A DNA stretch of 63,630 bases, filler included, from Octopus bimaculoides (lineage: Eukaryota), in the NCBI RefSeq assembly GCF_001194135.2. It is 5 parts of 4 records of this genome, joined end to end, with 100 filler letters (N's around TTAATTAATTAA, not from the genome) between each part and the next. Parts side by side here need not be neighbours in the genome. Positions count along the whole stretch, not along the records: positions 1 to 15,490 come from NC_068988.1; 4 more parts are not named here. One strand, 5' to 3'. A program made the translations under genes and the position numbers. The notes beneath the pieces were generated by a model that worked only from the letters and a program-made list of their open reading frames with translations, did no database searches and was not told the DNA's origin. Positions 1-63,630 of the stretch are shown one piece after another; within the stretch, counting starts at the first letter, position 1, and every line of letters begins with the position of its first letter.

Positions 1-41
<41 letters not shown>

Positions 42-443
42 TAAGAAGGAGAGAAACAAGTCGGTGTACATATTCAATCAATCCATTTGATATTATCGAA
101 ATTCTCCACAGTATACAATATACATAGATGCGTTCACATATATGAAAGATGATATAATTTATAAGAGTTTATAAACACATATAAATACGAAGGTTTATAA
201 ATATATAAAAATTCATAAATATATAAAAACTTACAACCACATAAAGATTCATAAATATATAAACACATAAATATAAATACACATTTGTACTTGCGGAATC
301 CGAATGTCCGTATAAGAATCAAAGTCTATCGGATTATTTTGCCGAACCGCTCACATTACAGGGCGCAAACAAACCAACACCTGTCACAAAGTAATGGGAA
401 ATGACAAACACAGCCACAAAAACACACACAAGCATATACATAA

Positions 444-3400
444 TCTCTTCTATATATATATATAAANNNNNNNNNNAATCTCTTATCTCTTACACTATTT
501 CAGTATTACGTGTCAAAAGTGAAGCAATAGCATCTCTCTATTGCAATGCGAGATACTTTCAGTTTAATACTTTCACTATTAAACTTAAACTATTACCTCG
601 CATATATACATACATACATATTTCATAAACACTCTACCACTGCTACTAATAATTGTTGGGAACTCTTTCAGACCCGCCTTACATTCGAACCGGAATCTCA
701 AAAACATCGTCCCCTTACATCTCATTCTCATTTCATTACAACGACAGGCAAATAAAACTTACTTCGTACGACGAGACAATGGACGATGGTAACAGACATT
801 AACCAGATGCTACCTTGTCAAGTGAAATATATTGCCATCCGCCTGTTCATAAATTTCACATGCAATCCCAAGTGGAAGGAGAGTCAGGCCGATCTCTTCT
901 TCGGTCAAAAGCCTAAAGACAGGCATGACCTACCCGCCTGAGTTTTCCATCTGAAGTTAATCACTTTCATGGAGCCCATAAAGAAGGGGAACCAAGGGAT
1001 AGTCACATACAATGTGATATGTACTCAATCGAATGGCAAAAAAGGGGCCTTCCACATACTCATATCCTGCTTTGGCTCGCAACGAAGATCAAATCCACTG
1101 ACAGCGACAAGATAATCTCTGCAGAGCTTCCTGATCCAGCTTTAGACAAAGTACTATACGAAATAGTTAAGGCAAACATGGTGCATGGTCCATGTGAGCG
1201 TGGATTCAACATTAACTCACCGTGCTTGAAAGACAGCGTATGTTCAAAAAGGTTTCCAAGGAGGTTCCTACAAGAAACTCAGACAGGTGCCGATGGGTAT
1301 CCATCATACATACGGAGAAAACCAGAAGACGGCGGTTTCACAGCAACTATCGGACAGCACGGGGTTGATACTAGATGGATTGTTCCCTACTGCCCACTCC
1401 TGTCAAACACTTTCAATGCCCACATCAACGTTGAGTTTTGTAAATCCGTTAAGTCCATAAAGTACGTTTGTAAGTATGTGAACAAGGGTTCTGACGCTGC
1501 AATGTTTGGACTTCAACAAGAATACTGCCAGGATGAGGTGACGCACTATCAGGTGGGACTGTACATAAGTAGCCACGAGGCCTTCTGGCGCATCTTTGGC
1601 TTCCCACTTCACCAACGACACCCCGCCATCCAACATCTTGTAGTGCACCTGAAAAAACGGTCAAAGGGTTATGTCACCGATGCTAATGCTTCTCTGTTGG
1701 CAGGGAAACCAAGGGATACCACACTCACTGCATTTTTCAAGCTTTGCCAAGGTGATCCATTCGCTCAAACCTTGCTGTATCCACAGATTCTGTCGTACTA
1801 CACCTGGAATGGAAAAAAATGGGCCCCAATGAAAGCAGGTCAAAATGTTCATGGATACCTTGGCATTAAGTTTGACACTTGCCTTGGGCGAGTATACACA
1901 GTACATCCCACTCAACAATAGTGTTTCTACCTCCGTCTACTACTGCATAAAGTCAGAGGGCCAACGTGTTTTCAGGCCCTAAAAACCGTTCATGGACATG
2001 TCTGCACAACATACAGAGAAGCCTGCTATCGACAAGGACTGTTGGAAGATGGTGCACAATGGGATGCAACTTTATGAGAGGCTGCTTTATCAGAAAAGTC
2101 TCGGGGCACTATTTGCAGTATTATTATAGACATGCGAACTGTGTGATCCGGCCACTCTATGGCTCAAGTACAGGGACAACCTGGCTGAAGACTTTAAGAG
2201 GCAAGTTCAACTGCTTTATCCTGAAGTGGAGGGTATCAGCAATGAAGTCTACAACAAAGCTCTCATTGACATTGAAGACAGAATTGCTACACTGGGTGGA
2301 AATGAATTATCCACATATGGCCTGCCACAAACATTCAGGTCAGGGTCAACTAGCCTTCCCACTGCTGTCATTCGTGAAACATCCTTCGACACTCAAGTGC
2401 TTTCAAAGTACGTTGTTGAAAACGAGCCTAAATTACTTCCGGACCAGCTGCAGGCCTACAGAACTATTCTTAACAATGTACGCCAACGCGAGGGCCAAAT
2501 CTTCATCCTGGATGCTCCTGGAGCGAAAGGAAAAACATTTATTACAAAATTTCTCCTTCTCAGAAGTTAAGCAGCATCAAGACATCGTGGTAGCTGTGAT
2601 TTCCTCTGGTGGCAGGACAGCACACTTGACTTTTAAACTTCCTCTCAATTTAGCAGCATCCGAGATGCCTTCATGCAACATCAACAAAGCTCAGATCAGG
2701 GGAAGGTACTTAAAAGGTGTCAACTAATCGTCTGGGATGAGTGCACCATGGCTCATAAGGGAGTTTTGGTATGCATTAGATAGAGCCCTGAAAAACATCC
2801 GAGACTGTTAGACTCCAATGGGAGGTATAACGCTTCTGTTGTCAGGTGATTTCAGGCAAGCTCTTCCTGTCTTTCTGAAAGGCACTAGAGCAGATGAGGT
2901 CCAAGCATGCCTAAAGTCCTCTACCCTGTGGCATCATGTTACGATCCTCAGTCTAACCACTAACATGAGAACTCAGCTACACGGTGATCAAATGTCCACA
3001 AAGTTTGCACAGGACATTTTGACACTTGGAGATGGCAAGGTGCCTCTTGACGCTGCAGGAGAAATGATAGTGTGGCCATTTTCCTCTGTTGTTAATTCTG
3101 TAGATGAGCTCAAACACAAAGTCTTTCCCAACTCCACAGAAAACTATCAAAATCACAATTGGCTGTGTGAAAGAGCAATATTAACTCAAAAAAAACGTCA
3201 CTGTTAAAAAAGTAAATCAACAGCTAATGCATTCTCTTCTCAGCACTCTTCACACTTACAAGTCTGTTGATACAATTCTAGATAAAAATGAAGTGGTGAA
3301 CTATCCTCCTGAATTTCTGAATTCATTGGAGCCTCCTGGACTACCTCCCCACATATTAGCACTTAAAGTTGGAACTCCTGTAATGCTACTCCGCAATCTG

Positions 3401-4113
3401 GAACCACCAAATCTTTGTAATGGAACACGACTCGTGATAAAGAAAATGATGTCACAGGTTATCGGGGCTATCATTCTTTCTGGATGTGGAAAAGGTGATG
3501 CCGTCTTCATTCCAAGAATTCCTCTTTCACTATCAGGAGCAAAAACTCCATTTACATTCAGAAGACTGCAATTCCCCCTTCGTGTCAGTTTTGCCATGTC
3601 CATTAACAAATCTCAAGGTCAAACCCTCTCTGTAGCTGATCTTCTCTTGGAATAGCCCTGCTTCTCGCACGGACAACTGTATGTTGGCTGCTCAAGAGTG
3701 GGGTGCAAAAGAAACCTCTTTGCATATGCTCCACGAGGAAAAACAAAGAACATTGTTTACAACGAGGTGTTATAATCACAACAGCTAGGAGGTATGTACA
3801 TGATCACCTTTTCTTACCAAACTTCATGTACTTTCATGTATTTACATTGATATACATATATATATGTATGTGTGTGTGTGTGTCAATATATATATATATA
3901 TATACATTGCATGCCAACTAATGTTGGTATATTTATGTCCCCATAAATTAGCAGCTTCCCAAAAGAGACCGATAAAATGAGTGCTTGGGGTCAATTAGTT
4001 CGACTAACGGCAATGCTCCAGTAACGCCACAGTCAATTGCTTTAAACAAGTAAAAGATAAGAACAAACAAATATGCCATTTCACTTCTGAGCAACGCCGG
4101 GTATCTCTACTAG
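444..4113 (+). mobile_element. Helitron (rolling-circle transposon), decayed
   Basis: Rep and PIF1 helicase remnants (next entry). 3' end is gagcaacgccgggtatctcta-CTAG|T (CTAG 4110-4113) after a degenerate GC-rich hairpin. The 5' TC start (a|TCTCTTCTATATA at 444) is tentative and lies next to a gap. Confidence 0.85.
860..3775 (+). pseudogene. Helitron RepHel pseudogene (HUH Rep + PIF1-family SF1 helicase), many frameshifts and stops
   Basis: Rep motifs FTCNPKW, YSIEWQKRGLPHTHILLW, VHGPC, WIVPYCP and KYVCKYVNKG. Helicase motifs GAKGKTF, GRTAHLTFKLP, VWDECTM, SGDFRQALPV, LCNGTRL, QFPLRVSFAMSINKSQGQTL and HGQLYVGCSRV, spread over ORFs 1019-1921, 2226-2570, 2818-3207 and 3227-3655. Confidence 0.93.
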
Positions 4114-5689
4114 TGTATACAAATATATATATATAGAAAGTATTAATCTTGACCCAAACAATTTATGGGAAGATTTCAAAACAAAAGTATTTCAGGCTGC
4201 AAGTTCGTCAGTGGGATTTAAATCTCATAAATCCAGAGATTGGTTCTCAGATAGATCAGCAGAAATTCATGATCTACTTTTAGAAANNNNNNNNNNNNNN
4301 NNNNNNNNNNNNNNNNNNNNNNNNNNNNNNNNNNNNNNNNNNNNGCAACACGGATTTCAAAAGTGATTGCAGTACGCACGTTTCATGCTACTTCAATTTA
4401 TTTAAGTAATGTGAGCATTACCTTAAATGCAATATGAAGAGCAATCTTCAGCTGCACGAAAAAATGTAGAAAAAAAGACATATTACAAATGTGGCAACAT
4501 ATTAAAACCAAGTGGGAGAGAGCAGAGGAAGAATATATAAGTCCATCTTGACATAGCAGGGTCTATCAGGGTCTATATACGCATATGGGTGTGTATATAA
4601 TCACTTTACTTCAGTTACAACCATAGTACTATTTCTGCACACACACACACATACACATACACATAAGCATGAACACACATGCACACTCACACACACGCGC
4701 GGGCACAAAACACACATACACATGATCTTTTTATATGTCTATCCTCCCGCCTCTTTGTAATCTATTTCTTACTCTTTTTTCAGGCTTTCTCTTTATATAT
4801 AATCTCGGTCTTGCCTCTCTCATATTTATTTACATTCATTTTCAATATATTTTCACTGTAGTGTTCGATCCTATTCTTCCTATCACCTCTCTCTCCTCCC
4901 TCTCCCTCTCCCTCCTTCTCTTAACCTCCTACTTTCTCCTTTTGTATTTTTCCCCTTCTCTTTCCCTCCTATATTCGCTTAATTTATACCTCCCTTTCAA
5001 AGCGTAAGTATATACAAATACTTAGAGGCGCAAAAATCAATCTGCGTTCGTAGAAACAAGGAAAAAAATCTATATATTTAATAGTTTGTTTTTCTATAAA
5101 CCTCTCGAACAGAAATAAATCAGAGATTTGTTATGATTATTCAGCTACTGAAACTACTTCCAACGGCCATTTCTTTTTTTCTTTCCTTCCAGTTCTAAAG
5201 GAAAACGAGAGAAGACCCTCCTCACCTTACTTCTTCATTAATATCAAGCAAGGCTAAGTAATACTCGTTAAGATATTCTCTAGATATTGATGGAGGGATG
5301 CAGCTGACTCGGTAGGCAGAATATAAAACTGCTTACGGAATGGTCCACCTTTTGTGCACTAACACTAATATATTGATGTTTCAAGCCAATTCATCTAACT
5401 CTTAAACAGTTCAATACGCCTGCTTACCTTCTCTCTCATCTTTATTCTATTTTCCCCTCTCAGGGTCCATCAGAATTGTTTCCAGATCGACTACAATTCT
5501 ATTGCTACTGTTATGTCGCGAGCCAGTGATCTCTCATTCCGCAAGAACTTCGATGAAAGTAATGTTGTTACATTTGACAACAAAGTTACGCTTACCGAGA
5601 GTGACTTCCAACTGTTTCCTCAAACCATATATTCCCCTCTCCCCTCTCCCCAACTTTTTACAAACACTGATTTGTGTAGAGTTTTCGTT

Positions 5690-6500
5690 ATGCATCCCAC
5701 ACTCTTCCACCTTTATATTAATGACCTACTTCCTATTAATTTTCACCAAACACACTGCATGGCAAATGATACTAATCTTACAGACGCATCATTTACACTA
5801 TCTAGATTCTTTATACTAAACTTGTGATAGTTTTATGAATAAGGATCTTAAATTATCCTCTATTGGAGACATCACAACCTAGTCAAATTCAACAGTACGC
5901 AAAATCTGTAGCTGCATATATTGAGAAATCAATCTTGTAACGTTACGTTTGTCCTACAATAAACATCTAAAACATCTCAAATTCGCTACAAGTGCTTTGT
6001 CTCACAATACCTGGTGATCTGACAACTACACACACACATATAGAACATTACAATAACTATCATACATCCCAATAACGAGATTTCCCCTTAGTTTAAAAAA
6101 AATACTCTACTACAGATAGGTTACTTATGCTCTACAGTATTCAAGTATTACTCTTATATGTGGAGTTGTTCTGCTACTTGACGCAAATATCCTAGACTTC
6201 ATGTTAACATAGCCATATCATTCACAAATACAACAATCATTAGACACTAGGCTTATAGACCTGGTGTCTCTTCATCCTCTAAAATAATAGCTTCTGCTTC
6301 ACCGATTTAACACTTCTAGTACCACCCATGCTCACTTCATGCACTCAGTGTTCCTTCACTCGTCATACTTAAAACTTAAAAACAACTGCACTCGTTCATC
6401 ACTCAAAATTGTTTCTACCTTGGGTTCCATACTAATCCTTTCTTTTCCAACAAGCATGAAACCAGGGACGTTCAAAGTGAACATCAACTCTATTTTTCAA
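5690..6500 (+). mobile_element. Degenerate non-LTR retrotransposon RT and 3' end (CR1/Jockey-like)
   Basis: PTLFHLYINDLL...HCMANDTNL matches the PTLFxLYINDL...YADD region of LINE RT. A downstream LVKFNSTQ-like segment matches the post-YADD FNxxKT motif. Confidence 0.6.
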
Positions 6501-6694
6501 CAGTATGGGAGAGCTTGTGAAGGCCATAGTCTCCGGTATTTCTGACGACTAAATACTTAAATAAAATATGAATAAATATAATTCAAAGCTGTAAGCAAGG
6601 TCAGTACTAGAAGATTAACGAGTACTTCTTTTTAAAAGGAAATACCAAGTTCAACTTCTTCTGGAAAATATAGGGTGCGAGTGTGAATCTGTGT

Positions 6695-6741
<47 letters not shown>

Positions 6742-7456
6742 CCTGTATATATGTGTGAGTGTGTGAATGTGCATGTGTGCGTGTATTCCACGTAGACATA
6801 AACATACATATATCATACAATACACACACATAACTAAGATCATATTCGACCAGCATACATACATCTTGCGATTCGGAGATAGAAACAACAACGACCTATA
6901 ACACTTCGTCTTGAAGCTGAAGGACAGAGGAGTTCGAAATTTGCCTTAAGTCTGGAACATACTACCTACTACACATCAGTATATCAATGGGGCAAAAATA
7001 TATACGTTATGCCCATTCAAAACGTTTTACACCCAAAAGAACTATGGTTAATGAACGCTTGAATTTTTGAGCCAATTCAAATAAAAGGCAAACATTTTAT
7101 CAAAAATTTCAAACATAATTAAGCTGGTATCTGATAGACTCGAGAAAAGCTGACCTATCCTTCACCATCAATTTTTTTTCTTTTCTGTTTTTTTGTCAGA
7201 AATAAGCAGAAATAAGCAGTGATCTCCAACAAGGTTAAAAGAAGGTCTGATCTCATCACCTACTCTCAACTAACCAATGAGAACTAGGAACCAGCAGCAA
7301 TCCTACGTACCAACTTCATTTTTCGGTATTCATTTCCAGAGAACTTGTGTGATTGTACACGCGTTTCACTATTTATAACTTACATTACGGTGATTTTCTA
7401 AATCATATTAATTATATGTGTGTGAGCGTATGTGTGTCTATATGTGCCTGCATATG

Positions 7457-7516
<60 letters not shown>

Positions 7517-7517
<1 letters not shown>

Positions 7518-8330
7518 TGGGTCATCTCATAAATAATGCGGGGTTTTTTTTCAGTTGCATGAACTAAAAGTTGGAGGGGGACGGGATAAGCAGGCAGTAA
7601 TTTTACCTTGTACTTATACTTAGTGCAAATTTTGAAGAGTGCAGTTCGATTTTAGTTATTTTTGCAAAGATATAATGGAAGTGACAAAGGAGCATATTCG
7701 ACATATTTTGCTTTATGAGTTCAATAAAGGCAACAACGGAAAGGAAAGTGCGAGGAATATTAACGCAGTATATGGGGATAGGGTAATAAGCGTAAGCCAG
7801 TGTCAACAGTGGTTCCAGAAATTCCGTGCCGGAAACTATAGCCTAGAAGATGAGCCTCGTCCGGGAAGATCTGTAGAGCTCGACGAGGACATCCTGCAAA
7901 CCCTGGTGGAACAAAATCCCCTCGTAACTGTTGTGGAACTAGCAGTGGAACTTGAATTTGGTCATTCAACCATTCATCGACACCTGCATGCCATCGGAAA
8001 AGTTAGCAAATTGGATCAATGGGTTCCTCACAAACTTACCAAGTCTAATCTCACGCAGAGAGTGAATGTGTGCTCTTCTTTGCGTGTGTCATGTCTCACG
8101 AATAAACCTTTTTTGGACCGAAAAGTGACTGGTGACGAGAAATGAGTTCTCTATAAAAATGTCAAGAGCTAATGACATTGGATAGGCAAAGGAGAAACAC
8201 CGGCACTCCTGGCTAAAGAAGGTCTTCACCCATGTAAGGTGTTGTTATCTGTTTGATGAGATATGAAAGGTTTAGTCGACTTTGAACTTTTAAACACAAG
8301 CCAAACGATAACAAATAAGATCTACTGTCA
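7517..8330 (+). mobile_element. Mariner transposon, 5' half (3'-truncated)
   Basis: TA followed by TIR-like TTGGGTCATCTCATAAATAATGCGG. ORF from ATG 7675 encodes HTH domains, WVPHKL and FLDRKVTGDEK (first catalytic D), then stops. No right TIR seen. Confidence 0.9.
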
Positions 8331-8495
8331 AATAATAAGCAGAAAACAAATGTATTCAAAGCCTTATAAAACATATATACTTTTCATCAAAATAACGAAG
8401 TAATTACATAACAGTACAGTTCTATATTTAAGAGATGAGGAATTATGTACATTATTTACATTTGACGGATATTTGTCCTCATATTGTTTGTTGTT

Positions 8496-8541
8496 AACAC
8501 AGAGTTTCAGCTGATATACCCTCCAGCCTTCATCAGGTGTT
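8496..8541 (-). ncRNA. Minimal type I hammerhead ribozyme, mutated copy
   Basis: AACAC-CTGATGA-A-GGCTG..CAGCT-GAA-ACTC-T-GTGTT on the minus strand; stem III palindrome broken. Confidence 0.55.
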
Positions 8542-8576
8542 TTGGGGAAATTTCGAACCTGGGTTCTCATTTTCGA

Positions 8577-8642
<66 letters not shown>

Positions 8643-8720
8643 CCAGGTCACTGCTTGGAATCGAACTCGGAATCTTGGGATTAGTAGCCCGCACTCTTAA
8701 CCACTACGCCATATGCCCAA

Positions 8721-8766
8721 GGCACCTGATGAAGGCTGGAGGGTATATCAGCCAAAACGTTGTGTC
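8721..8766 (+). ncRNA. Minimal type I hammerhead ribozyme, single G12->A lesion
   Basis: GGCAC-CTGATGA-A-GGCTG-GAGGGTATAT-CAGCC-AAA-ACGT-T-GTGTC. Stems I and II and palindromic stem III (ACGT) are intact; GAA is AAA at 8754. Confidence 0.7.
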
Positions 8767-10309
8767 AACAACAAACAAGATGAGGACAAATATCCGTCAA
8801 ATGTAAATAATATAAATAATGTACATAACAGTAGTAAAAACATGCAACCCTGCATTTCGCCTCATCAGTGTCCTGTAATAAATACATCAACCGATGTTGA
8901 AGCTCCTATTATATACACTTTTCCCTGTTAGGCAAATGATCGTGCTAGACTTACTACTGGAATGGAGTGTGGAACCCTCAACTAAGCCCGATTTTGGTTG
9001 TCTGTTTCACTTTACTGAACCCCTTTTATATATATATACACACATACATACATGTGTGTATTTGTGTCTGTTTGTTTGTGTCTCTGTGTGTTTGTGTTTG
9101 TCTGTGCTGCGTACGAGCGTATGTGTGTGCATATATGTACAGTTAAAAGTGATTTAGAAAGTTTCAGCTTTGCAAGTTGTAAATAAAGGAGTTAAAAATG
9201 AAGCTAAAGAAACTCTGGGGTATATACTTTTACTTTATGTTTCAATATTTTGGCTTTAAAACCATTTATCAAGGAAAAATGGAGATTGAGCTGTACAGAA
9301 ATGCAGAAAAATGAGCTGAGTGCGACACGTGCATATTAACGTTATTTATGTAGCCAATTACCGGAATGTAATTATAATTGATGTTTTATTTTTTGTGAAT
9401 AAGAATGACCTGTCTCCTTTTCGAGTTTCAAATTTCTAAGCCTTTGACAGTGACAGCAATACCCTTGTTGTGACATCTTTTCGGATAGTTTCCAGCCGAA
9501 AAGTTATTCGTGTTAATGGACTCTTCTACACATATGTAAACTTTTCAAATGATGTTACCGATATAAAACCCACCTTATTCATTAAATGTACTACATCAAA
9601 GACTGAAAAAATTACTTTCTAAAGCTACCAGTCTTTGATTACAAAATTAATGCTTCAATTCACCTAGGTATTGCATATGGGGAAACTGAATACACAAACG
9701 GCGCATTCGGCCCTTCTTTGAGAAACTAGATCTTTAGACATTATCGCTGATACGGCAAAATGTATGCACACACACTAACCAACTTGACCGTCAAAAATGT
9801 TGACGTGTTTCTATAGGCTTATATGACATACCGCATGGCATGTAAAAAAACAAAGAATTTTACATCGATTAAACCATTCACAAACTCAATCGCGGTAAAG
9901 AACTCTTTCCAATGAATGCCCATCTCAATCCAGCGCGGTAAGTTCTACTCAAGGTAATGTTTGCACCATGTAAAATGTATTATTGATATCTTCAAATCTA
10001 ATACAGCATGTGTATACAGGGTGCGTCAAAAATCCACCCAGATTTACCATTCTTGACGAAAGTTTCAACAATGAACGCACGATGTGAACCCGTTTAAACT
10101 ATGATGATAACAAATAAGAAATATAACAGTACTAGCCACATGAAAGCACCATTACCACCCGTCTCCTTTACTTTTGCCATACATATAAACGTATAAAATA
10201 TGAGCTGTTTTTCTCTCGTACTGTATGTGTATAAGTGTATGCGTGTGCATTTATATATGTATGCCTTTATATGTCGTTGTCTATGTATTTGTCCGTGTGT
10301 GGGGTGGGG

Positions 10310-10475
10310 TGTATCCTCCCGCAAAGCCTGAGAGATCTACATGGGGTGGATGTAGGTGTCTTCAAGGCAAAACTGAATCTCCTCCTGTCAAGAGTTCCGG
10401 ATGAACCTACATCGCGGCCGGAATCCCAGATGAGGGCAGCAACATCGAACTCCCACTGGCCGCAGCTCTCAAGCT
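10310..10475 (+). mobile_element. 3' terminal fragment of a LINE ORF2
   Basis: ILPQSLRDLHGVDVGVFKAKLNLLLSRVPDEP...RAATSNS resembles the LP..LR...FK..LD...VPD.P end of non-LTR ORF2. Confidence 0.5.
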
Positions 10476-11280
10476 GAAACTAGTAAAGCATGTATGCATG
10501 CATGTATGTATGTATCTATGTATTATGTATTATGTTTGCATGTATGAATGTGTTTGGATATGTGTACGTGTATTAATATCATTCGCAAGAAATTTATTGG
10601 CAGTGATTCACTATTACATTGCTCCTGAGATAACTTGTGCCATTTCTCTAAGCACTTTCCTTTAACTGACTTTCGACAACAATAGGGTAAAAAAGAAAGA
10701 TTGTTTTCCTCTGTGCCAGCATATGAAACTGTTGTAAGCCTTTACAATCAAATAACTGAATTAGTAGCAAACGCACACACACAGAAAAATGTATGTATAT
10801 GCATCATATATATACATATACAAATATGTAAATACATATGTATACAGATGTAAATACATATGTATACAGATGTAAATACATATGTATACATATATATATA
10901 TATATAAATACATACACACACTCATACATATATGGGTGTGAGTGTGACTGTATATAGGTACATAGAAATCTTTGTGAGAAAACGAATCGATAAGATTTCA
11001 TCATATCCTTTATTGAAACCAAACCCAATATATCGATTCATAATTTCAACTTTCATGTATTCTAAATTTTTCTCATGGTTCTTCCTAACTGTGTAGTACT
11101 TGGTCCCTTCGGGGTTTACTGCAACATAATTGGTTTTCGTTTGCTATACGAACTAAACCTGTCATGTGCTTATTAGCGCAACTTTGTCTGCACATACATA
11201 CACAAACATGCTTTCACTCTCTCTCCTTGTCTCTCTGTCTGTTTTCATATATTTATATATATATATATATNNNNNNNNNN

Positions 11281-11317
<37 letters not shown>

Positions 11318-11909
11318 ATGCGTATATGTATCCATATATGTGTGTGTATACATATATACATACATAATACATATATGTGTGTGTCTATGGGTGTACTTGT
11401 ATGCGTGTATGCTTGCGTGTATATGTGTATACGTGTGCACGCGCCCGCGTATGTGTGTGCCAAGCTCCCGTCTTGTAAAGCAGTATGCTACTTGGAGCGG
11501 TGTCTTAGAATTTATCAGTAAATCTAGAGTAAATCTAGAGCTGAAGGCTATATCCTTGAACCTATTCATGCAGTAAACTCAAATAGAACAGGACGCAAAT
11601 TCCAGTGTTACAGCCTAAGCCATATACTGCTTTCAGTGAAATATAATTCCTTTTGGTAAACATCTCTTAGAATTCTATTCACATCAAGTATGAATTATTG
11701 CAGCCGTTCCCAAATACGATATATTTTTGATAAGGTCACAAAAACAAATTATTTTCAAGTTTTGAAATACTTGTAATTATAAAATCTTTATATCTATGTT
11801 ATAGGCATAAGGGCCACCAGACAAAAATTGCTGCAATATAAGGCATATTTCCTCAAGAAAACTGACATGTTAAGTGTACTTCTTCGTTGTAATATATTAA
11901 AAAAGAAAG

Positions 11910-12122
11910 GCGGCGACGAGCCGGCAGAATCGTTAGCGCGCCAGGCAAAATGCTTAGCGGTATTTCGTCTGTCTTTACGCTCTGAATTCAAATTCCCCTG
12001 AGGTCCACATTGCCTTTCAGCCTTTCCGGACCGATAAAATAAGTACCAGTTGAACACTAGGGTCGATGTAGTCAATTCCCTACTCTGGAATTGTTGGCCT
12101 TATGCCAAAATTTGAAATCAAT
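11910..12122 (+). mobile_element. tRNA-derived SINE family A
   Basis: GGCAGAATCGTTAGCGCGCCAGGC...TTCAAATTCC head plus GCCTTT..CCTTT..GATAAAATAAGTACCAG core. The same sequence recurs at least 8 times in the window. Confidence 0.8.
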
Positions 12123-13456
12123 ATATTAAAAGAAAATCAGATATGGTTACTAATTTGCGAAAATGGGTCAAGAACGGTAAAAGAGTTGAGAAAGGTTGCA
12201 TGAGAGGAATATAAACTAACCCTGGTATTTAACTGATATTACATATCGACCCTGAAAAGGTCAAAGACAAATGTTAATGTTGGTGGGATTTGAACTCAAA
12301 CCGTAAAGAGTCATGACTAGATTCTTGTTTGCTGATTCTAATTAACCACTGCACTTCCCCATTTCTCATCTCATTATTCCCAACATGTTCCTCAACACTT
12401 ACCAGTTACAAAAGCGGGACAATCATCTATGATATGATGTATATGTCTCTATGAATACGTCTGCGCAAACTAGTTTTATTGAATTGCTTAAAGTGACCGG
12501 CATATTGCAGCGATGGATGCCCTAAAGTTGATATTCGTAATCAGCCACACTGCTTTCCCTCTATTTCAATATGTACTTAATCTCTGTCCTTCATTAACTT
12601 TAGTAAATCTTCAGTTTTATATTGTGTATCTCTGCCAATAATATAAATGTAGCTGGTTGATCTTTCTCTTCTATTAGGGTGCGGAAGTCTCCAAAATGTA
12701 ATATTTGATATGGTCTTTTCAGTTGGACACCAGACCAAAAAGTTACTTCACCCTAGTGTTTCAGCTTGAGTATGGAGCTTATTCCTTTCTTATTTATCTT
12801 CTCTCGCTCAGAAATAATGACAGTAGTCTCGAGTTAGTCAACTTCACAAAAAGGAATGTTCGTTATCAAAAACTGGGCATTGCTAGAGGGAGAATCGCCA
12901 GAAACCGAAACAATTTCGAAAATCATTTCCAGAAACCAATCCACATAGTCGCCAGTGTCTGAGCTGACAAGAAATTCTATAAAACTTGATCGGTAAAAAA
13001 TTCAACTTGGATCAGGAAAGGTTAAAAGAGCCTTCAAAAGGAAAGCAGTGAAAAAGACAAAAACATCGAGTGACTTGGTTATTGCAAAGATATCTTTGGG
13101 GATAATTATGAAAAAGTATCTAATTAGAAACTGGAAACCGTGTATTCTACATAATTATAAAGGAATTACTAATTAGAAACTGGAAGCCTTGTTTTTTACA
13201 AACTCTCAGTGATGATTCGGAAAATGAAATTAATTCTGGAATTGGTTCCTAAGTAATTGCCATGTAAGTGTTGATTATTCAAGATGTGGAAAACCAAAAC
13301 ATTAGCGACATTCAAACGTAATCATTTGTAATATTTGTTCAGCAAAGAATTACAGATATCCCCTTCGTTCTCTTCGACAGAAATACAGTAAAACAGTGAT
13401 TTCAACCTGTAACCAACGGTTGTTCCTCATTTACAGTATCACATCATCGGTGTTAT

Positions 13457-13502
<46 letters not shown>

Positions 13503-13598
13503 GCATACATACATACATACATACATACATACATACATACGTACATACATACATACATACATACATGCGTGTGTGGATGTATGTATGTGGGTATCTTT

Positions 13599-13635
<37 letters not shown>

Positions 13636-15590
13636 CCAAGTTCTGTAACTTACATACTGACCAGACCATCAACCTACCAACCTACCAATGTATATTGTAG
13701 TTAGGTAAAGTTTACCGCTATAAGAAGCAGTCAATGTATACGAAACTACCATTGATGGAGAGAAATGAAATCCCCCAATAAAAAGGATTTTATTTAATTA
13801 AAGGAATAATTCAGCCTTAGATATTCTAGATATTTCTATTTGTGTGCAGAAGTCTTCAAAATACAATAACTGATACGGCCTGCTGTTCAGTTAAACGCCA
13901 GGCCAAAAAATTACTTCACACTAAGATTTTATTAACTCATATGTTTCGTCTTGTATATGGAGTTTATTTCTTTTTATTTATTTTCTATCGCCCAGAAAGT
14001 ATTACAGCTGCCTCACGCCAGTTCCACTATTCTTTATTACCCACGCAGCTAAATGGAATTTTCTCAATTGCTGACGGTATAAAAAGAATAACATATTAAA
14101 ACCATCCACATCTATAAACCTTTCCTTAATTTAAGTTCTATCCTATTCTAATACATCCTATCGTTTGTCTTCCTACTGCTGTTATAACAGCCTCTATGCC
14201 TCTTTAAAGTGTCAAACATTCAATATTCTTGTGACCAATGTTGTGTAGAAATCTCTCCACTTCAACTGGAATCCGTTAACTTTTCGAAATTCGCATTAAT
14301 TCAACCGCAGATTTTTGTACTTCTAAGACAGAAAATGTCTAAGGGCAACTTCTAATACTGGTTCCTCCTTGAACACGAAAAACATCATACATTAGAAGCA
14401 TTAGCCTATTTCTACTGGCCTCCAACAAATTAGTATGCTACGGATCAATATGAACTGTTGCTTCTATTTCTATTGCTAGAGAATAACATTATGCATTCAG
14501 ATGATAAATGTCATTTATGTCAACATCCACTATTACTATCAATGAACTTTCTTCATAATTTCCGGATTAAGCTTCGTCCTGACCTTTTCAATAAGTAACT
14601 TCAGTTTTCAAAATTCGCCATAAATTTCTGCTATTTTTGATATATCTTGTAGGAAAAAAATCGTTTAGCTATCTCACAGCACATCTGATGATTAATGATT
14701 GATAAGATTCAAAATACATCAAGTATATATGCATAAACACTTTCATATCGAATTTTTAGTAGTTATTGAGTTAAAGAATATTAGTGTATCTAAACTTTCC
14801 ATAGAGCCAATAGAACAAAGCAACAGTTTTATTTGTTATATTCTTAGAATTTGGTAGAAATCATGCCAGATTTGGAATCTGATTACAAGACTGAGGTTTT
14901 TGGACAACAACTAATTGCTTTCTTTAGAACTATACAAAAACCTGTACAATCTTATTGATTCTTTTAGAATTGTTGATATAAAGATTAATGTACTTTTTTT
15001 TAATTCTGCCATGATCGCAGGTATCTAAATCTATTAGAGTAGAAACCAAAGTTCATAATTTCCTACCGATACAGCACTGTTTCTCTCTAGAGACATTTAG
15101 GTACGAACTGTAAGAAATTTATAGCTCATCGCAGTAAGAAGCATGGGAACACTTCATGATCTGTTAATTTGAAATACTGAGTTTAACTATTCCAGTGGGG
15201 TTGTATACATAATAGAAACTAACTCTAATGATTTCTTCCTTGAAAATATTAGGAATTACGACCTCATGATAATCCTTCTTCTCAATATATATCTATATAT
15301 ATATATATATTTAACCGTTGTGTTCTTGAACAAAACACTTCATTTCACTTACTCTGCGGGTGGGAGAGTGGCAGAATCATTGAATAACAGAGATGCCTTA
15401 CGGTATATTTTCCGACTCTCTATATTTTGAGTTTAAATCCCATCTGCCTGGAGAAGAACCTGCTGAAGCGCAAGGGAAGACCACCAGTATNNNNNNNNNN
15501 NNNNNNNNNNNNNNNNNNNNNNNNNNNNNNNNNNTTAATTAATTAANNNNNNNNNNNNNNNNNNNNNNNNNNNNNNNNNNNNNNNNNNNN

Positions 15591-15625
<35 letters not shown>

Positions 15626-15626
15626 G

Positions 15627-15661
<35 letters not shown>

Positions 15662-15779
15662 CGGTTGTCTGTCCTACTATGTTCTTTTACTGGCACTATG
15701 GCTCGTATCTCTCATGATGAGCCTTCTATCTTATATATCTTATTTTGTGTTTGACCATGCAACATGGTAAAAAGGAGCC

Positions 15780-15878
15780 TTTTCCGTCTACGTCGCCATC
15801 TCCTTTGGTTCACACGGTCGAATTATTACAAAGGGATAATAAAGGATAAAGTATCTAGAGGACTCAGATGTAGTGTTG
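15780..15878 (+). other. Probable non-coding first exon/promoter of unidentified gene 1
   Basis: CpG-rich patch with a CGCCATCT (YY1-like) motif, ending at donor TTG|GTGAGT 300 bp upstream of the 16180 acceptor. The start coordinate is a guess. Confidence 0.45.
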
Positions 15879-16202
15879 GTGAGTAAGAGTATGTCTGTTT
15901 CATTGCTGGTATTTTATAGATGTGATCAGTGTTCATTGTGTTTGCTTCCTGATAAAATGAACTTTAGGTCTTTTAGTTCAAAGAGTTATGTTTTTCAGTT
16001 GAAATTCTGTTTGGGTTAACTTAGTTTTTTTTAACTACCATTAATTTTATTGGTGTTAAGCTACTGAATTATTTTACCCATCTGTATATGACCTTTTGTT
16101 AAAAGAAAATCTTACATTTTTCAGGAAAATATTTGCTTTATCTTTCTACATTTATTTATTTCAATCATATTTATTTCAGAAATACAATCTGAAGATGTAA
16201 GT

Positions 16203-18638
16203 ATGCCTTCTAGTTCCTTGCATGCATCTGATAGAAAGGATTCTGGCTCGGATTTATCACTATCAGATAGATTAATTTCTGAAACAAATGGTTGCTCTTC
16301 AATAAAAAGTGCATCTCAATTCAAAGATGATTCTTTAATGTCTTCTGCTGTTGACATGTTAATTTCTGATAAACTTGATAAAGTAAATGATGGTACATTT
16401 CATAAGGATGCTGATAAATATTCAAAACCACTTCATAATTCAATGAAGGTATTAATGGAAACAGGAAACTCTTCAATTGTTGATGACACAATTTTACCTT
16501 GTGATTTGTCAAATTCATCTGCATCAAATAAACAAATGAGTACTGAAGATGCTTGCAATGATGCTGCCAAAGAAACTATTTCATCTAAACAGGCATTGGA
16601 GATGCCAAACAAAACTAGTAAATCACAGGCAGTATCAAATGATAGCAAATCTCCCTCAAGTTTCTTGTTAATCCCAGATTTTAAACTTGTGGATTATACT
16701 CAAACCCAGAGCTCAGTAATGTCAGAAGACAGTATAAAACTTAATTCTTGTATTGATCAACCTCAGATTAAGGAAAGTATTTCATCCCAAGATCTTGAAA
16801 GAAATAATGAAAAGCAGTTAAATACTGAAAAAAATATAGATGGTTCTATCTCTCTACCTTCAAATGACACTTTGCATGTGCTAGATAATTGTAAAGAAAA
16901 TGTTGGAGATATTAATCAAAATATGCTTTTAGAAGGAACTTTTCAAGATAAAATTATCAGACAATTTAATTGTAAATCAGATGAAAATTGTCTGAAGAAT
17001 TCTAATTCTCTTTCCACTGAATCTTCTCCATCATTCAGTAGTAACTCTAAAGTTGACAATAAAGAAATATATGAAAATCCAGAGTCTTCACAAGAAAATA
17101 ACAACAATAAAAATTTTGTTCTCATGCATGATAAAGGATTAACTCCTCCCCTCATAATGAACAGTTCTCAAGACAAGAATTGTAAAATCATTGTATCTGA
17201 GTTTGATCCTGAAGCAAAACCCACCATTCCAAAAACTATTTCAGAAAAACCATCTGATTTAGATTCGCAAGGATCCTTATCTTCAATACAACCTTGTAAA
17301 ATTGAATTAATTGAATGTCAGCCATCTTCATGTAGTGAGATTCCTTGTAGTGTAGATGTTGAAAACAATTATGTAAATATATTGCCAGAACTACAGAAAC
17401 TGTATCAGAATGAAATACCTAAGTCTGAAAGAAAAGAAACACCAGAAGAAAATGTGTTTAATAATGAATCATGTTCAAAGAACCTACCTGTTCAATCAAA
17501 ATACCAAAAAGATATACCTCAAAAGGATCAATCTACTACAACTCCTAAAACAATGATATTTGCTACTGACTGTTCCACATTAGATTCACAGATTGTTAAA
17601 CCAACTAAAGCATCAAAAAGGAAATGTTTTTCTCTTGATGGAAGAAGCCTAAAATCAGTTGTCTCTAATAAGGTTTTCAGCTGTCAATCTGAAATATATA
17701 GCAGTTCAAAAAAAGATAATTTAGTTGATTCTTTTGGGAGCAAAACAAAATCTGAAGTCAGTTGTATATCTTTGGGTAGAAGTAGTCGGCCAGTTGAGGA
17801 AAAGGAAAAACAAATACTAGAAAATTTGTCTGACCATGTTATATCTTTGCAAGGAAAGTCCTCGCCTTTGAAAGTTCAAAAATGTCCAAGGAAGAGAAGA
17901 AAATCTAATGAGGAAAACTATTTTGAAATAAAATGTGATGATTTGAAAAATTCAGCATCCGTTGGCAATCAGCCAAAAGAAAAGTTTATCCCCAATGAAA
18001 TTACTGAAGAAAAGTTTGTTGACTCCTCAAATGTTACTGACAGTTACAATGATTCCTTAACACAAGCACCTTCATGTGACAGAGAATCATTAGAATTTCT
18101 AACTGATAAAACAATTTCACCAATGCCACTTTCTCCTACACCTTCTAGTGTAACTACAAATGTCATAAGTGAGCCAATTGTCACTAGTTGGACACACCAT
18201 GAGGTTCCTCTAGATAGTGATGGGAAGAATAACTTAAAAAAGAACACTTCAACCAAAAGCAAAGAAATACAAGTTTTTCAAGATATAGATATTGAAAACA
18301 GTAATCCGTTGTTACCATTTGGTAATGGAATTGATATTGAGCAGTCTGGAAGAATACAGAATTTTAGTTTAAATTTAGAAAATTCAAATGGTGTTGCAAA
18401 TATTTCTCAAAAGTCACAAGAATCGAAAGTTAAGCAAACTCTAATCACGGTGAGAAAGGACTCTACAAAGAATCATTCAGAAATGAGTCAAACAACAGCT
18501 AATGAGCCAAAAGAAAGCCTTGAAATGGAACCACAGAGAAATCTGTCAGGAGTTCAAAAAGAAGACAGTCCACAAGTTAAAACAACTAAACATGAAAATA
18601 TTGCTGTTGATATATCATCACAACTTGATGTACCTAAT
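16203..18638 (+). CDS. Large coding exon of an unidentified gene: 812 codons, S/K/E/N-rich and likely disordered, with NLS-like KRK and PRKRRK
   Basis: Stop-free 2.4-kb ORF. Acceptor tttcag| at 16179 (exon starts 16180, in frame with ATG 16203) and donor AAT|GTAAGT at 18638 (phase 0). Confidence 0.85.
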
Positions 18639-18829
18639 GTAAGTATCATTTTAAAATATTTTGCATTAGGTATTTTATATTTTACTTTTTGCACATGAAA
18701 GTATAAATTTAAATGCGTTTTCTTTATAAACCTGCTTTTTTCAAGAAATTTTCAGGTAGTTGTCACCTTCTCCTTCCTGATCCACACCTGTTTCCTTCAT
18801 ATATGTATATACGTGCGCGCACACGCACG

Positions 18830-18899
<70 letters not shown>

Positions 18900-18921
18900 C
18901 AGCCATATAATTAACGATGTA

Positions 18922-20850
18922 TCATCATCATCATTTAATGTCCATGTTCTGTGCTAGCAGTTTGACAGATTAGAAAGGTCTGAGGACTGCATTGTGCTTC
19001 TGTGTCCACTTAGGCATGATTTCTATAGTTGGATGACCTAACACCAACCACTTTACTAGGTGCTTTTTTTATGGTATCAACACTAGTGAGATCAAGATTA
19101 AGATTGCTTTCAAATGAATGGAGCTACAGTAGAGAAAATAGCATTATGCAGAAGATAAAAGTTAAAATTTGAAAGTGTCAGAACCCAACAGATTTCTTGC
19201 TGTAGGAGAGAAGGTAGGAGTGTCTGTAGTGGAGTTGGAAAGAGATAAAGTAGTGGTCATGAAGGATCAGTGTGAACCTTCAAGGTACAAGATGAGTAGA
19301 AATGAATTGGAGCTGAAGAACAGCGAGTGTAGATAGGTAGAGGTTGCAAGAGTGTATGAGGAGAACGAGAGATAATTAGAGGTGGGGAATGGTGAGGGGA
19401 TGAATGTAATAAGTGAAGGACAAGTGTTGATGGTGGTTGAAGATGAATATATGTTGAAGGGAATGTAGGGAAGAATAGGTGATGACTGTAGAGATTGGAT
19501 AGTGTTTAGGCTGTATGTAATGAATGGTGGACAAGAGGGCGTGATCAATGACACATGTGAGTTGAAGGGATGTGATAGAGAGTAGGAAATGACTAACAGT
19601 GCAGAAAAAGGAGTGGGTTGAAGAGCAGCAGAATAGTAATAATTGTACTGTAGATAGCATAAGGATGAAAGTCAGAGAGATGTGTGTGGTTAAGAGTGGT
19701 CAGTGTTAGTGGGTGAAGAAGTCAGAATGAAGGATGGGCAACTAGGGAGATGCTTCTTGCTAGTTAGGATAAGTGGTATCAAGTAAAAGCTAGAGAAGTA
19801 TGCAATTCTGCTCACATTTAATTACAACAGCAGAATACTGCAGCTAGAGAGATGATGGTGATAGGAATGTCTTGAGAAAATTGGGTGGGATAAGGGGAAT
19901 ATATATGTAAATGTTGTGCTTCCAGAATCTGTTTTGCTGATGAGTGTTTCTTCTCAAGATGGCATATCACCATTCATTATGGTCCCTTGTCATTTCTTGA
20001 CATGGTATTGAGCGCAGTTTTCACCTCTATGTCCAAATCTTCCTGGGTCTTCCTCTTTTGCAAGATCTATCCATGTTAAGTGATTAACATTTCTTTATAC
20101 AACTGTCCTCATCCATATGTTTCAAATGAGCATACCAGCACAGTCCTTAAATGCTACACCTAATTCCTCTTATGCCCTGTTTTTCTTGCAACACATTTGT
20201 ACTTTGTTGTTTATACACACGTACATTGCACATCAAATGGTGCTTGTTAGACTCATTTCTTTTCAGTCTTGTCAAATCTTCTGCATTCAAGTCCCCCTCT
20301 CACAACCATGCAGCATTACAGTCCTAACACAAGCATCATACAATTTACCCTTCACTGAAGGAAAGACAAGACCTTTGTAGCCAGCAGCAGCTGAGCTATC
20401 TGAACTTTTTGTAACCTGTTCTTACCTTGGCTATTATACTTTCAGAGCAACTACTTCCACTGGTAATTGCATTTAGGTAACAAAAGCTATCAATTTCTTC
20501 TAATGAACCATCTGGATATTTAAGAGAATCTCTGTTAGGTGTATTTATAGCATGTACTATCCAGTGCATCTGTCACATATATAGCTTAGTCTGTCTGTGA
20601 TTCCACTACACTTCTTGTGTCCATAGATTGGGTACAGCATACAGAGTTTAGACCTACTCCTTTTCTGAATATTGAGCAAAGCCATTTTCCTGAAGATATC
20701 AGGGTCCTCTTTTCTTTTCTACTTACTAAAACCTTTGTTTTTGCAAAATCTACTTTGAGACTCCTTGATTCTAGTTTAGATTCTGTACTCAGAATTTCCT
20801 CTCTAATCTGTTATAAGAACTAGGTTATCAGCTCATTAGAGTTCCCATAC
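18922..20850 (-). mobile_element. RTE-clade LINE, 5'-truncated and degenerate, with long 3' UTR and (GAT)n tail
   Basis: The minus strand reads WEL**ADNLVLI, VKGKLYDACVRTVMLHGCE and KRGRPRKIW, then a pyrimidine-rich UTR and a family C tail ending in GATGATGAT. Confidence 0.75.
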
Positions 20851-22691
20851 ATAACCAGTCTTAAACTTCTCTGTAATGGCTTATTTTTCTCTAGGTCAAA
20901 TTTATTGCCTTCTTCAGGAAGGTATCACCGTAAATTAATTAGTTATATCTATTGTCCAAACTAGCTAATGTTTAACACAGATTTAAATGACTATTATAAA
21001 ATTCTATTTTTGATGATAATGATAATAAAATGTTCAGCACAAGTGGTAGACCCTGGTCCTGTAGAATTACTGCTGTCAACATTTGCTATAGAAGACCAGA
21101 ATGTAATAATTTCACAATCAAAAATATTTTAATGTAATGATTAAATTAATAAAAAATAAGGATGACCATAGATTGTCATTATCAAAATGTGAACATAAAC
21201 TGAAAAAAAATAAATACATCTATTTCTGAAATACTGCAATTATCATAATGAACTGTCACTATATATTTCTGCTAAAAAAATTAAAGCAGTTGATAGTGAA
21301 TATACTTAATCAGAAGTATAATGAAAATATTTGTATTCTGCATTGTGTCCTGTATATCCTCCCGTAGTAGTTGAGTTTACACTATATACACTTTTAAAAA
21401 TATAAGGACACAAATCGTGTTGTATAGCCAGCTGGAGATGATGTCTCCTGGGGCTAAATTACAGCAACATTCGTCCTAAACCAGGACTGTCATGTTATGT
21501 TGGCAAACAATCTTTACTCCAAAGTACTGTTGCTGAATAGCTCTTGTTGTGAGATTTAAAAATAGTAATTTTACTCTTTTACTGTCTAAGCCTATGAAGT
21601 TTGATGGTCACTTTCAAGTTCACTTTTTGTTTTGAGGATTTACAAACTTTTTCAATATATTTTAGACAGCAGTTATAATAAATGTGATTAAACACTTTTG
21701 TATATATTGTAGCAGGCTAGATTTGATATGAGGTACCCCACTATTAAATGTAGCGTATAGATGTAACTCTCCAAGACGGAAGAAATGTTATTTACATATT
21801 CATTTACCCGACAGGTTGTTACAGAGATAGTAGCAATTCTAATGATAGTGATGACAAGGATGACTCGCTGGTTAGTAGTTGATATGTAGAAAAAGGTTGT
21901 CTGTCAGTAGAGAGGGAAAGAGTAAGGTAGTCATGGTGCTGACTAGAAAGGATAAAGGCAGCATCACCTTTATTATGGCCAAAAGCTTCTCTAAGCATGT
22001 TGAGCAAATGGCGAAAGGAGTGCTGCTCTTGGTTAAGGCTGATGCAAAAGCAGGTGTTGCTCTTGGTCTGGCTGACACAAAAGAGCTAGTGTTGCTCCTT
22101 GGTCATAGCTGACACATAAGGGGAAGAGATAGAAAATTATCTCTGTTATATAGGCTATAGTCAGTAATGTAGGTCAAACCTTAAACAAAGGACTGGCCTT
22201 TCCTTGACCAGCACAGGTCCTTGGGGGTGGAGTGTTTTCTTATCAGTCATCTAGTGTGGAGGATTTCCTGCTTGTTTTGACAAGCAACAAGCTGGTGGAT
22301 TTGGTTTCAAATCTCAGGCAGGGTGAAGCTAGACCCCACCACCACAATATCATAATATTGAAAGAAGAAAAAACTGTTTATTATTACACAAGATATTGTT
22401 TTCCAGGATTTTGTAGCCCATAATTATAAGCACAAGTGCATATTAAATATGAATAAATATAGTAGTCATTTTATTTTATTGCTTTGCATCAACCTAATAG
22501 TTAAAATTGTAACATAGAAATAATAGAGAGCCTACAAAATTCTGTTTATGTAGTAATTTTGGTGGTTATCGTGATACTGATTAGATTGTTTATTCCTGTG
22601 ATGTTTCATTGCAATGTTTAAAATCAAAAATAGAATCTGTAATTTCTTTTAAGCTTTCTACTATCTGTTTCAGGTAAATCTTTCTTTCCAG

Positions 22692-22830
22692 ATGAATGCA
22701 TCCCAAGTTTCTTGTGATTCAAATGATACTACAGAAGTTACTAGTCATCTTAAATTATCAAATGAAAAAGCTGAATTACAGAAAGATACAAACAACTTTG
22801 ATAACAAAAGTACACGATCATCAAAACAAG
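22692..22830 (+). CDS. Internal exon of unidentified gene 1 (MNASQVSCDS...RSSKQ)
   Basis: Acceptor tttctttccag|, donor AAG|GTATAA. Open in phase 0, continuing the 18638 exon, with the same composition; ends in phase 1. Confidence 0.75.
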
Positions 22831-22888
22831 GTATAAATATCACTTTAAGCATTAGAGTATAACAAACAATTTGTTGTAAATATTAATT

Positions 22889-23096
22889 TCAAATTTTGGC
22901 ACAAGGCCAGCAATTTCAGGAGAGGAGATAAGTTGATTACATCGACCCTAGTGCTCAACTGGTACTTATTTTATTGACCCAAAAGGATGAAAGGCAAAGT
23001 CAACCTTGGTGGAATTTGAACTCAGAAGATAAGGCCAGACAAAATGCTGCTAAACATTTGCCCAGCGTGCTAACAATTCTGCCAACTCATTGCCTT
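22889..23096 (-). mobile_element. SINE family A
   Basis: Reverse complement of the 11910 element. Confidence 0.8.
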
Positions 23097-23129
23097 AAAT
23101 TTGTTGTATATATTATTATTAGGATCATC

Positions 23130-23397
23130 ATCATCATCATCGTTTAACGTCCGCCTTCCATGCTAGCATGGGTTGGACGATTTGACTGAGGACTGGTGAA
23201 ACCGGATGGCAACACCAGGCTCCAATCTAATTTGGCAGAGTTTCTACAGCTGGATGCCCTTCCTAACGCCAACCACTCAGAGTGTAGTGGGTGCTTTTAC
23301 GTGTCACCCGCACGAAAACGGCCACGCTCGAAATGGTGTCTTTTATGTGCCACCCGCACAAGAGCCAGTCCAGGGGCACTGGCAACGATCTCACTCA
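23130..23397 (-). mobile_element. Family C repeat (RTE-type 3' tail)
   Basis: CATCATCATCGTTTAACGTCCG...GGATGCCCTTCCTAACGCCAACC, shared with 18922-19100, 28545, 31520 and 55830. Confidence 0.7.
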
Positions 23398-23836
23398 NNN
23401 NNNNNNNNNNNNNNNNNNNNNNNNNNNNNNNNNNNNNNNNNTTAATTAATTAANNNNNNNNNNNNNNNNNNNNNNNNNNNNNNNNNNNNNNNNNNNNGCC
23501 ACTACATTCCTCCATGGCACAGGTTTAATTTGTGTATACAAATTTAATTTGCGGTCCATGGGAAAAGCCGTTTTAACGATGCGTCCTGCCCAACTCTTCG
23601 AAACGCCGGTGTTAAAACGGGGGTAGCTGATGAAGGAAAATGTTCTCTATGTGGCTTGTGTGTTTTCTGTACTCTGGTTATTATTATTTTCTTGTCTACG
23701 TTTTGTTTGCAATGTCCTGTACCCAGATATGCACCTATATATACAGGTAGACGTAGGTATGCACATACCTGTACGTATATATGCATATACTCATTTATTA
23801 TTTGTTTTTATATATTTATATATATATATATATGTA

Positions 23837-25660
23837 CAGTAGAACCTCACAGTACAAGTGCACCACTGTACAAGTAATTTACTGTATGAGCCGAGGCTCG
23901 TGTGAATTTTTGTCTTGAAGTATGAGTGGAAATCTGCAGTATGAGTGAATTTCATATAAGTGACTGCTAGTTGGCACAGTGCTCGCACATGCTCTCCCAG
24001 TAAGTGCAATCTCCACTCATTCAGTCCATGTGTTTATCTCACTGTAGCACCATCCCTATTGTGTTTTTCCCAATGATTGTGTTTAGTTTCACATATTTTT
24101 GCTATTAATTTATAATAATTAGTTGTGTTAGCCATGGATCCTAAGAAGGTCAGTGCAAAGGACAGTGTTGAGAAGAAGGAAACGCTGATTATAATAGAAT
24201 TGAAGAAGGAAATCATTGATAAACATGAGGGAGGAGTGCATATAATGGATGTAGCATGTCAATATGACCAAAGAATGTCAACAATCTATACAATCCTGAA
24301 GAAAAAGGATGAGATCAAGGCCATTACAATAGCAAAGGATGTCACCAGGCTCTCTAAGCAATGCATATCTGTCCACAAAAGGATGGAAAAATTGCTTCTC
24401 TTGTGGATCAACGTAATGCAATTCACAAGGGATATGATTACAGAGACCATCATCTGCAAGAAAGTACGGGTGCTATATGGGGATGTCCTGAAGCAGAATC
24501 CTGGAGTATCGATGGAGGAGACATCAGCAGATGCATTTCAGGCCAGTCACAGCTGGTTTGATAATTTCAAGAAGAGGACAGGTGTTCATAGCATTGTCAG
24601 GTATAGAGAAGTGGCGAGTTCTGGCACGAAGGCAGTTGAAGATTTTGTGCGTGAATTCTGTCAGCTCATCGCAGCCGAGGGGTACATTGCACAACAGGTG
24701 ATGAAACTGGGCTGTTTTGGAAAAAATGCACAGAAGAACTTACATGACTACAGAGGAGAAGAAAATGCCAGGCTACAAGCCTATGAAAGATAGGCTAACT
24801 CTTGCCCTTTGCGCCAATGTGAGTGGAGACTTGAAGATTAAGCCACTCCTTGTCTATCATTCTGAAAACCCATGAGCGTTCAAGTCACACAAAATCATGA
24901 AGGAGAAGCTGCATGTCATGTGGAGAGCAAACGTTAAAGCCTGGGTCATCAAGCAATTCTTCTCCAAGTGGGTCAACCTTGTCTTCAGACCAGCAGTGAA
25001 AAAGTACATTCTGGTGAATAGTCTTCCTCTCAAGGCCCTCCTCATCCTCAACAATGCTCCTACTCACTCTCCTAACCTCAACGAATTTAAATTTATATAA
25101 GTTCTGTACCTTTCATGCAACACCATCTCTATCTTGCAGCCCATGGACCAACAGGTAATTTCTAATTTTAAGAAATTGTACACCAAACACCTGTTTCGTC
25201 GGTGCTTTGAAGTCACTGAAAATACAAATCTAACCCTTCATGAGTTTTAGAAGGAACACTACAACATTGTAAACTGCCTGAAAATCATTGATATAGACTG
25301 GCAGGGTGTAACAAGGAAAACGCTGAACTCTGCATGGAGGAAACTGGTCTGACTGCGCATCCGAAAGAGTCTTTAAGGGGTTTGTGTCTGAGACACCTGT
25401 TGTTGAGGAGATAGTGTCTCTTAGCAAGTCCATGGGTCTCGAAGTTGATGATGGGGACATTAATAATCTCATCGAGGAACACTCAGAAAAGCTGATGACA
25501 GATGAACACCTGCAGCTTCAAGAGCAGCAGCATTTGGATGCAGTGGAAGAGATTGGTTGCCTGGAGGAGGACAGTGTAGCAGAGAATGCTATCTTTATGA
25601 GTTGGCAAAGTGGCAAAGTGGCAAAGTGGCAGTATGTTTCTGAATTTGTAGAAAAATATC
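23837..25660 (+). mobile_element. Tigger/pogo-family DNA transposon, decayed, 3' end lost
   Basis: TA|CAGTAGAACCTC left end. ORF 24125-24793 has CENP-B-type HTHs (FQASHSWFDNFKKR); frameshifted DDE_1 segments KDRLTL, VKAWV, LLILNNAPTH and ILQPMDQQVISNFK follow. Confidence 0.9.
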
Positions 25661-25663
25661 ATG

Positions 25664-25704
<41 letters not shown>

Positions 25705-25743
25705 GTATGTATGTATGTATGTATGTTTGTATGTATATATATG

Positions 25744-25783
<40 letters not shown>

Positions 25784-26510
25784 CACACACACACATATAT
25801 GGTATTAATTCTATTTGACTCTTTTGCTGAACCACTAAGTTATAGGGACATAAACACACCAACACCAGTTCTAAAGTGGAGGTAGTGGGACAAACACAGA
25901 TACAAAGAGAAACAGATTTATAAATATAAATGTATAAAGAGAAACATAGATTTANNNNNNNNNNNNNNNNNNNNNNNNNNNNNNNNNNNNNNNNNNNNNN
26001 NNNNNNNNNNNNNNNNNNNNNNNNNNNNNNNNNNNNNNNNNNNNNNNNNNNNNNNNNNNNNNNNNNNNNNNNNNNNNNNNNNNNNNNNNNNNNNNNNNNN
26101 NNNNNNNNNNNNNNNNNNNNNNNNNNNNNNNNNNNNNNNNNNNNNNNNNNNNNNNNNNNNNNNNNNNNNNNNNNNNNNNNNNNNNNNNNNNNNNNNNNNN
26201 NNNNNNNNNNNNNNNNNNNNNNNNNNNNNNNNNNNNNNNNNNNNNNNNNNNNNNNNNNNNNNNNNNNNNNNNNNNNNNNNNNNNNNNNNNNNNNNNNNNN
26301 NNNNNNNNNNNNNNNNNNNNNNNNNNNNNNNNNNNNNNNNNNNNNNNNNNNNNNNNNNNNNNNNNNNNNNNNNNNNNNNNNNNNNNNNNNNNNNNNNNNN
26401 NNNNNNNNNNNNNNNNNNNNNNNNNNNNNNNNNNNNNNNNNNNNNNNNNNNNNNNNNNNNNNNNNNNNNNNNNNNNNNNNNNNNNNNNNNNNNNNNNNNN
26501 NNNNNNNNNN

Positions 26511-26799
26511 CAACCATATGAACAAGTTTGTAAACTGTTCGGTGATGGTCCTCCAAGATCAGTTCATAAATATTTGTGATGTTTACATTAGTTTGGGTGG
26601 TTGACACTTGTTCTGAATGAGGTTGGTCTTCAAGCGACAAGTGGCCATTCCTAAAGCATGGAAACCACTTGTAAACTTGTGTTTTGCTCATGGCAGCATT
26701 CTTATAAGCTGTTTGAAGCATGACAACTGTTTCAGCAGCCGTTTTGCCTAGCAGAATACAGAATTTCACAGAACCACACTGTACCTTCATTTCAGCCAT
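26511..26799 (-). mobile_element. Mariner transposase N-terminal fragment next to a gap
   Basis: VKFCILLGKTAAETVVMLQTAY...KTQVYKWF..FRNGHLSLEDQP. Confidence 0.85.
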
Positions 26800-27417
26800 C
26801 ACAGAAATTGACAAACAGGGGAGGAGTACTGTGAAACAAAGACACACCACATGGCAGTATGATTCCAGCTAATGCGGCCAGTTGGCAGACTGATATCTGA
26901 GGGTCACATCAAGTGGCTTCTTGTGGTGGGAGCCTGAACTACAATAGGTTTGTCCCATAGAGAACATTTCCGGTTATTTTTGGCTACCCCCTTGTATGTT
27001 TGAATTATAAAATACATGATCTAGAGTGATACCACTTGTTTTGCTTGTTCATCTCTCTTTCTAATATATATCTGCCTACTCAATGATGAACCACTTATAG
27101 CCATCTTGGATAGGCAGCTTCAGCACTACTTTTGTTTTAATTGTAGTTCAAGCTGGAGTTTTAGGGGTAAACCAACTTGAGCACTTATTGTACATACTTA
27201 TTACATTATGTCATTAGACAAAATTTTGTGTTTGTGTGTGTGTGTGTGTGTACATACAACTGTCTTCTTTCAGTTTCCATCTGCCAAATCTACTCAGAGG
27301 GCTTTTGTTAGGCCAAGGCTATAGTAGAAAACACTTGCCCAAAGTGTCATACAGTAGCACTGATCTCAGAACTATGTGGTTGAGAAGTAAAGGTCTTACC
27401 ACACAAACACACTTATG

Positions 27418-27790
<373 letters not shown>

Positions 27791-28282
27791 ATCCATCTAT
27801 CCGTCCGTCCATCCATCCATCGATTCATCCATCAATATTCACCTGAATCATCTGGATCAGCTAGGCTGTCTGGTGCCAAGTCGGCTCTGCTGGCCACAGC
27901 ATTTACTCCATTCCCCTCATCCTCTTGCCATTCTCTTCCACTTTGTTCCAAACATCTTTCTTAAATCCTCTTCCCACCTGATTAGAGGTCTTCCAAGTGG
28001 TCTCTTTTGTTCACACTGGTACCACTCAACAACTGCATGGGTCCACTGATTGTCTGTGAATCTTGCGACATGATTAGGCCCTCGTAGCTCTGCATGATGG
28101 TATTCTAGAGTAATACCACTTTTGTTGCTTGCTCATCTCTCTAATATATATCTACCCACTTAATGATGAACCACTTATAACCATCTTTGATAGGCTGCTT
28201 CAACACCACCTTTATTTCATTTCTGTACTTTTGGTAAAGCTGAAAAAATCTTCACAAACTGTTACTCAATTATATGTTATCA

Positions 28283-28389
28283 TTTGTTGGGCAGTTGTGA
28301 TCACACTAAATTAAAACTGTGAAACTGTGATGTAATACTACATGTACCATCACAATTTTAATTTAGTATGCTCACAACTATCTGACAAA
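28283..28389. repeat. Short foldback (inverted repeat) element
   Basis: GTTGTGATCACACTAAATTAAAACTGTGA versus the reverse complement of TCACAATTTTAATTTAGTATGCTCACAAC (26/29), extendable outward. Confidence 0.7.
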
Positions 28390-28544
28390 CAGTAATGTAA
28401 AATTTTGAGTAACAATTGCTGAAGATTTTTTTCAGCTTTAATAAAAGCATATTATTCTACCTTTAGTAATCAAATACTAATTTTTTTCCAACTTGTTTTG
28501 CATTTATGTGCTTGCTTGTGTAAGTATACATATATATATATAGC

Positions 28545-28752
28545 ATGATCGTTGCTAGCGCCACTGGACTGGCTCCAGTGCAGGTGGCATGTAAAATACA
28601 CCATTTTGAGCACGGCGGTTGCCAGTACTGCCTGTCTGGCCTTTGTGCCGATGGCATGTAAAAGCACCCACTACACTCTCGGAGTGGTTGGCGTTAGGAA
28701 GGGCATCCAGCTGCAGAAAATCCGCCAAATCAGATTGGAGCCTGGTGTAGCC
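28545..28752 (+). mobile_element. Family C repeat
   Basis: AAAAGCACCCACTACACTCTCGGAGTGGTTGGCGTTAGGAAGGGCATCCAGCTG. Confidence 0.7.
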
Positions 28753-28829
28753 ATATATATATATACACATATATATACACACATACATATACACATATAT
28801 ATATACACATATATATAAACATATATATA

Positions 28830-30105
28830 TCAGGCTGGTGCAAAAGTAATGTCCGATTTCAAGAAAAATGTCTCAGAGCGAATTTATCAATTTTTTAACC
28901 CCTTCTTATAGTTTCAAGATATCTCTGTGTCTAATTTGTATTATTTTCTTTAAGATCATCTAACATCTGGCCATAATTCTCAGAAAATTTTACCACCGTG
29001 TTTATCCCATCTAAAGAATACATAAGAAATGTTTTACTCTACAAGTTTCATAAAGGTGTTAATGCAAGTGTGGCAGCAAGATCTATTCAGAGCACTTATG
29101 GGGATGATTTATTGAATGAAAGAAGTTGCAGGAGGTGGTTTTCCCATTTCTGAAGTGGTGATTTCATTTTGAAAAAAGAGCCAAAAGAGGGTCGTCCAAA
29201 AAACTTGATTCCGAAATGTTAGAAGCTCTTATTTCAGAGAACCCTACCATTACCACTAGGGAACTTGCAGAACAGATAAACATGACCCATACAACTGTGG
29301 TACACCAGCTAAAACACATTGGAAAGGTTTTAGTGGCTGGGAAATGAATCCCTCACGAGCTGTCACCAGAGAATCGACAACAGCATACTGCCTGTTGTCG
29401 TCAATCATTGCTTTTGGAACACTTTCAAGCAACATTTTTAGACAGGCTCATTACAGGTGATGAGAAGTGGATTCTTTACCATAATGTTAAATGCTGCCAT
29501 TCTTGGATCAGCCAAGGAGGATGACCAGTTCAACAACCAAGAGAAGGACTTCATTCAAAGAAAATCATGTTGAGTGTATGGTAGGATATTAAAGGAGTAA
29601 TCCATTATGAACTGTTGAACAACACCAGACAATTAATGCTAATCTTTACTGTGAGCAACTTTGTCATTTGCAAACAGTTCTGAGCCAAAACCGAGCATCC
29701 TTGGTTAATAGAAAGTATGTCATCTTCCATCATGATAATGCTCGTCCTCACACAGCTCGACTGACCAAAACTCTCTTGGAAGAACTTGGTTGGGAAATAC
29801 TGCCTCATCCTCCATATTCTCCTGACCTTGCTCCTTCTGATTACCATTTGTTCCGAGGACTACAGAACCATCTTGATGGACTTAGGTTAGCAACAAGAGA
29901 AGAGACTGAAAACGTGTTGCATTCATAGTTTGGTTCTAAACCTACAGAATTTTACAAGCGAGGCATTTATAAGGTTGTTGAAAGATGGAATGAAGTCACT
30001 GAAAGCAATGGAGAGTGTGTTAATGAATAAATATTTCCATAGTCATTGGCTTATTCATTTTTACCTTAGATCTTTAAATCGGACATTACTTTTGCGCCAA
30101 CCTGA
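28830..30105 (+). mobile_element. Full-length inactive mariner (DD34D), 1276 bp
   Basis: 30-bp TIRs TCAGG(C/T)TGG(T/C)GCAAAAGTAATGTCCGATTT (28/30) with TA on both sides. FLDRLITGDEKW and HDNARPH...YSPDLAPSD have 34 residues between D2 and D3; several stops. Confidence 0.95.
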
Positions 30106-30746
30106 TATATATATATATATATTTACACATATACACACAATCATACACACATATATACACACACCTATAATATNNNNNNNNNNNNNNNNNNNNNNNNNNN
30201 NNNNNNNNNNNNNNNNNNNNNNNNNNNNNNNNNNNNNNNNNNNNNNNNNNNNNNNNNNNNNNNNNNNNNNNNNNNNNNNNNNNNNNNNNNNNNNNNNNNN
30301 NNNNNNNNNNNNNNNNNNNNNNNNNNNNNNNNNNNNNNNNNNNNNNNNNNNNNNNNNNNNNNNNNNNNNNNNNNNNNNNNNNNNNNNNNNNNNNNNNNNN
30401 NNNNNNNNNNNNNNNNNNNNNNNNNNNNNNNNNNNNNNNNNNNNNNNNNNNNNNNNNNNNNNNNNNNNNNNNNNNNNNNNNNNNNNNNNNNNNNNNNNNN
30501 NNNNNNNNNNNNNNNNNNNNNNNNNNNNNNNNNNNNNNNNNNNNNNNNNNNNNNNNNNNNNNNNNNNNNNNNNNNNNNNNNNNNNNNNNNNNNNNNNNNN
30601 NNNNNNNNNNNNNNNNNNNNNNNNNNNNNNNNNNNNNNNNNNNNNNNNNNNNNNNNNNNNNNNNNNNNNNNNNNNNNNNNNNNNNNNNNNNNNNNNNNNN
30701 NNNNNNNNNNNNNNNNNNNNNNNNNNNNNNNNNNNNNNNNNNNNNN

Positions 30747-30781
<35 letters not shown>

Positions 30782-30786
30782 CTCTC

Positions 30787-30826
<40 letters not shown>

Positions 30827-30840
30827 CCTATCTATCTATC

Positions 30841-30873
<33 letters not shown>

Positions 30874-30927
30874 ATATACATATACATATGTGTGTGTGTA
30901 TGTATATGTGAATGTGTATGTATGCAT

Positions 30928-31229
30928 TCTTTTATTCATTTACTTGTTCCAGTCGTTTGACTGCGGCCCTGCTGGAGCACTGCCTTTAGTCGAACAAATC
31001 GACCTCAGGACTTATTATCTGTAAGCCTCGTACTTATTTTAACAGTCTCTTTTGCCAAGCCACTAAGTTACAGGGACGTAAACACACCAACATCAGTTGT
31101 CAAGCAATGGTGCGGGGACAAATGCAGACACACACACACACACACACATACATATATTCAATGGGCTTCTTTTAGTTTCTGTCAACCAAATCACTCACAA
31201 ACTTTGGTCAGCCTGAGACTATAGTAGAA
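30928..31229 (-). mobile_element. SINE family B
   Basis: CAGTCGTTTGACTGCGGCC...GCCAAGCCACTAAGTTAC...TAGTAGAAG, shared with 47635, 49095 and 58030-58945. Confidence 0.75.
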
Positions 31230-31481
31230 GCAGTGGTGGTGGTGGTGGTGATGCTGCTGCTGCTGATGATGATGATGCTACTGCTGCTGCTGGTGATGGT
31301 GACGATAATGATGAGGATAATGAAGATATATTCATTCATTCATAATAAGTCCCAGTTGAGCACTGAGTCAATATGATCAACTTACCTTCTCCCCTGAAAT
31401 TACTGGCCTTGTGCCAAAATTTGAAACCAGTATCATCATCATCATCATCATCATCATCACCACCACCACCACCACCATCAC

Positions 31482-31523
<42 letters not shown>

Positions 31524-31743
31524 TATCATTTACCGCCCGTTTTCCATGCTGGTATGGGTTGAACAGTTTGACAAGAGCTGGTAAGCCAAGCCAGAGGACT
31601 GCATCAAGTTTCATTGTCTGTTTTGACAAGGTTTTTTCAGCTGGATGCCCTTCCTAATGCCAACCACTTTATAGAGTGGACTAATAGCTTAATAATAATA
31701 ATAATAATAATAATAATGATAATAGTAATAATTATAATAATAA

Positions 31744-34700
31744 GTGCTACTTAGAAAGTGAACTTAAAAGAAGGGGCTATAGAAAATGGATGTTAACACT
31801 TTGGGTAGAGAAGGGTGTGTTTAAAGTGACTGAGCAGCGATTAGTTGATCAAGCTAATGTTATTCGGAGGAGAAAGGGGCTGATAGATTTGGAGGCAGAA
31901 GAAATCACAAGAGATCTGGAAAAGAAAGACCAGGCAGTAGGAAAGACAAACAACAACAGAAGAGATATAGCTCAAACCAAAGAAGAATCTAAAGAAAAAA
32001 ATTATAGCGCTACCAATAAGGAAGAGACAACTGATTTAAGTGATCTAAGTGAGGAAGATCAGAAGATTTTAGATGAGTTGCAGGAAGTAATGAGTAAAGT
32101 AATAAGAAAAAGATTGTCAGCATTAAAAGGCATCAACAGAAGGAAGCTGCTAGAAATGACTAGGAAGGTAGATTCTGTTAGCAGTAGGATAGATACGAAA
32201 AATATAGGAGACACTAATTTACTGATCTATGCAGGAGGGATAGTAGTCACCAGAAGATTAGATATCTCATGGGGAAAGATTAAAAAAGAGTAAATGTGGA
32301 AAAGAAAGTGAAGACTTTTAGACAAGCCTGGAAATTGAACAAGTTAGGAAACACAAGATGAAGATCTTCCCTCAAGAAAAGATACTTAGTCAAAGAGAAA
32401 GGATTTGGGACTGTAATAGAAGAGTTGAAACAGTGTATCATAGCAGTAGCAGGAGAGCTCTCCAGGTATCAGAAAAGAATAGATCAGTATCAACAGAATA
32501 GATTATTTGAGACAGACCAGAGTAGATTTTATAACTAAATAAATAGTGGAGAACGAAATACTGAAAAGAAGAAACCTAATGCAGAAGAAGCTAGAAAGTT
32601 CTGGAGTAATATTTGGGATAAGCCAGTCAATCATAATGAAGATGCAGTATGGTTAAAGAAAGTGAGGGAAGAAGTAGTGAGTGAGAAACAGCCAGATCTA
32701 AGATTAACTAGTGCATTGATGAGTAAAGTGTTAGGAAAAATGGCGAATTAGAAGGACCCAAGACCGTATTTAGTTCAAGAGTACTGGCTAAAGAAATTTA
32801 GTTTACATGGGAGGCTGAGGGAACAACTTCAGGATTGCCTTAATGGAGGAATAATACCAGATTGGATGACTAGAGGGAGGACAATACTCATTAAGAAAGA
32901 TAAGAGCAAGGGTAATACAGCTAGCAGCTATAGACCAATCACTTGCTTACCATTAGTGCAGAAGCTGTTAGAAGGAATGCTTTCAGAAAGCTTTTACGAC
33001 CACCTTAACAACCAGAATTTACTACCAGAAGAACAAAAAGGTTACAGGAAAAGGCTAGAGGAACGCATGATCTTTTTATACATAGACAAAGCCGTTCTAA
33101 ATGAAGTAAAAGTTAGAAAGAAAAATCTAACCAGAGCATGGATAGCTTATAGGAAAGCCTATGACATGATCCCACACTTATAGATAAGTGAATGTTTGAG
33201 TATATTCAGTATATCAGACAACATAAGTGAATTAATTAGCTGAAGCAATGGAAAGAAGATCTCTACTCAGGTAACACACTCTTAGGGAAAGTTAATATCA
33301 AAAGAAAAATTTTCCGGGGGCACTTGTTGTCCCCTTTAATATTTGTCTTATGTTTGATCCCCCTCAGTTTAGTATTAAGGAATGCAAAGCAGGGTATCAG
33401 TTCAGAAACAGTAAGGGGAAAATTAACCATTTGCTCTACATAGATGATCTGAAGCTTTTTAATAAGAATGAAAAATAGATAGATTCCTTAATACAGACTG
33501 TAAGACTCTTCAGCAAAGATATAGGCATGGAATTTGGCATAGATAAGTGTGCAATATTAGTCGTGAGAATGGGACAGATAGTCAATAGTGAAGGCATCCA
33601 ATTACCAGATGGCCAGACATTAAAATCATTGAATGGAGGAGAGAGTTATAAGTATCTAGGAATATTAGAACCTGACAGGGTACTAATTACAGAAATGAAA
33701 ACGAAAATTGAGAAGGAGTACCTCAGAAGAGTGAGGAAGCTAATGAAGTCAAAGCTAAATGGTCCAAATCTAGTGAATGCTGTAAATTCTTGGGCAATGT
33801 CATTATTTAGATACTCAGCAGCTTTTGTAGATTGGACAAAAACTGAATTAGCAAAGCTAGACAGAAGAACTAGGAAGGAATTCAATATGAATGAAGATTA
33901 TAACTGCCTAGAAAATGAATGCAGAAGAGAGCTGATATCAGTAGAAGACTGTGTGGAATTAAGTAGAGTAGATATAGACTCCTATGTAGGTAATAGTGAA
34001 GAAAGTTTATTAAAAGCTGCTAGAGTCACAGCAAGACATAGGGAAACCAAAAACCCAAACGAAGTTAAAAACCAGAAAAAAGAACAGAAATTATCTGACT
34101 GGCAGGAGGAGGCATTGCATGGTAGACTCCCAAAGATAGTTGCAACAAATAGTAGCAGTGAGACATGGTTATGGCTGCAGAAAGGAAGGCTGAAAAGGGA
34201 GACAGAACGTTTGTTAGTAGCTGCACAAGATCAAGCATTAAGGACTAATTCGATAAAAGCCAAAATAGCCAAAAACCAAGTAGAATCCTACTGTAGATTA
34301 TGCAAATTAAAAGAGGAAAGCATTACTCACATAGTAAGTGAATGTAGCATGCTGGCACAGAAAGAATTCAAGAAAAGACATGACAATCTAGGGAGAGTAA
34401 TCCACTGGGAGGTATGTAGAAAGCTAGGATTTGAACACACTGATAAATGGTATGAGCATGAACCTAGTAAAGTACTAGAAAGTAAGGAATATAAGATGGT
34501 GTAGGACATCAACATTCAGACTGACAGAGTAATAGAAGCTAGAAGGCCTGATTTGGTAGTAGTAGATAAAAAGAATAGAAAGTGCCAGATAATTGACTTT
34601 ACAGTCTCAAATGATGAAAAAATTAATATGAGAAGTATAGAAAAAATAGCAAAGTACCAGGACTTAGCTACTGAATTACAGAGACTATGAAATGTGTGAG

Positions 34701-34970
34701 TAAAATTTATCCCAGTAAGCTATAGGTGCTTTGGGAACTATCCCTAAAGATCTGAACAGATGGATAGAGGAAATAGGCATGAAATCCAGTTCAGTACAGC
34801 TCCAGTAAACAGTATTATTAGGGACAGATAGGATACTTAGGAGAGTTCTTGGTATCTAAGGTTATTTGTTGTTGCCTGATAGAAGGGTTCTTGGCATCTA
34901 TGGTTACCTGTTGTAACCCAGTGTTGGGATTTTTTCTTTTCCAACAGTCTAATCTATTGAGTGTATATGA
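31744..34970 (+). mobile_element. R4/Dong-type non-LTR retrotransposon (RT + CCHC + restriction-like endonuclease), 5'-truncated, decayed
   Basis: GYRKWM...EQRLVDQA; YRPITCLP; AYRKAYDMIPH; INHLLYIDDLKLF; MEFGIDKC; YKYLG; CRLC...HIVSEC; RHDNL; RRPDLVVVDK..IIDF..EKIAKY. Flanked by (TAA)n at 31690-31743 and 34971-34980. Confidence 0.92.
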
Positions 34971-34984
34971 TAATAATAATCGTT

Positions 34985-35413
34985 TCTACTAAAGGCACAA
35001 GGCCTGAAATTTTAGTAAAGGAGACTAGTCGATTACATCGACCCCAGTGTTTCGGTGGTACTTAATTTATCAACCCTCGGCGGATTTGAACTCAGAATGT
35101 AAAGCCAGAGGAAACGCCTCTATGCATTTTGCCCAGCATGCCAACAATTCTGTCAGCTCACTGCCTTAATAATGATAACAACAAAAACAATGGCAGTAAG
35201 AATAATAGCTTCAAATTTTGGCACAAAGCCAGTGGTTTTGGGGGGAAGGGCCAGTTACATTGACCCTGGTACTCACCTGGGTTATTTTATCAACCTCAAA
35301 AGGATGGAAAGCAAAACATTATCTCAGTAGTATGTGAACTCAGAATGTAAAGTGTTGGAAGAAATGTTACTAAAGATTTTGTCCAATGTGCCAGTGATTC
35401 TGCCAACCCACCT
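34985..35413 (-). mobile_element. Two tandem SINE family A copies
   Basis: Two reverse copies, about 34985-35168 and 35210-35413. Confidence 0.75.
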
Positions 35414-36415
35414 ATATTAATGATGATGATGACAACAACAACAATAAGGATGATGATGATGACAGTAATGATGACGATGACGATGATGATGGCAATGACG
35501 ATGATGACAATGATGATGACAATGATGATGTTGATGATGACTACGCTGCCACCATTTACGCCGATGACAATGACAATGACAACAATGGCAATGATGATGA
35601 TGATGATGATGGTGATGAATGAATAATGTTTAAATTTGTAAAACAATCCAACCAATGGGAGCATAAGTACACATAGCTATTTACTGAGAGAAATGAAACA
35701 TTTGTCTTAATCCCCTGCTAATGTCAGTGATCTGCTTAATATCAAACCAGTTTGTTGACTTTTTACAGGGTTTAAAATAAAATATTTATTAATCCAACTA
35801 TTAGGTAAATATTCTCATTATAGGACTTGACAAAACCGTGCAGGAAGCTGTATCATCCGAAATACATAATATATTACTGTTGATTGAAACATTAGACAAT
35901 TTGGATGTGCTTATGCGTCCGTATGTGTTTATGAGCATATGTGCATGTCTTTATGCTTGTCTATATCTGTATTCAGGTATGTTTGTGTTTTGTTTTTAAT
36001 ATGTATGTTTATTATGTATTTTTTTCTGTATTTATATCTGTATCTAATTGTGTGTGTGCGTTTGTGTGTGTGAAGTGTTTCAATGTTTTATGTTTATACT
36101 TTTGAGTGTGCAAATATATTTGATCACTTGTGCATTTGTATTTGTTTGTGTGCAAGGTATGTGTGTATGCAAATGTATGTCAATGTGTATGAGTGTGGTA
36201 CATGTTTAAATGACTATCAATATGTGTTTGTATGCATGTGTGCTTGTACAAACAAATCATTCAAATATAAGTTCATATCCTTCATACACAGTGATTAACT
36301 AGTGTTTGGCTCAGTCTAACATCATAATAACTATCTTTGTCCTCAGGTTTCTTTTAGAGGGGTTAAATAACATATAATCACCCAAGCCAGGGTACATTGA
36401 AATAATACTTTCTGT

Positions 36416-36622
36416 TATAGACACAAAGCCTGAAATTTGGGGAGGAGGGGCCTAATCAATTACATTAACCCCAGTATTCAACTGGTACTTATTTTATCAA
36501 TCCTAAAAGGATGAAAGACAAAGTTGACCCCGGCAGAATTTGAACTTAGAATGTAAAAATGGACAAAATGCTGATAAGCAATTTGTCTGGCATGTTCCTG
36601 ATTCTCCCAGTTTGCCACCTTA
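36416..36622 (-). mobile_element. SINE family A
   Basis: Reverse copy with core GTACTTATTTTATC...GGATGAAAGACAAAGTTGACC. Confidence 0.75.
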
Positions 36623-36844
36623 TGGTACTCTGAAATAATAGGATGCAGCATGGTGGATGTGAACTAATTCAGCAAACGAACTTATTGAATCAATGGTGAA
36701 AATCATTAGATGCTAAGCAGATAAACAGACAACAAAATATTAACATTCAGGATTAACCAGTTTAGTTAGCGAATTACTACTATCATCTGTAGTTGTGGTT
36801 TCTGCAGATGAGATACTTTAGCTAGTAAAAGACCAATATGGCTA

Positions 36845-37090
36845 AAGCTCAGGCCAGACATTCATGCTGCATTGCCTGATCATGACATCTGGCGTGGAAG
36901 AGTTGCATTGGTCCAGGCAAGTCGCCTGACCAGATGATGATGCATGGTGTTAACTCTCCTCTGGCCAATCTATCCATATTTTCCCTGCAAATATTGATTT
37001 GAAGATTTTTGGGCAGCTTATCTATCATATTGATCTCTCCAGTCTGAGAGTTTGGAAACATCATGGGCTTTGCCCATCCTCCTCTGAAAA
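36845..37090 (-). mobile_element. Probable RTE LINE 3' fragment
   Basis: Minus-strand MMFPNSQTGEINMIDKL...MDRLARG...DQAMQHECL resembles degenerate RTE ORF ends; weak evidence. Confidence 0.4.
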
Positions 37091-37428
37091 ACTATGACAT
37101 TATCCTCTAACTATGACATTATCCTTTCTTTCTTTATTTATGAGTACCAACTAAGTATTGGTGCATCCATTTCTCTCTCCAACTCACATTCTCAATGTTC
37201 TGTTGAGTCAAGGGCAAGAAGGCCAGAATCTGTTCATGACTACATGGGCACCTAAAGCAATTAATGAAAGCATGGTACAATTGAATATGACCTGGCACAA
37301 TCTAACAGGTCATATGCATTGGCAAGAGATGGTTAAGCATGTAAGCATGTGGCTCATCTTTCATTGTTCTTGTGCTAGTCAACAGACGAGGGAAAAAGAT
37401 GTTTGCTATTTTTATAAATAATGTTTAA

Positions 37429-37862
37429 CTCCTAATCATTCAGATTACTCTGTCAAATGTAATGCTTATTTATTTACATTGGTTTGAATTAATTATGCAT
37501 TAACTCACACCTTCAATATTTTCAACGATGTAAGGCAGCAAGCTGGAAGAATGGTTAGTGGACCAGGCAAAATGCTCAGTGGCATTTCATCCATCTTTAC
37601 ATTTGAAGTTCAGATTCTGCCAAGATCAACTTTGCTTTTCATCCTTTCAGGGTTGATAAAATAAATACCAGTCAAGCACTTACCCGCTCCCATGAAATTG
37701 CTGGCCTTGTACCAAAATTCGAAACCAATATTTCAATGATGTGATAGTTTATTCTTAGAATAACATTGCAGGGTAGGTGTGAGAGGCTGGATCTGGCTCG
37801 TTTGAACATAAAACACAAGTAGAACATCTGAGCCAGATATGGCATGTTTAAATGCTAAAGGG
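37429..37862. mobile_element. piggyBac-type MITE with nested SINE A (about 37533-37728)
   Basis: TTAA at 37425-37428 and 37863-37866; right end ...AATGCTAAAGGG|TTAA, left end degenerate. Confidence 0.65.
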
Positions 37863-38974
37863 TTAAAACTGCTGTTAACACTTTTGTAAATTATTTCTAA
37901 CTACTGCTACTATTCATTTACTTCTTGTTTATTACAAGCTGGTTTTAACATATTCATATTAACATTACATAGAAAAAAAAATGCTAATTATGCTACCATG
38001 TTACATAATTAACTGACAATAGCATTGAATTAATTAACTTAAATAAATTTTAAAAGCAAAATTAAACATTTGAATTCAAGGAGACAAATGATGGTTTGTT
38101 TCAGGGAGAAGAAAGTACAATAAGTGAAATAAAAATTATCACTGAATGATGTTTTTTTGCCCCTTTATTTATATATTTTATCTAGTTTCCATTTTCTATG
38201 TTTACATGGATGGGGTGGTGTTTTGTTGGGGTATTAGTAGTTGTTATACTCATAATCAAAGTTATTCTAGCCATGAGTGTTTCATATTTTTCTTAAGCAT
38301 TGAATATCTTAACTCTTTTGCTGATACCCACCTGAAACTGCTCATGGTTCTTTGAAACAAATTCCTTGTTTTATAGTGACCTTAATTAACACCTTCCATC
38401 AAAAGTTCATGTTAATTTAGGTTCCAAACACCAGTATGTTCAAATCCATTTATCAGTATGTTCAAATCCTAGCTTTCTACATACCTTCCAGTGGATTACT
38501 CTCCCTAGATTGTCATGTCTTTTCTTGTATTTTACTAAATTTTTCATTATTTTCAAAATTAATTGAAACAAATGCAGTGTTTCAACAGAAACATAGTGAT
38601 AAACTATAGTCTTTCTTTATTTCAGGTATAAGGATGAAATTTGAGAGAGATTTGACTGCTTTATTTAGCAGGGTTAGTGACGATGGAAAGTCTTTCTTGG
38701 TAACTCATTGCTAGAGCAGTTTTTTTTTTTTAAAGCTGGCTGCCATTTCTACTGTTAACCACTCAACCATTATGTAGATGTAACACCTGCTTTTATCAGT
38801 CAAACTAACAGAACCCAAGTATAGCCTAGTATTATGTATCATGCTTTTATTAACTGTTTTAGGTATCAATGTGGTAATGGAGCAGACATAGAGACCCTCT
38901 TGGATCCCTACTTCATTTTTAAACCCATTAAAATATCCAGGTTAGAGAGTTGCACCAGGACTTAGTTGGAACTA

Positions 38975-39834
38975 TTTGGTTGTTCGGAAAATACTGTCCG
39001 ATTTAAGAAATTTTGTTTTCGATTTGTAGTGCTTTAGACAAAATTTTACATGCTTAATAACTGATGTGTACTCTTTAATAAATTTTTATTGATTCCTTTC
39101 AGAATATAATTTTGAAGCATAGAAATCCTTAATTTCAAACATGAAAAAAGAAGAAATGCATTTACTTTTTTTGCCTGGATTCAAGCTTGAACATGATGCT
39201 TCCCAAACACCCGCCAATATCAACAGAGCATGGGGTGAAGTGTCCACTAGTGATCAGACGGTATGATGGTGGTTTGAGAGATTCCATAGTGGGGATGAAA
39301 GCCTCGAAGGTCAAGAAGGTAGGGAACATCCATCCACCCTTGATAATCAGCATTTGAAAACAACAGTTGAACAAAACCCATGACAAAGTGTCAGAGAAAT
39401 GTCTCATAAGTTTGGTGTCAGTGTTTACTTGAGCAAAATGAGACCTGCACTTGTTAATTGATGTGGTCCAATTCTGCCCCATTCCAAGATGACACTGCAG
39501 AAGCTCACAAACTTGGCATACAAGACTTTACCACATCCTCCATATTCTCCTGATCTTTCACCCACCATCCACCACTTTTTCAAGCATCTAGAAACTTTTT
39601 TAAGGCAAAATACTTTCCGTTCCAAAACCAAGACCAAAACTGAATTTAAGGATTTCTTGGCATCAAAACCTTTGGATTTTTATTGAAGAGGCATAAATGA
39701 CCTTGTTAATCAATGGGAGAAATGCATAGCTGTTCAGGGATCATATTTTGAATAATTAAACCTTTGTATAAGTTCAATTTTTCAAGAATATAGACATATT
39801 TTAAAAATCAGCCATTATTTTCTGAACAAACTAA
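38975..39834 (+). mobile_element. Internally deleted mariner (860 bp)
   Basis: Degenerate 30-bp TIRs (about 23/30) with TA flanks; HTH fragment joined to TLQKLTNLAYKTLPHPPYSPDLSPT. Confidence 0.85.
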
Positions 39835-42295
39835 TAATTCCGGCTGACTAAATTGAAACAATATGACATGAAATGCTTTGTTCAAGAATAAAATGTGCTG
39901 CCTTCTCAGGATTGAACCTATGACTTTATGATCATGAACCAAACTCTCTAACCACTAGACCATGCACCTTCAGACCAGAACCAAAGAGATTATATGGATT
40001 ATTGTTTGAGAGGCACAATAGAATGGCTTACACAGGGTAAAGTTGATTAACTATTAACCTGTCAATGTTGTTGTTTAGCCCTAGGTCAAACTTATAGTCG
40101 AAGTCATTTCATCCATAATTGACCATCTTTCTTCTTGTCATAGTGCACTCTGGAATACATTATCCAATGTACTCTTCTTCTCTAAGAGAATAGGGTGTGA
40201 TTTGAGGAAGATTTGGTTGTTATTTCTTGCAAGTCAAGACTCCACTTAGTAGCTCAGTAATTGACTCATTGTTGTGGTTGTTTAAGTCATATGTCAGCCC
40301 TGATCAAACAGACCTATGCTCAAAGAATTCCAACCATGACCATCCCATCTTTTCCTGTATATATACAGAACCTAGAAAACCCATAATCTAATGTGCTCTT
40401 TTCGAAGATGGTGGAATTTTATTCAAGAGATTTAGCTGTTATTTCTAGCAGACTGACTGATCAAAAATGGCCTGTCACGTTGGCTCAAATGACACATTGG
40501 TGTCTCATATATGGAATCAGTTATGACTCAACATTCAAAGTAGATTTCAGTTCATAGTGACAAAGCATCAATGAAAGAAAAAAACACCTATGAAAATGAT
40601 TTAACAGTCCTTCAGTGCTTGGTGTTGGTGGTGGTAGTGTTGATGGTGGTGGTGGTGGTGGCAGTGATGGTGGTGGCAGTGGTGGTGGTGGCAGTTGCTG
40701 TGGTAGTGGTGGTGTTGGTGGTGGTGTTGTGTTTCTAGTGGATGATAGTAGCAGTGATGATTGGTAACATGATAGTAGTAGTAGAGAAGATGGTATCAGT
40801 GTTGGTAGTGNNNNNNNNNNNNNNNNNNNNNNNNNNNNNNNNNNNNNNNNNNNNNNNNNNNNNNNNNNNNNNNNNNNNNNNNNNNNNNNNNNNNNNNNNN
40901 NNNNNNNNNNNNNNNNNNNNNNNNNNNNNNNNNNNNNNNNNNNNNNNNNNNNNNNNNNNNNNNNNNNNNNNNNNNNNNNNNNNNNNNNNNNNNNNNNNNN
41001 NNNNNNNNNNNNNNNNNNNNNNNNNNNNNNNNNNNNNNNNNNNNNNNNNNNNNNNNNNNNNNNNNNNNNGTGGTCTTGATGGTAGTTGTGGTGGTGGTTG
41101 TGGTGGTAGTGGTTGTGGTGGTAGTGGTTGTGGTGGTGGTGGTGGTAATGGCAGAGTGATGGTGGTGATGGTGATGGTGATGGTGATGATGGTAGTGTCA
41201 CAGAACAGTGGTGATAGTGATGGTCATGGTGGTGGTAGTAGTGGTGGTGGTGGTGGTGATGGCAATGGCAGTGATAACAGCAGTAGTAGCACAGTTAAAC
41301 CATAAAAGAAAGGTAAAAACAAAAAAAAAACCATCAGAAACTCAGTGATATGTCTGCAACATGTTTGATCTCACAACCAATGAGCTGTTAGTTCTCTAAT
41401 TCTTCATTTTAACCATTTTGTCTTTATGCTTTCTCTGCCCTCTCTTTTCTTGTGCCATGTCTACAGGCATTCGTCATCATGGATCTTCGTGTCAAAGTCT
41501 GAAGATACATATGATTTTTTTTTGGTGAACTATACATTACCTTCTTCTTGCTGGTTTATTTACAGTTTATCCAACTAGTCTTCTACTCTCCCAAGCTTAT
41601 CCTTGAGGCACAGGGCCGATTTAACTTTCAGACAGAGAAAGTAGTTCTTGAAATACCATAGCATGTCCACACAATGGTGGATCTGTATGACACATGTCTA
41701 GGGGCCCAGCTCTTCTCTGAGTTTTGTATACTTTATCCACAAGACTATGCTCTGTTACTTGACATATAACTGAGGCTCTTGCAGGTACTGCCACTCCAGG
41801 TCAAAGTGGACCTGGGTGTAATGTTGTCTAAGGTCTAATTCCATATTTCTCAGAACTCGTGAACAGGGCCAGTGCTAGGACTTGGAGGGCCCAATTAGAG
41901 AATCGTCAGTAGGGCTTTCTACTCTACAAGAAAAAAATGAAAATTTATGTTTTGTGCTTTGTACAGTACATCAGTCCCAGCTGAAAAAGTGTTGAGCACT
42001 TAAGACTTCACCATTAACCTCAATGATATTCTAGAAAATTCATCATAGTGTCCTCCACTTGAACATATGTGTGAGCCCCTCTCTTAGCACAGGGCCCATT
42101 TTGAACAAATCTATCTAATCGACTTAACATCAACCCTGCTCATGATCACCCAAGCTAGAATTTCATCACCAGCTGCAGTTTAATGTCTTGTCCAGGGCCT
42201 ACTCCATGTTTTACAGTTTTAAGACATGTTTCCATTTTATAGCAAGACACCTATCCTCATTCTTTCTATAATATTCACTTAGTACATCTGCATAT

Positions 42296-42602
42296 GTGGA
42301 GGCGCAATGGCCCAGTGGTTAGAGCAGCGGACTTGTGGCTGGAGGATCATGGTTTCAATTCCCAGACTGGGCGTTGTGTGTGTTTATTGAGTGAAAACAC
42401 CTAAAAGCTCCATGAGGCTCTGGCAGAGGGTGGTGGTGACCCCTGTTGTACTCTTTTGTCCCGACTTTCACTCACTCTTTCTTCCTGTTTCTTGAGTAAC
42501 GCTGCGATGGACTAGCGTCCCGTCCAGCTGGGGGGAATACATACGCCATGGAAACCAGGAAACCAGGCCCATGAGCCTGGCTAGGCTTTAAAAGGGCGCA
42601 AA
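42296..42602 (+). mobile_element. tRNA-derived SINE family D
   Basis: Box A TGGCCCAGTGG and box B GGTTTCAATTCCC. Body motif GCGATGGACTAGCGTCCCGTCCAG recalls the V-SINE domain (from memory, unverified). Confidence 0.65.
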
Positions 42603-44650
42603 AATAAAAAAAAACATCTGCATATTCATCCTCAATATTCTCTCTCTCTCTCTCTCTCTCTCTTTTCAAGCCACATACCTCCTCTTCAGCAAAACACCTG
42701 TTCCTGTCTCTCTGTGATACTCTCACCTCCCATGATATNNNNNNNNNNNNNNNNNNNNNNNNNNNNNNNNNNNNNNNNNNNNNNNNNNNNNNNNNNNNNN
42801 NNNNNNNNNNNNNNNNNNNNNNNNNNNNNNNNNNNNNNNNNNNNNNNNNNNNNNNNNNNNNNNNNNNNNNNNNNNNNNNNNNNNNNNNNNNNNNNNNNNN
42901 NNNNNNNNNNNNNNNNNNNNNNNNNNNNNNNNNNNNNNNNNNNNNNNNNNNNNNNNNNNNNNNNNNNNNNNNNNNNNNNNNNNNNNNNNNNNNNNNNNNN
43001 NNNNNNNNNNNNNNNNNNNNNNNNNNNNNNNNNNNNNNNNNNNNNNNNNNNNNNNNNNNNNNNNNNNNNNNNNNTGGTGGTGGTGGTGGTGGTGGTTTTG
43101 GTGCAAAAAGTATGAAACTGAAAATATTGGTGAGGTGATGATTTTAATTTATCTGCTGATTGTTTATTTATGTATTCATGCATTCATTATGTATTCATGC
43201 ATTCATTATGTATTCATGCATTCATTATGTATTCATTTACTCATTCATTCATTTGTTTGTTTATTGTAATCTGTTTCAGTTTTGCTTACAACACAACAAC
43301 AGAAATCATATCAATCTCAGCAAATTCAAGAAGAAGAAGAACAACAACAGAAGCAGCAATAACAGAGACAACACCTCTGAGGTCAACTTTGCCTTTCATC
43401 CTTTCGGGGTCGATAAATTAAGTACCAGTTGTGTACTGGGTCGATCTAATCGACTGGCCCCCTCCTCAAAAATGTCGGGCCTTGTGCCTAGAGTAGAAAA
43501 GAATAATAGAGGCAACAGGACAACAATTGCAACACCAACACAAACAACAGTAACATCATCATCATCGCTGTTGTCGTCGTCATTGTCATCATCATCGTCA
43601 TCGTCATCATCATCATCATCACCATTGATAACAACAGGTTACTACAGCAGTAATACCAGCAGCAATAGCAATAACAACTGCAACTGCTTGACAGCATTAA
43701 CAACAACAGAAACAACAGGAACATTAGCAACAACAACAACAACAACAACAACAGCAGCAACAGCAACAATAACAATCAGTTATCTGAGATTATAGCTTAA
43801 GTTGACATTTTCTTTTTGGATCAGCAAATGTTAGAATTCAGAAGATTAGCCTTCAACCATTTCCTGTATATGCTCACCCTATCACAACCATCATCACCGA
43901 TGCCGACCAACCTTGCCACTACCACTAAAACCACCAGCACCACCAGCACCACCACCTCCACCACCACCACCACCACTACCAGCCCTCCAATAAACACCAT
44001 CTCTCCTACCTCCACCANNNNNNNNNNNNNNNNNNNNNNNNNNNNNNNNNNNNNNNNNNNNNNNNNNNNNNNNNNNNNNNNNNNNNNNNNNNNNNNNNNN
44101 NNNNNNNNNNNNNNNNNNNNNNNNNNNNNNNNNNNNNNNNNNNNNNNNNNNNNNNNNNNNNNNNNNNNNNNNNNNNNNNNNNNNNNNNNNNNNNNNNNNN
44201 NNNNNNNNNNNNNNNNNNNNNNNNNNNNNNNNNNNNNNNNNNNNNNNNNNNNNNNNNNNNNNNNNNNNNNNNNNNNNNNNNNNNNNNNNNNNNNNNNNNN
44301 NNNNNNNNNNNNNNNNNNNNNNNNNNNNNNNNNNNNNNNNNNNNNNNNNNNNNNNNNNNNNNNNNNNNNNNNNNNNNNNNNNNNNNNNNNNNNNNNNNNN
44401 NNNNNNNNNNNNNNNNNNNNNNNNNNNNNNNNNNNNNNNNNNNNNNNNNNNNNNNNNNNNNNNNNNNNNNNNNNNNNNNNNNNNNNNNNNNNNNNNNNNN
44501 NNNNNNNNNNNNNNNNNNNNNNNNNNNNNNNNNNNNNNNNNNNNNNNNNNNNNNNNNNNNNNNNNNNNNNNNNNNNNNNNNNNNNNNNNNNNNNNNNNNN
44601 NNNNNNNNNNNNNNNNNNNNNNNNNNNNNNNNNNNNNNNNNATATATATA

Positions 44651-45920
44651 CAGGGGTTGGACAAAATAATGGAAACACCTTAAAATTTCAAACAAATTTA
44701 TTTTAATATGGGGTAGGACCTCCTTTGGCAGTAATTACAGCTTGAATTCTATTGGATATGGACTCGTACAAAGTTTGAATTGTTTCCAAAGGAATTTTTG
44801 TCCATTCTTCAGCTAAAACAGTCTCCAGTTCTTGTAGTGATGATGAAGGAGGATATCGACTCCTTACTTGTTGTTCTAAAATGCACCATAAATGTTCAGA
44901 AATATTGAGATCTGGGGACTGTGGTGGCAAGATAAGATGTTCAACTTCACTTGAATGTTCCTCGTGCCATTTAGTAACAACTTTAGCTGTGTGAAATGGT
45001 GCATTATCATCCTGGAAGATTGCATTTCCCTCTGGAAATAGTTCCACAACCATAAGATGAATTTGATCAGATAAAATGCTTAAATGGTCTTGACTATTAA
45101 TTCTGTCATGAAGGGAAACCATTGGGCCGGTGGATTTCCAAAATATTGCACCCCATATCATTATAGATCCTCCTCCATGTTTAACAGTTGGAAGAAGGCA
45201 GTCTGGGTCAAATGCTTCTTTTGGTTGTCTCCACACGTATACTTGGTCAGTGGTCAGAAATAAGGTAAAGGATGACTCGTCCGAGAAAACAACATTCTTC
45301 CGCTGCTCTAGGGACCAATTCTGTAGGTTTTTACTCCACTTTAAATGCTTTACAACATTTGTTTTTGAAAGTCGTGGTTTTCTGATTGCAGCCCTCCTGT
45401 GAAATCCGGCTTTGTGCAACTCCTGGAAAACAGTTTTTGTGGATACTGGGTTCTCGAGGTGGTCATTAAGCTCTGCAGTACTTTTGGGAGCTGTGCTTTG
45501 TGATCCTTTCTAATAATTTGTGTAAGAGTCTGATGGTCCCTATCTGAAAGTTTTGGTTTTCTTCTGAAGTTTTGTTTCGACGAAGAGGTTTTTCCCTCTT
45601 TTTAAAAGGCTGTCATTACTTTCGAGACTGTTCTTCTTGATACACCAAACATTTCAGCTGTTTTCGTTATGCTAGCGCCTGCCATACGAGCACCAACAAT
45701 TTGAACTCTTTGGAAGTCTGATATATCTGTCATTTTAATGAATTTTAATTACCTTCTTCTGATGATATCTGAAAAGAAACAGCAATCTTAGTAAAACATA
45801 TTAAGCAACACTAATAATAAATAAAAAAACATAAGAATTAACAAGCTTTTGATAGTTTTATAGATATTTCAAAATTATGATGCTATGACGCTAGGTGTTT
45901 CCATTATTTTGTCCAACCCT

Positions 45921-45922
<2 letters not shown>
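44651..45922 (-). mobile_element. Full-length Tc1-family transposon with DD36E spacing, inactive
   Basis: 30-bp TIRs CAGGGGTTGGACAAAATAATGGAAACACCT (29/30). Transposase 45733->44703 (MTDISDFQR...GGPTPY) has a stop and a frameshift; VFSDES, FQDDNAP and SPDLNISE, with 36 aa between D2 and E. Confidence 0.93.
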
Positions 45923-45953
<31 letters not shown>

Positions 45954-46053
45954 NNNNNNNNNNNNNNNNNNNNNNNNNNNNNNNNNNNNNNNNNNNNTTA
46001 ATTAATTAANNNNNNNNNNNNNNNNNNNNNNNNNNNNNNNNNNNNNNNNNNNN

Positions 46054-46098
<45 letters not shown>

Positions 46099-46109
46099 AT
46101 ATATAAATG

Positions 46110-46155
<46 letters not shown>

Positions 46156-47634
46156 TTTAGATATATGTATATATATAAATGCATACGCACACAGTGAGAG
46201 AGAAGGAGAGAGAGAGCGAGAGCGAGAGAGAGAGAGAGAGAGAGAGAAGAAGGAGAGTGAGCTATTGACGCCTTTCTCCACCATCTTCACGTGATGAGAC
46301 GATAAGATATTTCGAGTAACGAACCTCTTTACAAAGGATGAGAAGCCATTAGATGATCCTGGGTCTTTTTCAATTTCATAAGGGTTTCTTAAGATTCTTT
46401 ATCCATTAAGGGATTTTAAAAGATCTTTACGAACTAAATCCTTTTCAAAATTAGTCTTTGAAGTGAGGATTAAGGGTTAGCGATAGAGTAGAAATCCAGA
46501 AAGCCACCTTATGTTAATACATTATGGCTGTCAACTCGTAAAGAAATATGACCATCATTGACAAATTACACCGCGCAACAAAATTTTAATTTTTTAATAT
46601 ATTTGGTCAGTAAGTGTTATTTCCTATTTGCTTCTATCTAGAAATCAAAGGAAGTGACTACTATTCCCTTCAAACTTTGCTTTTCCGACCTATTTTCCAT
46701 TACATTTCAGACAGATCAAGCGCTGAGTTGTTGAAGCAGAAATATCGTTAGAGCAAATATTCTGCACAATGCCACAGGTTTGTTTGTTGCCTTGGGTTAG
46801 TGAGTTTTATTTCCGTTTTGCTTCTATCTAGGAATCAAAGGAAATGATTATTATTCCCTTCAAACCTTGCTTTTGTGACTAGGACATTAATGTTTTGAAA
46901 CTGACCGATGAGTTCATAACTAGGGTCCGGAACTCTCGTGGAAAAGAAATTTCGCGGGCGGTACACACCCTTCTTACATGTGTTTTTTTTTAAAAAACAT
47001 TCCTCATTGAAGGAACGGAATCAGCCTATGAATAACTAAACACCAATAGTTAAGCTATTATATAAACCAATCATGGGCAAACTGCGACCCGTGGGACTTT
47101 CTGAATGCTACGCCTAACGGAAAAACCACCTTGAACTGTTTTCATCGTGCGGCTCTCCTAATAACGATCCATGTCTCGTGCGGCCCGCTTCTCGATAAAG
47201 CTTCTTCATGCCTTGAAAGAATAGTTAATACCTTATACTATTTTTTCGTGGGAGAATCTACGTGGATGCTCGACCTGCTAGATGAAACAACCAATTCTCC
47301 TTCAAATCGCAATGTCCTTATATTTATTTAGGTCTATCATGACTCTTAGGATTCCTAAGGCCGAAGCTTAACCCGAATTCCATTGCATATAAATGTCTGA
47401 GAGTACAACATTTCCCTCACCTCCTGGATAAGACGCTTGTCCATCTTAGGATTAACTTCCCAGCTATTGCTGAAACTCACTTTACAACTAAGTGTACTAG
47501 AGCAACGTGAAATAATGTTTTCCTCAAGGTTACACTATCTGGCCTGGAATCGAAACCACGATCTTACGTTCGTAAGTGCAACACCCTAACCGCTAGGCCA
47601 TGCACCTTGACACCGTACCTTTTAAACTTTAAAC

Positions 47635-47995
47635 TTTTATTTGTTTCAGTCGTTAGACAGCAGCCATGCTGGGGCATCGCTTTGAAGGATCTTAGTCGAC
47701 CAAATCGACCACAGTACTTATTTTTTAAAGCCTAGTACTTATTCTATCGGTCTCTTTTTTGTCGAACCGCTAATTTACTAGGACGTAAACAAGCCAATGC
47801 CGGTTGCCAAGCCGCGGTTGGGGGATAAACAAATAAGTTCTCACCGCCAACACAAACACGAAGGGCTCCTTTCAGTTTCCGTCCACCAAATTCACTCACA
47901 AGGCTTTGGTCGGCCCGGCACCAGTGCCATGCAGTGGAACTGAACTCGGAAGCATATGGTTGGAAAGAGCAAATATTTTACTACACAACCATGTC
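47635..47995 (-). mobile_element. SINE family B
   Basis: Same consensus as the 30928 copy. Confidence 0.75.
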
Positions 47996-49667
47996 TAATA
48001 AAAAATTTAAAAAATAAACCTTCATCGGATAATGTTGTTAAGTGATACTGTGTCGATGTGTAAGATGAGAGGCTCACACAAGAACATAGCAAGACCGATT
48101 CGGAGTTAACAAATAACGATAAGCAAGTCTAGAGTTGCCTCCCTTAATTGCTCTATTGACTGCTACTTAAGTAAAACATATCCATAACAGTCTTCTTATT
48201 TCCGGAAAATAAATCTTTACTTTTCCAAAATGACATGTCAATTTAAAAAGATTTTCTTGATTTCTTTTTGTAATTGTTTCCCTTCTTTAAGTGTAGCTGC
48301 TCTTAATNNNNNNNNNNNNNNNNNNNNNNNNNNNNNNNNNNNNNNNNNNNNNNNNNNNNNNNNNNNNNNNNNNNNNNNNNNNNNNNNNNNNNNNNNNNNN
48401 NNNNNNNNNNNNNNNNNNNNNNNNNNNNNNNNNNNNNNNNNNNNNNNNNNNNNNNNNNNNNNNNNNNNNNNNNNNNNNNNNNNNNNNNNNNNNNNNNNNN
48501 NNNNNNNNNNNNNNNNNNNNNNNNNNNNNNNNNNNNNNNNNNNNNNNNNNNNNNNNNNNNNNNNNNNNNNNNNNNNNNNNNNNNNNNNNNNNNNNNNNNN
48601 NNNNNNNNNNNNNNNNNNNNNNNNNNNNNNNNNNNNNNNNNNNNNNNNNNNNNNNNNNNNNNNNNNNNNNNNNNNNNNNNNNNNNNNNNNNNNNNNNNNN
48701 NNNNNNNNNNNNNNNNNNNNNNNNNNNNNNNNNNNNNNNNNNNNNNNNNNNNNNNNNNNNNNNNNNNNNNNNNNNNNNNNNNNNNNNNNNNNNNNNNNNN
48801 NNNNNNNNNNNNNNNNNNNNNNNNNNNNNNNNNNNNNNNNNNNNNNNNNNNNNNNNNNNNNNNNNNNNNNNNNNNNNNNNNNNNNNNNNNNNNNNNNNNN
48901 NNNNNNNNNNNNNNNNNNNNNNNNNNNNNNNNNNNNNNNNNNNNNNNNNNNNNNNNNNNNNNNNNNNNNNNNNNNNNNNNNNNNNNNNNNNNNNNNNNNN
49001 NNNNNNNNNNNNNNNNNNNNNNNNNNNNNNNNNNNNNNNNNNNNNNNNNNNNNNNNNNNNNNNNNNNNNNNNNNNNNNNNNNNNNNNNNNNNNNATAAGT
49101 ACTAGACATCCAAAGAATAAGTCCTGGAGTCGATTTGCTCACTAAAGGTGGTGCTCCAGCATGGCCGCAGTTAAATGACTGAAACAAGTAAAAGAGTAAA
49201 AAAGTAAAAGAGTATATTCCCCTCTCAGATTCACACACATATTGCAGCGGTCCTTTAGTTTTACTAGGCTCTGTAAAAGAACTCGGAAGGTTGGGTCTCC
49301 CACCAGGCCTTTCGTGAGACCCTTAAAGCGAGGAACTTTCCAGCATCCCATCGGTAGTGAGAGACAAACACAGACACAAGTACACACACGCACACACACA
49401 CACATACAGAGTAACTACTTACATTGTGTGTGTATATACCTAGCAGTATGCCGATTAACGCACGTTCACTATTTATGGCTACCTGATGTCGTCCATAGTA
49501 TAGATGTAAATGCCACTGAGTCTGCCTCAGGAATTCCTCAGTGCTCGTTGAGTAGAAAGCAAATGAGAACAGCAGAATATAGAATCCACGGGAGGCAACC
49601 GTGTAGAGGCGAATACTGTATAATCGAATCGAACGAAACCGTATTTATTGAACGAGGTACCTTTTGA

Positions 49668-49775
49668 AGTTACCTGATGAGACACATCGGCACTGGAGGA
49701 TGCAGCATAACCAGTTGTATAGTATCTCATCCGTGAGGGATCGATGCATGATGAGTCGAAACGATCGTTGTAATT
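49668..49775 (+). ncRNA. Type I hammerhead ribozyme with intact core and palindromic stem III
   Basis: Stem I AGTTAC (49668-73)/GTAATT (49770-75); CTGATGA 49674-80; stem II GACACATC/GATGAGTC (7/8); GAA 49758-60; stem III ACGATCGT 49761-68; cleavage triplet GUU (H17=T49769). Confidence 0.8.
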
Positions 49776-49931
49776 AAAGAATCTTGTGAATTCCATTTCC
49801 TGTGAGGAAAGAAAACTCCGAATGACCCGTCCTTATTTTCTTTGTATCGTCTGTCTGGATGTTTTGTTGCCCCACTTTTGTATCACCCAACTGTCTGGAT
49901 GTTTTGCGTTCTTGTCTCATTTTGTATTTTA

Positions 49932-49964
<33 letters not shown>

Positions 49965-51050
49965 NNNNNNNNNNNNNNNNNNNNNNNNNNNNNNNNNNNN
50001 NNNNNNNNTTAATTAATTAANNNNNNNNNNNNNNNNNNNNNNNNNNNNNNNNNNNNNNNNNNNNTATATATATATATATATATGTATATATAGCGAGAGA
50101 GAGCAGTAAACTGATCAACTGGTACTTCCATATGAAAATCCAGGTACTTTATATCCCATTGTACTTATTCTACCTGATTGTGTTCCACATACCTTGTCTT
50201 GTCACTCTACTTAATGAACCAGTGATGTTTGTCTCTCTGGAATTAGGTTTCCAGAGAAATCATCGTCTTTGGAAATCTATGAACAACAATATTCTTATTC
50301 AGCATTTGCAATATAAAATGTATAAAATAAAGAATTTAACTTTTAATCCTAAAATAGAACTTCTTTATACCTCTCTTTGATTAGTTCTGATTTGATTATT
50401 CACTGTTTTTCATTGTCTTGGAGATTTAATTCTTTGGTTATTTTCAGAATATCAACGCAGAAAAAACTATAACATTTCTGTACTGGTTCTTACATCAGTC
50501 TTTTTTTTTGTCTTTTTCACAATTACTAATTCTTCTTTTTTTTTCTGTTTTATCAACTGAAGAATTGCCAAAGCTTGGCATTCTTTTCTTTTTTTTTAAC
50601 GAGAATTGATATTTGTTTTAGTCCAATCAAATTTTATTCAACAAGGATTATAAAAAAAAAATAAAAAGAGAAAGAAAGAAAAAAGGAAAATCAACCTATA
50701 AGTCTAGAATTTGGTTCAGCATTTTACAGTGAAAATAAAGAAAAAAGAATGAAAAACAATAGATTCACCAGACAAAAGACACTTTTGAATCTTGAAGAAT
50801 TTTCATTGAAACTTTGACCTCCAAGAAACAGATTCCTCTACCTGTGGAAGAATTCAATGAACATAAATATATTGGAATCTAAAACATCTAAAGATGGAAT
50901 ATACTATGAGAAATAGTGAATTGTTATGGATTTCTTCACTAGTAGGAAGCATCTTATAATGTCAAAAGTCGTCTTTTGGTTTAATGCCACTGACGACGAT
51001 ACTGAAAATGGCGACCGCTTAATTATCTAACTATTTTATGTTACTTTCAG

Positions 51051-51101
51051 CGCCCTGACTAAGTTGAGCTTAAGCTATTGTAGAGCTAAAACTGCACCCA
51101 G
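51051..51101 (+). other. Candidate 51-nt cassette exon
   Basis: Branch point CTAAC about 20 nt upstream, TTACTTTCAG| acceptor and CAG|GTAAGT donor. Confidence 0.55.
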
Positions 51102-52079
51102 GTAAGTGGATAGGGTCAGGAATTATCAGGTATAACTGGCTGTGGATCGGATTTTTTACCTATGGCAGTTTCGGTGCCGGCACAACAAATGGTCAACTCT
51201 TTATAGTCAATGTTTGTGCTAACATTGTCACACTGTGTTTGGCCATTTGCAAGGTTCCGTTTGATGCCAGTTTCTCCAGTTCTACTACATTAGTGAGGCG
51301 CGGTTTCATTGGTGTGCGGGCGGTGGTAGTTTTGGGACTATGGTGTTTAATACTTCATGTCTTTTATTTACTTATTTTTTGACTTTTTTTTTACCAATAT
51401 TTAGTTGGATTTTATACTAGCACACATCCAGGCTAAGAATCTGATACTAAAAATGGTCTCTTTTAATCTTCAAGTGAATTCCTTTGCTTCTTTGCTAATT
51501 CATTTAAAAGGTTGTGGGTTTATCTATTAACCAAATTTTTGCTTGTTCTGCCCATTTGAGAACGAAAACACTCTGCTTTTTTATGTAGACATCTCTTCCT
51601 TACATAGATACCTCTTCTGTATATAGAATACAGCCATTTTTTCTTACATAGGTACCTGTTTACGTTATGCAGATACCTGTCTTTTTCTTATATAAATACT
51701 ATTTTTTTTTTTTCTAATTTAGATAGATACCTGCTATTTTTATAGAGGTAAATGTTTTTATACACCAAATACCTATTTCTTTATGCAGAGGATTATTTTC
51801 TTAATAATATTCTTTCGTTTTTGTTAGAGACTTTGATAGAATATTAAAATCACTGCAGATAGATTGACTAACGAAGTTTCTTTGATGCTTTACTCATTAT
51901 CAAGTGAAGTGTATTTAGCTTCTGACACATTGAGCCTTATTGGCAATATCTACTGGAACTGTGATCTATCAGCTTTTCATAACTGACAGGAATTTAAACT
52001 GACCTTTTTGGTTAAAAGTGATATTTTTACTCTTTCCATTTTTCTATCACTCAACAATTAAGCAAATCATAATGTGAAT

Positions 52080-52980
52080 AGGGTGTTAATTATATCAGAG
52101 TGTCTTGAGGTTAATTATGTCAAAGAGTAGTAACAAATAGGTTAACTATGCTATATAGTATGATTGAGAGTTAATTGCATCATAGTGACCAGTGGATAAT
52201 TAGGTTAGTGAGCTAGTTATAGAGTGACCACTGAGCTAACTGTATGCCACAGAATCTCTCAAAACTAGACACCAAAATCTAAGTACTGTCCAAGCTTAAT
52301 TAGGTTACAAAAATGAAGAATAACCCAGAATAACAAAACTAAGATATAAGAAATTCACAATCTTGCATATGTGCATTCCCATCATCAGCTGCCCAAACAG
52401 AGGGCATTATGGTTTTGACACTTGGGCAGTACCATTCAATCTGGCAGTGTCCACAGTGTTAAAAATATAATACTGCCTGGGAATTCACCAGTTTATTACT
52501 ACAAATAACAATGTAAGAGTAAATAGATAGTGATAACTAATAGCTCCAAAATAGTATAAATATAATAGTGTGATCAATCGGTTAACTACATTGTAGAATG
52601 ACCAAGGAGTGGTCATTGTATATAATTGCACCATTACCAATGAGGTAGTTATATTGTAGAGTGACCAGTGGGTTATTTATGTCTTAGAATAACCAATGAG
52701 TTAATTATGACAAAGAGTGACTAATGGGTTAATCCTATCTAGAGTGATTAAGGTTTTAATTACATCTTAGAGTGATCAGTGAGTTATGTCAAAGAATAAC
52801 CAATGTAAATAGGGAATTAATTAATTAAGCTGTAGGTTGATCAATGGGTAAATTAATATCACTGTGTAACCAGAGGGTCAATTATATTATGTGAGTAACT
52901 AATGAACTAATTATGTCATGATGTGACCAGGGGATTAGTTATGTCAAAGAGTGAGTTAATTAAATCGTAATATGACCAAA
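52080..52980. repeat. Degenerate ~28-bp minisatellite in two blocks
   Basis: Units such as AGAGTGACCAGTGGGTTATTTATGTCTT and AGAATAACCAATGAGTTAATTATGACAA start at 52658, 52686, 52714, 52741 and 52769. Confidence 0.75.
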
Positions 52981-53549
52981 ACATTAATTATGTTACTTAG
53001 CAGATACTTTTCAAACAGTAAATTCAGAATAAAACCATTTCTTTCTCGTTTATTTATTTATTTATTTATTTATTTTACTGAGAATAGTTCAATAATTTAT
53101 GAACAGGAATTAACTGGTCTCAGCTCTATTCTTTATCATCAAAAATTTAAGAAACTATTTGTAAGAAATAATTAATTACATAATTATTGATCATGAAGAG
53201 TTTGTTAGCCACAGGAGTTCATTAAAATTTATCAGGTGTAAGTGATAATTTTGGAAGACAATAATGATGGATGTTCCAGCATGGTCTTGACTGGGAAGTC
53301 TGAAATAAACTAAAGAACTGAAACTATGTAGAATGTACGAAAATTTGATGCCGGTCTCATTATCCAGATTCTTGCAGGGGTCAGTTAAATTCCATTTCCT
53401 TCCATTGCTGCAAAATGGTCTGAGACCTTTATTACTTTTGTTTTTTAATACTTTGGTTGTTTTTTTAATATTTTGGTCCTCAATCTGGTTAGTTTGTTGT
53501 TTGATAATCTTTTGAGATGATTTTCAACAGGAATGTCTGTTGGGTTTAA

Positions 53550-53771
53550 CCCTTTCGTTACTGTATTTCTGTTGAGATGGTCTGTGTTTCTTTCAATTAC
53601 TTTAAATATAACAAAGAATTTAGTAAAATAACTTGGTTACCATTCAACTAGTGTTAGGAACATAAATTCAGACTAAGATTTGGTGGAAGATTTTAATTCA
53701 AAACTGATGAAAACCAGACATTTTGTACTCAGAGCCAGAGGTGGTTTCAGCCAGGTTGGTATCAAAAGGGG
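53550..53771. mobile_element. piggyBac-type MITE
   Basis: TTAA|CCCTTT ... AAAAGGGG|TTAA. Confidence 0.75.
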
Positions 53772-54191
53772 TTAACTAAAAATCATTGGGATACAAGAAT
53801 ATGAGGGGTTAAAATATGTGTTAGCAAAAGATAATGCAGAGGGAGAATACATTATACATACATTCCTACCTTGGTTCTACGGACTAAAAGGTGGGTGGAC
53901 ATCGGTCCGATGAAGCCGATTGTCTATAGGTACTGACACTAAGTTTAGGTTATGTTAGGAGTGGTTAATATCAAGAATTACATTACGAAAGACAGAGGAA
54001 TGAATAGAGTACTGTACTTTTAATCAAGCACACTATCCAATCTGATAGAATGTTAGCCATTTTGCCTTGTCAACAGGGTGGCATCATTCAAAAGCTAAAA
54101 CAATACAAAGTGCATTGTGACCAGCAATGTATAACAACATCCAATAATCTTGTTGATCATGTGATACACACACACACACACACACACACAT

Positions 54192-54225
<34 letters not shown>

Positions 54226-54240
54226 CATCTGAAACATATA

Positions 54241-54494
54241 ATATTAAATATCCAACATGGCTGATCTTACCAATCGGTTTCGTGTAATGGATACAATGCA
54301 GTGTTAGGTAACAATCTGATTATATAAGTTTACACTCATCAGAGTTAGCCGATATAGAAGAGAGTCGATAGTCCCTTCCATATTGACTAACGCTGATGAG
54401 TGTAAAGTTATATAATCGGATTGTTACCAAACACTCCCTGGTATTCTTTACGCAAAACCGATTGGTAAGACCAGCCGTAATGGAGATTTAATAT
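54241..54494. repeat. 254-bp foldback palindrome (120-bp arms, 14-nt loop)
   Basis: 54241-54360 aligns without gaps to the reverse complement of 54375-54494 at roughly 80-85% identity (by eye). Confidence 0.9.
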
Positions 54495-55256
54495 TTAATA
54501 ATGGAGATTTCGAATAATATACCCACTCTGCTGACAGATACACTAGTGCCTCTTTTCCCTTACTTAGGGTCACTTAGACACTCACATGCATATATATATA
54601 TATATATATATATGTATATGTATGTAGGCAATGTACATTGATAGGAGTATGGAAATAGAAAAAAACACCAGATGGCAAGAAATGTAAAAATATTTATATA
54701 GAGATGGAATATCTAGAATAAAGTCCGTATAGTAGAATGAGAGGAAATTCATCCTTTTTTTTTGTTTCTGGAAAGGGACCATGAAAAGAGCGTTTATATT
54801 TCTTCATCTCATAAAATTCCAACAGCTTCAATGAATTAACTTGTTATCCAACTTATCTTTAATGACCTCAACATTATAAGCCTCCTCTCTGAGACATACG
54901 GTTGTCCTATGTAATAAAATGGTGTATTCTCTTCTGTTTCTGATAATCCTTTTTGTTTTTATCGATTAATGCTTGTCTTTCTTGGAAATAAACTACAAGG
55001 GTGTTTTGTTTTGTTCAACAATAATAACGGCCCCTCTAAATATAAACTCTTGATTTACAAGCTGACATCATTGCAGATATACTTTCTAAATAACCTGGAT
55101 CTGTGCTAGTGTGTTAACAATTTCAGGTGAAAGCGGGCTTCTTATAGCATTAACTCATACAATCAGACTGGCTTTCTTTTGTTCTTTACCCCACACCCTT
55201 TAATTTTCCTTTTTATAATATATTCTGAATCTCCTTTGTTTCTTTTTTTCTTGTAG

Positions 55257-55472
55257 CTGGAATTTTTTACCCGAGAACCTAATCCTTGCAATGTCCTGGA
55301 TGGAGAAGAAGGCATCCTGTTTGTCTATTACCCAGATGGTCGATCGACTGGAGATGCCTTTGTTTTATTCAGTTCAGAAGAAGAAGCTTCCAAGGCACTT
55401 AAGAAACACCGGGACACGATGGGAACACGCTACATCGAGCTGTTCAAAAGCACAATGGCCGAAGTACAGCAG
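55257..55472 (+). CDS. ESRP: ESRP/fusilli exon: qRRM2 C-terminal part
   Basis: LEFF...[21 protein letters not shown]...ALKKH...[15 protein letters not shown] matches ESRP qRRM2. AG/GT at 55256/55473; 72 codons, phase 0-0. Confidence 0.93.
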
Positions 55473-55829
55473 GTAAGCGAGTTGCTGTCCCAGTTCAGCC
55501 ACTGAATAACCCTTCCACGACTGTTGACTCAGAAAATAGGTTGGGTTGTTGTTACAAAGAAAATATTTACATCAAGTTTCACAATAAAAACCTGATAAAA
55601 ACAAGATAATCAGAACAAAAATATATAATGTAGGATAGATTTCAATGAAAAGATTTCTATTTAGTTTGAAATTTCTGTGAAAAATAGCTGGTCATAAAAG
55701 AGTCAACTCCCGTAGAAATTATGTGAAATATTTCCTGAGAACTGGTTTAATGTAGCTATTACTGACTAAAATACCTGATTAGAAAAAAGTAGAAGAACTG
55801 GTATGTTTAGTAAAATTATTATTATTATT

Positions 55830-56322
55830 TACTTTGAAGCATGACCTTCGAACGTTGGGCCTCGGAAAGGCAATGACAAACAACCAAGACCTTTGGAGAT
55901 ATACCATGCTTGAGAAGACCCAGCAAGACAAGTGAGATTGTAGTCATGGCCGATGCCGGTGTCACATAGCTGGCCCATTTAAAAGCACCCTTCAATCGTT
56001 GGGTAATATGCTGTGCTTGTGAAGACCTGTTGAACTGAGTGAAATAGCAGTCATAGTAGATGCCAGTGCCGCCTGACTGGCACTTGTACCGGTGGCACAT
56101 AAAAAGCACCATTCAAACATTGCTAGTGCCAGTGCCGTCTGACTGGCTCCCATGCTGGCGGCACGTAAAAGCACCCACTACACTCTCTGAGTGGTTGGCG
56201 TTAGGAAGGGCATCCAGATCAGATTGGTGCCTGGTGCAGCCTCCCAACTTGCTAGTCCTCAGTCAAACCATCCAACCCATGCCAGTATGGAAAGCAGATG
56301 TTAAATGATGATGATGATGATG
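55830..56322 (+). mobile_element. Family C repeat (long copy with (GAT)n tail)
   Basis: Internal repeated GGCAC(G/A)TAAAAGCACC units; ends GTTAAATGATGATGATG. Confidence 0.7.
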
Positions 56323-56934
56323 ACTTCATTTTAAATTACCATATTTGGTATTGAAAACTGAAGATTTCATACCAAAGTTTCAGGTACTATATCTAAGGTT
56401 ACTTAAAAAAGTGGAAACTTCATGTTTTCATATTTTGATGTCCAAAATATCTCAGAAAATTACACATGCTTCTACAGATCTGCTTGTCTGTGTGAGTGTG
56501 TGTGAAGATGCATGGCCTATGGGTTAGGTTATTCAGCTTGTAATTCTGTCAAGTCTTCAATTTTAGGACCAGGCTTCAGTGCATTGTACCCTTGAGCAAA
56601 GGTTCAATTCATTTTATATTGTTCCAATCTGTCCAACAAGAAATGCATCTCTCTCTTTCTCTCTCTCTCTCTTCCTCCAGCTGTCACACCCTGGACATGC
56701 TGCTGGGTTAAAGGGTGACTGGGTCAACAAGGTGTCTTATGACTGCTCATGACTATACAGGCACCTAAAACAATGAGTGAAAGCATGGTGCATATTACCA
56801 GATCATATTTGTTGACAGGGACTGCTGGTTCTAAATACACACAACCACAGACATATATCTGTTTAATGTTGACTGTTTGGAAAAAAGCAAAGTCAATACC
56901 ATAACAGAGATTAATATTATTTCTATTTAAGTAA

Positions 56935-57306
56935 GTTGGCAGAAATGTTAGCGTGCCAGGCGAAATACTTAGCAGTATTTCATCTATCTTTACCTTTCAT
57001 CTTTTTGGGGTTGATAAATTAAGTACCAGTTGCGTACTGGGGTTGATCTAATCAACTGGCCCCTTCCCCCAAAATTTCAGGCCTTGTGCCTAGAGTAGAA
57101 AAATATTGTTAGTATGCCAGGCGAAATGCTTAGCGGTATTTCGTCTGTCTTTATGTTCTGAGTTCAAATTCCGCCGAGGTTGACTTTGCCTTTCATCATT
57201 TGGAGGGGGTGGGATAAAATAGTACCAGTTATGCTCCGGGGTCAATGTAATCAACTAGCCCTCTCCCTTAAATTTGCTGGCCTTGAGCCAAATTTTGAAA
57301 CCAATA
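56935..57306 (+). mobile_element. Two tandem SINE family A copies
   Basis: Copies at about 56935-57103 and 57110-57306. Confidence 0.75.
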
Positions 57307-57623
57307 CTATTTCTATTATATCTAGTCTGTTGCAACTCTGAGATTAATTTGTTACTCGCCGAGTCATCAGGCGCATTGTGACTCTAAGTTAATTGCTAAG
57401 ATCTTCAAAAGAAAGTGGTGCTAACTCGACCTTTAAAAGAACCAACAGGATTCAGAAAAAAAAGCGAAACAGTTGCACTGAATGTCAGAGAGTTCATAAT
57501 GTAACAATTACTTATTGTAAAATGTTTACTAATAGAAGAAGGAACTTCCTCCAAATGCTACAAGACACCTGGCTAAGTTTAACCAAGATAAATCTCTATA
57601 CCATGTTGTTTTGTTTGTTGTAG

Positions 57624-57872
57624 GTGCTAAACCGTAGCATGGACCCAAGGAACCCTGAACAACAGGAAACTACTCTTCCACCACTGATAGCCACACATCC
57701 AACGTCTGGGCCTTTGGTGCCGCACAACATGATTTCTGCATCTCGCAAGCGCGACTGCATACGGTTACGAAACCTTCCCACTGGGGCCCACGTCACTGAT
57801 ATCTTGACTTACCTTGGGGAATATTCCCAATTTATTGTTTATCAAGGAGTTCATATGGTTTATGGTGCTAAT
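57624..57872 (+). CDS. ESRP: ESRP/fusilli exon: linker + qRRM3 N-half
   Basis: VLNR...RDCIRLRNLP...IVYQGVHMVYGAN; tag|GTG acceptor, AAT|GTGAGT donor; 83 codons, phase 0-0. Confidence 0.93.
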
Positions 57873-58029
57873 GTGAGTAGGTCCTCTTCACCCCTAATTT
57901 TCACTCTCTTCTCTCTTTATCCATTCTTTTTGCCTTAACCTTTTTTCTGTGTTGGTCATCTCTGTCCGTCCCCTTCTCCCTGCCTGCCTCTTATTTCTGC
58001 TCTTCATGTTTTCTTTCATTATCTTCTGT

Positions 58030-58532
58030 TGTTTACTAGTTTCAGTCATTAGACTGCAGCCATGCTGGGGCACCGCTCTGAAGAATTTTAGTCAAATGAA
58101 ATGACTCCGGTACTTATTTTTTTTTAAAGATTGATACTTGTTCTATCAGTCTCTTTTGCCGAACCACTAAGTTACAGGGATGTAAGCCGAACCAGTAAGT
58201 TACACCTCTTGTCAAGTGATGGTGGGAGATAAACACAGACACAAATACACTCACTCATATATATATATATGTATATATATATGGGCACAGGCATGGCTGT
58301 GTGGTAAGTGGCTTGCTTCCCAACCACATGGTTCCGGGTTCAGTCCCACTGCATGGCATGTTGGGCAAGTGTCTTCTATAGCCTCAGGCCAACCAAAGCC
58401 TTGTGAGTGGATTTGGTAGATGGAAACTGAAAGAAGCATGTNNNNNNNNNNCCTCAGGCCAACCAAAGCCTTGTGAGTGGATTTGGTAGATGGAAACTGA
58501 AAGAAGCATGTCATATATATGTGTGTGTGTGT

Positions 58533-58568
<36 letters not shown>

Positions 58569-58752
58569 TTGTTTGTCTGTGTTTGTCCCCCCACCATCGC
58601 TTCACAACCGATGTTGGTGTGTTTATGTCGCCATAAATAAGTGGTTTGGCAAAAGAGACCGATAGAATAAGTACTAGGCTTACAAAGAATAAGTCCAACT
58701 AAAGGCGGTACTCCAGCATGGCTGCAGTCAGATAACTGAAACAAGTAAAAAA

Positions 58753-58786
<34 letters not shown>

Positions 58787-58945
58787 GCACACAATGGGCT
58801 CTTTTCAGTTTCTGTCTACTAAATCCAGCCGCAAGACTTTGGTTGGCCTGAGGTTATAGTAGAAGACACTTGCCAAAGGTGCCATGCAGTGGGAATGAGC
58901 CTGGAACCATGTGGTTGAGAAGTAAGCATCTTACCACAGAGCCAC
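58030..58945. mobile_element. Cluster of SINE family B pieces in alternating orientation
   Basis: Minus 58030-58250, plus 58290-58745 (spanning a gap), minus 58795-58945. Confidence 0.75.
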
Positions 58946-59431
58946 GCATGCACTTACTTTCCTTAATATATTTTCTCCTCGTTTCTGTCTGCTGTCTTTG
59001 TAGTGGTTCAGTGAAGCAAAACTTTTTAATTTCATCCTACTTCAACCTGGTTCTGTTTTTGTAACAATAATATCTGAAGTAAATCTTTTTATCATAATTT
59101 ATTTAAGCGCAACAATGACAGTCATTTTCATTCTTAATACATTTCAGCATATTAAGAATAGAAATATGTTGTTAATTACTGTTGTGTGTTGATTTGGGAG
59201 AACAACTTCTCCTTTCAGACAATGTGTGTTCATTGAAGTAAGCCGTCTTTGAGACTCTTTGTGATCCAATGTGTTACTGTCTCATCAGTCAAAGCTACCC
59301 CCAGATCAACGGATCTAAACAGGAGTGATAACTCTTGTTTATATGATTCAGCAAACAAAATATTTGCTCATGTCTGTGAAACCAGTAATAAACTGTCATG
59401 TATTATCTAACTTAAAGACAGGTGAAGGTTA

Positions 59432-59833
59432 TACAGTTTTATATTTAAGAGATGAGGAATTATGTACATTATTTACATCTGACGGATATTTGTCCTCATC
59501 TTGTTTGTTGTTAACACGTTTCGGCTGATATACCTGCCAGCCTTCATTAGGTGTCTTGTGGAGATTTTGAACCTGGGTTCTCATTCCTAAGGTATGTTTC
59601 GATGTTATTATCATTATGGCGTAGTGGTTAAGAATGCGGGCTACTAATCCCAAGATTCCGAGTTTGATTCCAGGTAGTGACCTGAATAATAATAATAACA
59701 TTGAAAAATACCTTAGGAATGAGAACCCAGATTGGAAATTTCCCCAAGTCACCTGATGAAGGCTGGAGGGTATATCAGCCAAAACGTGTTAACAACAAAC
59801 AAGATGAGGACAAATATCTGTCAAATGTAAATA
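59432..59833. mobile_element. Family E (tRNA head + hammerhead tail) inverted composite 2
   Basis: Reverse tail 59432-59615 joined to a forward copy 59616-59833; TSD AGGTGAAGGTTA at 59420-59431 and 59834-59845; mutated hammerheads at 59513-59555(-) and 59748-59790(+). Confidence 0.88.
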
Positions 59834-60081
59834 AGGTGAAGGTTANNNNNNNNNNAACAAACAAGATGAGGACAAATATCTGTCAAATGTAAATAAGGTG
59901 AAGGTTAGTGACAGAAAAAGCATCCAGCCATAAATAAATTTGCTTCAATGAATTTTGTCTGACCCATACAAGCATGAAAAAGGGAACATTAAAATGACAT
60001 TGGTAATGTTACATTCTGTCTTTGATAAAAAGAAATACCGCCAATTTGTAGTCTGTATCTTTAAACCTCTTTTTCCTTCAG

Positions 60082-60307
60082 GGTGAACTTTCTGGAGAAG
60101 CTTTCATCCAAATGAACTCTGAAGATTCAGCACACATCACAGGCATCAACAAACACAAAAAACCTATGATTTTTTCTAACAAGAAGCGTGTCATAGATGT
60201 CATTCAGTGCTCTGCAGACGACATGAACCTTGTCTTGGCCAACGGCGTCCCAACCATTCTTCCATCTCATCCCCCCATAATGCCACGTCCAATGTTTGCA
60301 CCTCCAC
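60082..60307 (+). CDS. ESRP: ESRP/fusilli exon: qRRM3 C-half + Pro-rich start
   Basis: GELSGEAFIQMNSEDSA...VIQCSADDMNLVL; cag| acceptor, CAC|GTAAGA donor; phase 0-1. Confidence 0.92.
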
Positions 60308-60934
60308 GTAAGACAAAGAACTTTCATACCATCTTTTGACTCTGCAGTATTTATTGATGTATAAAAGAGGCAGTTTCTGCTTTTGAATGTATTCAAAAAT
60401 GGCCCTGGGTCTATTGTAGCAATAATAAGGATGGGGCACCCAGTGCCATAGACTAGGGAGCCATTCCTAAGGTATTTTTCGATGTTATTATTATGCATAC
60501 TATACAATTGATCTGAAACAAGATAAAGTTAACACAAGGTATTCTCATAACAGTTTATGATCAATTTATGGTTCCATACCTTATTTTAGTATACTATCAG
60601 AATATTGTATTTACCTGTAGAGAATCATACATTTTCCCCTACAAAAACCACTTTGAAATATATTTCAATTAGTGTACAACAAAATATATAATAGATTTGC
60701 TATTTCCACAAAATGTCCTTATAGAATATGGGTGTCTTATATTCTGGCAAATGCAGTCCATTTCCAACATAGATGTGATATATTAGATATTTATAACCAA
60801 AGATGGTTGGAATCCTACACTATTACATCATGGGATAGCAACAGCACTGAAGACTTGCTTTTCATGTAACAATTATTTGTAGTCCCAGTATTCTATAGCT
60901 AACATTATTTTCCTTATATTTCCTCTCCCCAAAG

Positions 60935-61186
60935 CAGTGCTTCTCAACCATGGCCCACATAAAATTTTGTTGTTTAAAATTATGTGCAATAAACTGGTTA
61001 TATTTCTACAGTACACAAAATGTTCTTAACAATTTTTTTTTATTTACATTATTTACATTTGACGGATATTTGTCCTCATCTTGTTTGTTGTAAACACAAT
61101 GTTTTGGCTGATGTATCCTCCAGCCTTCATCAGGTGTCCTGAGGGATTTTCGAACCAGGGTTCTCATTCCTAAGGTATTTTTCTGA

Positions 61187-61220
<34 letters not shown>

Positions 61221-61775
61221 ATCACTGCCTGGAATCGAACTTGGAATCTTGGGGTTAGTAGCCCGCGCTCTTAACCACTATGCCATATGCCTGTGGGCAT
61301 ATGAGTGTAGTGGTTAAGAGTGTGGGCTACTAACCCCATGGGCGTAGTGGTTAAGAACATGGGCTACTGACCCCAAGATTCCAAGTTTGATTCCAGGTTG
61401 TGACTTGAATAATAATAATAATAATAATGATAATAATAATAATAATAACAACAACAACAACAATATCGAAAAATACCTTAGGAATGAGAACCCAGGTTCG
61501 AAATTTCCCCAAGGCACCTGATGAAGGCTGGAGGGTATATCAGCCGAAACGTGTTAACAACAAACAAGATGAGGACAAATATCCGTCAAATGTAAATAAT
61601 GTACAGAATTCTTCATCTCTCAAATATAAAACTGAATTTTTTTTTATACAATTTTTAATAATATTCAATTCTAAAAAAATATAATGGGAATTTTTTAAAC
61701 GACTGGCTGTGAGGGTCCTTAGAGTAGAACAGGAATCAAATTGGTCCAAAGGCAAAAAATGGTTGAGAATCACTG
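60935..61775. mobile_element. hAT (Charlie-like) MITE interrupted by family E composite 3
   Basis: 15-bp TIRs CAGTG(C/A)TTCTCAACC; 8-bp flanks CCCCAAAG / CTCTAAAG (6/8). Confidence 0.75.
61044..61634. mobile_element. Family E inverted composite 3 (head-to-head palindrome)
   Basis: Reverse copy 61044-61291, 3-nt spacer, forward copy 61295-61634 with a partly duplicated head. TSD AATTTTTTTTTAT at 61031-61043 and 61635-61647; hammerhead motifs at 61093-61138(-) and 61513-61556(+). Confidence 0.88.
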
Positions 61776-61921
61776 CTCTAAAGGCTCTGGTTAGAAAGTC
61801 TTTTACAAACAATGTCTAAGATAACCATATTCTTCACTTACTTCCTCTTCATCCTTATAGTCTTGCCTTGAATTTTATCTCACTCCTGAACCATTATTTT
61901 TGTATGTTTTTCTTTTTCTAG

Positions 61922-62196
61922 ATGGCACTTCTCTCATTCCAACACCAAATGCACTTACAGGAGTAATTCCTTACAGTCCTATTCCACAAACTGTACCTTC
62001 TTTTCCCCATCCAACTTTGGCACACTTGCCTCCACGACCTTCATATTACCCTCCTGTCTTTTACTGGTACCCAAGTCCACCCGTTTCCCCACAGACCTAC
62101 TATGCTCAAAATGGTCCATCTGTTGTTGTAATGAGAGGGCTTCCCTATAACTCATCTGTCCAAGACATTGTCAACTTCTTCCAAGGGTTCCCTGAG
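61922..62196 (+). CDS. ESRP: ESRP/fusilli exon: Pro/Tyr-rich region (YPSPPVSP) + start of fourth qRRM
   Basis: In phase 1 with the 60307 donor; WYPSPPVSP and VVVMRGLPYNSSVQDIVNFFQGF; donor GAG|GTAAGT. Confidence 0.92.
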
Positions 62197-62274
62197 GTAA
62201 GTGCCACTCGTTTCTAAAATGGCATGATTGTCTATTCCTTTACTATTTTCTATTCTGTAAAAGACTGCAATGTA

Positions 62275-62491
62275 CAGGTTTGGCCAAAAGTCACCTGACA
62301 GTAAATCAAAACCATTTAATTCCAAGAACTGAATGAATTTAATAAAAGCATCTAAATATGAAACATCCTGGGAATTGTTCAAACTGAAGTCCTTCTTGAG
62401 AGACACCATTTTCCCATTAGAATCAATACGGAAATACAGGTAGTATTTATGGAATTTCGATTTACTGTCGGGTGACTTTTGGCCAACCCTG
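62275..62491. mobile_element. Tc1/mariner-type MITE (217 bp)
   Basis: 33-bp TIRs CAGG(T/G)TTGGCCAAAAGTCACC(T/C)GACAGTAAATC (31/33) with TA on both sides. Confidence 0.9.
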
Positions 62492-62527
62492 TATATCTAC
62501 CCCCAATGTATACATGCACATTGCTAG

Positions 62528-62840
62528 AGAGGATGCATGGATTAATAGTTAGGGTATTTGGCTCACAATCATAAGGCTGTGAGTTCAATTCCCAGTGGTG
62601 TCTGTAAACAAGACACTTTATTTCATGTTCCAGTACACTCTGCTCACAGACATGAGCTGTACCTGTAATTCAAAGGGGCCAGCCTTGTCACATTCCGTAT
62701 CAAGCTGACTCTCATTGAGAACTATGTTAAGGGTGAATGTGTGTGTGTGTGGAGTACTCAGCCACTTGCATGTTAATTTCATGAGCAGGCTCTTCCTTTG
62801 ATTGGATCAACCGGACCCTTTATCGTTCTAACCAATGGGG
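62528..62840 (+). mobile_element. Old tRNA-derived SINE
   Basis: Degenerate box A and box B (GAGTTCAATTCCC), followed by a repeat-like body. Confidence 0.5.
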
Positions 62841-63449
62841 TCCCAGTTAGATATTCACATACACTCAATGAGAAGTCCAATAAAATTCTGCTTCATTTTT
62901 ATTTTCTATTTAAAAATTTTTTGCTTTTGTGGGGAAAATTCTACTAAAACAAACAAAAGTTTCTCAACAAAACTTACCCCTGGTGACCCCTGTTCCACTA
63001 AATCATATCTTTTGGGTAACTCCACTAATTATTTCTTCAGGGTGACCCCCACCCACTGCCAAATTATTTTTAATTGATGTTTGGTTTTTTTTTTTTTATT
63101 TCAATAAAATTATATATGTATGGCTGTTAATTAACTTACAAGGGAAGAAATGAACTAATCCTAATATCCAGGTGGTTTAATATTTCATTGGGATTAACCT
63201 AGGCTGATTAAGAACCTCAGTTGGTTTTAATCAGCCAACTTGGCATTGTTTTAGGAGCAAATATATTTTGTAAAATTTTTCACTCTGAGACAATTTTTTT
63301 TTAAATGTATAAAAAAAAAAAAAAAACAAGAGAAAGAAACCTGCTGGCTTGGTGAAGGATTGTAAAGTGTCTGAATTCTTCTTATTTCTTTTGTTTTCCA
63401 ACCCTTAAAAATGTAACAGCTGTTTCTCTTTTAATTTTGGTTCTTGTAG

Positions 63450-63473
63450 CAGAGTTCGTCAAGAAACTCACAG
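63450..63473 (+). other. Candidate 24/21-nt microexon with tandem (NAGNAG) acceptor
   Basis: Pyrimidine tract, TAG|CAG|, open phase 0 (QSSSRNSQ), donor CAG|GTACAT. Confidence 0.3.
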
Positions 63474-63630
63474 GTACATGTCACACTTCTATTACAAATT
63501 GCTTGCTTTGCATGTTTCTTGGGTGTAGTGAAGCTTTTTTCTGTTCTTCAAAGTAGATTTTTGTCCATTCTAACATTTTTAAAGCAAAACAAAACAAAAG
63601 AAAATAATAATGATAAGGTAATCTTATTTT

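Follow-up and report, generated by a model that had tools for sequence, protein, structure and literature searches.

SINEs are defined as parasites of LINEs, and a locus of Octopus bimaculoides in which a tRNA-like head stands in front of a Penelope-type hammerhead ribozyme raises the question of whose enzymes copied it. The locus lies at positions 8406-8833 of the stretch of DNA that we analysed (63,630 nucleotides, filler included; hereafter, the window), and the initial annotation had described it as a Pol III SINE built on the terminal repeat of a Penelope-like element (PLE). Anatomy, ribozyme class and insertion layout all speak for this description, but the head fails tRNA detectors. Our favoured interpretation, which we hold with moderate confidence, is that the locus is a decayed octopus short retroposon left by one old retroposition event, and that PLE enzymes, not those of a LINE, copied the unit.

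Along the plus strand, the locus consists of a target-site duplication (TSD), a full-length unit, an inverted partial tail and a second TSD. The TSDs were read directly from the sequence, the left one being ACATAACAG followed by an ambiguous TA (8406-8416) and the right one the same 11-mer, ACATAACAG(TA), at 8823-8833. They bracket the whole locus as a target duplication of 9-11 bp, and the TA of the left TSD may be the last dinucleotide of the element. In the window, the sequence targeted by the insertion is not a microsatellite. The full-length unit (copy A) lies on the minus strand, is about 300 nt long and has five parts, namely head, spacer, linker, hammerhead and tail. A second copy (copy B; 8719-8828, plus strand), delimited by inverted-repeat search, blastn and alignment, is an inverted, tail-only piece truncated at both ends, which meets the 5' end of the head via a 3-nt GGG/CCC overlap (8716-8718) and ends about 27 nt before the 3' terminus of the family, where an ACATAA is shared with the target as a microhomology. 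Six hammerhead motifs at three loci had been reported earlier; the examined piece holds two motifs at one locus, and the other loci fall outside it. What the initial annotation had not described is that these two motifs are the arms of one inverted repeat (8442-8551 and 8711-8820; 110 nt, 89%), formed by the full unit and its inverted, 5'-truncated tail. Copy B is 90.5% identical to copy A over 105 nt (blastn), the arms are asymmetric in that copy A reaches about 27 nt past copy B, and their RNA/DNA hairpin is very stable (z = -15.9). Rfam matches were limited to microsatellite-driven miRNA and to MIR7533, the latter reflecting the long hairpin.

Further copies (C and D) come from Octopus sinensis/O. 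vulgaris and were reached via one match of the concatenated six-frame tail peptides in a protein search. Copy C is full length (9836-10156 of the O. sinensis locus L001) and has an orthologue in a second locus, L002. The five parts of the unit follow one another in the same order in copies A and C, from head to tail and with the same linker junction, and since the flanks of these copies differ we regard them as independent insertions; the proposed linkage of head and tail thus holds for two independent loci, that of window copy A and that of L001/L002 copy C. Directly adjoining the head of copy C in L001 is an inverted piece, E, which comprises the head from position 27 on and the beginning of the spacer, and which ends inside the spacer, not at the family 3' end. 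In both of the two full-length SINE copies, the 5' end of the head thus adjoins an inverted, incomplete member of the family. Copy D, also in L001, is composed of microsatellite, linker and tail; it is 5'-truncated like copy B and has neither a head nor an inverted partner. Altogether, about 63 kb of octopus DNA contain three independent loci of this family (A with B in the window, C with E and D in L001), which show the traits of SINE2 elements: they are short, non-coding, dispersed and multi-copy, with TSDs and 5' truncation. The TSD in L001 is tentative, the AT-rich 6-bp TTATAA being weak evidence. In one O. sinensis gene model, the annotated first exon, start codon and splice donor all derive from a copy of this family. 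No exact 22-mer match turned up in collections of metagenomes or of viral and prokaryotic genomes, and the ORFs of the window had no entry in the assemblies index.

The head of copy A (8643-8718, minus strand; direct reading and box scan) carries the box A and box B that had been claimed for it, TGGCGTAGTGG at 8711→8701 and GAGTTCGATTCC at 8668→8657, separated by 33 nt. Box A agrees with TRGCNNAGTGG at 11/11 positions and box B with GGTTCGANNCC at 10/11, and the spacing is tRNA-like. Such a pair of boxes occurs once in the window and once in L001, where it belongs to the head of copy C (95.9% identical to the window head), and 0 times in 500 shuffles. ARAGORN found no tRNA in the window, L001 or L002, no tRNA family of Rfam matched 8380-8860 or L001 9760-10170 at E≤10, and by inspection the acceptor and T stems are unable to pair, so the head is tRNA-like at the level of promoter boxes only. 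Copy A contains no T4 terminator. The (AAT)n spacer was recovered by TRF as 21.3 perfect units of TAA (8579-8642, minus strand; 100% pure), and a variable AAC/AAT/GAT microsatellite occupies the same position in copies C and D.

The linker between spacer and ribozyme (8542-8578, minus strand; alignment) includes a conserved B-box-like GGTTCGAAATT and measures 37 nt in copy A, which lacks 12 nt of copies C and D. Linker and tail together extend over about 164 nt (8578→8415), in good agreement with the tail of some 170 nt given previously. Past the ribozyme, the 3' tail of copy A (8415-8495, minus strand; alignment with copy C) is about 80 nt long, or 110 nt counted from the cleavage site, and ends in ...TTCCTCATCTCTTAAATATAGAACTGTA. 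Copies A and C share an identical 3' terminus and are 89.2% identical over 157 nt. The 160-nt tail consensus reads …CCCAAGRCAC CTGATGA A GGCTGG AGGGTRTA TCAGCC GAA ACGT T GTGTY AACAACAAACAAGATGAGGACAAATATCCGTCAAATGTAAATAATGTACATAATTCCTCATCTCTTAAATRTAGAACTGTA. At the 3' end, copies A and C run on for ~27-35 nt more than B and D, in a small sample in which simple 3' truncation would look alike.

Two CTGATGAAGGCTG cores mark the ribozymes of the window, at 8536→8524 on the minus strand and at 8726-8738 on the plus strand, and each belongs to a decayed minimal type I hammerhead. That of copy A (8496-8541, minus strand; direct reading, alignment and folding) reads AACAC CTGATGA A GGCTGG AGGGTATA TCAGCT GAA ACTC T GTGTT from 8541 to 8496, or AACAC CUGAUGA A GGCUGG AGGGUAUA UCAGCU GAA ACUC U GUGUU as RNA. 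Its catalytic core is intact, and the minimum-free-energy fold of the monomer contains both helix I and helix II; its lesions are a G·U that closes helix II at 10.1-11.1 and a destroyed helix III palindrome (ACUC). The hammerhead of copy B (8721-8766, plus strand; direct reading and alignment) reads GGCAC CTGATGA A GGCTGG AGGGTATA TCAGCC AAA ACGT T GTGTC, or GGCAC CUGAUGA A GGCUGG AGGGUAUA UCAGCC AAA ACGU U GUGUC as RNA, and has suffered a change of G12→A at a CpG, which leaves its core incomplete. The lesions of the window copies fall on the two CpGs of CCGAAACGU, as expected from neutral decay. Neither window motif equals the hammerhead consensus quoted in the initial annotation, but copies C and D independently support this intact consensus.

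We compared the motifs with a strict descriptor of minimal hammerheads, which asks for CUGANGA (a bulge after it being allowed), GAA, a palindromic helix III, a residue other than G at H17, and helices II and I of at least 4 and 3 bp, respectively. Copy A fails it because of its non-palindromic helix III. Copy C passes it with GACAC CUGAAGA A GGCUGG..UCAGCC GAA ACGU U GUGUU (L001 10030-10075, and also in L002), and the majority consensus of A, B, C and D has an intact hammerhead core. The core positions C3U4G5A6N7G8A9, G12A13A14, A15.1/U16.1 and H17 not G are all present in copy C and in this four-copy consensus. An unpaired A separates A9 from G10.1 in copies A, B and C, the G10.1-C11.1 pair is found in B and C (copy D keeps C11.1), and B, C and D have a loop-less palindromic ACGU with no helix III hairpin. 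The outermost pair of helix I is A-U in A, G-C in B and G·U in C. As judged from sequence, the ribozyme is of the Penelope-type minimal type I hammerhead class, with every sequence-level criterion present in copy C and in the four-copy consensus. A chance motif was rejected, the descriptor being expected to match 0.003 times per 62.8 kb in 300 dinucleotide shuffles (that is, per ~63 kb). No copy scored as a hammerhead in Rfam, either at E≤1 over the whole window or at E≤10 on 8380-8860 and L001 9760-10170. The dimeric hammerhead fold did not emerge from RNAcofold, an uninformative result, since a 4-bp intermolecular helix III is not something that thermodynamic folding predicts.

Two genuine PLE loci (L003 and L004), each with an ORF for reverse transcriptase (RT) and GIY-YIG endonuclease, served as controls, and the descriptor matches once 3' of each ORF. 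The ribozymes read GCC CUGAAGA A GACCG..CGGUC GAA ACGU C GGC in L003 and UCUC CUGAGGA C GACAAG..CUUGUC GAA ACGU C GAGA in L004. In both, as in SINE copy C, one nucleotide is bulged, the G10.1-C11.1 pair is present and the ACGU has no loop; Cervera & de la Peña 2014 (PMC4209133) list these features. The assignment of the octopus motif to the Penelope type thus agrees with the descriptor match of copy C and with near-identical motifs 3' of two PLE ORFs. The likeness to PLE hammerheads extends to the CUGANGA...GAA core with an unpaired nucleotide between A9 and G10.1, to helices II and I of 5-6 and 3-5 bp, to a motif that lies tens of nucleotides from the 3' end of the element, and to motifs on opposite strands 100-700 bp apart. 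The ribozyme of L003 stops 46 nt short of the 3' end of the element, the same topology as in the SINE tail. In contrast to PLE motifs, the octopus motif is not beside an RT/GIY-YIG ORF but behind a tRNA-like, Pol III-type head and a microsatellite, in a unit of ~300 nt. When 120 PLE proteins were compared by tblastn with the window, L001 and L002, neither RT nor GIY-YIG appeared beside any SINE copy; the lone match was a GIY-YIG fragment at the edge of L001, for which a homologue search found none.

The insertion layout can be compared with that of PLEs in the same way. PLE insertions have been described in which an inverted, 5'-truncated copy directly adjoins the 5' end of a full-length copy (Craig et al. 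2021; PMC8557442), as have partial tandem copies that form a pseudo-LTR and an extension of 30-40 bp at one end only. In L003 two PLE ORFs are arranged head-to-head, inverted, with a 31-nt extension on one side only, before the TSD. The inverted partial copy at the 5' end of the octopus unit is a Penelope-type insertion signature, and this layout suggests Penelope enzymes over LINE enzymes.

We infer Pol III transcription, PLE dependence and cleavage of the octopus SINE from its sequence, and the following mechanism would combine them. Pol III would start at the head and transcribe through the whole unit. The ribozyme and tail would form a module that imitates the 3' end of a PLE, and for this reason the reverse transcriptase and GIY-YIG endonuclease of a PLE would copy the SINE RNA into a staggered nick. 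A second, partial cDNA, primed internally at a microhomology, would then be placed inverted against the 5' end, as is typical of PLE integration. Since there is no helix III hairpin, cleavage would need a second copy, and is predicted to occur after GUU only when the ACGU of the ribozyme pairs with that copy. Since every genomic copy found here extends across the cleavage site, the template would have been uncleaved RNA, and the ribozyme is probably kept as part of a PLE 3' recognition/processing module. A bolder reading, which we hold to be less likely than not, is that the family is a true 'PLE-SINE', Pol III-driven from a tRNA-like head and parasitising the RT and endonuclease of a PLE through its ribozyme-bearing 3' module.

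The best surviving rival, although we regard it as unlikely, is an ordinary tRNA-type SINE that was mobilised by CR1, RTE or R4-type LINE machinery and captured a fragment of a PLE terminal repeat, with the ribozyme as a passenger. SINE bodies are known as mosaics (PMC4758252), and the recent expansion of SINEs in O. vulgaris took place together with one of LINEs (JC 0.065), the main PLE wave being older (PMC13282606). No octopus PLE partner was found for the tail; none of the best 120 of 5629 PLE proteins obtained with an approximate PLE-like query is octopus-named. However, the PLE-type module occupies the 3' end, the site of partner recognition. Furthermore, the SINE 3' end has no poly(A) and no LINE-like terminal microsatellite or other terminal simple repeat in the window and L001 copies, and by blastn the tail does not match any of three LINE fragments in L001. 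LINE-type twin priming was rejected: the direct copy is full length, which means that the inverted piece duplicates part of its sequence and is not a product of twin priming on a single RNA, and such a duplicated piece is present in both full-length copies.

A less probable alternative is that the locus combines two unrelated neighbours, a tRNA-type SINE ending in (AAT)n and a PLE-derived solo terminal repeat (a retrozyme-like monomer) inserted in its microsatellite. PLEs are biased toward microsatellite insertion (PMC8557442), and two of the pieces described above resemble the separate parts, as copy D begins with the microsatellite and has no head, and piece E runs from the head into only the beginning of the spacer. 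Set against this are the order of head, spacer, linker and tail and the linker junction, repeated at two independent loci with different flanks, and the TSD and inverted copy in the window, which enclose the entire composite; copy D is also readily explained by 5' truncation. This scenario may well account for the origin of the family, as distinct from the nature of the copies now present. We rejected as highly improbable a DNA transposon of the foldback or MITE type (such as a Mutator-like element with its TSD of 9-11 bp), in which the hammerhead arms would be terminal inverted repeats: the 110-nt, 89% complementary arms at the ends of the locus, the direct repeat of 9-11 bp that flanks them and the very stable hairpin would fit, but the arms are unequal, the constant unit is head-spacer-tail, the inverted segment at L001 is head, not tail, and copy D has no inverted partner, so that the inverted repeat is not a constant feature of the family.

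The PLE-dependent reading can also be set beside known short retroposons. Closest in composition are Smα and Sjα of Schistosoma (Ferbeyre et al. 1998; Laha et al. 2000; reviewed in PMC6765202), which are likewise short, non-coding retroposons with a Pol III promoter and a hammerhead. Smα differs in that its type I hammerhead is canonical, with loop-loop contacts and a hairpin at helix III, and in that it occurs mostly in tandem arrays, from whose multimeric transcripts cleavage frees monomers (PMC6765202); the octopus unit has a PLE-type minimal ribozyme, dispersed single copies and inverted partial copies. Metazoan non-LTR retrozymes, proposed as non-autonomous PLE derivatives (PMC7229834; bioRxiv 10.64898/2026.07.22.740005), share with it a type I hammerhead, the absence of coding sequence and a presumed dependence on PLE enzymes. 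Unlike the octopus unit, they are tandem repeats with one ribozyme per unit and circular RNAs of 170-400 nt, and they have no Pol III head. The octopus unit does have a head, and no tandem copies of it were seen. Direct tandems of the unit (pseudo-LTR-like) are absent from the window, L001 and L002 by repeat finder, TRF (in the window) and blastn, and assignment to the non-LTR retrozymes was rejected on finding no tandem units of 170-400 nt with TRF and the repeat finder.

The unit resembles tRNA-derived SINEs that have a LINE tail, including the octopus families OR1, OR2 and OK (Ohshima & Okada 1994, as cited in PMC4758252 and PMC4824008), in that it is short, has a tRNA-like head with A and B boxes, is dispersed between TSDs and is often truncated at the 5' end. 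It differs from these classical SINEs in its tail, which is not LINE-like and bears a PLE-type ribozyme, a comparison that for OK and OR was made by description only; identity of the octopus unit with the OK family is possible. The two reviews disagree on whether OR1 or OR2 carries the CORE-SINE label (PMC4758252; PMC4824008).

We found no description of a SINE-PLE partnership as a class in the searchable literature. If the proposed dependence is true, the SINE concept would extend to a second class of reverse transcriptases, by way of a borrowed PLE 3' end. Many of the thousands of orphan minimal hammerheads in invertebrate genomes could then be SINE tails, which would be a simple explanation for many such orphans in animal genomes. 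The family would also offer a short, Pol III-expressed substrate for the study of PLE integration, an obscure process with regard to inverted and tandem copies, one-sided extension and the role of the ribozyme. For the biology of the octopus genome, of which SINEs are a major fraction, part of the ~900 'unclassified SINE' families (~11.6% of the genome) may prove to be PLE-dependent, and inverted pairs like that of the window would, if transcribed, yield perfect-like dsRNA of ~105 bp.

The SINE locus (window 8405-8833) combines a full-length unit on the minus strand, copy A, with an inverted tail-only copy on the plus strand, copy B. Copy A opens with a 76-nt tRNA-like head (8718→8643), read from the sequence, in which a motif search located box A (TGGCGTAGTGG, 8711→8701) and box B (GAGTTCGATTCC, 8668→8657), and continues through a perfect (TAA)21 array identified by TRF (8642→8579), a 37-nt linker (8578→8542), a 46-nt hammerhead-like motif (8541→8496) and an 81-nt tail with its terminus at 8415. 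The two-box head and the AAT-type spacer proposed in the initial annotation are therefore both present on this strand. The A/B-box pair occurs once in the piece of the window analysed, once more at the head of a related copy (copy C) from Octopus sinensis, and in none of 500 shuffles; ARAGORN found no tRNA in that piece, and Rfam returned neither hammerhead nor tRNA over the 481-nt region even at E≤10. Because of the promoter boxes and the lack of TTTT inside copy A, the element would be expected to be transcribed by Pol III; beyond copy A, T4 is first reached after 25 nt. A second B-box-like motif, GGTTCGAAATT, is found in the linker upstream of the ribozyme (window 8548-8558, minus strand; O. 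sinensis locus 10012-10022, plus strand) and is conserved across A, C and D in the alignment; candidate identities are a TFIIIC site, a relic of the 3' half of a tRNA and a piece of a PLE-derived module. Another tRNA-like SINE head, with A-box-like GTGCAGTGGTTAA and B-box-like GGTTTGAGTTCAAATCCCACC, lies at about 12350-12270 on the minus strand, with a body unrelated to that of the hammerhead family.

Exact scans of metagenome, viral and prokaryotic collections gave no matches. Six-frame translations of the tail, used as a protein query, retrieved one protein, O. sinensis LOC115224785, whose N-terminus (MRTQVRNFPKTPEEGWRVYQPKRCVNNKHDEDNYPS) is the SINE linker, ribozyme and tail in translation, and members of its cluster led to a 47 kb O. 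sinensis locus (L001) and its O. vulgaris orthologue, a contig of 35.7 kb (L002). Local blastn and direct reading identified three further family pieces in L001: full-length copy C (9836-10156; head, ~75-nt AAC/AAT spacer, linker, ribozyme and tail), with heads 95.9% and tails 89.2% identical to copy A; piece E, immediately 5' of the copy C head, an inverted partial copy comprising the head from position 27 on and the start of the spacer; and copy D (about 6200→5960), a long AAT/GAT microsatellite, linker, internally deleted ribozyme and tail that lack an upstream head. Each of the three predicted LOC115224785 isoforms (CM016884.1) begins within copy C (L001 10001-10108), with an ATG in the linker (ATGAGAACCCAGG), a frame passing through the hammerhead and a GTAAGT splice donor that has arisen in the tail (ATTG/GTAAGT). 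The native start is likely the downstream, signal-peptide-like MKAPASIVF…, and the O. vulgaris gene model has another first exon; the SINE-derived exon is either an exonisation or an annotation artefact.

The piece of the window analysed contains only two CTGATGAAGGCTG cores, at one locus, against six motifs at three loci in the initial annotation, and both copies fail a strict minimal-hammerhead descriptor, the chance rate of which is 0.003 per 62.8 kb on both strands (300 dinucleotide shuffles). Copy B reads GGCAC CUGAUGA A GGCUGG AGGGUAUA UCAGCC AAA ACGU U GUGUC, with the essential G12 replaced by A, while copy A reads AACAC CUGAUGA A GGCUGG AGGGUAUA UCAGCU GAA ACUC U GUGUU, with G·U at 10.1-11.1 and the ACGU palindrome gone. 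Copy C satisfies the descriptor (GACAC CUGAAGA A GGCUGG AGGGUGUA UCAGCC GAA ACGU U GUGUU), hammerhead position 7 being free. Since copies C and D read CAGCCGAAACGT, with CAGCC and ACGT backed by copy B and G12 by copy A in the alignment, the ancestor was an intact minimal hammerhead, in agreement with the consensus proposed initially. The lesions that inactivate A and B sit at both CpGs of CCGAAACGU, a pattern that fits neutral decay of scattered copies. The outer end of helix I is closed by A-U in A, by G-C in B and by G·U in C, and helices I and II are present in the minimum-free-energy fold of the monomer. The intact ribozyme would presumably cleave; published minimal hammerheads of Penelope-like elements (PLEs) do so weakly and only as dimers (PMC4209133).

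The assignment of this motif to the Penelope type was upheld, as it carries all published marks (a bulged nucleotide, G10.1-C11.1 and a loop-less palindromic helix III) and PLE controls show like architecture. A PLE-like query matched 5629 RT+GIY-YIG proteins, with domains checked, from which two genuine PLE loci were drawn as controls. The same descriptor script found exactly one motif 3' of each control ORF: GCC CUGAAGA A GACCG…CGGUC GAA ACGU C GGC in L003 (ENA ERZ25068511 contig) and UCUC CUGAGGA C GACAAG…CUUGUC GAA ACGU C GAGA in L004 (Lytechinus pictus), both sharing the architecture of the SINE motif, GAA-ACGU included. The L003 ribozyme stops 46 nt short of the element 3' end, and the SINE ribozyme likewise lies within the 3' terminal module.

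PLE insertions frequently carry an inverted 5'-truncated copy adjoining the 5' end and a 30-40 bp extension on one end only (Craig et al., PMC8557442), and PLE hammerheads can come in pairs, one on each strand, with 100-700 bp between them (PMC4209133). L003 is a clean case with both insertion features: two PLE copies (895-5035), 99.1% identical, stand head-to-head, each with a minimal hammerhead ~50 nt past the stop codon, and the target-site duplication TTAGAAACAT adjoins the element immediately at one end and follows a 31-nt extension at the other. The SINE behaves in the same way: 2/2 full-length copies have a partial copy in inverted orientation right against the head (B in the window, E in L001). 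Copy B (8719-8828), which begins 5 nt ahead of its hammerhead (8721-8766), directly abuts the head 5' end with a 3-nt overlap at the junction; tails A and B form a 110-nt inverted repeat of 89% identity by repeat finder (8442-8551/8711-8820), and one target-site duplication, ACATAACAG(TA), surrounds the entire composite (8406-8416 and 8823-8833). The copy B terminus shows ACATAA microhomology with the target, ~27 nt before the 3' end common to A and C, and copy D is similarly short.

Mobilisation by a LINE is the principal alternative, and in O. vulgaris a recent SINE burst accompanies LINEs rather than the main PLE wave (PMC13282606). Against it, each inverted piece repeats sequence already present in a full-length direct copy, which would call for a second template or template switch, in contrast to LINE twin priming. 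A MITE or foldback element, to which an inverted pair could otherwise point, is excluded because the inverted segment is not the same between loci.

If transcribed, the inverted pair (8418-8823) would form a near-perfect hairpin of ~105 bp (-178 kcal/mol, z = -15.9), plausibly an ADAR or small-RNA substrate; an Rfam MIR7533 match (58 bits; gathering score, 230) merely reflects this hairpin. A 168-aa ORF (7639-8145, plus strand) with a Mos1-type mariner transposase HTH_48 domain (E = 1.9e-22), which precedes the SINE locus by about 260 nt, appears to be an N-terminal fragment of a Tc1/mariner transposase. A Helitron remnant (1019-3655, plus strand) has ORFs, split over several frames, matching Helitron_like_N/Rep, PIF1 helicase and the Pif1 2B domain. 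Dense TG/TA/ATAC/GA microsatellites occupy 3826-3917, 6667-6890, 10490-10963, 11190-11474 and 13461-13634, and give rise to many sub-threshold Rfam miRNA matches (mir-297, mir-3149, mir-466), all of them composition artefacts.

Searching the analysed piece, L001 and L002 by tblastn with the best 120 of the 5629 PLE proteins revealed no PLE adjoining any SINE copy, and these searches yielded no octopus PLE with a 3' end matching the SINE tail. A truncated ORF leaving the edge of L001 (46300-47346, minus strand), encoding a zinc-finger-like CxxC motif together with a GIY-YIG domain (Pfam E = 5.9e-5), was matched by 42 of these 120 and is followed by five ~70-bp tandem units, each with ATTGG and TGACGTC. 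Its GIY-YIG fragment found no homologue as a protein query, and the element, with neither hammerhead nor SINE-tail similarity, probably represents another octopus PLE-like family. In O. vulgaris, 30 Penelope families are reported as recently active and 893 SINE families as unclassified (PMC13282606).

In the papers searched, as distinct from Repbase, Dfam and the octopus SINE sequences of 1994, no cephalopod SINE joining a tRNA-like head to a PLE-type tail is described. The closest precedents are the minimal hammerheads of PLEs; the Smα/Sjα SINE-like elements of schistosomes, with a Pol III promoter, a canonical hammerhead and a mainly tandem arrangement (PMC6765202); non-autonomous Chlamys PLEs, whose 3' ends are common to autonomous families (PMC8557442); and non-LTR retrozymes, for which recent work argues an origin as non-autonomous derivatives of PLEs (PMC7229834; bioRxiv 10.64898/2026.07.22.740005). 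We conclude that the ribozyme class and SINE structure are solid, and that dependence of this octopus SINE on a PLE, while not demonstrated, is likely.
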